This document shows positions 1 to 64,000 of a DNA stretch of 64,000 nt, piece after piece (within the stretch, counting starts at the first letter, position 1; each line of letters starts with the position of its first letter). This DNA is from the human T2T-CHM13v2.0 reference genome, Homo sapiens. The notes under the pieces were generated by a model. It ran no database searches, was not told the origin of the DNA, and saw only the letters and a list, made by a program, of their open reading frames with translations. The translations under genes and the position numbers were made by a program. The DNA is taken from the NCBI RefSeq assembly GCF_009914755.1, contig NC_060932.1; one strand, given 5' to 3'.

Positions 1-161
1 ATTGAGCCACTACTGCCTTCTTTCCTCTTCGGCTTGTAGACAGCTTATTGTGGGACTTTGTCTTCTGATTGTATGAGCCAAATCTCTCTTTTAAACTCCC
101 TTTCATATTATATACATATGTTCTATTAGGTCTGTCCCTCTAGAGAAGCCTGACTAATGCA
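1..161 (+). mobile_element. MLT2-family (ERVL) LTR, 3' part, runs off window start
   Basis: Ends in the typical MLT2 terminus TCTGTCCCTCTAGAGAAGCCTGACTAATGCA. Confidence 0.75.
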
Positions 162-3100
162 ATGATCATCAAGAACTTCAACAACAGACTACATGAAGCA
201 GAAGAAAGAATTTCTGAACTTCAGACTAGGCCTTTAAAAATAACCCAGTCAGACCAAAAAAAAAAAAAAAAAAAGGGAAACAGTTTGTGATCTATAGGAT
301 ACCCTTAAGCAAATAATATTTACCTTTTGAGCCTTCCAGAAGAAAAAGAGATGGAAAAGGGTACACAAAACATATTTAATAAAATGATAGCTGAAAACTT
401 CCAAGTCCTGGGAGAGATATAAACATTCTGATACAGGAAGCTAAAAAAGCCTCAAATAGATTCAATCTAAAAAGGTCTCTCTCCAAGGGACAATATAATT
501 AATCTGTCCAAAGTCAAATACAAAAAGAGAATTCTAAAAACAGCAAGAAAAAAGTGTCAAATAACATATAAGGGATTTCCCATCATAATAACAGCAAATT
601 TCTCATCACAAACCTTATAGGCTAGGAGGGACTGGAATAATAGATTTGAAAGGCTAAAAGAAAAAATAAAAAGCTACAATCCATGAATACAGTATTCACA
701 AAGCTATCCTTCGTAAATGAAGGAGGAATAATATTTTTCCAGAGAAGCAAACACTAAGAGGATTCATTACCACTAGATTAGCCCCACAAGAAATGCTTAA
801 GGAAGTCTTATATCTGGAAGCAAGGGATGACATTAACAATCATAAAAACATACAAAAGCATAAAACTCATTGGTAGAGCAGATACACAAGTGAGAATGAA
901 AAAGAAACAAAAGGTTATCTCCATAGGAAAACACCAAACTGCAAAGATAAACAATAAAGAGAAGAAAGGAACAAAGGATATACAAAACAATCAGAGAAAG
1001 ATTAGCAAAAGAGCAACAGTAATTCTTTACCTATCAATAACAACCTTGAATTTAAATAGTTTAAATTCTCCAATTAAAAGATGTAGGCTGGCTGAATGGA
1101 TTTTAAAGAAAGAAAACAAGACCTAGCTATATGCTGCCTATAAGAAACTCATGTCACCTGTAAAGATAACATAGACTGAAAATGAATAGATACAAAAAGA
1201 TATTCCACACAAATGGAAATGAAAAGCATGCAGGAGGAGCTATATAAGACAAAATAAACTTTAAGTGAAAAAATAAAAAAAGAGACCAAAAAGGTCATTA
1301 TATAATGATAAAGGAATAAATTCAGCAGGGGTATATAACAATTGTAATTATAGATAGGTAGATACATAAGTAGGTAGATGGATAGATAGATAGATTGGTC
1401 TAACACTGGAACACCCAGATTTATAAAGCAAATATTAGTAGAACTAAAGTGAAAAAATAGACCCCAATAAAATAACAGTTTGAGGCTTAAGTACCCCACT
1501 CACAGCATTAGACAAAACATCTAGAAAGAAAAATCAACAAAGAAACATTGGGCTTAAACTGTACTATAGACAAAATGGACCTAACAGATATCTACAGAAT
1601 ATTTCATCCATAATGCATATACACATTCTGCAAAATACATATTCCTCTCATCAGCACATGGAACATTATCTAGGACAGACTATATGTTAGGCCACAAAAC
1701 AAGTCTCAACAAATTTAAAAATCTCAAAACCATATCAAGCGTCTTCTCAGACCACAAGAGAATAAAATTAAAAATCAATAACAAGAGGAATTTTGAAACC
1801 TGTGCTAATACATAAAAATTAAACAATGTGTTCCAGAATCACCAATGGGTCTATAAATAAATTCAGAAGAAAATTTTAAAAAAAATTCTAGAAACAAATA
1901 AAAATGGAAACACAACATACCAAAACTTATGAGATACAGCAAAAGCAGTAATGAAAGTTTTAACAATGAATGCCTATATCCAAAAAGGAGACAGATTTCA
2001 AACAAAAAACCTAACATTGTAGCTAAATGAATTAGGAAAGCAGGAACAAGCCAAAATTAAGATAATAGAAGGAAAGAATAATAAAGATCAGAAGAAAACT
2101 AAACCAGAAAGAGACAAAATTAGCAATATATAAATATCAACAAAACAAAAAGTTATTTTTTGAAAAGATAAACAAAATCAACAAACCTTTAGCTAGACTA
2201 TGAAAAAACATAAAGTCCTAAATAAATAAAACAAAAAAGTACACTGATTAGAACTGATAATACAGAAATACAAAGGATCATTAGAGAATATTGTGAATGT
2301 TGGTGTATTAATTATACAGCAACAAATTGGAAAACCCAGAAGAAATGGATAAATTCCTGGGCACATATAACCTACCAAGATTGAGCCAGCAAGAAATAGA
2401 AAAGCTAAATAGACCAATGATGTATAACAAGATTGAATCAATAATAAAGTCCCCCAACAAAGAAAACCTCAGAATCCGATGGCTGTACTGGTGGATTCTA
2501 TCAAACTTTTATAGGGGAACTAACACCATTTTTTTTTCTCAAGTGATAATAAAAAATTGAAGGGAAAGAAATTATTTCTTTGAGACCATTCAGTGAACAC
2601 ATTCTGTGAGGCCAGCATTACTCTGAAACCAAAACCAGACAAGGATGCAACAAGAAGTAAAACTACAGGCCAATGTCTCAAATAAGCTTAGATGCAAAAG
2701 TCCTTAAAATACCAGCAAAGCAAATATGTTCCACGAGAACATAAAAATATAATGAACCAGGACCAAGTGAGATTTATTCCAGGGATGTAAGAATGGCTCA
2801 ACATATGCAAGTCAATAAATGCAATATACCACATGAACAGAGTGAAAGACAAATATATATATATATGATCATCTCAATAGACACAGAAAAAGCATTTAGT
2901 AAAATTCAACACCCCTTCATGATAAAATCTCTCAACAAATTAATACTAGTAAGAATATATGTAAACAATAAATGCAATATATGACAAATCCACAGCTCAC
3001 ATTATATTGAATGGGGAAAAGCAGAAAGATTTTTCACTAAGATCTAACAAGACAGGAATGTCCATTTCACCGCTTTTATTCCACATAGTACTGGAAGTCC

Positions 3101-4273
3101 TAGCCAGAGCAAGGAGGGAAGAGAAAGAAACAAAGGGCATCCGAATTGAAAAAAAAAAAAAAGTCAAATTGTTTTTCTTCGTAGATGACTTGATCTTATG
3201 AAAATAAAAACCTAAAGACCTCCAAAAAATGTCTTAGAACTGGTAAGCAAATTTAGTCAAGTTGCAGGATATGAAATCAACATACAAAAATCAGTAGCAT
3301 TTCTGTATGGAAATAATAAACTAGCTGAAAAAGAAATTTTAAATATAAGCCCATTTATGACAGCTACAAAAATATACCTGGGAAAAAATTTAACCAAGGA
3401 GATGAAATATCTCTATAATAAAACTACAAAATGCTGGAGAAATAAATTGTAAAGAATACACAAAAAAATAGAAAGCCATCCCATGAATTGGAAGAATTTC
3501 TATTGTGAAAGTTGCCATATTACCCAAAGCAATGTACAGATTTATTTCTATCTTTAACAAATTACCATTGCCATTCTTCACAGAAATAGAAAAAAAAAAT
3601 CTCAAAATGCATACATAACTACAAAAGACCTGAATAGTTAAAGTAATCCAGAGCAGAAAGATAAAAGCTGAAGGCATCATACCATCTGACTTCAAAATAT
3701 ACTACGAAGATATAGTAACCAAAGCAGCATGATATTGGGGTAAAAACAGAAACATAGAGCAATGGAGCAAAACAGAGAACACAGAAATAAATCTGTGTAT
3801 ATATAGTCTACTGATTTTTCATAAACAAGCCAGTAAATATATACTGGGGAAAGGATAACCTCTTCAATGGTCCTGGGATTAGTGGATATCCCTATGCAGA
3901 AAAATGAAACTACATCCCTTTTCTTGTCATATACAAAAACCAACTTATGACAAATTAAAGACTTAAATGAAAGACCTAAAACTACAAAACTATTGGAAGA
4001 AAAATCCAAAAAATCCTTCAAAACGTTGGTCTAGACAAAGATATTATTGGGTAAGATTTAAAAGCACAGGCAACAGAAATAGAAATAGACAAGTGGAACT
4101 ATATCAAACTAATATGATTCTGTATAGCAAAAGAAACAATAAATAGAGTGAAGAGACAACCTGTAGAATGGAAGAGAATATCTGAAACTATTCATTCAAC
4201 AAGGAACTAATATCCACAATATACAATGAACTCAACTCAACAGTAACAAAACAAATAATTCAATTAAAAAAAA

Positions 4274-4634
<361 letters not shown>

Positions 4635-4693
4635 TCATTACGGCTAATCATCAGGAAAACGAAAATCAAAACCACAGTGAGATGTTATCTCAC

Positions 4694-5000
4694 AGCTGAG
4701 TGAGGTGGTTCACACCTATAATCCCAGGAATTTGGGAGGCGGAGGCAGGAAGATTGCTTAAGGCCAGGATTTGAGATCAACTTTGACAACATAGTGAGAT
4801 GCTTATCTCTGCAAAATAAAATATTAAATAATTAGCCAGTTGTAGTGGTGCTCACTTGTAGTCCCAGCTACTCAGGATGCTGGACTGAAAGGATTGCTTG
4901 AGCCCAAGATTTTGAAGTTACGGTAAACTATGATCATGCCATTGCACTCCATCTTGGGAGACAGAGCAAGAACTTGTCGCAAAAAAATAAAAATAAAAAG
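4694..5000 (+). mobile_element. AluJ element inserted in L1
   Basis: AluJ-type motifs (GATTGCTTGAGCCC, AACATAGTGAGA, CTATGATCATGCC); TATCTCAC repeated on both sides. Confidence 0.9.
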
Positions 5001-7159
5001 ACAGGAGGAAAATTAAAAGATATCTCACCCCAGTTAGAATGGCTACTATCATAAAACAGAAAAGAACAAATTCTGCAGAGGATGCAGAGATAAAAAATTT
5101 CATACATTGATACACTGATAGTGGGATTATACATTAGTACAGCATTTATGGAAAACACTTTAAAGCTTTCTCAAAAATTAAAAATAGAACTACCATATAA
5201 TCCAGCAATCCCACAATCCCACTACTGAGCCTTTATCCAAAGGAAACAAAATAGTATATTCAATAGATGTATGTACCCCCATGTTTACTGCACCATTATT
5301 CACAAGAGTAAAGATATGAAATCAACCTAAATGTCCATCAACAGGTGAATGGATAAAGAAATGTTATATGTACACACAGTGAATACTATTCATCCATTTA
5401 AAAAACAAAACACTGTTATTCATGGCAACATAGATAAACCTAGAGGACGCTGTGTTAAGTTAAATAAGTCAGGCACAGAAAGATAAACAGCACATGTTTT
5501 CACTTATACGTGGGAGCCAAAAATAGTTGAGGTCATAGAAGTATACAGCAAAATTGTGGTCATTAGAGGGGAGGAGAGGGAGACATTGGTTAATGAGCAA
5601 TTACAGATAGAAGAACTAATTTCTGATGTTCAATAGCACTGTAGCATGGATATCGTTAACAATGATTCATTGTACATTTTAAAAATATTAGAATAGAAGA
5701 TTTTGAATGTTCCCAATACAAATAAAAGATAAACATTTTAGGTGATGGATATGCTATTTACCCTGATTTGATCATTACACATTGCACACGTGTATCAGAA
5801 CTTCACTCTGAATCCCATAAATATGTAGAAGTATTATGTGTCAACTAAAAAGAAAAAGAAGAAAATAAGTAAACATCGGTTAAAAAATGTAAAACAGTGC
5901 CAAGCACTTACATAATGCTATATAAGTTTGCTATTATTTCCTGGAATGTTTGTTACTGTAAAAAAGGGAAAAGGTAAACAAATCCTTCTCTCTGTTCCTA
6001 GAGATACAGTCCAGGTGTTGCTGGAAATCTGGTCTACTTTTCATGAGAAGGAAGCAAGTCTTTACTAAGACAGACCACAGGATGAACAGAGAAAGTATTC
6101 GAACTACTTGATAGATAGAAGTAGAGTCGAAAGTTATCTAGCCTCCTTTTCTCACCCCTATGATTCCTGGACCACACTATTTTCCATTATTTGATGTCTA
6201 ATTATTCAATAATTATTTTTGTTTAGTGAGCTACTCAATAGTCCTTACAATAAATACCCTTAATTTGTTTGACTAAGGGAGATTTATTTGAAGAAATAAA
6301 GTGTGATACCCAATGTGGTGCTAATACAGACGGTGTTACACAGATAATGAAGAGGAGATGGAGTTACATCACTGAGCATATGGCGTAATCACAATCATGA
6401 TTTAGAAAATTTACTCTGGAAGCAGGGAGGCAGAAAGGCAAGACAAAAAGCTACTGCAGGGGTCAGTGAGATGTGGGGCGAGGGTCTGACCTGCAACCAT
6501 GAGAGGAGGCCAGAAAGGCAGGGACATGTTGTAGGTAGAGCTGATGAAATATGACAAATATTTGGAAGATGTTTGGGAGAATTTAGTAGAAATCCATCAT
6601 TTATGAATGTTCTAAATCGTGTGAACCCCTTTCCATGTTTTGGTAGGACACTATGTTAATGGAAACTCATGCATATCTGAGCTATGTTCTTGATTTTCAG
6701 GTTTTCTTGCAGCGATCAGGGAACTATGAAACACAAAGACCGAGTTCTAATATGTACAAGTTTCAGTTAATATAATGTTATGGAAAGTAAGAACTGCCTG
6801 TGTACATGTGCATACTGCATTCCTAAATTTCATGCTACTAGTGTGCAGGTATGAGATGTTGGTTGTTCCAGCTTGATCTTCTCTAGGAGTCTTTGATTTG
6901 GAAGTAAGCTTTTTGAAAATATAGATTAAGCATAGGGCATTGATTCTTTTGACACAGTAGCATATATAATATACTGCAGAGGGTCTCTAGAATTAGAGGT
7001 AATGCATAACATTGCTCAATTTTCTACTAGAGCAGAGAAATTCTCTATTGGGGGTTTAGCAAAGATAGTACCCTTACAATACCAGATTGTGGGGGGGCAT
7101 TGTTTCTCAAAGCCCTGGTTTTATATATATATATATATATTCATAAGTCCATCCTAGAT

Positions 7160-7495
7160 ATTCTGTGAACTACCAAATATCCCTTAGCAGCATGTATCAT
7201 AGGTTCAGGGACAGGAAGGAACAGTCTGCCCCAGATTCAGGAAATAAGCAGATACAATATTTAAAGAGAATTTAAAATCAATAATGAAATTAACCAAAAG
7301 TTAGCCTGCTTTTTATTATCATCACATGTCATCAATTCCAAACAATCTCAGTGTTAAACTACTCCTCCTCCCTGGAAAAAGTATTCCCTACAGACATCCC
7401 CCGACCCTGTTATGTCAGTGTCCCTTAATAAATTCCTTCCATATAAAATTGCTAGAGTACATTCTGCTACCTGTAGCTTAGAACTTTGGCCAATA
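7160..7495 (+). mobile_element. Old MLT1 (MaLR) LTR 3' fragment split by a hAT element
   Basis: ...AATAAATTCCTT...GCTAGAGT...TTCTGCTACCTGTAGCTTAGAAC resembles an MLT1 3' end. Confidence 0.5.
7188..7420 (+). mobile_element. Non-autonomous hAT DNA transposon (Tip100 group, Arthur1-like)
   Basis: 8-bp TSD TCCCTTAG (7180-7187) / TCCCTTAA (7421-7428); degenerate termini; internal AGAGAATTTAAAA...CTGCTTTTTATTATCA motif. Confidence 0.65.
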
Positions 7496-8629
7496 GAGAG
7501 GAAGAGGTGTTAACAAGTCTTAGTTGTCAAGTCTAAGCAGCAGGAAAAGAGATTATGACATTAGCTAGTTGGGTGAAACTGGTTTGGAAGAATGATTATG
7601 AGTAGTTTTAGACAATTACGTTTAAGGTAATTGTGACCTATGCAGAGAAATACTCACATGAAAATTAGGAGAAAGAACAATGCTGAACCATTGCTATGAA
7701 AATGCAGTAGCAGATTAATCATTTTACCAGTGTTGCAGTTGTAATGCAAATGTGCTTAATATATGCTGGACATTGTACTACTGGTATCTTTATACTTTTA
7801 CATATTTATATTAAATACATATTTAATCAAATATCAATATTTATTACATGATATAGGCGTATTTTTAATTCTTTTCGTTAATGTTTTCTTGTGTTTCTCA
7901 CTTTTTCCCTATTTAGGAAAACTGAAGGAATAGAAAGAGATTGAGAATCCTTGCACAAGACTACTTAGCAAGAACAGGCTAATGCCAGATTTTAAGCAAG
8001 GTCTGATTGACTCTAAAACCTATGCCTATAGGGAGACAGACTGTAGACAAGATTTCTAAGCAAAGGTTGGGTTTTGAAATAAGGTGGGAAAATGGGAAAT
8101 ATAATAGCAAACTAGGCTGTAAGTATTGACTTAAGAAGATATAGATGAAGAAGGTAAGTTTGGAAGAGTGAAGGTCACCCCTCTTTGAAGTAAGATTCAT
8201 TCCTTTATTCAACATTTACTGAAAAATATGCCAATCTAGTGCCAGTCCCTGGAGTTGTGGAGGTGACAAACTATAGTTCTGCTCTTAGGAAGACTATGGT
8301 CTATGGGTGGACACAGACTCTCAGAGAGAACCCATTACAATGCTTCAGTGAGTGTTAGGAAAGTACAAGTTCCCAAGGGCTACAAGAACCTCAGAGGAGG
8401 GCTAGCTCCAGGCTTTCTGCAGGATGTTCTCAAGGAGTCTTAATGGCCAGGAAGAATTAGCCCTCCCAGAAGCTTGAGAAGCACTGATGCTCAAGGATCA
8501 TGACTAAAGGCATGGAAGGAGGAGGTAGCAGAGAGTGGACAATGGGAACAGAAAGCTACTTGGTGTTCCTGGACCATTAAATGCAAAACCACAGATACCC
8601 ACGAAAATTAATGCTTGAAACCAAGGAAG

Positions 8630-8896
8630 CTTTGGTTCTATTTCATACTGGCTATTTTGGAGCTAAGTGATGAGAACACATGGACACAAAGAGGGGAACA
8701 ACACACACTGGGGCCTATTGGAGGGTGGAGGGTGAGAAGAAGGAGAGGATCAGGAAAAATAACTAATGGATACTAGGCAGCATACCTTGGTGATGAAACA
8801 GTCTGTACAACAAACCGCCATGACACAAGTTTACCTATATAACAAACCTGCTCATGTACCCCCGAACTTAAATAAAAGTTAAATAAAAAAAAAAAA
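8630..8896 (+). mobile_element. 5'-truncated L1PA13-16-like 3' end with poly(A)
   Basis: GAGAACACATGGACACAAAGAGGGGAACAACACACACTGGGGCC...; TSD AAACCAAGGAAG (8618-8629) / AAAGCAAGGAAG (8894-8905). Confidence 0.9.
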
Positions 8897-9157
8897 GCAA
8901 GGAAGGGAAACTACTGTTTATGGAAAACCTATTGTATACCTGCCAGAAACAACTTCCCCGGTCTGGTTTAAGTAATAAGAATAGTTAACACTTTCTGAGC
9001 ACTTAGTATTTCCAATTTTGTATTGAGACTTTTCCTGTCTCAATTGCATTAGCATTACATCAGTGTATTGTCTTAACCCAGAATATTTCTGAAGTATGAT
9101 CTGCAGTGGCTGAATTTTATTCCATTGGATGAATGGATGTTTGCTAGTATGACAACT

Positions 9158-9330
9158 ATTTATTAAGTGCTTATCACATGCCAACTACCATTCTAAGTAA
9201 TTCATGTAAATTTGCTTCCTTAATATTCATAAAAATGCATATGATCTAGGCTTTCTATCATTCTCCTTTTACAGATGAAGAGGCTTTGACACAGAAGTTA
9301 AGTCACTTGCCTGTGTCACTTGGCTAAACA
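9158..9330 (-). mobile_element. MIR SINE fragment
   Basis: Core-like TTTTACAGATGAAG...AAGTTAAGTCACTTGCC. Confidence 0.7.
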
Positions 9331-9467
9331 TTGTCTGAGCCTTCTTTCAGGGCTAGGAATGCGGCTGAGCATCTGATCTCTTTATCTCAGCTCTCAGCCT
9401 TAAGTGAGCTCCTTTTACTCCCCTGGAACAAGTGGCCTACACCTACCTGTATCCATAACTTCCATGG

Positions 9468-9899
9468 TGTCTTAGCCTGATTTAGTGTTGCTAGAAAGAT
9501 TAGTACTGACTAATTATAAATAAGAGAGGTTTATTTTGCTCACGGTCCTGCAGGTTGTACAAGAAGCATGGCACTGCCATCTGCTTCTGGTGAGGGCCTC
9601 AGGTTTCTTTTACTCAATGCCAGAGAGCAAACAGGAGCAGCTGTGTGAAGAGATTATATGGCAAGGGAGAAGAAGTGAGAGAGGAGAAGAAGGAGGTACC
9701 TTTTGAACAACCAGTCATTGCAAGAACTAAGAGTGCAAACTCACTCCTGTGAGAATAGCACCAAGCCACTCATGAGGGATCCACTCCCATGATCCAAACA
9801 TCTCCCACCGGATCCTACCTCCAACACTGGGCGGCAAGGGGCTGATTTCAACATAATCGAATTTGATAGGGCCAAACAAACCATATTCAAACCACAACA
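9468..9899 (-). mobile_element. MST-family (MaLR) solo LTR
   Basis: TGTCTTAG... to ...CAAACCACAACA termini; CATCTGCTTCTGGTGAGGGCCTCAGG motif. Confidence 0.85.
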
Positions 9900-9904
9900 C
9901 ACAC

Positions 9905-10005
9905 TGTGAGCTCATGAGTGCAGGGGCTCAGCTGTTTCTATGGAACTCCTGGTACCCAGCTCCAGGCCTAACACAAAGTAAGTATTCAATAGGAGTTTGA
10001 ATAAA
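9905..10005 (+). mobile_element. L2 3' end fragment
   Basis: GTGAGCTCATGAG...GCCTAACACAAAGTAAGTATTCAATA. Confidence 0.55.
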
Positions 10006-10914
10006 GAGTGCCATGATAAAAAATCACCATACCAAAAATGCACATCTGAAAGTGACTCCACAAGTTGCTGAGCCCCACAATATGATGAAAGAGTCCTTCT
10101 TGCACCCCTTGGTAAAGAATGCCTGCACTTTTGTGGCTCAGAGTAATAGAAAGTCCCAGGGAAGCTTTATGAACTTCACTCGTAGAATCATTCTCAATTT
10201 GGAAATCACTCCCTTTTTTGCTTCTATATTTAGTCCTCTGCTTTTGGCTGCAGAGACTTGATAAAACTCATTTTCAAGTGACCCTCAAGCACTGGATTGA
10301 AAAATACATCAGTTCAGCTTTGTTTTTAGCTCTTTATTTTCCTCTTTAACAATGTAAACATGAATGTTTTCTCTTTTAATACTGACCGCAACCATTTGGG
10401 ACTATTTTTATACTTGAGGATACTGAAGCACAAAATGTATAATTAATTTGTTCAAAGCCTCACAGCTACTGGTATGTGGCAATGGAAAGTATAGAATTCC
10501 ACTCAAAAGATCAGCATTTTACCAGGGATAAAACATATATTAATGACCTCAGAACCACCTGGGCATTTGTTGAAATGCACCAGTGGTGAGTCCACTCCAG
10601 ATGTGCTAACTTTGGGTTTCAGTATCTTTGGCTTTGAGGTCTGGGAATTACATTTTTAGCAAGCTCTTTCAATGGTTCTCATGCGTCCTAAAATTGGTAA
10701 GGATTTCTTTGATCAAGTCGCTGAAATGACATCTAGGAACTCTGACTCTCCCTTATTGGCCATAACATGTAATTTTCCTCCTTTTATTCCTTAGATCAAA
10801 TTATGTGCCTCTCAAATCCTAAAGTGCAAGACAATGTGTCTGGATATCTGTTAAACTACAGATTCTGATGCAGGAGGTCTCCAGTGGGACACGAGCTCCC
10901 AGGAAGTGGTTCAC

Positions 10915-11295
10915 TCTGGCAGACCCAGGTGCTGCTCAGATCCCCCTTCAAGAAAAGACTCACTACCCATTGCTGAAGAATGTGGCCACCTGGTAGCCAC
11001 CAGCACTAGCTTCATCAAAGTCCACCTCAACTCCAAATGAAGTTGTAGCACTCCCATTCAATGAGGGAGCATGGTGTTGGGACAAGGTTCTGGCTATTTC
11101 TAATCACAGTAAGATTCCAGGGTGCAGAGTCCTTTTTCCATGGACTCCCATTGGATTGGCAGAGATTTTGCTGTATGTGCTGTGAAGGTCTCGCCGACCT
11201 TCTCAGCCCCTCTCTTTTCCTTGCATAGGTGTTACTCTTTTTTCACTCTGAAATTTATGTTTGCACTTGCCTTCTGGAGAACCTAGAAGGCACAT
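10915..11295 (+). mobile_element. Old ERVL LTR (LTR16-like) within a MER5-like relic
   Basis: GGCAGACCCAGGTGCTGCTCAGATCCCCCTTCA start; CTTCTGGAGAACC end. Confidence 0.4.
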
Positions 11296-13289
11296 CTATC
11301 ACCCAAACTTTGAGTAACAAGGAGCCTACATCTTGGTTTCCAAACTTTGAAGCAGCCAAAGGCAGTTGTTCCATCCCTAGTGGACTGATCTTATCTCCAA
11401 AATCAGGGAACAGACTAAGATGAGCTTAAAACAGAGAAAAGGAGGAGGCCTAATTCATCACTCTTCTTAACTGTCATGGTTTATTTGGACCCAGCGCTGA
11501 CCTAGGTTTGTTCCCTGATTCCTGAAAGCTAACCTCCTCTTTTCTGCCCTTTGCAGGGGATTCGTATAAGCAATGACAGTTTTTTACAAATAAAATCTCA
11601 CCACAAAATAAATAATCACAATAGATTTATATAAAGCAGTTTGGGCTAAAGTTGGAGATGGGCACAGAGCCGAGCCTGCTGTCCACCTCCAATCATGAAG
11701 TTTGTTCTCAGGGCCTTAGGCTCAGTGTGTACCATTTGAAAAACAATTCTTTTCCCATGCTGGCTCTCAGTATAACAGGCTGGAATAATTTTTTCACAGC
11801 TTCCTAATAGATACCTTACTTGAAAATGCTATTTAAGTCAAAACCACCAGTTTCCTCTCAATGAATTAAAAGGTAATGCAGTTTTAATTTTAAGCCCAAT
11901 TATATCTTTTGAGATGAACGGTACAGGGCTAATCCTTGTTTAGGGCCAAAAGGGAGTGATAAATCATTTACTTACATGATCAGATTGCTTCCATGCTCCT
12001 CTGGGCCGCTCAGAAAACAGAAATGAGTCGTTAATACCGGCCTCTTCGGTGAAAAATGAAATGGAAGGGAAAGTCATGGTAGATGTTGCCTGTATCAGTC
12101 AGGATATTTAAGTTATACTGTGGTTAAATAAAATGTCAGTGAATTATGCCAGCACCACCGTTATTCTTATTCATGCCTCATGTCAATCCAGCTTATTGAG
12201 GGATCCTGCCTCCTGCAGTTATTCAAGTACCCACTGACACAGACTCCAATTTGATACACACTTGGAGGTCATGGCCATGAAGGGAGGCAGATGTGGTGAA
12301 TATGGTAGAAAGCTTCCATTGATAACTTATAGGCCTCTACCAGTCACATGGATAAGACAAACTTTCAGAGGTAGGGAAGAGCAATCTAATACTGTATTCC
12401 TAGAAAGAGAACTGGAAAAATACATCAAATAAAAATCACCAATGTTTCCAATGGCTATTGCACTGTCTTTTAGCCTCCGCACAAGATTTCCAAGTAAGGA
12501 TGAGGCTGAGAGCAGAAGTAACATGTATTACTAAGCATCAAGTTTGGGTAGGCACTTTGAGATATAAAACCCTCAACAATGTTTTGGGATAGGTAAAATT
12601 TCCTATTTTACATTTTCTATGGCCCAGAGAAGTGCAAGGCTTTTCCTAAGATGAAAGAGCCAGTGCATGAAATCAGGATCCTCATCCAGAAATGTCTGAC
12701 CCGGAAGCCCACATTTGTTTCACTATTCAGTGCTGCATACTGCCTATGGAGATGTTCACCCTACATTGAATAAATCACAGTCCTTGAGGCTGGAGTGCCA
12801 TGAAATTGAACCTAGAGAGAAAGGGAAAAAGGGAATAATCAGGCAGAATGAATTTAATTTTTTTTTCCAAAGAATAGATTAATCTAAAGTAGCTTAAGTG
12901 TGCATATCTGCAATAATAATGAACAATTATTGCCTTTGTACTAAGTGTCTAAGCCAACAAAATGTATTTTGTAGCTACCCCAAGAAATAGTACATGCAAA
13001 ACACATTTTGTTAGCTTACACACATAGTAATTACCTCTTTGTAACAGAGTTAATTATCTCTGTAACCCCATGAGATAAATTCAAATTTTAGTTCTGCTGC
13101 ATACTAGTGCTATGATCTGGACATATTTATTAAAGTCTTTGAACTTTAATTCCCCTAGTTATTCAATGGAAATATTCATACTTTCTACATACTTTACTTG
13201 GAGAATAAAATGAAAACGAAAATGTAAATGGGATGTTATACCTAAACGACATTAAACACACTAGATGCTAAGTAAAGATAGGCAGGGAT

Positions 13290-13530
13290 CGTGTGAGCAA
13301 GTAAACAGCACAGGCTTTGGGGTAAGATACAGCTTAAATTCAAATCTCCGCCCTTTGTATTTGGCTGCTTGGGTAAATGGCTTAACTCCTGTGGCTTTCC
13401 TGAGTTAGTGAAGTCTGTTGTAAAATGGGGATAGTAATTTCTGTCTGAAGGGATGTTGTGGGTAATGCATAAGGTGCCATAAGTGAAATTTTGTAGGGAA
13501 TAATGATACTCAGCAAATGGTGCTGCCTTG
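13290..13530 (+). mobile_element. MIR SINE fragment
   Basis: GCACAGGCTTTGG...TTCAAATC...TGTAAAATGGGGATAGTAAT. Confidence 0.65.
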
Positions 13531-13554
13531 TAATTCCCTTGCCAATCACAGACT

Positions 13555-13937
13555 CATAATGTGAATGTGTCCACCAAAGTTCTTGCATTGGAAACTTAAT
13601 CCACAATTGAACAGTGTCAGGAGGTGGGGACCCTGATGAAATGTTTAAGTCGTGACAGCGTCACCCTCCTGAATGCATTAACGCTGCTATTAAAAGTGCT
13701 TATGGGGGTTGGGTTCTCTCTCTTCTGCCAAGTGGGAACACGGCTTTTTGTCTCTGTCTTGCCCTTCCACCTTCCCTCACACACCTTCTGGTATGTGAGG
13801 GCACAGTAAGAAGGCACTTGTCAGAAGATAGCACCTCGATCTTGGACTTCTCATTCTTCAGAACTATAATAAATAAATTTTTCCTTGTAAATTGCCCAGT
13901 CTGCAGTGTTCTGTTACAGCAGCACAAGACTAAGACA
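13555..13937 (+). mobile_element. MSTD-like (MaLR) solo LTR
   Basis: GAATGTGTCCACCAAAGTTC...GGAAACTTAATCC; ends GACTAAGACA. Confidence 0.85.
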
Positions 13938-13982
13938 CAATGATTTTGAGAGAATATTCTCCCAAGTCCTCTGGAAGTCTTT

Positions 13983-14366
13983 TTTTCTTTCTTTTGCTTC
14001 CTTCCTTCCTTCCTTCCTTCCTTCCTTCCTTCCTTCCTTCCTTCTTTCCTTCCTTCCTGTTTCTCTCTCTCTCTCTCTCTTTCTTGAAGGAATTTTGCTC
14101 TTGTCGACCAGGCTGGAGTGCAGTGATGCAATCTCCGCTCAATGCAACCTCAGCCTCCTGGGTTCAAGCGATTCTCCTGCCTCAGCCTCCCAAGTAGCTG
14201 GAATTGCTGGCGCCCACCACTATGCCACGCTAATTTTTGTATTTTTAGTAGAGACGGGGTTTCACCATGCTGGCCAGGCTGGTCTCAAATGCCTGACCTC
14301 AGGTGATCCACCTGCCTCAGCCTCTCAAAGTGCTGGGATTACAGGCGTTAGCCACCACACCCAGCC
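13983..14366 (-). mobile_element. AluS element whose tail has become (GA)n/(GGAA)n microsatellites
   Basis: Full Alu ~14086-14366; TSD CTCTGGAAGTCTTT (13969-13982) / CTCTGAAAATCTTT (14367-14380). Confidence 0.95.
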
Positions 14367-15509
14367 CTCTGAAAATCTTTATGAGTGTTCTTGCCTTACA
14401 ATGGAAAATCCCTTTGTGTTCACCCAGTTGCTTATGGCCTGCATGCTCAACTTTTTCTTGCCTGGGTAAAGCCTGATCCTACTTGGCAAAGTGTATTTCC
14501 CTAAATTTTGTTTTCTAAGTTCCACAACCACTTATTTGAGAAAATCCATTCCTGAGGTGCTTCAGTATTTTGGCTCATCTCTTTTTTTATTGTGAGACAT
14601 TACACTAAATCACTTCTGGGTGTCGGGTGAGAGACTCCTAGGAGTTGTTTATCATCTTGTCCTCTTTGTGGGGAGAAACATAAGAGACAGAGTGCACCTC
14701 TGCTTCAGGGTCCTTTGAAACTTCAGCTTTCTAAAAAGTGCTTCCCTGATAGGTAGAAAGATGAAGAGGAGCAGGAAAGGCCACAGTCTGGGGCAGTGGA
14801 GGAAGGGGAGGAGAGCAGTGGGCAAGTTCTTGGTCAATCCCAGTGCCTGGGATGCGGGCTGATTGCTCCAGAAGAGACAGCACAGGTATAGGTAGGCATC
14901 AGGGAACACCACAGTGAAGGGAGAAACCTGCAGAAAGTGGAAGTAGAGCTATGAGGACCAAAGGAGAGACTCATTCTCATGGAAAATAACTTCTAGAGAT
15001 CAAAGTGATCATGAAGTGTGAGTGACTGTTGTCTTGAAAGAATTTACCAGGGAAAAACACGCTCCTATACTACCCAAGGCAGTGATGCCAATAGAACAGT
15101 ATTCAGAAAAGAAGGGAGAACATAACTTCCAGGGGCCATTCCAGTTATGGAGGTCAATGCTTACTTGATTTCTATTATGATTTACCTAACCTTACCCACA
15201 ACAGCAGCTCTTCTTTCTGGTGGATTAATGGTGGTATCCGTGATTTGTGCCAGTTCAGTATTCAGACACTGATAAACATCTGTACCGATACACTGACCTT
15301 GTTTTGATGGACACTTTTGGTGGAAATAACAAATGCATATGTCAATATGTGACCTCACTCAGGTTAGATTTCTACTATAACCCCAATATAATAATTTATT
15401 GTATTTTTGAACTTAAGACCTTTGAAAGTTTTACCGTATTTGCCTTACCTGTGACTTCCATATAACGTTCACATGCTGAATTTATGTATGTCAATCCTTT
15501 TTCCTACAT

Positions 15510-15670
15510 GCATTTTTCACTGAAATATAAATACACAAGGCGTGAACCCTGTGCATTTTATTCACCATCACGTTACAGCACCTACATTCCACTGGCACAC
15601 GGTTGGTGCTCCATTGTTTTGTTGTGGTTATTAACTGATTAAATAAATGAATGAATATTGAATGAATGAG
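15510..15670 (+). mobile_element. L2 3' end fragment
   Basis: CTGGCACAC...GTGCTC...(TGAA)n tail. Confidence 0.55.
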
Positions 15671-17584
15671 CAAAGTAACATAAGAAGACGATAGGCCTGG
15701 AAGAGATATACACTAGCATTTTTTTTTTTTAATTTGTAAAACTTTGAAGACTAGCAGCCCATTGTGTACCATCAAAGCCCTTCATGATAAAATCTGGTTT
15801 AGGGCATGACACTAGGGAGTGATATCCAGGGCTGCCTTCAACTCTCAGCTTCTGAATTCCATAGTGATACCTCCTTTGAGTCACTGTGTTTGACTCCCTC
15901 ACTCACTATGATAATGCTCCATCACCCCACCTCTGTGATTGCCCGGCTCCTCTTTCCTGAGAGTGTGAAGATCAGCCACACAGAAGGCCAAGGCAGCCTC
16001 TGAGTACTGTCAGCAGCAGGATCAAGATGGTGTTTAAGTAGGAGGATGGGTCATTAGCACCAAAGTAATTGAGACTCTGAGGTAATAAAATTGCAAGCGA
16101 TTTTTTTTCTTTTCCTCTAGATTCTGTTTTTGTTTTTCCCCCATGAAATGAAACAAGACAATTGTCATGCATCCCCAAGTGATTTGAAAGGCCAGGATAG
16201 AGGTGCCTTTTCAGCGTGATACATAATTCTATATCAAATTACCAGGAGCTGGAGAGAATTGCAGCTAAGCCAGAATCTAATGGACATGGGGTATGATTTA
16301 TGTAGAGATGGAGTAATAGACAAGGATTTTAAAATTTGATGGAGAGCTGAGGAAATTCAATAAAAACTGGGTCTACAGAGGCATGTTTTACTGTGTGTGA
16401 ATGTTTTCATAAACACCTCTGAAGAGATAATACTATACAGGTGAGCTTAATAAAAAAGGACTTTCCTTTTCATTCCTGCCAATCTGGCCCTTTCACAAGC
16501 TCCAGTGAGAGAGAAATATGGGCTTGGTGGGACTTTTCTTCCTTAGTTATCTAGTTTCCTTTTTAAACCTTCTAATCTTGCTCCTCGCCTTTCAGCTTTT
16601 ATTGAATTTTTGCAAGAGGAAAGAATTTTGCTAGAAAGGATTTTACTAGAAAGAGCAAGTTAACCTGAATTGCTGACAAATGCAAGGCACTCAAATGCCT
16701 AACGAGTCACCTGCAGCTAAAGGTGCAGCATCCTAATGAACACAGGTATCACTGGGGAGACGAGAAAAAGAGGGAGAGGAAAAAAAATGCATGTATTAGA
16801 AAAGGCAATTACCCTGGAAAAAGTTTTACATATGGGTTCTTAGAAAATGTACTGGCACTGGAGCCTAGAGTACCTGGTTTAATATCCTGACTCAGCTTCT
16901 TACAATCTCTATTACCTCTAACATATTGCTTAATTCCTATGAATTTTAATTTCTTCCTTTTGAAACAGGAGATGATTTTTCTCCCCAGGATGAATGGAGA
17001 AATAAATATGATGTATGCAAACTACTATATCCACAGCCTTGGCACCACAGTTCTTCATAAACTCAAATTCCCATTCTGCCTTCCAGAGCCATAAAGAAAG
17101 CAAGGAGAAAGTGGAAGAGGCAGATTCTTTGCTGTTGGACAAGAAGTGAACCATTAATGTGTAAGCGAACTGAACACCTACTGGAATTACACACTCAAAC
17201 GATTCCCTTTTCATCCATGTGTCTTTTAGTCCAGAAAGCACAACCCAGGAGAAGAGTTCTCATTATCTTCCCTTTGGCATCACCCTGAGGCTATGCTGGG
17301 GAATGAGAGGAAGCCCTAGGTCAGGGAGAAGGAAGAGGAAAAGCTCAGGATGACTGGAGGTTCCACTTGAGAAGCTGCACAGATGGTAAGATGCCTTTAA
17401 ATGACTGCAGACCCAAGGGGAGGAGGAGAGTTTGCTGGAAAGATGATGAGCCTCAGATTAATCTGCTTGAACACCCACACTGCTTAATTTACGTTGTTGG
17501 TGCGTCAGCTTTATCTGGTATATTTTCTTCACTGTCAAAGTGAATCCTTACTGCAGCAAAAGAGCAGAGGTACCTTGTTAATAA

Positions 17585-17949
<365 letters not shown>

Positions 17950-18049
17950 TGTGTGTCCCTCATTTACATCCCCTTATTTATTCAGTTGATCATCTATTTG
18001 TCCTCCAAGTTGGAATGGGAAGATCATCCGTCTCACTTGAGTTTACTTC

Positions 18050-18472
18050 CTTTATTTCACTCCAGAATTGGTCCATTGCCATTTGGTGTGAACTAGTGGA
18101 GCGGTAGCAGAGGAAGTGAGGAAGGAGGCTGGTCTGTGTGATTAGGCTATCTGTGTTTGCTAATTGGCACTCATCAAAGTTAGGCTCCTGCCCTCCTGCA
18201 GATACCAGAAGATAGGGTGTGCTCTCTCCTTGCATGATTACATTTCAAAGAGATGACTTCCACTCCTTAAGAAAGATGTTACTGGATAGTACAACTGGAA
18301 GTAGGTTGGAAGATTTACATCTCAAAGGGAGCAGATAACAAATTTATAATTGAAAATTTTCTGAACTAAATGCTTTAAGAAAGAGGCGATTAGGAGGCTA
18401 GGGCCAGGTAAAAAAAATAAAAGGCTGTCTAAAATATAGTCAAGTTGTGTTGAACTTCAAGTCCATCTTAAT
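18050..18472 (-). mobile_element. ERV1 LTR (MER67/MER31-like)
   Basis: GATTACATTTCAAAG, AAGATTTACATCTCAAAGGG and CTGTCTAAA...AGTCAAG motifs. Confidence 0.6.
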
Positions 18473-18742
18473 TACTCCCTCACCAACTGAGGACTGCACA
18501 CAGGTTATATGTGGGAGTCCTGCATCTTCCCCTCTCACTGACTCAGAACAGGGGTCTGGAGCACTAATGAATAGAAATGAAAATTCAGGTACACGTGCCA
18601 AAACCAATGGCCAAAATTACTCTATTTTTCCCTTAGTGGGATGTTATCACTCCTGAAGACATATAATGTTTTGTCATCTTTTCTATTCACTTAGATATCT
18701 CTTAGTTCCTAATCCAGCCTCTCCCTGTTCACTCAATAAAGG

Positions 18743-18863
18743 CTTCTGATTCCCACTTTCAGGTATAGCCTGGGCTCCACTACTAGAATACAACAAGGAA
18801 ATATCCTCCGTGTTGTATTCTAGTAGTGGAGCCCAGGCTATACCTGAAAGTGGGAATCAGAAG
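18743..18863. repeat. Perfect 53-bp inverted repeat with 15-nt spacer
   Basis: 18743-18795 is the exact reverse complement of 18811-18863, checked base by base. Confidence 0.98.
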
Positions 18864-18886
18864 GATAAATCAGTGAGAATAAAAGG

Positions 18887-18888
<2 letters not shown>

Positions 18889-18952
<64 letters not shown>
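18889..18952. repeat. Compound (CA)n(GA)n microsatellite
   Basis: Direct reading. Confidence 0.98.
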
Positions 18953-18953
<1 letters not shown>

Positions 18954-19739
18954 TCCTTTTATTTGGGAGATTAATTAGAAGGTGGCATTCTACCATGATT
19001 AAGAACGCAGGGAGTAAGTGAAGCAAGTTTTAAGTGGAAAATTTAGAGGGAGGTTGTAATTTTAATAAAATGGATTTGAAGTTTATATGGTAAATTTTTA
19101 CTTCATCTCTCTGCCCAGATAAATACATTGTTACACTAAAATTCACAACCTAAATATAGGTGATAAAATCTAGGTAAGGTCCTGTTCCCTCCACCGTGCT
19201 CTTAACATTATTTCTTCCACATTGCTATTATTAATGACACAATATCACACTTTCTATTCTCTAATTATTACTCCTGGATAAAACCTACTAACCCACCCAG
19301 TCTTTTTCTTAAGAAAGAGTCTTCATCTTCCGTGGATGTTCAAACAGTGATCAATAAAGGGAAAGTGTGCTGTGAATGAGGTGGACCCTTGGATTTCTGA
19401 AGACATTAATTGTCTTAATAGTATCCAGGTTCCTTGCCAACAAATCAAGAGAGGTTTAATTTGTCTTTATGAAGTTTTCATTTATCATTGTACTATCTAT
19501 ATTTGATGTTTCTAATTATCCAACTGATGTATTATTTAGATCCCTTCTGAGACTAGTCAAATTCACTGGAATTTTCTCTTTATTTTATTACAAATAAGAA
19601 CATGTATCAGCCAGAAAAAAATTATACTGTTCCATGTTACACAAGAATATTGTTCATTATTTACTTTAAAAGAAAAGCTGCTCAGGGAAAAAGAGAGAAA
19701 CTCTTTAGCAAATTAGTTTTTAGTTCATTTTCTCAGCAA

Positions 19740-20170
19740 AAATATATAATAAGTATATTATAAACAATTATACAATATATTGTATATGATAGTTATATAA
19801 TATACATTATACAATATATTACTTATATATAATATGATGTATTATATAATATATAACTAATATATGTAATAGTCTTGTATAATCATTTATGTTATATAAT
19901 GTAATATGTAATATATAGTATATATGTAATAATATAGTAAATATAATAAAAAGTATTATATATAAGTTAGATATAATCATTTATCATCTTATATATAATA
20001 CAATACATTATATATAAAATTAAATATTTCTTATATGTATTTAATTATATATTAATATATTATATATTTTAATCATTATATCACATATACAATTATGTAT
20101 AATAATAAAAGATGTTTTATGTATTACATATGTATTTATATATGAATATAAAAATATAAATTTAAAATAT
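19740..20170. repeat. AT-rich low-complexity / degenerate (TA)n tract
   Basis: Almost entirely A/T over ~430 bp. Confidence 0.9.
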
Positions 20171-21935
20171 TGGGGCTACAGTAGTAAGGCTCAGTTTTTA
20201 TCCTCAAAGAAATTATTATTAATAAGTAATGAAAGTCTTACCATGATTTATTAACCTATCCACTTTTCTATCAGTTTAAAAATGACAATGATTTATATGG
20301 TGCCTAATATTGGCTATGGGCTAAGGTTTAGGTGCTATTTAATAGACTAATTATTGGCAGCTAGTAATGCCTGATCTCACCTATGATTGGTTGCTTTATT
20401 CTCAGTTCTTTATCCCTCCTAGTATCCTGGCTTCTTGCCATGTGACTTTGCAGTTACTCTTACTAAAGTCCATCTCATTTATGCTGTGCTTGCATGAGAT
20501 TTTGGTCAAATGTCCCAAGACTAGGTCTTAACCCCATTCACAAGGGAGGAGGCCTCATGTCCTAATCATCTCCTGAAGGCCCCGCCTCTTCATAACTTCA
20601 CATTGGCCACCCTTGAGGAGCTAGAGGGGCTCCTTTTAAACTACAGCACACAAGGTGGTAAAATTATACAGTGATGTGAAATATGCATCCCTTATAACCT
20701 CCAAGGTGTTGCCAGAAATCTATCAGAACTGGTCATGGGACAAAACTATGCTGTGATCTACAAGGAGTCTGAAAAATACATAAAGAAATCTTGCCTATCA
20801 TGCTTTACTTGATTCAAAATAAAAATTCTATTTTTTAAATAAGTGTTCCACAAATGTCCACGCTTCTAACTCTTTAAAGATGATCAATACTAACTGTAAA
20901 CACCGAGGGAGAATGGTGTTCGTGCTTCATGTGGTGTTATTGAAGATGATTGAGTGGAGGTGGCTTGGACAAAGGAGAGCTTTCTGTTGAGAGTTGGCTT
21001 TCTTCTGATGTTTTTGATGTGTTTATTTATCCACATAAATGTCATATATTGTACTTATAAATCTGCAAATCTTGGGATTTTCTGCCTGCAGCGAGATGCA
21101 CATTATCTTCATGAGCTAAGTATTTCTTAAGTTTCTCATCTGGGTCTAAAAGCAAACAACAGTTAAAAACAATGCAAATGGCTATCAATTGTGACTTTCT
21201 GAGTTATTCTCAGACACAGACATGAATGTCCTCTGCCTCTGGTTTCAGGCTGCCGGCTTTTTGAGACAATCCTAAGTAAGGAAAACAGTCTAAGTCAAGT
21301 GCAGGCTCTAGTTTAAGTCTAATGGTCTTAGTACTGGCATTCAGTTACCCAGCATGACTCTAGGCCATCTGTGTGTCCACTCACCGGGCCTGCTCCACTC
21401 CTGCAAAAGCTTCTACCTGTGTGTCTCAGTTGGCACTTGACAGTGGATACTTAACCACCTTTGAAAGAGGCAAAGCCTGGGGCAGAAAGTGAGGCTGCAA
21501 GAAAAGCACCTTGAGAGTTGAAAGAGTTTACGTTCAGGGCTCTGTTTGGAGGGGACAGGTGGAATTCAGGTATCAGCAGGAGAGACGTTCAAGGGAAGAC
21601 TGTGGAAGGAAAGTGAAGTGAACCTCAGCCAGTAATGAGATAGAGAAATGTGTTCTTGGCTATTCTCTGAACATGGTCTTCTGTCTGCAACTGTATTCTG
21701 AGTGAAGCCCCATCCACTACAGTTGTCAGGCAGCATATGCCATAGTATTCAGAAGAGTCTGGAGCTACATGGCCTGAGTTCAAGCCCTCCTTCATGGCCT
21801 GCAACTACTTGGTGTTTCCATTTGTCTAAACCTGGAGTTCAGTGGCAGGAAGTCCACCTTCCTGCATAAATAAGGGCATTTTTCATCATCAGATTTACTA
21901 GAAATAGAGGTATATTTGAGCCTTCACAATCCTAC

Positions 21936-22193
21936 TTTTTTTTTTTTTTTTTTTGATAATAGGGTCTCATTCTGTCATCAAGGCTGGAGTACAGTGGCAC
22001 CATCATAGCTCAGCCTTCTGAGTATCTGGGACTACAGGTACATTCCATCATGCCCAGCTAACTTATTTATTTATTTTATAATATTTTTTGTAGAGATAGG
22101 GTCTCACTTAGTTGCCCAGGATAGTCTCGAACTCCTGACATCAATAAATGCTCCCACCTTGGCCTCCCAAATCGCTGGGATTACAGGTGTGCC
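21936..22193 (-). mobile_element. AluJ with internal deletion
   Basis: AGGGTCTCA and ATCATAGCTCA diagnostics; sequence jumps from GCTCA directly to GCCTTCTGAGTA. Confidence 0.9.
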
Positions 22194-23309
22194 TTTTTTG
22201 ATATAAGTCTATTGGCCAGTCTATTTTGATTTTATAAAACATAGAGAAGAGTTCTAGTTAGTAATACGCTTGTATCTTTCAAGAAAAAATTGCCTTCCTC
22301 ATAGTGTTATTATAAATCTTAATTGTATATCTCTTTAATATATCCTGACACATAGAAACAATAAATAAATGGAAGCTGTTTCTCTTGATGTTTTACTATC
22401 AGTTTTGATATTTTATCAAATTCTTTCTGTTATTCTCATCTCTATGGATACATCAGGGAAAACAGAAGCATGAGTCCTTCCCATAAACTTAACTCCAGGT
22501 AGGCAAGGGATCTACTCAGGAAAGTGTTTTCTTGAATGTAAGACTTGTGAATTCTTAGAAAAGTATTATGAAAAAGACCAGACTTTGGGGTTAGGAAGAT
22601 TCATATTTGACGTCAGTTCTGACATTTTTCAGCTCTAAGAGCTTTGCGAAACTATCCAGTAAGAATGGTAGCTGATACTTCCTAAGAAGCTATAATTGCC
22701 AAACACTGATCTAACTGGTTTACTTGTATAAGTAATTAACTTTCATAAGGCCCCTTTCAGATTAATGCTATTTTTGTTTCCATTTCTTAGACAATGAAAA
22801 CAATCCAGAAAAAAATGATGCTAACTCACTGTGCCCTGAAGTAGCTCAGCTCCAAGGACTGTGACTTTAACTTCTAAGTAACACCCCCTCTCCACTTCAG
22901 TTTTCTTCCTGTGCAGTGGGAGTAATTCCCGCTATTCAAGCTTCATTTGTGAGGATTAAATGCACAAACTTTTGTAAAAGCCCTAGCACACTGATTGCCA
23001 CACTCTAATTCCATTTAAATAATAACTTTTATCATTAGGTTTCTTGGTTGCAAGCAATACAAAGCAACTCTTGCTAACTAAAGTTAAAAAAAAGGAATTT
23101 ACTAAAAGGATTTTTGGTAGCTGAAATAATTATAAGAAGGCTGAAAACCAGGCTACTCAAAAAAGCAAGACCTAGAAGAAATTTTTTGTTATACGTAACA
23201 GCCAGAGAATACATGCCCCCACACCTGTTTATTTAGGAAGCTCACATATATACCATCATTACCTTTTCTCCGACATATAGCCACTGTTAGACAGTGTTTC
23301 TTCAAAGTG

Positions 23310-24305
23310 TAAGTAACAAGACTGAATCAGTAATACAGTCTCCCAAAAAAGAGAAGCCTAGAACTGCATAACTTCACTACTGATTTCAACTCAAGTTTTA
23401 AATAAGAAATAATACCAATTCATTTCAAACCATACCAAAAAATTAACATGGAAGGAATACTTTCTAACTCATTTTACAAGGCCAACATAACCCTGATAAT
23501 ACCAAAACCAGGGAAGGAAAAAAGAGAAAAGGAAACTACAGGCCAATATCCTTGATGAAAATGGATGCAAAATTCCTCAATAAAATATTAGTGAACTGTC
23601 TAACAACACATCAAAAAATAAAGAACACCACCATGGTCAAGTGGAATTGATTCCAGGAACACAAGAATAGTTCAACATACACCAATAAACGTGATATATC
23701 ACCTCAACAGAATAAAGGACAAAAATCATGTGACTATTTCAGTAGATACAGAAAAAGCGTTTGAGAAAATACTCTTAAAAACTCTCAATATCATGAAGGG
23801 ATGTTGAATTTTGTCAAATGCTTTTCTGTATCTATGGAAATGATCATATGATTTTTGGAAAGTACCACAATATTTACAAGCTATATATAATTTTGGAAAG
23901 TACCACAATATTTGCAAACTATACATAATTTTGGAAAGTACTACAATATTTGCAAGCTATACATAATTTTGCAAGGAAAGTACCACGACACAATAAAGGC
24001 CATATATGACAAACCCAAAACTAAAATCATACTGCATGGGGAAAAACTGAAAGCTCTTTATCTAAAAACTGAAACAAAACAAATATGCTCACTTTCACTA
24101 CTTCTGTTCAGCATAGCTCTGGAAGTTCTAGCCAGAGCAATTAGTCTAAATAAAGGGCATACAAATTGAATAGAAGGAAGTAAAATTGTACTTGTTTGAA
24201 AACAGTATGATCTTATATATGGAAAAACCTAAAGACTCTATCAAAAACCTCTTAGAACTGAAAAACTAATTCAGGAAAGTTGCAGGATACAAAATCAGCA
24301 TACAG
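23310..24305 (+). mobile_element. Old L1M ORF2 (RT region) fragment with internal rearrangement
   Basis: Peptide relics IKAIYDKPKTKIILHGEKLKA and [14 protein letters not shown]. Confidence 0.9.
23853..23966. repeat. Three tandem copies of a 38-bp unit
   Basis: TTTTGGAAAGTAYYACAATATTTRCAARCTATAYATAA-type unit starting at 23853, 23891 and 23929. Confidence 0.95.
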
Positions 24306-27300
24306 TATCTTATTTTTGTAGCTGTTAAAATTATTTTTATAATTTTATTTCAGATAGTTCACCATTAACATGTAGAAACAATAATGCTTTCTGTATAATA
24401 ATTTTTTGTACTGTAACTTTACTAAGTTAGTTTATTAGTTCTGAGAGATTTTGGTATTTAGGTTTTTCTAAATATAAGATCCTGTTGTCTGCAAACAGGG
24501 ACAATTTTACTTCCTCCTTTCCAATTTGTATTCTCTTTATTTTTGTCTCTCTTGTCTAATTGATCTGGCTAGGACTTCCAGTACAATGTTGAGTAGAAAT
24601 AGTGAAAGTGGACTTCCTTGTCTTGTTATGGATCTAAGAGGAAAAGCTTTCAGCGTACCCTCATTCAGTGTATTAGCTGTGGGTTTGTCATATATGGACT
24701 TTATTGTTGAGGTACTTTTCTTTTACACCTAATTTGTTAAGAGGTTTTTTATGAAAGAATGTTTAATTTAATTTTGTCATATGCTTTTTATGCACTTACT
24801 GAAATGATCATTTAATATTTGCAATTTATTCAACTGAGGTGATGAATCACATTTATTGGTTTGCTTATGTTGAACCATCTTTGCATCCCTAAGATGAATC
24901 CCACTTGATCACAATGAATAATTTTTTAAATGTGCTGCTGAATTTGGTTTCTTTGTATTTTGTTAAGAATTTTTGCATCTATACTCATCAAGTTTATTTG
25001 TCCTTTCTTTTTCTTTTTTGTTTTATCCTTGCCTGGTTTTTATATAATGGTAATGGTGGCCTCAGAAAATGAATTTTGAACTATTGCCTTTTTAAAAATT
25101 TTCTGGTATAATTTGAGAAAAATTGGTATTAGTCCTTCCTTAAATATTTCATCAAATTCCTCAGTAAAGACATCAGGCACTGGACTTTTTTTTTGATAGA
25201 AAACTTTATTATCAGTTCAATTTTCTCACTGTTAATGGTCTGCTCAAATTTTCTATTTCTTCATCATTTAATTTTGGAAGGTTGTATGTATTCAACAATG
25301 TAGACATTTCTTCTAGATTAGAAAATTTGTTGATGTACAATTGTTCACAATTATCTCTTCTAAATCTGTGTATTTTTGTGGTATCAGCTGTAATGTCTCT
25401 TTTTTCACCTCTGATTTTATTTATTTGTGTCTTCCCTCTTTTTTTCTAAATAAATCTGGATATGATTTATCTTATCTTTTCAAAACAACAATTCTTCATT
25501 TTGTTGATGTTTTAAATTGATGTTCTAGTTTCTATATTATTTATTTCTGCTCTGAGCTTTAATATTTTCTTCATCGTACAAAGTTTGGGCTTTTTTTTTC
25601 TTATGTTTGTAGATTTTGTGTGGTGCATCATTAGGTTGTTTATTAGAAAATTTTCTTTTTTAAAATGTATTTGTTTCTCCAGCTCTTCTCCCTGCACACT
25701 CCTGTAATGTAAATACTTGTTTGTTTAATTAATAGTGTTCCATAAGTCCCACAGGCTTTTAAAATTCTTTTTAAATTTAATTTGGTTCTCTGACTAGATT
25801 ATTTTTAAAGACCTGTCTTCAACTTCAGAATTTTTTTTCTTCTGCTTGATCTAGTCTGCTGCGAAAGTTCTCTGTTGTATTTTGTATTTTATTCATTGAA
25901 CTCTTCATCTCCAAGGTTTGTTTGGTTCTTTTATATGACATCTATCTTTCTTGAATTTCTTATTCAGATTATGAATTGTTTTCCTGGTTTCATTAAATTG
26001 CCTGTGTTGTCTTATATCTCACTGAGGTTCCTTGAGATCACCATTTTTAATTCCTTTTCAGATGTTTTAGAAATTTCCTTTTACTTGGGGTCTGTTACTG
26101 GAGAATTATTATGTTTCTTTGAGAGTGTCATGATTCCTTGTTTTTTCATGTTTCTTGTGTCCCTACATTGACATCTGCACATATATTGGAACAGCCACCT
26201 TTTTTGATTTTATGAAGATATTTTTGATGTAGATGGGTCCTATGGTGTTGGACGGGTGTAGTGCATTGGTTTGATTCTGGCTAGACTCAGTAGTGTGGTC
26301 TCTGTGATGTTTCCTCAGCTATAATCCACATCAGTGACGTTTGTGATGGTGTCAGTGGCTTAGATGACAGGAGTGAGAGCAGTAGTTAGTTTTTCCTGAT
26401 GGAAGGGGTGCCAGGCTGGCTGTCAGGCCAAAAATGTGCATGCTTCATGGAAGAGCTGGGTATGCCATGGGCTGTCCAGGGGATGAGGTCACCTTTGCTC
26501 TGGCTGTTAAGCATGGTGAGCCGTGGACTGGCCTACTGTGTAGTTAACTCTCCAGGGACCTGAGCTACCACTGTACTGGTGGTCAGGCGAGACAAATTGT
26601 ACGTGGATGTACACAGGTTTGTATAGGCATGGTGAGCCAGCCAGCTGTGTGTCAGCTTTCTCACTCTACAGTGTCTCTTTTCCTTGGGGTTTGGGGTTCT
26701 ATGTAGGTTCACATACTGGGGTCTAAGCCATGTCACTAAGCCTAGTTTTCATGCCACCGTGGCTAGTTGCTGCAGTGTCCTGTCTGAGCATGGTAAAATG
26801 ATGATGGAGACTCAGGGACACAGAGAAGCAGTGGCCATTGGCCCCAAGGGCAGGGACACACTCTAGCTGTGGGTTCAGTTTCGAGATGAGGCCATCTTGG
26901 GTTGCAAGGGTGGGGTGTCCTCAACCTAAGCTCCTATTCTGGGGAAATGCAGTTGAATTACCTCCAGGTAACTCTCCAAACTGGATTTGGAGTCTGTGAG
27001 GACTGTGGGACTCTTCTGTAGCAAGGACTACAGGCAACTGCAGTTGCAATGGGGACTTCTGGAAGGCTCCAGCCTAACAACAATCCCAGCTTGGGAGATG
27101 CTATGTTACAGGTAGAGTGCTTCACTCACCACTCTATGTTGCTATCCTAGGTGTGTGTCTTCTACAGGAATTTAGCCACTCCTCTGGTTCTCTCTAGCAT
27201 ATTTCCTTAACCATTCCAACAGAAATATAGTTGTTTGTTCATTGTCTTGGTTTATTTCTGTTGACTGACTAGTACCAGGAAACTTTAGTAGCACATCTTG

Positions 27301-27312
27301 CTAATGTCACTT
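24306..27312 (-). mobile_element. Old L1M element: 5' UTR, partial ORF1, partial ORF2 with internal deletion, 3' truncated
   Basis: Antisense ORF2 motifs (GGCTAGGACTTCCAGTACAATGTTGA; GTCTGCAAACAGGGACAA); minus-strand 5' start AAGTGACATTAGCAAGATGTG near 27312. Confidence 0.85.
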
Positions 27313-27460
27313 ATAACTCATAGTTTCTGCCATTGAACTGTAAAATTCCTTGGAAATAAAAATCACGTCTATTTTTTGTTCAGTTTGTAGTAAATACTCA
27401 GTGCCCTACATTCTATTTAGCATTGAATTTTTACAAAAATAGGATCATATTAAGAAGCTT

Positions 27461-30085
27461 GGGTGGCAGAGCAAGATGGCAGAATAGGAGCCTACACCAT
27501 TTGTTCCTGGTTCCATAGGAACACCAAATTTTAACAACTATTTGCACACAGAAAAGAGAAAAGCACTATCATAAGAACCAAAAATCAAGTAAACAATCAC
27601 GGTACCTAGTTTTAACTTCACATCACTGAGAGAGGTATTTAAAAGAATAGGAGATACAGTCTTGACTAATCAATGCTACCCCTCCCCAATCCACTGGCAG
27701 TGACCGTTCAGCGCAGAGAGTTTATGCACTTGGGGGAGTGAGGGTGAAGTGACTGCTGGACTTTACATTGAATTCAATGCTGCTGGGTCACAGAGAAGAG
27801 AAACGCCATGCTGGGCTCAGCCAACATCCACATAAGGAGGAGCATTTGGACTAGCCAGAAGGAATTGCCCATCTCAGCAGTCAGAACTTTGGTTTCTTGG
27901 AAAGCCTGGCCACCATGAGCCAAAGTGCTCTGGGGTCCTAGGTAAACTTGAAAGACAGTTTAGACCACAAGGACTGCAATTTCTAGGAAAGTGCTAGTGC
28001 TGGGCAGGGCTTAGAGCCGATGGACTAAGGAGGCACATGACCTAGGGAGACACAAGCCATGATAGCTAAAGAAGTACTTGTGTCACTCTTCCCCCAACCC
28101 TAGGCAGCACAGCTCACAGCCATGAAAGTGACTCCTTCCTTTTGCCTGAAGAGGGAACAAAGAGTAAAGAGGACTTTGTCTTGTCTCTCAGCCACAGTGA
28201 TACAGAACACCAGGATGAGTCATAAGGCCCCTGTTTCAGATCCTAGTTCATGGATGGTATTTCTAAACACACCCAGGGCCAAAAGGGAACCTGCTGCCTT
28301 GAAGGGAAAAACTAAGTCCTGGTAGGATTCATTATCTGCTGACAAAAGAACCTTTGGGCCTTGAATAACCAGCACTGATACCTAGGTTGTATGCTGTGGG
28401 CTTGGGCTCTGAGACATGCTGGCTTCAGGTGTGACCCAACACATTCCCAGCTCTACTGGCTACAGTGGAAAGATTCCTCCTGTTTGGAAAAAAAAAAAAA
28501 AACACAGGGAAAAGTTAAGGGGACTTGGTGTTGTACCATATATACCAGCTTAGCCACAGTAGGGTAGAGAAATAAAGAGGCTCTTGGGGTCCTCAAGTCC
28601 TAGCCTAGGCTCTAGGACATTATTTCTGGACCTGCCCTGGTGCAGAGGAGAACCCAATGAAGAGTAAGCCCGAGGCTTGGCAACATTCATCACAAGCTGA
28701 TGAAAGAGCCCATGCACCTTAACAGAACATTGGCAGTGATCTAACAGAATACCCCATTGACTGGTGGTGGTGGTGACCACAAGGAGAGGCTCCTCTGTCT
28801 GTGAAAAGGGAAGGGAAGAGTGAGAAAGACTTTGTCTGGTGATTTGAGTGCCACCTTAGCCATGGTAGAATAGAACATCAGGTAAATTTCTATGGTTTTT
28901 GATTCCAATCTTTTGCTCCAAGATAGCCTCTTTGGACCTGTCTGGGGCCAGGGGGAGCTTGCTGCCCTGAAGGGAAGGCCATAAACTGAGCTGGCTTTGC
29001 TATCTGTTGATTATAGAGCCCTAGAGCCTTGCATAAACACAGGTGGTAGCCAGATAGTGGTTATAGTGGGCCTTGGGCAAGAAGTGCTTTGCTAGCTTCA
29101 GGTCTGACCCAGCACAGTCACAGTGATGGTGGACACAGGGGTGCTTGCATCATCAAACTCCCAGTTCCAGGTGGCTCAGCACATAGAGAGAAACTCCATT
29201 TGTTTGGGAGAAAGTAAAGGAAAAGAACAAAAGTCTGTGCCTGGTAATCCAGTGAATTCTTCTAGATCTAATTTAAGACCACAAAGGCAGTACTTGTATG
29301 AGTCTGAAAAAAAAAATCACAGCATTATTAGGCTTAGGGCCCATGTCCTTTCAAATAGCTAGGAAGCTTTCCCAAGAAGGATGGGAACAAACAAGCCTAG
29401 ACTATGAAGACAACAATAAATACCTAACTGTTCAATGCCCAGACACCAATGAACATCTACAAGCATCGAGACTATCCTGGAAAACATGACCTCACCAGAC
29501 AAACTTAGTAAGGCACAACGGGACCAATCCTGGAGAAACAGAGATATGTAACCTTTCAGAAAAACAATTCAAAATAGCTGTTTTGAGAAAACTCAGATAA
29601 ATTCAAGATAACATAGAGAAGGAATTCAGCATTCTATGAGGTAAATTTAAAGACAGTTCTCAAGAGAAGATATACAAATGGCCCATGAACAAATGAAAAA
29701 AAAATGCTCAACATCACTAATTATCAGGGAAATGAAAATTAAAATCAGAATGTAATACTACTTTACTCCTGAAAGAATGACTGTAATTTAAAAATGAAAA
29801 AATAATAGATGTTGGTTTGGATGTGGTGGAAAGGGAAAACTTTTACACTCCTGGTGGTAATGTAAACTAGCATAACCACTATGAAAACAGCATTAAGATT
29901 CCTTAAAGAACTAAAAGTAGAACTACCATTTGATCCAGCAATCCCCTGACTGGTTAACTACTGAGAAAAAAGAAGTCATTATATGAAAAAAGACACTTGT
30001 ACGTGCATGTTTATAACAGCAGAATTTGTAATTGCAAAAGTATGGAACCAGCCAGATGCCCGATCAATAAGTGGATTAAAAAAAG

Positions 30086-30131
<46 letters not shown>

Positions 30132-33100
30132 TGGAATACTACTCAGCCATAAAAAGGAATGAAATAATGGCATTAGCGGAAACCTGAATGCAGTTGCATA
30201 TAATTATTCTAAGTGAAGTAACTCAAGAATGGAAAAGTAAATATTGTATGTTCTCACTTATAAGTGGGACCTTATAAGCTTTGAGGACACAAAGGCATAG
30301 GAATGGTATAATGGACTTCGGGGACTTGAGGGGAAGCAGGGAGGGGGTGAGAGAGTACACACTGGCTACAGTGTACACTGCTTTGGTGATGGGTGCACCA
30401 AAATTTCAGAAATTACTACTAAAGAATTTGTCCACTTAACAAAAAACCACCTGTTCCTCAAAACTATTGAAATAATTTAAAAAGATATTGAAATAATTAA
30501 GAAGAATCAAGCAGAAATTCTAGATCTGAAGAATGCAATTGACATATTGAAGAATGTCTCAGAGTCTCTTAATAGAGACTTGATCAAGGAGAAGAAAGAA
30601 TTACTGAGCTTGAAGACAAGCTATTTAAAAATACACAGTCAGAGGAGACAAAAGAAATAAAGAACAAAAAACAATGAAGCACATCTGCAAAATCTAGAAA
30701 ATAGCCCCTAGAGGGCAAATCTAAGAGTTGTTGGACTTGAAGAGGAAGTAGATAAAGAGATAGGATTAGCAAGTTTATCCAAAAGGATAATATCAAAGAA
30801 CTTCCCAAACCTAGAGACAGATATCAACATTCAAGTACAAGAAAGTTATAGAACATCAAGCAGATTTTAACCCAAAGAAGACGACCTCAAGACATTTAAT
30901 AACCAAATTTCCAAAGGTCAAGGATAAAGAAAGGATCCTAAAAGAAACAAGATAAAAGGAACGAATAACATATAATAGAGCTCAAATATATCTGGTAGTA
31001 CACTTTTCAGTGGAAACCTCAGGCCAAGAGAGAGTGGGAAGACATATTTAACTGCTGAAGAAAAAAAAGAAAAACAAAAACTTGTACCCTGGAGTAGAAT
31101 ATCCGGTGACAATATCCTTCCAGCATGAAGGAGAAATAAGAACCTTCCCAGGGAAACAAAAGCTGAGGGATTTCATCAACACCAGACCTGTCCTACAAGA
31201 CAGGAAGTTCTTCAATCTGAAAAGAAAAGGGCATTAATGTGCAATTAGAAATCATCTGAAGGTACAAAACTCACTGGTTATAGCACAGAGAAAAAGCAGT
31301 ATATTATAATACTGTAATTGTGATGTATAAAGTACTCATATAAGTAGAAATACTAAATGAGAAACCAATAAAAAATAATAACTAGAACAACTTTTCAAGA
31401 AATAGTATAACAGGACATAAAGAGAAACAACAAAGAGTTAAAAAGTGTGTGTTGTAGGTGTGAAGTTAGTGTAGCCTTTATTAGTTTTTCTTTTGGTTTG
31501 TTTGTTAATTTATGCAATCAGTGTTAAGTTGTCATAAATTTAAAATAATAGGTTGTAACAGTATTTGCAAGCCATATGGTAACGTTGAATCAAAAAACAT
31601 ACAACAGATACACAAACAATAAGAAGCAGCAAATTAAATTATACCACTGAAGAAAAATCATCTTCACTAAAAAGATAACAGGAACAAAGGAAAAAATGAA
31701 AAGAATACAATAGAACTACAGGAAAACAAATTTCAAAATGACAGGAGTAATTCCATACTTATTAATAATAACATTGAATGTAAATAGTCTTAACTCTCCA
31801 ATCAAAGGACATAAGGTGGCTCAATGGGTGAAAATACAAGACCCTATGATTTGTTGCCTAGACTTGTTCAGAGTTACGTAGACTGAAAATCAAGGGATGG
31901 AAAAAGATATTCCCTGCCAATGAAAATAAAAAAAAAAAAAAGCAGGAGTAGCTATGCTTATATCAGACAAAATAGATTTATAGATTTCAAGACAAAAATT
32001 GTAAGAAGGCACCAAAAGATCATTATATAATAATAAAGGAGTGATTCAGCAAGAGAGTATAGCAATTGTAAATATATATGCACCCAACACTGGAGCATCT
32101 AGATATAAAAAGCAAATGTTATTAAAGCTAAAGAGAAAAATAAACCTCAATACAATGAGAGCTGGAGACTTCAACACTCCACTTTCAGCATGAGACAGAT
32201 TTCCCAGACAGAAAATCAACAAACATAGAACAAATGGACCTCATAGATATTTACAGAATCTTTTATTGAACAGCTATAGAACATACATTCTTCTCCTCTG
32301 CACATGGATCATTCTCAAGGATAGACCATATGTTAGGTCACAAAGCAAGTCTTAAAATATTCAAAAAATTGAAATAGTATCGAGCATATTCTCTGACCAC
32401 AATGGAATAAAATCTGAAATCAATAACAAGAGGAATTTGGAAAACTATACAAATACATGAAAATAAACAATATGTTCCTGAATAACCTGTGGGTGAATGA
32501 AGAAATTAAGAAAGTATTTGAAAAATTTATTGCAAAAATGATAATGGAAACAGAGTATACCAAATTCTATGGGATGTGCAAAAGCAGTACTAAGAGGGAA
32601 GTTTATAGCTATAAGTGCCTGCATCAAAAAAAGAAGAAAAACTTCAAACAAGTTACCTAACAATTCATCTTAAAGAATTAGCAAAGCAAGAGCAAACTAA
32701 ACCCCAAATTAGTAATGAAAAAGAAATAATAAAGACTAGAGGAGAAATCAATGAATTTGAAATAAATAAAACAATACAAAAAATCAAAAAGAAAAGTTGG
32801 CTTTTTGAAAAGAAGAGATATTGACAAACCTTAGTCAGACTAAAGAATAACAAAAAAGGGAAAAGTCTCAAATAAATGAATCAGAGATTAAAAAGGAGAC
32901 ATTACAACTGATACAGCAGAAATTCAAAGGATCATTAGTGGTTACTAGAAGCAATTATATGGCAATAAATTAGAAAATCTAGAGAACATGGTTAAATTTC
33001 TAGACACACACAATCTACCAAGATTGAACTCTGAAGAAATCCAAAACCTGACGAGACCAATAACAAGTAATGATATCAAAGCCATAATAAAAATTATCCC

Positions 33101-34500
33101 AGCAAAGAAAAGCCTGGCACCTGATGGCTTCACCCCGAATCCTATCAAACTTTTGAAAAAGAACTAATACCAATCATACTCAAACTATTCTGAGAAATAG
33201 AGGAAGAGGGAATACTTCCAAACTCATTCTATAAAGTATTACCCTGATACTAAAATCGGGCAAAGACATATCAAAAAAGGAAACTCAGGCCAGTGTCTCT
33301 CATAAATATTGATACAACAATCCACAAGAAAATACTAGCAAACTGGTATTCGGCAATACATTTAAAAAGATCAATCATCATGACCAAGTGTCATTTATCC
33401 CACGGATGCAAGGTGGTCCAATATATGCAAATCAATTACTGTAATACATCATATCAACAGAATAAAGGACAAAAATCATATGATCATTTTAATTGGTGCT
33501 GAAACAGCACTTGATAAAATTTAACATCCATTCATGATAAAAATCCTCAAGACAATGGCTACAGAAGGAATATAGCTCAACATAATAAAAGCCATAGATG
33601 ATAGGACCACAGCTAATATACTGAGAAATGCAAATCAAAACTACAATGAGATATCATCTCACCCCAGTTAAAATGGCTTATATCCATAAGACAGGCATAA
33701 GACAAATGCTGGCGAGGATATGGAGAAAAGGGAACCCTTTTACACTGTCGGTGGGAATGTAAATTAGTACAAACACTATGGAGAAGAGTTTGGAGGTTCC
33801 TCAAAAAACTAAAATAGAGCTACCACATGATCCAGCAATCCCACTTCTGGGTATATACCCAAAAGAAAGAAAATTAGTATATGGGAGAGATGTCTGCACT
33901 CCTATGTTTGTTTCAGCGCTGTTCACAATAGCCAAGATTTGGAAGCAACTTAAGTGTCTGTCAACAGATAAATGGATAAAGAAAATGTGGGACATATACA
34001 CAACGGTGTACTGTTCAGTCATAAAAAGAATGAGACTGGAGATCATTATGCTAAGTGAAATAAGCCAGACAGAGAAAGACAAGCATCATCTTTTTTCATT
34101 CATATTGGGATCTAAAAACCAAAATGATTGAACTCATGAACATAGAGAGTAGAAGGATGGTTACTAGAGGCTGGGAAGGGTATTTAGGTGGGGGTGGCGG
34201 GGGAATTTTGGGATGGTTAATGGATACAAAAAAATTGGCAGAAAAAATGAATAAGTCCTAGTGTTTGATAGCACAACAGGGTGATTATAGTCACTAATAA
34301 TTTAATTGTACATTTTAAAATAACTAAAAGAGTATAATGGGATTGTTTGAACACAAAGGGTAAATGCTTGAGGGGATGGATACTCCATTTTCTATGATGT
34401 GATTATTACACATTGCATGCCTGTATCAAAATATTTCATGGACCTCATAAATATATACACCTACTATGTACCCATAAAAATTAAAAAATAAAAAAAGAAA
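27461..34500 (+). mobile_element. Near full-length old L1 (L1MA1-3-like) with ~2 kb 5' UTR, degenerate ORF1/ORF2, internal ORF2 deletion and 3' UTR
   Basis: Starts GGCAGAGCAAGATGGCAGAATAG; ORF2 start ATGACAGGAGTA at 31738; C-terminal peptide [17 protein letters not shown]; L1MA-type 3' UTR with A-tail. Confidence 0.92.
29651..30475 (+). mobile_element. 5'-truncated L1PB-like element nested in ORF1 of the L1MA
   Basis: L1PB 3' end CAGTGTACACTGC...GGTGATGGGTGCACCAAAAT...AAACTATTGAAATAA; AATTTAAA on both sides; host ORF1 resumes afterwards. Confidence 0.88.
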
Positions 34501-36534
34501 CTGTATGTAGGTGAGAGAAGGTCATTATTTTTTTTTGAGTTTTGACATAATTGTCAGACTCCACCTCAGAGATGGTAGTAAGTTAAGCCACACGATATTG
34601 CCAATATTTGCTTGTTTTAATCAAGGCAAAGAGCAATTTTATATGGTTAATCTATGTTTTTAATATTCACAGCATAGATCTCCCTGAGAATCTGTCCTTA
34701 AAGCTTTGTTGCAATTACAAGGATGCCTATAAAAAGGTAATTGTTTAGTTTGACTTATTGGGTTGTGACAATGGAGTTCAGGTTAAGTCTATGGCTAGGT
34801 TTGCATAAATGGGCACACTGTTGTTTAACTGAGATGGAGATTTTCAATCTTACTGACTCTCTAAAAAATGTTCTGTTCTGTGTGTGGCCTGTGCAACGCT
34901 CTGATATTTTTGTTCTCTGATCACATAGAGTGAGATTATTGATATATCAGTAAAATTTAAAGAGGGGAGTGCAAATGGAGCATGGTGTAGGAAGCACATC
35001 CTTTGTGTCAGATGTTGTGATAGCTATGACATACATCAGTCCGTTTAATTCTTATTGCACTGCATAGGGAATGTCAGAGGATAAAAAATAGGATCAGAAA
35101 AGTGAAGAAAATTCACTCAACATCATAATGCTAATAAATGCCAGAGCAAGAGATGGGACTGTTCCATTAGAGTCTAGAGTCCAATGTTATACTAGGTGCT
35201 ATGTGCTACTCCAGGTGGATAAGTCATGGCAGAAGCCACCAACACCTTCTTTAGCATGCACCTGCCATCTTTTGAAGGTTATGGTTCTTGTGTGCCAGAG
35301 ACAAGGGACTCTTCTGAAAAAGTTTCCAAGTACCCAGAGACTTTGGAAATTGCACTGTGCCACCATCTGCATAATATATAAGTAGAAGGTCTGTTACCAT
35401 CTTAGTTAAAGCAGCTGCAAAGTTTATGAAACAACAGGTAACAACCAGTCACAATATGCTTCCTCATTACATAAGATTTCCAGTGGCCCATTGATCTCTC
35501 TGACTCAGGCTTGCCCCAGATTCCAACTCCTCTTTTACCTGGCTCATGGTAATAGCCTGATAAATATTCTCTAGCCACAAGATGCATTTTGTGGCAAGTA
35601 TGACCTCAGAAAATACAAAAAGAGTCTAACCTGGAACCCCTACCCACCCCTCACACACATTCAAAATTAAAATTCCTAACCTGGAGTCCAAATATCTTTA
35701 TGATCTGGCCTCTTTCTCTCTCCACGGGCTTCTCCATAACCACTCTATCTTCTTGCCTGCACAGCAATATTCTTCCAACCCTTCAGTTTCTGCAGGCCCC
35801 TTGTGGCACAGCACCACAAGTCAAGGCTCTCTAAATTGTGCAGGGAGCAAATAAGAAGGCTTTGATTTATATTGTAAATCTAAAATTAAGAAAAGAATAT
35901 ATTAAGAATTCTACAAGAATTGACAAGGAGCAATAAACCCTACTGAAAGAAGGATGGAAATTCCACAATCTTGTCTAACTACTGGGGGCCGCTCATGTAT
36001 CCATTTTTGAGCTATTATGACATACAGTCATATAAGCATCACAGTATGTCATCGATATGGTGACATTAATTAAACAAAGACAATAAACAGTAGACCCTTT
36101 ATAGGACTTTTAATGAGATGGTAGGCAATGATGTCAAACTTTAAACTGTGTGACATTTGTTTGGTTATCTCATGACAGATTATTTGGAAGTCTTTGGAGT
36201 GTCCATGACCACAAAGCTGAGGCCCAGGCTCAGAAGTAGCAGCTGTGCAAACTGTGATGTCTAGTACATACAAGAGGCAGCAGTGGGACCATCATCAGAT
36301 GAACTCTGTGTTTACTGGACATCATTCACAGAAGCCGAGGTACAAACTCAAACCCTCCCCAAAATACTGCAATCCAGTCAAGGCTGTGTTGATAAATTAT
36401 ATGTATTTGACATACCAGAGCAGCTTTGATCGTCAACTGGAAGCCCTGGTTCTATACAAATGTCCCACACTGGCTGGCATTTTCTGTGTTGAGACGTAGT
36501 TATTACTAGTATGCTACTTAAGATTAGATTATCT

Positions 36535-36812
36535 GGCTGAGAGCAGTGGTTCACCCCTGTAATCCCAGCACCTTGGGAGGCCGAGGCAAGATCACCTGTG
36601 GTCAGGAGTTTGAGACCAGCCTGACCAGCATGGTGAAACCTTGTCTCTGCTAACAGTACAAAAATTATCTGGGCATGGTGGCGCATGCCTGTAATCCCAG
36701 CTACTTGAGAGGCTGAGGCAGGAGGATCGCTTGAACCCAGGAGGTGGAGGTTGCAGTAGCTGAGATTGCACCACTGCACACCAGCCGGGGCGGACGTCAT
36801 CTCAAAAAAAAA
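36535..36812 (+). mobile_element. AluS element
   Basis: Dimeric Alu; TSD AGATTATCT on both sides. Confidence 0.93.
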
Positions 36813-37091
36813 TCAGATTATCTATCTTTGTATCTCTGTATCCATCTATTTCTATACTGATATGAACAGATAGTTAGATAGATGTAGATATGTATATCTT
36901 GATAGATAAAGATATCTATGCATGCCTGCAGTCTATGTCTCTAAATACAGATAAAGATGGATAGATCTAAGTATCCATCTCAGAGGTGTATAGAGAAATA
37001 TAAATATATAGATATTTACATTACTCTAAAAATTGATATAAACAGGTAAATATTTGTCTATCTCTATCTCTGTCTTATATTTAGCAATATA

Positions 37092-37202
37092 TGTGAGATG
37101 GTCAAAGTTGTGTCATCTTGGTTAGGTTATGGTGCACAGTTTGATCAAACACAAGTCCAGATATTGCTGTAAAGGTATATTGTAGATGTGATTTACATTT
37201 AT
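37092..37202 (+). mobile_element. MLT2D-like LTR, 5' part (split by the L1HS insertion)
   Basis: TGTGAGATGG...TGTGTCATCTTGG...TTGATCAAACACAAGTCCAGATATTGCTGT. Confidence 0.8.
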
Positions 37203-37238
37203 TTATTTATTTTTTTTTTAACTTAAATATGTACAATT

Positions 37239-37244
37239 TTTATT
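37239..37244 (-). terminator. AATAAA polyadenylation signal ending the transduction
   Basis: TTTATT on + strand, 19 nt from the second poly(A) tail. Confidence 0.85.
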
Positions 37245-37747
37245 TATCAATCATACTTCAATGAAGCTAGAAAGAAAAATAAGAAAAAAACATTTGTACA
37301 GCATAATTAATTATGAAACGGATACATTTTCTAACAATTATGATATATTTTTCTATGCTTATTTTAGAATATTGTATTGTCATTGGGATTATTGCCACCA
37401 TTTTCTTCTCTGTACCTGTGTTCCTATCTTTATCGCAGTGACCAAATCTCCTCTGATAACACTTAATTTTTGCCCATCTGAAATTATATCTTAAATTCCA
37501 AAAAGTAAATATTTTCTGATTTTTAGGGAAAAATAAGAATTTTTTAGATTTCCTAGGTGACCTCTAGAAAAACTGTGACAATTTTTGCCTTATAAAATGG
37601 ATGAGGCTAAAATAAATTGGGCTTCTTTGGTATGCCCCATATTTCTTCATTAGTTCCACACATCTGTGTGAGTTGCATGAGGTCAATTCTAAAAGACTCA
37701 GCCTTCTCAGTTCATTTTACATAATCTTACATATTAAGATGAATGGT

Positions 37748-38068
<321 letters not shown>

Positions 38069-38389
38069 TTAACTCACAGATTAGAGACTGTAATAGGAAA
38101 TTGGAGAGGTATATGCCCCCAGGTGAAACACTGGTCAAGTCTTTATGAGATAGTATTGAACCTAATGCAGAATTTTTTTTTTTTTTTATACTCTAAGTTT
38201 TAGGGTACATGTGCACATTGTGCAGGTTAGTTACATATGTATACATGTGCCATGCTGGTGCACTGCACCCACTAATGTGTCATCTAGCATTAGGTATATC
38301 TCCCAATGCTATCCCTCCCCCCTCCCCCGACCCCACCACAGTCCCCAGAGTGTGATATTCCCCTTCCTGTGTCCATGTGATCTCATTGT

Positions 38390-42241
<3,852 letters not shown>

Positions 42242-42280
42242 TCATTAATTGATGCAGTTTCTTCCTAGTCTCGATGGTCT

Positions 42281-43297
42281 TTACATTTTGGCATGGTTTT
42301 GCAGCGGCTGGTACCGGTTGTTCCTTTCCATGTTTAGCGCTTCCTTCAGGAGCTCTTTTAGGGCAGGCCTGGTGGTGACAAAATCTCTCAGCATTTGCTT
42401 GTCTATAAAGTATTTCATTTCTCCTTCACTTATGAAGCTTAGTTTGGCTGGATATGAAATTCTGGGTTGAAAATTCTTTTCTTTAAGAATGTTGAATATT
42501 GGCCCCCACTCTCTTCTGGCTTGTAGGGTTTCTGCCGAGAGATCCGCTGTTAGTCTGATGGGCTTTCCTTTGAGGGTAACCCGACCTTTCTCTCTGGCTG
42601 CCCTTAACATTTTTTCCTTCATTTCAACTTTGGTGAATCTGACAATTATGTGTCTTGGAGTTGCTCTTCTCGAGGAGTATCTTTGTGGCGTTCTCTGTAT
42701 TTCCTGAATCTGAATGTTGGCCTGCCTTGCTAGATTGGGGAAGTTCTCCTGGATAATATCCTGCAGAGTGTTTTCCAACTTGGTTCCATACTCCACATCA
42801 CTTTCAGGTACACCAATCAGACGTAGATTTGGTCTTTTCACATAGTCCCATATTTCTTGGAGGCTTTGCTCATTTCTTTTTATTCTTTTTTCTCTAAACT
42901 TCCCTTCTCGCTTCATTTCATTCATTTCATCTTCCATTGCTGATACCCTTTCTTCCAGTGGATCGCATCGGCTCCTGAGGCTTCTGCATTCTTCATGTAG
43001 TTCTCGAGCCTTGGTTTTCAGCTCCATCAGCTCCTTTAAGCACTTCTCTGTATTGGTTATTCTAGTTATACATTCTTCTAAATTTTTTTCAAAGTTTTCA
43101 ACTTCTTTGCCTTTGGTTTGAATGTCCTCCCGTAGCTCAGAGTAATTTGATCGTCTGAAGCCTTCTTCTCTCAGCTCGTCAAAATCATTCTCCATCCAGC
43201 TTTGTTCTGTTGCTGGTGAGGAACTGCGTTCCTTTGGAGGAGGAGAGGCGCTCTGCGTTTTAGAGTTTCCAGTTTTTCTGTTCTGTTTTTTCCTCAT
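42281..43297 (-). CDS. ORF1: LINE-1 ORF1p RNA-binding protein, intact 338 aa
   Basis: MRKKQNRKTGNSK...LQNHAKM with REKG, ARR and YPAKLS motifs; 63-nt spacer to ORF2. Confidence 0.97.
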   Translation of the reverse strand: MRKKQNRKTGNSKTQSASPPPKERSSSPATEQSWMENDFDELREEGFRRSNYSELREDIQTKGKEVENFEKNLEECITRITNTEKCLKELMELKTKARELHEECRSLRSRCDPLEERVSAMEDEMNEMKREGKFREKRIKRNEQSLQEIWDYVKRPNLRLIGVPESDVEYGTKLENTLQDIIQENFPNLARQANIQIQEIQRTPQRYSSRRATPRHIIVRFTKVEMKEKMLRAAREKGRVTLKGKPIRLTADLSAETLQARREWGPIFNILKEKNFQPRISYPAKLSFISEGEMKYFIDKQMLRDFVTTRPALKELLKEALNMERNNRYQPLQNHAKM

Positions 43298-44203
43298 CTT
43301 TGTGGTTTTATCTACTTTTGGTCTTTGATGATGGTGATGTACAGATGGGTTTTCGGTGTAGATGTCCTTTCTGGTTGTTAGTTTTCCTTCTAACAGACAG
43401 GACCCTCAGCTGCAGGTCTGTTGGAATACCCTGCCGTGTGAGGTGTCAGTGTGCCCCTGCTGGGGGGTGCCTCCCAGTTAGGCTGCTCGGGGGTCAGGGG
43501 TCAGGGACCCACTTGAGGAGGCAGTCTACCCGTTCTCAGATCTCCAGCTGCGTGCTGGGAGAACCACTGCTCTCTTCAAAGCTGTCAGACAGGGACACTT
43601 AAGTCTGCAGAGGTTACTGCTGTCTTTTTGTTTGTCTGTGCCCTGCCCCCAGAGGTGGAGCCTACAGAGGCAGGCAGGCCTCCTTGAGCTGTGGTGGGCT
43701 CCACCCAGTTGGAGCTTCCCGGCTGCTTTGTTTACCTAAGCAAGCCTGGGCAATGGCGGGCGCCCCTCCCCCAGCCTCGTTGCCGCCTTGCAGTTTGATC
43801 TCAGACTGCTGTGCTAGCAATCAGCGAGATTCCGTGGGCGTAGGACCCTCTGAGCCAGGTGTGGGATATAGTCTCGTGGTGCGCCGTTTCTTAAGCCGGT
43901 CTGAAAAGCGCAATATTCTGGTGGGAGTGACCCGATTTTCCAGGTGCGTCCGTCACCCCTTTCTTTGACTCGGAAAGGGAACTCCCTGACCCCTTGCGCT
44001 TCCCAGGTGAGGCAATGCCTCGCCCTGCTTCGGCTCGCGCACGGTGCGCACACACACTGGCCTGCGCCCACTGTCTGGCACTCCCTAGTGAGAAGAACCC
44101 AGTACCTCAGATGGAAATGCAGAAATCACCCGTCTTCTGCGTCGCTCACGCTGGGAGCTGTAGACCGGAGCTGTTCCTATTCGGCCATCTTGGCTCCTCC
44201 TTC
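43298..44203 (-). promoter_or_regulatory. L1 5' UTR: CpG-rich sense promoter with intact YY1 site, plus antisense promoter
   Basis: Minus strand begins GAAGGAGGAGCCAAGATGGCCG; YY1 core at 44183-44191; only CpG-island-like stretch in the window. Confidence 0.92.
43753..43968 (+). CDS. ORF0: LINE-1 antisense ORF0, intact 71 aa
   Basis: MAGAPPPASLPPCSLISDCC...RCVRHPFL*; splice-donor GT at 43859 and 43944. Confidence 0.88.
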   Translation: MAGAPPPASLPPCSLISDCCASNQRDSVGVGPSEPGVGYSLVVRRFLSRSEKRNILVGVTRFSRCVRHPFL

Positions 44204-44517
44204 TGATTTACATTTATAATCAATTAGGTTTAAGTAAAGGAGAGTGTTCTCCATCATACAGGTGGGTATCATCCATTCATTTAGAGGTCTTTAGAGCAAA
44301 AAAGGTAGTTTTCCTGGAAAAGAAGGAATTCTGCCTCAAGATTTTAATTCTGCCTCAAGAAAAATTGCATGAATTTCTAATGTGCTGGCCCGCTATGTAG
44401 ATTTTGTACTTGCCAGTCTTAACAATTGCAATAATAAATTCCTTAAGAGAAATCTCATTCTTTTTCTATCTTTTTTTTTCTCTTCTCTCTATATTTATGG
44501 AAAGCTTGACTGATACA
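44204..44517 (+). mobile_element. MLT2D-like LTR, 3' part
   Basis: Continues the 37092-37202 piece (TAAGTAAAGGAGA...GAAGGAATTCTGCCTCAAGA); ends TGACTGATACA. Confidence 0.8.
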
Positions 44518-46439
44518 GTATATACCTATATCTGTATAATGATAAATGTATATCCATTTTTTCTGTTTATATTTATCTGTCTTTACATACATATGTTTAT
44601 ATGAAGTTAAAGATAATTATTTATTTACACATCTATCTAAATCTTTATGTTTTAATCTATATTAGATCCCATATCTATATACATGTGTCTGTCTATATCT
44701 CTGTATCTTTATCTATCTCTGTATCCATAGCCACATCTTTAGGGAAAAGATGGCATTTTAGGGATGAATATCTCTTTTTTCATAACAATTCATTAAATAC
44801 ATAGCATATTGCATATGATCCTTTGAAATGTTTCCATCATGGTGTGATTTTGTTGCTGAAAATAATGAAAACTGCATAATCTCTAAAAAGTTTTGTATCT
44901 TCATATTGTAATTCTTTAAAATATACAGTCTATAAAATGAAATTCCATTTATTAGAAGTATCCGTGTCCTCAACTTCCCCTTTGGAGTTAGTCCGGTCTC
45001 CCTGGCCCCTTCATGCCCCGACACTCTCTCTAGAGCAGAGCAAGTTTGTTTCTGTGAGCATGTAAGTCCTCTACCTGTGGCCCTGACTCTTCCAGAATTT
45101 TCTCCTGCCCAATTACCAACCACTCCCCACCCCAAATGTATGCTTCTACTCCATGCAACTGTCTGTGACCTCCCACTTTGATCAACTGTGTTATTGCATG
45201 CTCAAAATCATCCCTTTTTATTTGATTTGGTCTTAGATTCAACTTAGTGTTAAGCTAGTATCTTTTCTCCAGTGTAAAAAAAAGTTTTTGCTTTGCTCAG
45301 ACAGACTAAAGAGCTCCTTCTCTGACCTCAGAGAGCACCATTTTTGTATTGCAAAGACCGTATTATATTGCAAATGTTTATGTTTCTCCCTATCCATTAT
45401 TGTATTGAAATATTCTTAAAGATGGGGCCTTAGCATTTTTTGTATTTTGATCTGTACTCTATGAAAGAGCTTGATATAAAGTTGATGTAGGGCTTTGTAA
45501 AACTGATTGGAAAACATATTTTCTGGTTTTGAACCTGTACCCATTTTCCTCTCAAGCTATAGCGTCTTCACATAGTGTTTCTTCAGCAACCTCCTTCTTA
45601 GCATTCCTCAAATCTCTTGGTAGTTTTAAGGCTTAACATTGAGCTTAATGCACTATTTGATTTTCCGCATTTGCAGTAATTCCTTTGCCAGACTTTCATA
45701 ATTGTGTATATGTGTGTTTCTACACACTGTTTCCATTAAGCAGGGCAGCAATGTCAAAAAGCTGTGGTACATTATTCAATTTTTATTGAATAGCCAGCAT
45801 CAGTTCTGTGGCAGAGATTATTATAACTGTCAGTATTATCATAATAATCAAATAAAAGAAAGTCTCGGTTTCAACTAAGCAACTTGACCTTTTGCACATG
45901 TCTGTCTCTTTAACGTCACTTTAGAGAGGATGACTCAGCTTGTTCTAATACCAAACTAATGGTTTCAGATCTACCCGGCTCTTTCAGGGAGGGGTAGAGG
46001 TTAAGGCAGTAAAGTCCTAAGAACTGGCTTCCCAGGCAGGGGAAAGCTCATTGGCTATAACACACAACGAGTTTCTGGCTTTCTCCAGGCCTCCACGCTT
46101 TCATTTTTAACACATAGTCTCATTTAGCTCAGCAAGTCTCATTTCTATTCGGAGTTCCTGGGGGGTAAATCTCACTGGCTTTTTGCTCTTACACAAACTT
46201 GCCTAGAGCTCAGTGTATTTGCTTCTCCTAGACATATTGATAAAATTTCAGTGTAACTACTGTTGAAAATTCTAGAATCTACAATTCTCAGACAAAAATA
46301 ACAAAGTTAAGCCAGGGCAGGGAAGTTTATTTGACAGAAATAACATGGGCTTTTGTACTCTATCATTCCTGATAGAGTCCACATCTGGAAAACAGGGACA
46401 GCATTACCTTCTACTATATGTGTAATGAGGAGGCAGCTG

Positions 46440-46690
46440 TTCCATTGTGTTTAACTGCATAGGATCCTATGACAGACAACCTCAGTTCAAATGCCCTCCC
46501 CACTGCTTCCCACGTAGGCGTTCTTAGGCAAGTGTCTACCTCGTTCACTTCAGGTTCCTCATTTCTAAAACAAGGTTACAGTCATAGTGCCTACTGCAGA
46601 GAACCCTTGGGTGAATCAATGGTGGTTTAAGTAATACTTAATGGAGAGTGACCAAAGTCCTGAGTTCATGGAAGAGCAACATGAATGCCC
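46440..46690 (+). mobile_element. MIR SINE fragment
   Basis: AGTTCAAAT...TTAGGCAAGT...TTCCTCATTTCTAAAA. Confidence 0.55.
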
Positions 46691-47187
46691 AACATTAATG
46701 TAATAGACTCTTTCTAATTTTAAACATTTTAATTTGATATTATATAATATATATTTTAATTTATAAGTATAATATATGTACTATATATAAATATGTTATA
46801 ATTATATATACTATATACTATATTATATGTAGTATGACTATATGTATATATGTGCATATGTACGTATGTGTTATACTATATATAATCGTATACTACATAT
46901 AATACATTATATACATTATATTTAATGTATTTTTCTGTGTACTTTTCTATGTGCCTTGAGTTAGTAAAATTTAAAGTTGAACAAAACCACAGATTCTGCA
47001 CCTTAGAAACTTAATTCTAGTGAAGAAACTAATGCATCAGAAATTACATGCTTCATCAAAGATAAATAATGGTTTGGACATATCAGAGATATTTTCCAGT
47101 AGGGAGATCAAAGGTTTGTTGGTAGACTGTGAGGGTTGTATATATATAGGAAGGGCTTGAACTTTTGTTGTGTAGACAGTAAAGAAC

Positions 47188-47542
47188 TGATATGGTTTGG
47201 CTGTGTCCCCACCCAAATCTCATCCTGAATTCCCATGTGTTCTGGGAGGGACCAAGTGTGAGATAAGGGAATCACGGGGGAAGTCTTTCCCATGCTGTTC
47301 TTGTGACAGTGAATAAGTCTCATGAGATCTGATCGTTTCATAAAGAGGAGTTCCCCTGCACAAGTTCTCTCTCTCTTTGCCTGCTGCCATCCATGTAAGA
47401 CGTGACTTGCTCCTCCTTGCCTTCCGCCATGATTGTGAGGCCTCTCCACCCATGTGGAACTGAATCCATTAAACCCTTTTTCCTGTATAAATTACCCAGT
47501 CTCGAGTATGTCTTTATCAGCAGCATGAAAAGGACTAATACA
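47188..47542 (+). mobile_element. THE1 (THE1A/B-like) solo LTR
   Basis: TGATATGGTTTGGCTGTGTCCCCACCCAAATCTCATC ... GGACTAATACA. Confidence 0.95.
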
Positions 47543-48166
47543 AGAGGCATTTTTGTTTTAATTGTAAAAATAATGAAACTAACTTTGTTTATTCTTGTGA
47601 TATTGTTTTAAGTATTCATTATTCTCTATTTTCATAAATATTTAACACCCACAAAATACCAGGCATTGTGCTAGGTTTGCAACATTCACAAATCAATTAT
47701 AGTAATTTAGCTTGTATTTGGAGTAGCAGATAGAATATCAGTAAGTAAACAAATAAATAGATACAGATTGTGATAAGAACTATGAAAAAAAAGGGGCTGT
47801 TTTATATGTCCAGCATAGGGGAGAACTTGGGGCACTAACCAGGGTGTTCAGGATTGACCCTACTGAGGAGGCTCAGTTCAAGCTCAGCTCTAAAAGATAA
47901 GGAGACTCCAGAAGGAGCTGGGAGGTGGGGTTGCAGACATCTGGGGAAACACGTGGAAAAGTGACAAGGGTAAGAAGCAGTGTTGTGTGGTGCAGCTTTA
48001 GTAGGTTTCTGTTGTAGTTTGGATTTTACTTATGTTATTTCTTGAGCATCACTCCTTGGGCATCTAATCTCTTAAAACCTTTGTTTACTTATCTGTAAGA
48101 GGAGATGCTACTGCTGTCTGACAGGATTGTTGATGATTAAAAATCAGTAACTTTAATTAAGACCCG

Positions 48167-48549
48167 TGTCTTAGTCAGTTCAGGCAGCTATAACAAAAAT
48201 TGAAATCATAGATGGGGTAACATAAACAACAGAAATATATTTCTTGCAGTTCTAGAAGCCAGCAATGCAAGATCAAGGTGCCAGCCAGTCCATTTCCTGG
48301 TGAGCACCCTCTTCCTTATTTGCAGACAGCTGCCTTCTTGCTGTGTCCTCATGTGGAGAAAGAGCTAAGCTCAACTTCTGTTCTCTTCATCTTCTTAAAG
48401 GGACACTGATCTCATCACGAGGGCCCCACCCTCATTAACCCATCTAGCCTTATTACCTCCTGAAGGCCCCACCTTCAAACACCATCACATTGGGGGTTAG
48501 AGCTTGAACATATGAATTTGGAAGGGACACAAACATTCAGTCCAAAGCA
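48167..48549 (-). mobile_element. MLT1A-like solo LTR
   Basis: TGTCTTAGTCAGTTCAGGCAGCTATAACAAA ... ACAAACATTCAGTCCAAAGCA. Confidence 0.88.
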
Positions 48550-48689
48550 GCCTGGCACCAATGAGTTCCAATGATAAAGTATTAGTCAGCTCACATCAGT
48601 TTTCTACTCAAAAATCTTTTATGAGCCCCCATTTTACTCAGAGTAAATACTATATTGCTCAACATGCCTTACCCAGCATGGCCACAAAT

Positions 48690-49110
48690 TCTGGAACATT
48701 CTATGCCTTTGCCCTTGGTCTTCCCTCTGCCAGGCATGCTCTTTCCCATCTCTCTACTGGCTGTAGTTCCTCTCTGTCCCCATCAAGTCTTTGTTCAAAC
48801 CCAAGCTTTCCATTAGACTCATGTGACCCATCCTAGTTACCGCTGTTAGCTTCTCTACAATCTGTCTTTTGATGCCTCTTACTCCATCCACATAGTTACC
48901 AAAGCACTTATTTATTCTAACATGGTTTTTAATCTACACATGTATCATGCTTATTAATAATTATTTGTCCCTCTCTCCTACTAGAATATAAGTTCTGAAA
49001 GAAAAAGATCTGTGTCTGTTTGGCTCACTGATATTTCCTGAGCAAGTAGAACAGTGCCTGGCACAACAGTTATTCGGGATTTATTTACTCAGGTGACCAC
49101 CTGAATAAAT
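48690..49110 (+). mobile_element. L2 3' fragment
   Basis: GCCTTTGCCCTTGGTCTTCCCTCTGCC...CTAGAATATAAG...AGAACAGTGCCTGGCACA. Confidence 0.7.
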
Positions 49111-50047
49111 GGATGGCAAGTTGTTGTTAAAGTAGCTTTTGTAGAAGGATGATTGCATTGGACTCTAGATCAGAAAATATTTGGGGGAGACTGGGTATTA
49201 TCTAGGCACCTGAACTAGAGGTTCCAAAGAAGCAATTTAATATTACTTTGGAAAGTAAGGATTTTCTCCCTGTTCACTTGTCTTGAGCCCCTCTATCCAC
49301 AGCAACTATTGCAATTCCAAATATGAACTACATATTAAAAATAATCAATTCAATTCAATATATTGAACTGGGCTTATGGGAATGTGAAGTATAGTTGTCT
49401 GATTAGATAATTAATGTAGGAGGTAAATCTTGCAGGAAAAATCCCGATTCACCCATGACTGCCTATGATATTTCCTTATGCTTTCATACCCCAGGTGATT
49501 TGTGGTAGAGGCAAATCCTATGTCTCATGGGAGAGTTTGCATTATTCTGAGCACTTCTGTGCAGGCAGGAGACAAGACTTACACAAATAGAATGTTTTCT
49601 ACAACTGAAATATCATGGGAACCCAATTCCAGAGGAAGGGATACACATTGCTGGGAAAACAAATCTTCTATTAGGTGGCCACATTGCCATGCCAATACAA
49701 ATCAAAGAAAGTATCTGGCCCAAAATTGGAAGAAAACCAAATACAGGAGAATGTGCTTTGGGGATAAAGAAAGGCAACAGTGAGGCATTAGGGTCACCCA
49801 CGGGTCTTCTAGGGAGAGGGACGAGCTTTGAATACTGACTTGGTTACAAGTGAGGACAGGGGCATATGACTTAATCTCCAAGAGCCATAATTTTCCAGTC
49901 TATATAAGCATATATGTCAGACAGTGCTGTGAAGCTTAAATGACATAGCATGTGCAGTGTGCATTTGTCAGAACAAATGTCAAGATTTACTCTCGTTTAT
50001 CAGCAAAATGAGAGAATCCAACAATCTTTCCTTTTAACAAGTATTTA

Positions 50048-50143
<96 letters not shown>

Positions 50144-50442
50144 TCATTGTCATTATCTTGTAAAGTCTTCATAACTCATGAGAAAGAAATCTAGTATTGC
50201 CCCCCATTTTCCAGAGTACAAAATTGAGATACAGAGAAGTATAGAAACTTGTTCAAAGGTATTAAGCCACAGCTAGGTTGGTAAAACCAGCTTCACAACC
50301 TACATATAATAAGCACTCAGTGCAAATTGGCTATTATTTGTATTAATATTAGCAGGAAAAATAATATTTATCAATGCAAATAGTTCCACAAATCATCAAT
50401 TACCATTTGTCCAACAGTAAACACAGCAAGCAATATACAAAG

Positions 50443-50516
50443 GCACACACACACACACGCTCACACACACATGTGCATACACACACACACAAACACACAC
50501 ACACACACTCTCTCAC
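50443..50516. repeat. Imperfect (CA)n microsatellite
   Basis: Direct reading. Confidence 0.9.
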
Positions 50517-50649
50517 AAAGGAGAAAAAAGAAACAAAACCTTCCAAAATTAGAAGACTGATCATGCAAACTCTGATGGTTTAAGGTAGGGGCAAGAGCTG
50601 CTATTGCTTCTTTTACAGTTAAGGTGGGAAGACTTTGAAGGAAACATGG

Positions 50650-51433
50650 TGAACTGGGGAGTTCCCTTATCCCCCTCACAGGCACAGCATGTGACGGGAT
50701 GTGGCTCACTTCTTAGGGTGCCCCACTGCTCAAGCCCCTAGGGGGAGCTTGCAGATGCGCAGGTGCAGAGGCTGTGGGGAGTGCTTTTGGACTCTGGCCT
50801 CACGGCAGTGTCTAGGACTCCCAAAGCCCAAGTGGCCATGTGTTACACTGTGCTCTTTCAGTTGTGCCATCTGCAGATGACTTGTGTTAGTCAGCTCAAC
50901 AGACCCTCTGACTTACTACAAGCACAAGAGGCCAGTGTGACAGCCTGAGTTCTTCCCCAGTGTACTGGAAGAATTAGATCTCACGTGGGCTGGAAGGTTG
51001 AGTGCAAGGTTTATTGAGTGTTGGAGGTGGCTCTCAGGGTGGATGGGGAGTTGGAAGGGGGATGGAGTGGGAAGGTGATCTTCCCATGGAGTCAGGCCAT
51101 GCAGTGGCTGGAGTCTTCTCTGACCGCCCCTGGTTGAACTCCCCTTGGCATCCATGTCATCTGGTCTGCCGGTGTCTGCTGGTATCTGCTGGTGTGTTCC
51201 TCTGCTCCTCTCAATGCCCAGCCACTTGTGTCTGTGTCTGCTTAAGGTCTCAGGTTTATATGGGCACAGGATAGGGGGTGTGGCAGTCCAGAGTGGTCTT
51301 GGAAAATGCAACATTTGGGCACAAAAATAGGCATGCCTGTTCTCACTTAGGTGGGCACAGGCCTACAGGTGGAGCCCTCGCCAGGGACCCCGCCCCTGTC
51401 TACCCATCACTTCCCTGCCCCCCTCTCGTATCA
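50650..51433 (-). mobile_element. ERV1 solo LTR (LTR1-like)
   Basis: TG...CA termini; perfect 4-bp TSD ATGG (50646-50649 / 51434-51437); minus-strand start TGATACGAGAGGGGGGCAGGGAAG and CCCATATAAA box. Confidence 0.85.
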
Positions 51434-53763
51434 ATGGGATTTGAAGAGAAATAGGATTGAAATAGAAAACCTGATGGCTCAACTGGTTTGAAAGGGAGAC
51501 ATTTTCCAAACCTGAGTATGCCTTTGCTAGTTAGTGATTCACCTTTGAGATTAATTTATGTAAGACTTGGGTTGAGGAAACATCATGTGATTTTGTAAAG
51601 TTCAAATCCTGAGCCAGAAAGACCTCAAATATGAAATTAGTCCTTGCTTATTGAGGTATGGTGAAGGTACAGAACAGATACAAAGGTTTTGAAAAGCAAT
51701 TTGGGAAAACTGATGTTATCCAATAAAGTTAATTTATGAGATAGTTATTTACAATAGTAAACAAATGAAACTCCTCATAGCAAATCTTAAAAAATATATT
51801 TGGTTAGCCAATTGTTTTTCTTTTATTCAACTTAAAAACAGACTTACAAAACTCAAATGTCAAAATAGTACACTCAGGACATATTAAAATTAAGTGTATA
51901 AAGTGTTTCTAATGGCATTACAAAATGTATTTTAATACCAAGTAGGAACAAAATCAGATTATTGCATGGGTTATATAAATCTTAACTATTTAAAACTATT
52001 TATAAAGGGGAAAATCCTTTGGCAGAAGTTCACCATGACAGCTGATTGTGGAAGAGATTTTATTTTATTATTTTATTTTAAACTTCTATAAGGAGCAAGA
52101 ACGCTGTTTACAATTAGATGATAAAATACCATTTTAAAGTAAGTCATATTGAGAGGGTAGAAAATAAGAGGGTATACATTTGTCTCATGGAGTTAAAGGT
52201 AATCTCAGTTTCACTGGTTTAGTGCTTTGTAATCTAATGTTACCCACCCCAAGCCCTGTCACTGAGGTTATAACACTTATTTCCATTACAGCAGCAAAGT
52301 TTCCCCTATCCCTCTTGGACTCCTACAAGAAAAAAGAAACAAGCTGTTCACATCCGTCTTATCTTTTAATAATTGTATTTTAAATTATAGTTATTTGTCA
52401 AAAAACTCTTAAACTTGCAGCTGTGGATCTATAAGTTCCATGACCTGTCTCCTCTGGAAGGGGCTGATGTAATTAGAAAGGTTCCATTATCAATCATTCA
52501 GCCAAAGGCCTCTCTCTCCCTCTTGCTCTCTCTGTCTCATTCTTGCTCAGGCGCTGGCTCTCTAGCTTTCTCATCAATTACTCTGAATATTTTAGACAAA
52601 AGATAAGACCAGCTCCACCTCCTCTTGGCTACAATATTGTCATTGCTGCTAATGGAATTTTAAATCTTCCCTTAGAAGGAAGTTTCCTGGGGAGACATCT
52701 TTGGAACTGCCAATTAAGGGGAGGCTAATTTATGCACTGTCCACAGAATTAGTAATAGATTGTAACAAATGTGGCTAAAGATAGCCCATTTGGAACAAAG
52801 CAATTTTCTCTGACATTTGGTGGAGTCTATAGTTGGTTTTTATTCCTCAAATCAGAAGGTTCCGAAGTGTTACTTACATGTTAAAGTGGTCTGTAAGGGA
52901 GCTGCTACCTTCTCTCCTTCTGTAGGAAATAGAAAAATTAGCAAGAGATTATTTTTTTTCTATTTACTGTATTTCTCTTTATTTTCAAACAGACAAAAAT
53001 GGTTTTTTGAGTATTTTCTTCATCTCTCCTTTCTTGTCTCCTTGCCTGAAATCAGAGGAGTTATCTGTCCCAGGGATTATCATCGGGAACTTATTTCAGG
53101 GTCACTTTGTCCATCTTCCTAGCTGGTAATTCACAACTAAATAGTTTCTCGCTCAACTCTCCCCATCCTCCCTACCCACTGACAAGTCTTATTTCATTTT
53201 CTAAAGTGATCATTGACTGTACACATGCTTTGCTCCTACCTTATTTAAGAATATTCGTGATCCAGAAAAATGTCTTAGTTTTCCTTGAAGAGATCATAAT
53301 AATTTGTCTTATAATATTTAGATCCATGGAAACATAGTTTCTCTGTTTGTTTTAAATCAAATTAAACCTGAGACCCCACGGACCAAGTCAGTGGCTAATT
53401 CAGCCTGTCATATGGGGACTACCAGTCATTCTTGGGAGCTAAGGCCATTCCTCCAAAATTAAAAAAGGGCGTAGTCTTTAATCACTGCTGGGCACCACCC
53501 TTGCCTTTGCTCCTTCCACCACGGTGCACTGGGATAAAGTCCTCGGGTCTCAGTGCTGGCAGAGTTTCTTAGGAAAGCTCTCAGAGGCCTCTGGTCTTTT
53601 TATTAATTCTTCACAGATATCCTGGAAACTTCCCGGTACATGGAGTGCAACAGGCAAATGGGGCACAGATCTCTATAGTTCCTAAACCTCTAACCTTCCG
53701 TTACCTTCCAGATTCTACAGACCTCTCCTTGTCTTCCTCCTAGGAAAGAACTCCTCAATGAGG

Positions 53764-54070
53764 TTTTTGTTTGTTTGTTTGTTTTTTCTTTCTTTTCTTC
53801 CTTTTTTTTTTTTTGAGACAAAGTCTAGCTCTGTCGCCCAGGCTGGAGTGCAGTGGCGCAATCTCGGCTCAGTGCAACCTCCGCCTCCCCGGGTTCAAGT
53901 GATTCTTATAGGTGCCCGCTACCACGCCCAGCTAATTTTTGTATTTTTAGTAGACACGAGGTTTCACCATATTGGTCAGACTGACCTCGAAATCCTCATT
54001 TCAGGTGGTCCACCCGCCTCGGCCTCCCAAACTGCTGGGAGATTACAGGCGTGGGCCCCTGCAAGGGGCC
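53764..54070 (-). mobile_element. AluS element with ~30 bp internal deletion
   Basis: GATTCTTATAGG junction; TCAATG repeated on both flanks. Confidence 0.9.
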
Positions 54071-54080
54071 TCAATGGTTC

Positions 54081-54423
54081 TGAGGCAGCCAGGTGGGAAG
54101 AGGCTCCCTTTCAAAACTCCAACCAGCCTGTGCACGGGGAGGAATGAGCACTGGGATGGAGCCACAGAAGTTCATGCTCTTTGCAGCGAGTAGGAACCTG
54201 GCCCTTCCTCTTCCTGGGTGGAACCTGGAATTCAGTCTATGATTTGGGAAGCCTACACTAGCGGGAACCCTGACCTTGCAGAGAGTTCCTGTACCCCCTT
54301 TTTTCCTTTTTGCCCAATAAATCCTATTATTCTCACCCTTCAAGTCATCTGTGAGCCTAATTTTTCATGGCTATGTGATAAGGACCCGGCTCTTAGCTGA
54401 ACTAAGGAAAAAGTCCTGCGACA
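54081..54423 (+). mobile_element. MER61-like ERV1 solo LTR
   Basis: TGAGGCAGCCAGGTGGGAAG ... TAGCTGAACTAAGGAAAAAGTCCTGCGACA; internal AATAAA. Confidence 0.82.
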
Positions 54424-55154
54424 GCTTTATCCTTCCTTTATAAACTGTGGAAACTGTCACCACCCAACTACACCCTGATGTGATGGTGTTTGTTGCAGAG
54501 ATCCCCTGGATGAAAGCTTTTTTCAGAGAGATGATCTTGTATTTAACTTTCACACCACCAGAATTGGATCAAGAGATGCACAATTGACAGAGAAGAAAAA
54601 TGAGAGCCAGGAATGGATTGGGGTGACTCCACACATATCACAGAAATCTTCAACCGGAACTGGTAACACGGCCCATGCATCCTAGAAGGTCAATGTGCAT
54701 CTTCACTTTTAATTCATCCACCTGCCTCTCATTCCAGAACTGTGGTCACCTCATGTGGCTGAGTCACACTGACCTTCTCTTGCTAAGTTTTCCCTCTGCT
54801 CGTGGCCTTTTCAGTTAGCATTCCCTCTGCTTAGGATTCTCTCTTCCTACTTCTTTCCATGATTAACCCCTTCTCACCTTTCACTTTCAGACTGAAATAT
54901 TGTGAGCTAACAGAACACTTCTCAGATTGTTATAGAAATTTTGTGATTTTCCTACCTCCCATTTCCTGCATTACACCAATCGTATAATGGAATTTATTAG
55001 TTTTATAATATAATATCAATTTGCTTGATTGCCTGTTTTCTTTCAACTCTTTTTAGAAATTTATGAAAATAAGACTCTTTTCCATTTCCTTATTTTTTTC
55101 TTCGTAGCACTTAGCTTTATTTCTGGTATATAGTAGGTGCTCAAACAAGGATTC

Positions 55155-55725
55155 CTACTGCCCCCTCCTGGGTTTGATTAAGTTGCTAGGACAGCTCACA
55201 GAAATCAAACACTTATGCTTTCCAGTTTCTTACTTTTTAAAAAAATTATAAAAGATACAAATGAATAGTCAGATAAAGAGGTACATAAGGTGAGGTCTAG
55301 AAGGAACTCTGTCCCCGAGAAGATGACTGTGCACAAAAATGCATTGAGCAACTCAGAAGCTCATCTCATTGTCCAAGAGGCTTTACAGAGCTTGATTTCC
55401 AGCCCCCAACCTCTACCTTTCCTGAAGATTGCCAAAGGGAGACTCAGTTCTCTTAGACTCTAATCACTTGGTCTTTCTGGTAACCAGCCCCATCTGAAGG
55501 CTGTTTGGGATCTCACTCTAAGTCACTCCATTAACATAAATGCAGGTGTGACCAAAAGGGCTCGTTATGAATAACAGCTTAGAAATCTTCAAGGGTTTCA
55601 GAAGCTTTGTAAAAAAAACAAATATCATAATAAAGATGTTCCTATTACAATAATCACTTATGAAAATTGGATTTAGGAACTCTGTGTCAGAAACCAGGGA
55701 CAAAGACCAATATATTTGTATATGT
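55155..55725 (-). mobile_element. MER21-like LTR fragment
   Basis: GCTAGGACAGCTCACAGAA and GAAACCAGGGACAAAGACCAATATAT motifs. Confidence 0.7.
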
Positions 55726-55729
55726 ATGG

Positions 55730-55766
<37 letters not shown>

Positions 55767-56874
55767 AAAAATCTTGTTACATAGTAGATAGCCCCCAAAT
55801 TCCAAACATACAGTGAAAATGGGTTTTAAAACAGCACAACCTCCAAAAGGGAAGACATAGATTTCTTGGTGTTTTTTTCAGTTACAAAAATCCTCCCCAA
55901 TAGGCCTCTCAAATAATGTTGTTCAGGAAAATGGACTAAAGAGATTGTCCTGGAGAGTAGAACTAGGAGACATTGTTGATGGCCTGATCCAAGCCGTTAT
56001 TCCATCAGCACCACCTGGACCATGGGCTGGGCAATGGGACCTAGGACACTTTTCTCCCCTTGTCAAACAGGAAGTTTTTCTCTGGTTTTCTTCTGCCATT
56101 CTCCGTGGGATGTTGTAAAGTCATTTAACATACATGTGCTAGAAAGCCTGAGCCTTGATCTCAATGCTCGTTTTAGCTTGTATGCTATGAGGATAGGTCA
56201 ACTATGTTTTAGTTTTAGCATGCAATGGTTGCATTATATTAGGTAGATAGTTTAAAAATTATATAATTGGGAAGAATGGTATGTATTTATGCTAGAGGAA
56301 TTATAGGTGGACTATAGCGGATGTTTCTAATGGATTCCTAACTAATATCCCTTTCTTCAATTTCTTAATATGCTAATCCACCTCCTTTATTGCCTGCAAC
56401 ATTTTTGGAATTGTCTGACTTCACCAAGCAAAGTTTTATCAACCACAGTACCCCCAACCTTCCCTCCATTGGAGTGGATAAAATCGTAATTCAAACTTTG
56501 CAGAGAGAGAACCCTAATGCTTCTACCCTGTTCCCAAGGCCCAGGGATGAATTCAAATATGTTACACTCTTTTTGCAGGGATTAGCATGTTTAATGAGAC
56601 TGCTTTTTCCCTCTTATGAGAGCACATGATAAAAAATTTTTGAGATTGTATGAGTCATCTTTGACTCCATATGGAGAAACAATGAAGAGGTGCTGTAAAA
56701 GACAAATTGTCTAAGTATCTGAACGCATGCCTGCTGCAAGCCACCCTTGTCACTTGACTTGACTATTAGCTGAACCAATAACTTTCTCCTTTTAACTACA
56801 CATGCCAGGGATGGTTTTTAGTTTTAGGTTTCTAAAAGACTCTACATTAATGCAAGACGGTCATGGAAAAAAAA

Positions 56875-57090
56875 TCTTACATTTATTGATTATTGGTCAT
56901 TTATCAATATCCTTACATGAATCCAATGCTCAGAACAATCATATGAGGTAGAGACCATTATTATTAATTTACTACAAATAAAGAAATGGAGTCTCAGGGA
57001 AAAATAGCTTGACTTAGTCTCAAAGATAGGAGATAGTGAAATAGAGATTTAAACCCCGGCCATCTGTCTCTAAAAGTTTCTGTGCACTGT
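56875..57090 (-). mobile_element. MIR SINE fragment
   Basis: CTTACATTTATTGA...ATGAGGTAG...GATTTAAACCC. Confidence 0.65.
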
Positions 57091-58068
57091 AAATATAGTG
57101 TTATAAGAATGCAACATACTTCATAACTATGCTGCGTCATCGTGACGATGCCTTGTCTGACTGCTTAGACTCTTCTAGTATTTGAACTCCTGCATAAGAA
57201 TGATGGTGGCATTCTGGAGCAAAGCAGGAGAAAAGGCACAGTTCTTTCTTTTCCTGACCAGTGTAGACTCTGAGGATTACAGAAGGTGAATGTGGAGTAT
57301 GACATGATCTGATGTCTGATGAGACTCCCTAACTTTCAGAATCAATCTCCATGTATCCAAGATTCTAACAGTTGGAATTAATTTTAATGTCTATTGTCAT
57401 TTTAGCAACATTTTAATTTCTCCCTGGCTATTTCTAGTTGGGAAGCCTTCTGGGAAGGTTTTTTGGCAGGTGCTGTATTATTATGGATTGAACTTTTGAA
57501 AAACACATGATAGTGTGAAGAAGAGAGTTATTTGGAGGTTATTAATTAAACAAATATTTCCTAAGCATTTACTATGTACATAGTAAATTTAAAAGGAGAG
57601 AACAGGCAAAGATAAATATAGAATTAACATGATATCCAGGCTTTTCTTTAGAAAAGTTATAAAGTCATTAGAGAAATCAAACAAATGTATGTGAAAAATT
57701 GTTGAAGGTTATGAAACTGACCTGGTCTTGATGGGAACTCATTTCACTGATTTATTTTTCCTTGTGCTGAGCTTATTTACACATAAGGTGAGCCTTTATC
57801 CATAAATTGCAAGAATCAAATAATTCTTTAAAATATTTGAAATCAAAGATTAGTGATCAAATTTAGATATCACTAGATATCCTGATGGAGACTGTTTAAA
57901 CTGCAGATTCATGAACTCTGATTTAGAGCTACTGAGTCAAGTTTATGCATAGAGACTGGGAATCTGTATTTCTAAAGTACCTACACAGAAAGACCTCCAC
58001 TTCCAGAAAGATGAAATACGTGTACTTTTCTCTTATTTCTTCCATCAATTACAATTAAAAACCTGGGC

Positions 58069-58116
<48 letters not shown>

Positions 58117-58850
58117 CACACTATACACACGTATGTGTGTCTGTGTACATATGACATAAGAACATTCTGGAAGGTGGAGAGATAAATGCAGATGATATGG
58201 GAAACTCAGGAGCTAAGAAACAATAGTGACAACGTCTCTGAATTTCCTTTTTGCCTTACATATCCCTGACACAACGCTGAAGAAGATGGCGACCTAGAAA
58301 TTCCCATGTATGCAGGCAAAGCCACAAAAGAAGCCTGATCTCTCTAGCCAAAGGACTAGGAAACATGCAGCACTGCAGACAGAAGACTTTAGACAATAAC
58401 TGCTATAATTCTGCCAAACACACAGAATCATTGGTGACCCCACACACTCATATCAGCAAAGGCCAAGCAGGAGCCTAAATTTCTACTGTCACCAGACTAT
58501 AGTGAGATGCCTCCAAATTCCCACTAGAGTAGTTCCAGAGAAAGCCAAATCAATGTCAATAGCTAAAATCTTTAACTCCAGTGGAGGTAATTAGTCCCCT
58601 TTTGTGCTATCTGTGGAGACTATGTGGGGAGCCTGAACTTCTTCTACCCTTACGGGGCAGTAACAAGGCTAAATTTCACGCTCTTACTGAGAATTTCAAC
58701 ATCAGCCAGATAATGCAAAATTATTACAAAATGCCCATAGTTTCATAACTAATATAATATCTACAATGTCCATGTTATAATTGGAAATCACTAGTCATAA
58801 CAAAAACCAGAAGAATCTCAAACTAAATAATAAAAACAATCCATAAATAT

Positions 58851-59263
58851 TATAGTGGGTTTAATAGTAGCCCCCCAAAATTTATGTTCACATAGAACTT
58901 AAGAATGTGAACTTATTTGGAAGTAATGAGTCGTTGCATATTAATGTAAAGACCTCAAAGTAAGGTCGTCTTGGATTAGGGTGAGCCCTAAATCCAATGA
59001 TAATGTCCTCACCAGACATAGAAACACTAAGAGAAGAGGTAATGCGAGGATAGAGGGAGACATTGAAGTTATACAACCACAAGGTCATGAGAAGGTGGAA
59101 GACACATAAAAGATTCTTCCCTAGATCCTTCAGAGGAAGCATGCCCCTGCTGACCCTTTAATTTTAGACTTCTAATCTCTAGAATTATAAAAGAATACAT
59201 TTATTTGGTTTAAGCCACCAAGTGTGTGTCAGTTTATCATGAGAATCCTAGGAAACTAATACT
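58851..59263 (+). mobile_element. MLT1B/C-like solo LTR
   Basis: GAATGTGAACTTATTTGGAA, GGATTAGGGTGAGCCCTAAATCCAATGA; ends GGAAACTAATAC. Confidence 0.85.
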
Positions 59264-60262
59264 CATGTCAACATCAAGATGACAGTGATGTTAGAATTAT
59301 CTGCAAAGATGTTAAAGTAGCCATCCTAAAAACAATATAATGAGAAATGGCAAATATAATTGAAAAAATGAAAAAAAACAGAAATTTTTAGAAAGGGATT
59401 AGAAACTTCCAGGAAATAAATAAATATAAAGAAGAATCAAACAAAATTTATATAACTGGAAAATACAATGACAAATAAAAAACTTGGTGGATGGGCACAG
59501 CATCAGAATGAACAGAATAGAAAAAAGAGTCAGTGACTGGGCAAGAAAACAATGGCAATTACCGAATCTAATCAATAGGCAGAAAATCCAAAATAAAATC
59601 AGCAAAGCCTCCAGGACCTCTCAGATTATTAAAAAAAATATCTAAAATTTGTGTCACAAGAGTTTCAGAAGGGAAGGAGAAAGGGCAGGTTTAAAAAAGC
59701 ACTCAAAACAATGGATGAAACCTTGTGCAAACTTGGTAAAAGACATACCTCTTCAGATATAGAAGAACCTGAGTGAACCCTAACCAGCACAATGTACTTC
59801 CACCTCCTCAGTGAAAACCAAGGCACATAAGCAAGTTTCTAAAAACTAAAGATAAAGAAAAATCTTGAAACCAGTCAAACAGAAACTACTTTACTTAGAG
59901 GAAATCAGCAATTCAAATGAGAGCTGATTTTTCATCAGGAGCCATGGAAGCCAAAAGGAAGGGGGTATAATATTTTTCAAGTTTTTAGAGGAAACAAAGA
60001 AGTCAACTAGGAATTATGTGTTGAGTAAAATTATCTTTAGCAGTGAAGTGTGGGGTGGGGTGGAGGAAATCAATCCTAAGATGAAGAAGAACTAAGAAAA
60101 TCTATCACCAGTATATTCATCCTAAAAAGAATGACTAAAGAAACTTTTCTAAACAGAAAGAAAATAGTACAAGTAAGAACCTTGGAAGAGCAGGATGGAA
60201 GAAAATAAAATGATAAGCAAAATCAGGTGTAATTACAGTAGACTTCTCTTCATCTCCTTAAG

Positions 60263-60564
60263 TTTTTATTTTTTTCTTTTTTGAGACAGGGTCTCACCCC
60301 ATCATCCAGTCTGGAGTGCAGTGGCTTGATCTCAGCTCACTGCAACCTCTGCCTCCCAGGTTCAAATGATTCTCCTACCTCAGCCTCTTGAGTAGCTGGG
60401 ATTACAGGTATGCACCACCATGCATGCCTAAATTTTGTATTTTCAATAGACATGGGGTTTCACCATGTTGGCCAGACTGGTCTACAACTCCTGGCCTCAA
60501 GTCCTCCACCCACCTTGGCCTCCGAAAGTGCTGGGACTGCAGGGATGAGCCATCGTGTCTGGCC
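60263..60564 (-). mobile_element. Alu (old S or Jb-like)
   Basis: Full dimer; TSD TCTCCTTAAGTTTT / TCTCCTTAGGTTTT. Confidence 0.93.
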
Positions 60565-61792
60565 TTCTCCTTAGGTTTTCTAAGTATTACTTACTATTGA
60601 AGCAAAAATTATAACAGCATCTTAGAGGCTTTAAGTGCAGAGAAAACACTTAAGAACATTATTATAAATGGGGGAGGACAAACGGGTGTAAAGTAGGTAA
60701 GTCCTGTATATTTCACTTGAACTGGTAAAATGACAGCACAGTACACTGTACAATACCTAGATTCACCGTTTAAGATGCTGTAAACAAGATACGCCAAGAA
60801 ACACTATAAATAAATAAAAATAGAACTCTAAAAAAATGTTAAAGTAGCCCAAAGCAAGGAACAAAAAAGAGAGAATGGAAAAACAAAGAACAAGCAGAAA
60901 AAAAGGCAGATGCAAGCCCTAACATATAAATGACATTAAATGTAAATGGTCGAAATGTATCAAATACAGAGAATGTCAGAGAATATTAAAACATGTGATC
61001 TAACAATATGTTGTCTACAAGAAATTCAATTCAAATATAACAATATAGGCAGGCTGAAAATAATAAGATAGGGAAAGCTATTTATGAAGATATTACATGT
61101 AGGAAAGCAGAAATTGCTATATCAATTTAAAGTAAACTTGATATCAGAGCAAAGGAAATATCACAGACCAAGAGAGATATTATATAATAAGAAAAGGGTA
61201 AAAAACACAAGCATAGCAATCCTACTGGTGCACCAAACCTCACACCTGCAAAAATATATGAAGCAGTGTAGATAAAACTGAAAGAAGGCATAGATAAATC
61301 AATATTAATAATTGGACATTTTAACATCTCTTTCTGAACAACTGATAGAAGCACTAGACAAAAAAGTTGACAAGAATTTAGAAAAACTCATAAACACTCT
61401 CATAAAGCAAGATCTACATGACATCCATAGGAACTTCACATAGCAACAGAAATACATTCTTTTCGGTATAAAAAGGACATATGCATGGATAGACTGTATC
61501 CTGTACATTAAGCAAAGCTTGAAAAATCTAAAATAATTGAAATAATCTCTGATCATACTGGAATCAAGCTAGAAATCAACCACAGAAAAATAAAAGGAAA
61601 ACCCTCAACAGCTGGAGACTCAACAACATACTCCCAAATATTTAATGAGTTCAAAAGGAAGCCTCAAGGGAAATTTAAAAATGACCTGAATAAAAATGAA
61701 AATATAAAAACATGACAACTTAGATGAAATGGACTAACTTATTGAAAAACAAAAACTACTGTAACTCACTCAATATGAAAAAGATACCTTGA

Positions 61793-62096
<304 letters not shown>

Positions 62097-62119
62097 TGAA
62101 GAATTTTATATTTATGAAG

Positions 62120-62509
62120 TGTTGTAGTCTGTGCCTGCCGCTATAATAAAATATCCAAGAATGGTAATTTATAAAAGACAGAAATTTATTTCTTCTAGTT
62201 CTGGGAGCTGGGAACTTTAAGATCAAGCTGCCAGCTGGTTTGGTGTCTGCTGAGATTCTGGTCTCTGCTTCCAGGAAGGCCTCTTGCTGCTGAACCCTCA
62301 CAAGAGGAAAACCTCTGGCAGAAGACGGAAAGGCAAAAAAGTCTACCTATGTCTCTCCAGGTATTTTATCAAGTCACGAATCCTATATATGAGTGAGGAG
62401 CCCTTGTGGCCTAATTGCCTCCTTAAAAGCTCACCTCTTAATACTCTAACATTGGGGATTAAGTCTCAACATTAATTTTAGAAGGGACAAAAATATTCAA
62501 AGTATAGCA
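62120..62509 (-). mobile_element. MST/MLT1A-like MaLR solo LTR
   Basis: CAGAAATTTATTTCT...AGTTCTGG...AAGATCAAG; ends ATTCAAAGTATAGCA. Confidence 0.82.
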
Positions 62510-63099
62510 TTGAAGGAAATCAAATTTGTAATTACAAAACTTCCCTAAAGAAGCTTTCCTACCTCTATGCTTTCACTGGAGTAGTCTACCAAACATTTAT
62601 GAAAAATTACACCAATTTTACAGTCTCTGATTTAAATAAAATAGAATAGAATAATTTTCAATTCTTTCTGTGAAGCTGTTGTTATCTTATACAAAGACCA
62701 AATGAATCTAATACAAAACTCTAAAATATGTAATTCAAAAAATAGACCAGTAGTCTTCATATAGACAGTCACAAAAATTTATAACAAAATATTAACATTT
62801 ATTTTTATAATAGTTTTCACAAATTTGTTGCCCAGATCTCATGATCATTTATTAATTTATTTAATACAGATTTATTGATTATTTACTATATAAGCAATTT
62901 TCATGATTGGCTAATGGGGTAAATAAAGTGATATGGGTTCAACAGTTTGTATCTTTAGGGTCAGAGCTGTTCCATCACACAAAGAGTTGGAATCCGATTC
63001 AAAGCTAAAAAAAGTGATCAAAAGCCTTTTTACAGGTTGAGAACCAAATGAGAAATTCCTTTTTGTCTGGTAGATAAGTGACTTTTAAAATAGGTTAAC

Positions 63100-63620
63100 A
63101 TTAGTATTTTGGTTATCTATTTATGTACAACCCACTACCTCAAAATGTATTGATATAAACAACAATTGTATTATGCCTCATACTTTCTATGGGCCACAAG
63201 TTCAGAGAAGGTACAGCAAGTATGGCTTATATCTGCCCCATGATATCTGGAATTTAATATGAGAAAGCTCAAAAGCTGTGAGCTTGAGTTATCTGAAGCT
63301 ATTCTCGCTCACATGTTTGGCAGTTGATTCTGGTTGTCAGCACAGCGGTCCACTGCGCTGTTGGCTGGAACCCCTATTTTTGGCCTCTCCATGTTATCTA
63401 TCATATAGGCTAGTTTGGGATTCCTCACAATATGGAGGCTGGATTCTTAGACTGAGCATTCCTAGAAGCCTGGGCTTAAAAAATAGAACGATATTGGTTC
63501 TACCGTATTCCGTTGGTAAATCAGTCACAGAGCCCAGATTCAAGGGGAGGAGAACCATAAACCATGAGGTTAGGGAAGATTGTCAAGGAATTTTGAGGCC
63601 ACATTTTAAAATAGCTAGTC
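63100..63620 (-). mobile_element. Old MLT1 (F-H-like) LTR
   Basis: GCTCACATGTTTGGCAGTTGA and GCCCAGATTCAAGGGGAGG motifs. Confidence 0.65.
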
Positions 63621-63820
63621 ATCCCTCTGGGATCAGATGAGTCCTCCCAAATGCAAAATAAACTTCCTTTCTACCAGGAACCTGAAAACTCCCATTTCAT
63701 TAGCCTCATCAGGTTTAGTCTTAAGGTGAAATCTCATTCTATAAATCTAGTCCAGGAAAATATGAAGCTCCTCAAGTACTTATTGTCAAAGGATTTTAGA
63801 GCAACATTAAAGTCACAACA

Positions 63821-64000
63821 GGCCGGGCGCAGCGGCTCAGGTCTGTAACCCCAGCACTTTGGGAGGCCCAGGCCGGAGGATCACTTGAGGTCAGGAGTTC
63901 GAGACCAGCCTCGCCAACATGGTGAAACCCCGTCTCTACTAAAACTACAAAAATTAGCCAGGCATGGTGGCGGATGCCTGTAATCCCAGCTACTCAGTAG
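63821..64000 (+). mobile_element. AluS element, runs off window end
   Basis: GGCCGGGCGCAGCGGCTCA...TACTAAAACTACAAAAATTAGCC. Confidence 0.95.

What the first reader, a model, noticed from the sequence alone, without database searches (positions are those of the whole stretch)
18743..18863. Perfect 53-bp palindrome in apparently unique sequence: candidate template-switch hairpin or de novo miRNA-like precursor
Seen: two 53-bp arms with zero mismatches and complex sequence. The 15-nt spacer AGGAAATATCCTCCG itself folds (AGGA-AATA-TCCT), extending the stem to a 4-nt loop with a 3-nt bulge. There is no flanking TSD and no transposon termini I recognise. Inference: perfect arms imply a recent origin (replication template switch) or ongoing arm-to-arm conversion. 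If transcribed from either strand it would give a long dsRNA stem (Drosha/Dicer or ADAR substrate), as in young primate miRNA loci. In DNA it could extrude a cruciform, 25 bp from a (CA)n(GA)n tract. I do not recognise it as a named miRNA.
Basis: partly seen in the sequence, partly recalled or inferred. Interest (0 to 1): 0.7.

Follow-up and report, generated by a model that had tools for sequence, protein, structure and literature searches.

The report
Single-copy human hairpin from template switch
A perfect 53-base inverted repeat occurs once, in a stretch of human chromosome 8 with no annotated gene; it is likely the scar of one DNA-copying slip in a primate ancestor, a well-described kind of mutation, and nothing found here shows that it works as a gene.

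Summary
The palindrome is real: 53-bp arms without a mismatch (18743-18795, 18811-18863) around a 15-nt spacer, or 57-bp arms with one mismatch and a 7-nt loop. It is single-copy in CHM13, whereas a nearby MITE-like control gives 588 candidates, and it has no target-site duplication, so it is not a MITE. No Rfam family reaches its cut-off. Best reading: a short-range template-switch mutation, a class with 4,017 events catalogued in great apes and 6,054 miRNA-sized hairpins in human genic regions. Perfect arms date it only loosely: zero mismatches has probability about 0.5 at the chimpanzee split, 0.2 at orangutan, 0.04 at macaque (divergences recalled). It is not in the great-ape event list. 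A miRNA role is unsupported: no host gene, a stem far over the optimal 33-39 nt, no CNNC; but miRBase entries do exist from switches of 53-61 bases. The decisive tests (primate orthologues, small-RNA reads, raw long reads, Dfam) could not be run. New member of a known kind; interest low.

The parts
18743..18795 (+). Left arm of the perfect inverted repeat (53 bp, 45% G+C, all four bases, single-copy)
18796..18810 (.). 15-nt spacer; partly self-complementary: either mismatch + 3 bp + 7-nt loop or 4 bp + 4-nt loop + 3-nt bulge. The 3-4 bp inner stem would be enough to prime fold-back synthesis (inferred)
18811..18863 (-). Right arm, exact reverse complement of the left arm; symmetry ends abruptly outside (3 of the next 10, 6 of the next 25 positions match)
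18878..18963 (.). Context: (CA)21(GA)11 compound microsatellite (18889-18953) bracketed by a perfect 11-bp inverted repeat (18878-18888 / 18953-18963); possible second switch footprint, weak evidence
18084..18476 (.). Context: old interspersed repeat, 70-77% identical to 39 other places among 40 scored of 599 candidates; LTR-like by recall only; ends about 270 bp before the palindrome and does not include it
17651..17950 (-). Context: Alu element (7SL-like Rfam matches on the minus strand, poly-T at its left end), pointing away from the palindrome

Best explanation
The feature is a single-copy perfect 53-bp inverted repeat that likely arose in one short-range template-switch mutation in a primate germ line and is likely a neutral, untranscribed scar. 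Shown: anatomy, single copy, no TSD, sharp outer boundary, no Rfam family. Inferred: replication stalled just past the spacer, the nascent 3' end folded back on the 3-4 bp inner stem (or jumped to the opposite strand), copied 53-57 bases of the arm just made, and returned to the normal template (types 3-2-1-4 or 1-4-3-2 of the four-point model). Which arm is the copy cannot be told without an outgroup. Inferred age: younger than about 2.8% per-lineage divergence (roughly the ape-Old World monkey split), and, weakly, older than the human-gorilla split, since it is missing from the great-ape event list. As single-stranded DNA it is predicted to fold (-67 kcal/mol) and could pause a fork; cruciform extrusion in cells is less likely.
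For: Exact reverse-complement copy next to its source with an abrupt end. Single copy: whole-genome DNA searches return only the two arms (one search also six microsatellite-only hits), two 26-mers covering 52 of the 53 arm bases have no other match at up to 3 mismatches, control MITE-like element 588 candidates. No TSD. The class is common: 4,017 events among human, chimpanzee and gorilla, copied fragment median 12, max 128, single inverted repeats the majority outcome (PMC7954356); 53,666 events, 31,007 new stems and 6,054 stems of 30-55 bp in human genic regions, of which 57 (0.9%) are miRBase loci (PMC10710096); switches of 53, 55, 58 and 61 bases are listed in its Dataset S1. No gene in the window, nearest 70 kb away (annotation supplied with the finding).
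Against: The defining test (outgroup lacking one arm, four-point alignment better than forward alignment) could not be run. The locus is not among Walker's 4,017 events, so there is no published confirmation. 53 bp is in the upper tail of copied lengths (median 12). No direct-repeat return signature in either flank (614 and 268 of 2000 shuffles score as well). Lack of function rests on annotation and structure rules, not on expression data. Break-repair snap-back synthesis would leave the same footprint.
Confidence: 0.75

Rival explanations
1. Same local copying, but during double-strand break repair: a resected 3' end snapped back on the short inner stem, was extended 53 bases by a repair polymerase (Pol theta type, SD-MMEJ) and rejoined by microhomology.
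For: Snap-back SD-MMEJ primes on short inverted repeats and leaves a new, longer inverted repeat (PMC5728401 passages); the spacer holds a 3-4 bp inverted repeat.
Against: That paper describes non-processive synthesis and structures within 30 nt of the break; 53 bases is long for it. No junction microhomology can be judged without the ancestral allele.
Confidence: 0.08
2. An older, imperfect inverted repeat that has been made perfect by quasi-palindrome correction or repeated arm-to-arm conversion.
For: The classic mechanism is documented in human-chimp comparisons (PMC5453318 passages). One mismatch sits at the loop end of a 57-bp stem. A second, 11-bp inverted repeat lies 14 nt away.
Against: No degenerate symmetry outside the arms (769 of 2000 shuffles as good; longer flanks 16 of 279 controls as good). 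Conversion is not needed to explain zero mismatches.
Confidence: 0.07
3. A young, expressed hairpin RNA locus (proto-miRNA or endo-siRNA source) driven by an unannotated promoter such as the neighbouring LTR-like repeat.
For: Very stable RNA hairpin on both strands (-107 to -108 kcal/mol). 12 of 111 switch-derived miRBase loci are intergenic, 8 of them within 1 kb of a transposon promoter; intergenic examples with 55-64 base switches exist (mir-3169, mir-3913, mir-5681a). An Alu and an LTR-like repeat lie within 1.1 kb.
Against: No annotated transcript; no Rfam family at cut-off (best 65.5 bits against 245, 49.4 against 97, pairing-only matches); stem 53-57 against optimal 33-39 nt (PMC5340965); no CNNC in 30 nt downstream on either strand; only 0.9% of suitable hairpins inside genes are miRBase loci; arm words found in 0 papers; not in Dataset S1.
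Confidence: 0.04
4. A MITE or other DNA-transposon remnant whose terminal inverted repeats form the arms.
For: Size (121 bp) and shape resemble hairpin MITEs; Dfam/RepeatMasker could not be searched, and the DNA search can miss very old families.
Against: Single copy against 588 candidates for a control element; no TSD; control element's arms already differ at 2 of 31 positions, while these differ at 0 of 53.
Confidence: 0.03
5. An assembly or library artefact (fold-back chimera), or a cell-line-private change in CHM13.
For: Only one assembly could be examined; palindromes are known trouble spots for cloning and sequencing (PMC7999016 passage).
Against: Short, internal, with unique flanks on both sides and no N; CHM13 is a multi-read long-read consensus (own knowledge); fold-back artefacts usually run to the read end (own knowledge).
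Confidence: 0.03

Closest known systems
Short-range template-switch mutations, four-point model, types 3-2-1-4 / 1-4-3-2 (Loytynoja & Goldman 2017 PMC5453318; Walker et al. 2021 PMC7954356; Loytynoja 2022 PMC9435742)
   Same: A perfect reverse-complement copy of adjacent complex, single-copy sequence with a short spacer and sharp ends; length inside the reported range (max 128 in apes; 97-180 per individual in unmasked human polymorphism).
   Different: Longer than typical (median 12). Not in the great-ape list; no ancestral allele seen here, so membership is inferred from anatomy.
Template-switch-born miRNA loci such as hsa-mir-3914 (55), mir-5583 (53), mir-3684 (53), mir-3169 (55, intergenic), mir-3913 (61, intergenic) (Monttinen et al. 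2023 PMC10710096, Dataset S1)
   Same: Same size class of perfect or near-perfect hairpin, foldable from both strands; mir-3914 is even the second Rfam match (49.4 bits, below its 97 cut-off, by pairing rather than sequence).
   Different: Those have read evidence and 99 of 111 lie inside genes; this one has no host gene, no known reads and no sequence relation to any of them.
Hairpin MITEs (80-bp mariner-type element near chr8:137,615,148; the name MADE1 is recalled)
   Same: Short, almost wholly palindromic element.
   Different: Those are multi-copy (588 candidates) with diverged arms; this is single-copy, perfect and has no TSD.
Recombinogenic long inverted repeats and PATRRs (Lirex PMC5414712; review PMC7999016)
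   Same: Meets the Lirex definition: arms over 30 bp, identity over 85%, spacer under 20, arm/spacer ratio 3.5 (over 1 for perfect arms); that paper reports over 100 such sites in the human genome.
   Different: Far shorter than PATRRs (200 bp and more), not AT-rich (45% G+C), has a spacer, and no rearrangement is known here from the searches made.

Membership tests
Short-range template-switch mutation | Reverse-complement copy of sequence within tens to hundreds of bases | tested here: met
   53 of 53 identical, 15 nt apart
Short-range template-switch mutation | Copied fragment complex (all four bases), not a dispersed repeat | tested here: met
   All four bases, 45% G+C; single copy; RepeatMasker status itself not available
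Short-range template-switch mutation | Copied length within the observed range | tested here: met
   Max 128 in apes; 53-61 base cases in Dataset S1
Short-range template-switch mutation | Ancestral allele lacks one arm and a four-point alignment beats the forward alignment | not testable with these tools
   No primate or second human genome held (no relatives); locus absent from Walker S2 Data
MITE / non-autonomous DNA transposon | Terminal inverted repeats | tested here: met
   Shape only
MITE / non-autonomous DNA transposon | Target-site duplication flanking the ends | tested here: not met
   None of 2 nt or more at the true ends; within 6 nt of slack only 3-5 nt words
MITE / non-autonomous DNA transposon | Many dispersed copies | tested here: not met
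   1 candidate against 588 for the control; patterns 39 and 42 only self
MITE / non-autonomous DNA transposon | Match to a Dfam/Repbase family | not testable with these tools
   No such library offered
Canonical miRNA gene | Stable hairpin | tested here: met
   z -17.7; -107 to -108 kcal/mol on both strands
Canonical miRNA gene | Stem near 33-39 nt | tested here: not met
   53-57 bp against PMC5340965; not absolute,
Canonical miRNA gene | Processing motifs (downstream CNNC; basal UG; apical UGU/GUG) | tested here: not met
   No CNNC in 30 nt downstream on either strand; by direct reading no UG at the stem base and no UGU/GUG in the spacer on either strand (the script test was faulty and is not used)
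Canonical miRNA gene | Member of a described family | tested here: not met
   0 Rfam matches at gathering score in the window; sub-threshold pairing-only matches
Canonical miRNA gene | Transcribed, with ~22-nt reads from both arms, fixed 5' ends, 2-nt overhangs | not testable with these tools
   No read data; supplied annotation shows no gene in the window

The most novel reading that the evidence does not exclude
A multi-switch replication accident at a stall-prone (CA)n tract created both this 53-bp hairpin and the 11-bp inverted repeat that brackets the tract, in the ape lineage or still polymorphic in humans, and the neighbouring LTR-like repeat transcribes it in some tissue into an unannotated small-RNA source: a de novo miRNA caught at birth in intergenic DNA.
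Probability: 0.04. Interest if true: 0.5.

Novelty: new member of a known kind. Interest (0 to 1): 0.2.

Why it matters
If the best reading holds it matters little: one long, clean, apparently uncatalogued example of a mutation class already counted in thousands. It would be a convenient test locus for dating a switch and for asking whether 50-bp perfect arms decay by point mutation or are kept perfect by conversion. If reads showed processing, it would add an intergenic case to about a hundred switch-born miRBase loci; if one arm were polymorphic in humans, it would let the before and after states be compared directly.

Tried and rejected
MITE: rejected on copy number and TSD. Part of the neighbouring LTR-like repeat: pairwise alignment of 11 of the 39 other copies ends at 18483 at most. 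Known RNA family: none at cut-off. Larger degenerate inverted duplication: the 18-nt match 18453-18470 / 19066-19083 is not significant (E 0.11; 16 of 279 control windows as good). Direct-repeat '4 before 1' signature: not significant. Coding role: one 52-aa ORF on the minus strand starts beyond the microsatellite and reads through it into the right arm; it is mostly dinucleotide repeat. Sigma-70 promoter/terminator scan: 0 sites, and not meaningful for human DNA. AATAAA at 18735 and 18878: background is 1.7 per kb on +, so not taken as a signal. Catalogue look-ups, all negative: Walker S2 Data and five other files (S1 Data too large to read); Loytynoja 2022, 11 of 22 files searched, full event list not known to be among them; Loytynoja & Goldman 2017, 7 of 8 files, human-human loci only; microinversion paper PMC8755829 supplement unreadable scan; Monttinen Dataset S1 (S2 too large). 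Full-text searches for arm words (0 papers) and for coordinate fragments with chr8 (26 papers, 20 listed, none recognisably about this locus, judged from titles and abstract starts). Calibrating coordinates on Walker event 3536 failed: no clear inverted repeat at the expected place. A genome-wide density of such repeats was not obtained; only 264 kb around the window was scanned.

Full report
Observation. An exhaustive scan of the window finds arms 18743-18795 and 18811-18863, 53 of 53 complementary, with the stated 15-nt spacer; apart from (AT)n runs the next best perfect repeat has 15-bp arms. Allowing one mismatch, the arms are 57 bp around a 7-nt loop. The 201-nt context folds at -116.1 kcal/mol, z -17.7, 0 of 200 shuffles as stable. 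In 264 kb (window plus 100 kb each side) it is the only repeat of its class: score 53, runner-up 23, three Markov controls 11-12. That stretch was centred on the finding, so it gives no genome-wide rate.

Copy number and borders. DNA searches of CHM13 with 18600-18890 and 18480-18810 return only the locus and its own mirror (1 candidate each); 18796-19700 adds six hits to the microsatellite only. Two 26-mers covering 52 of the 53 arm bases have no other match at up to 3 mismatches, and the reversed control has none. The same search with an 80-bp hairpin element 80 kb downstream gives 588 candidates (the name MADE1 is recalled), so a MITE family would have shown. The tool warns that no match does not prove rarity, and very old families can be missed. 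There is no TSD at the true ends. Symmetry stops abruptly: 3 of the next 10 positions match, and flank alignment is no better than shuffles (769 of 2000).

Neighbourhood. An Alu lies at 17651-17950 on the minus strand. An old interspersed repeat at 18084-18476 matches 39 other places at 70-77% among 40 scored of 599 candidates; 11 of these copies aligned pairwise end by 18483, so the palindrome is outside it. Its likeness to an ERV-type LTR is recalled, not tested. The (CA)n(GA)n tract spans 18889-18953 and is bracketed by a perfect 11-bp inverted repeat, 18878-18888 / 18953-18963. Of 20 dinucleotide tracts in the DNA held, this is the only one with an abutting repeat over 4 bp, but an 11-bp repeat alone has E 1.4 in the 1.8-kb region and 31 such repeats occur in 264 kb; it is a post hoc lead. 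The supplied annotation has no gene in the window; the nearest lncRNA starts 70 kb downstream.

Age. With 106 arm positions, the chance of no arm-to-arm difference is 0.53 at 0.6% per-lineage divergence, 0.43 at 0.8%, 0.20 at 1.5%, 0.04 at 3% and 0.005 at 5%; the 95% bound is 2.8%. The labels chimpanzee, gorilla, orangutan, macaque and marmoset for these values are recalled approximations. Perfect arms therefore mean 'probably within apes or Old World primates', not 'very recent', and need no ongoing conversion. To look the locus up I estimated its GRCh38 place from MIR30D (T2T 135,922,764-839; GRCh38 134,804,876-945, PMC5960066 passage): offset about 1.118 Mb, so about chr8:136.417 Mb, give or take some kb since the anchor is 1.6 Mb away. 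Walker's table of 4,017 human/chimp/gorilla events has no chr8 row between 136.3 and 136.5 Mb; the nearest found is at 136,511,698. This weakly favours an origin before the gorilla split; it could also reflect their filters (RepeatMasker, under 50 deleted bases, alignment quality) or an allele absent from GRCh38.

Mechanism. Template switching makes exactly this footprint: single inverted repeats are the majority outcome, copied fragments have median 12 and maximum 128 bases (PMC7954356 section 8), and no prior similarity is required (PMC10710096). The 3-4 bp stem in the spacer would allow intra-strand fold-back priming, but an inter-strand switch fits equally; which arm is new cannot be read from one sequence. 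No direct-repeat return signature was found. Snap-back break repair leaves a similar product but is described as short-range and non-processive (PMC5728401).

Function. Rfam gives nothing at cut-off in the window; the E-value matches (MIR2646 65.5 bits against 245, mir-3914 49.4 against 97) come from pairing, not sequence. The stem is 53-57 bp against an optimal 33-39 nt (PMC5340965), and there is no CNNC downstream on either strand. Of 6,054 suitable switch-made hairpins inside genes, 57 (0.9%) are miRBase loci, and a promoter is the limiting factor. Against my reading: Dataset S1 lists miRBase loci from switches of 53, 55, 58 and 61 bases, and intergenic ones near transposons, so length and location do not exclude expression; and perfect 46-bp intronic inverted repeats have been seen as stable RNA in plasma (PMC7518892 passages; no chr8 mention). 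For DNA, the hairpin is predicted at -67 kcal/mol when single-stranded and it meets the Lirex definition of a recombinogenic repeat. In equilibrium models longer loops and imperfections near the loop delay cruciform extrusion, Z-forming tracts compete, and only 75 of 19,563 mouse repeats were predicted to extrude in competition (PMC10783518 passages); long arms work in its favour. No such calculation was run for this locus.

What was read. PMC10710096: parts 1-4 of 6 of the text, part 1 of 3 of Dataset S1 plus a search of it. PMC7954356: section 8, passages, searches of 6 supplements (S1 Data unreadable). PMC9435742: parts 1-2 of 6, 11 of 22 supplements searched. PMC5453318: passages, 7 of 8 supplements searched. 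PMC5414712: part 1 of 2. PMC7999016: passages and section 2.2. PMC5340965, PMC10783518, PMC7518892, PMC5728401, PMC10691534, PMC5960066: passages. PMC8755829: search listing only, supplement unreadable. Unseen supplements (Walker S1, Monttinen S2 and its genome-wide list, Loytynoja's full polymorphism list) could hold this locus. 'Not in print' rests only; miRBase, MirGeneDB and Dfam were not searched.

Verdict. Observation confirmed; interpretation partly supported. Most likely a single template-switch scar without function (0.75), a new member of a known kind, interest 0.2. The boldest reading left open, an expressed de novo small-RNA locus from a multi-switch event, has about 0.04.

Noticed in passing
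window 18878-18888 / 18953-18963: Perfect 11-bp inverted repeat abutting both ends of the (CA)n(GA)n tract, 14 nt from the main palindrome; 1 of 20 tracts examined has one over 4 bp, but E 1.4 on its own. Possible second switch footprint.
   Followed up: partly
window 12939-13029: Aged single-copy hairpin: 33-bp arms with 4 mismatches, 25-nt spacer that pairs further; no other copy found in CHM13. Looks like an older example of the same class or a very old MITE remnant.
   Followed up: partly
window 18084-18476: Interspersed repeat with 599 candidates genome-wide, 70-77% identity, not among the masked stretches listed with the finding; LTR-like by recall.
   Followed up: partly
window 23720-23857: 36-bp arms with 5 mismatches, 66-nt spacer, next to a 38-bp tandem repeat at 23853-23971; the arm resembles L1 sequence by recall, perhaps an L1 inversion junction.
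   Followed up: no
L024:5148-5229 (chr8:137,615,148-137,615,229): 80-bp palindromic multi-copy element, 588 candidates; MADE1-like by recall; used as positive control.
   Followed up: yes
L040:6522-6617 (chr8:137,676,522-137,676,617): 33-bp arms with 3 mismatches, 30-nt spacer, inside the span of LINC02055 by the supplied annotation; closer to miRNA stem size than the finding itself; copy number not checked.
   Followed up: no
chr8 near 137 Mb, LINC02055: PMC10691534 names this neighbourhood as a hotspot of sequence diverging from the reference (passages); over 100 kb from the palindrome, link not shown.
   Followed up: no
window 19715-20175: Degenerate AT-rich low-complexity tract (G+C 0.19-0.26) with several 11-14 bp inverted repeats, about 850 bp right of the palindrome.
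   Followed up: no
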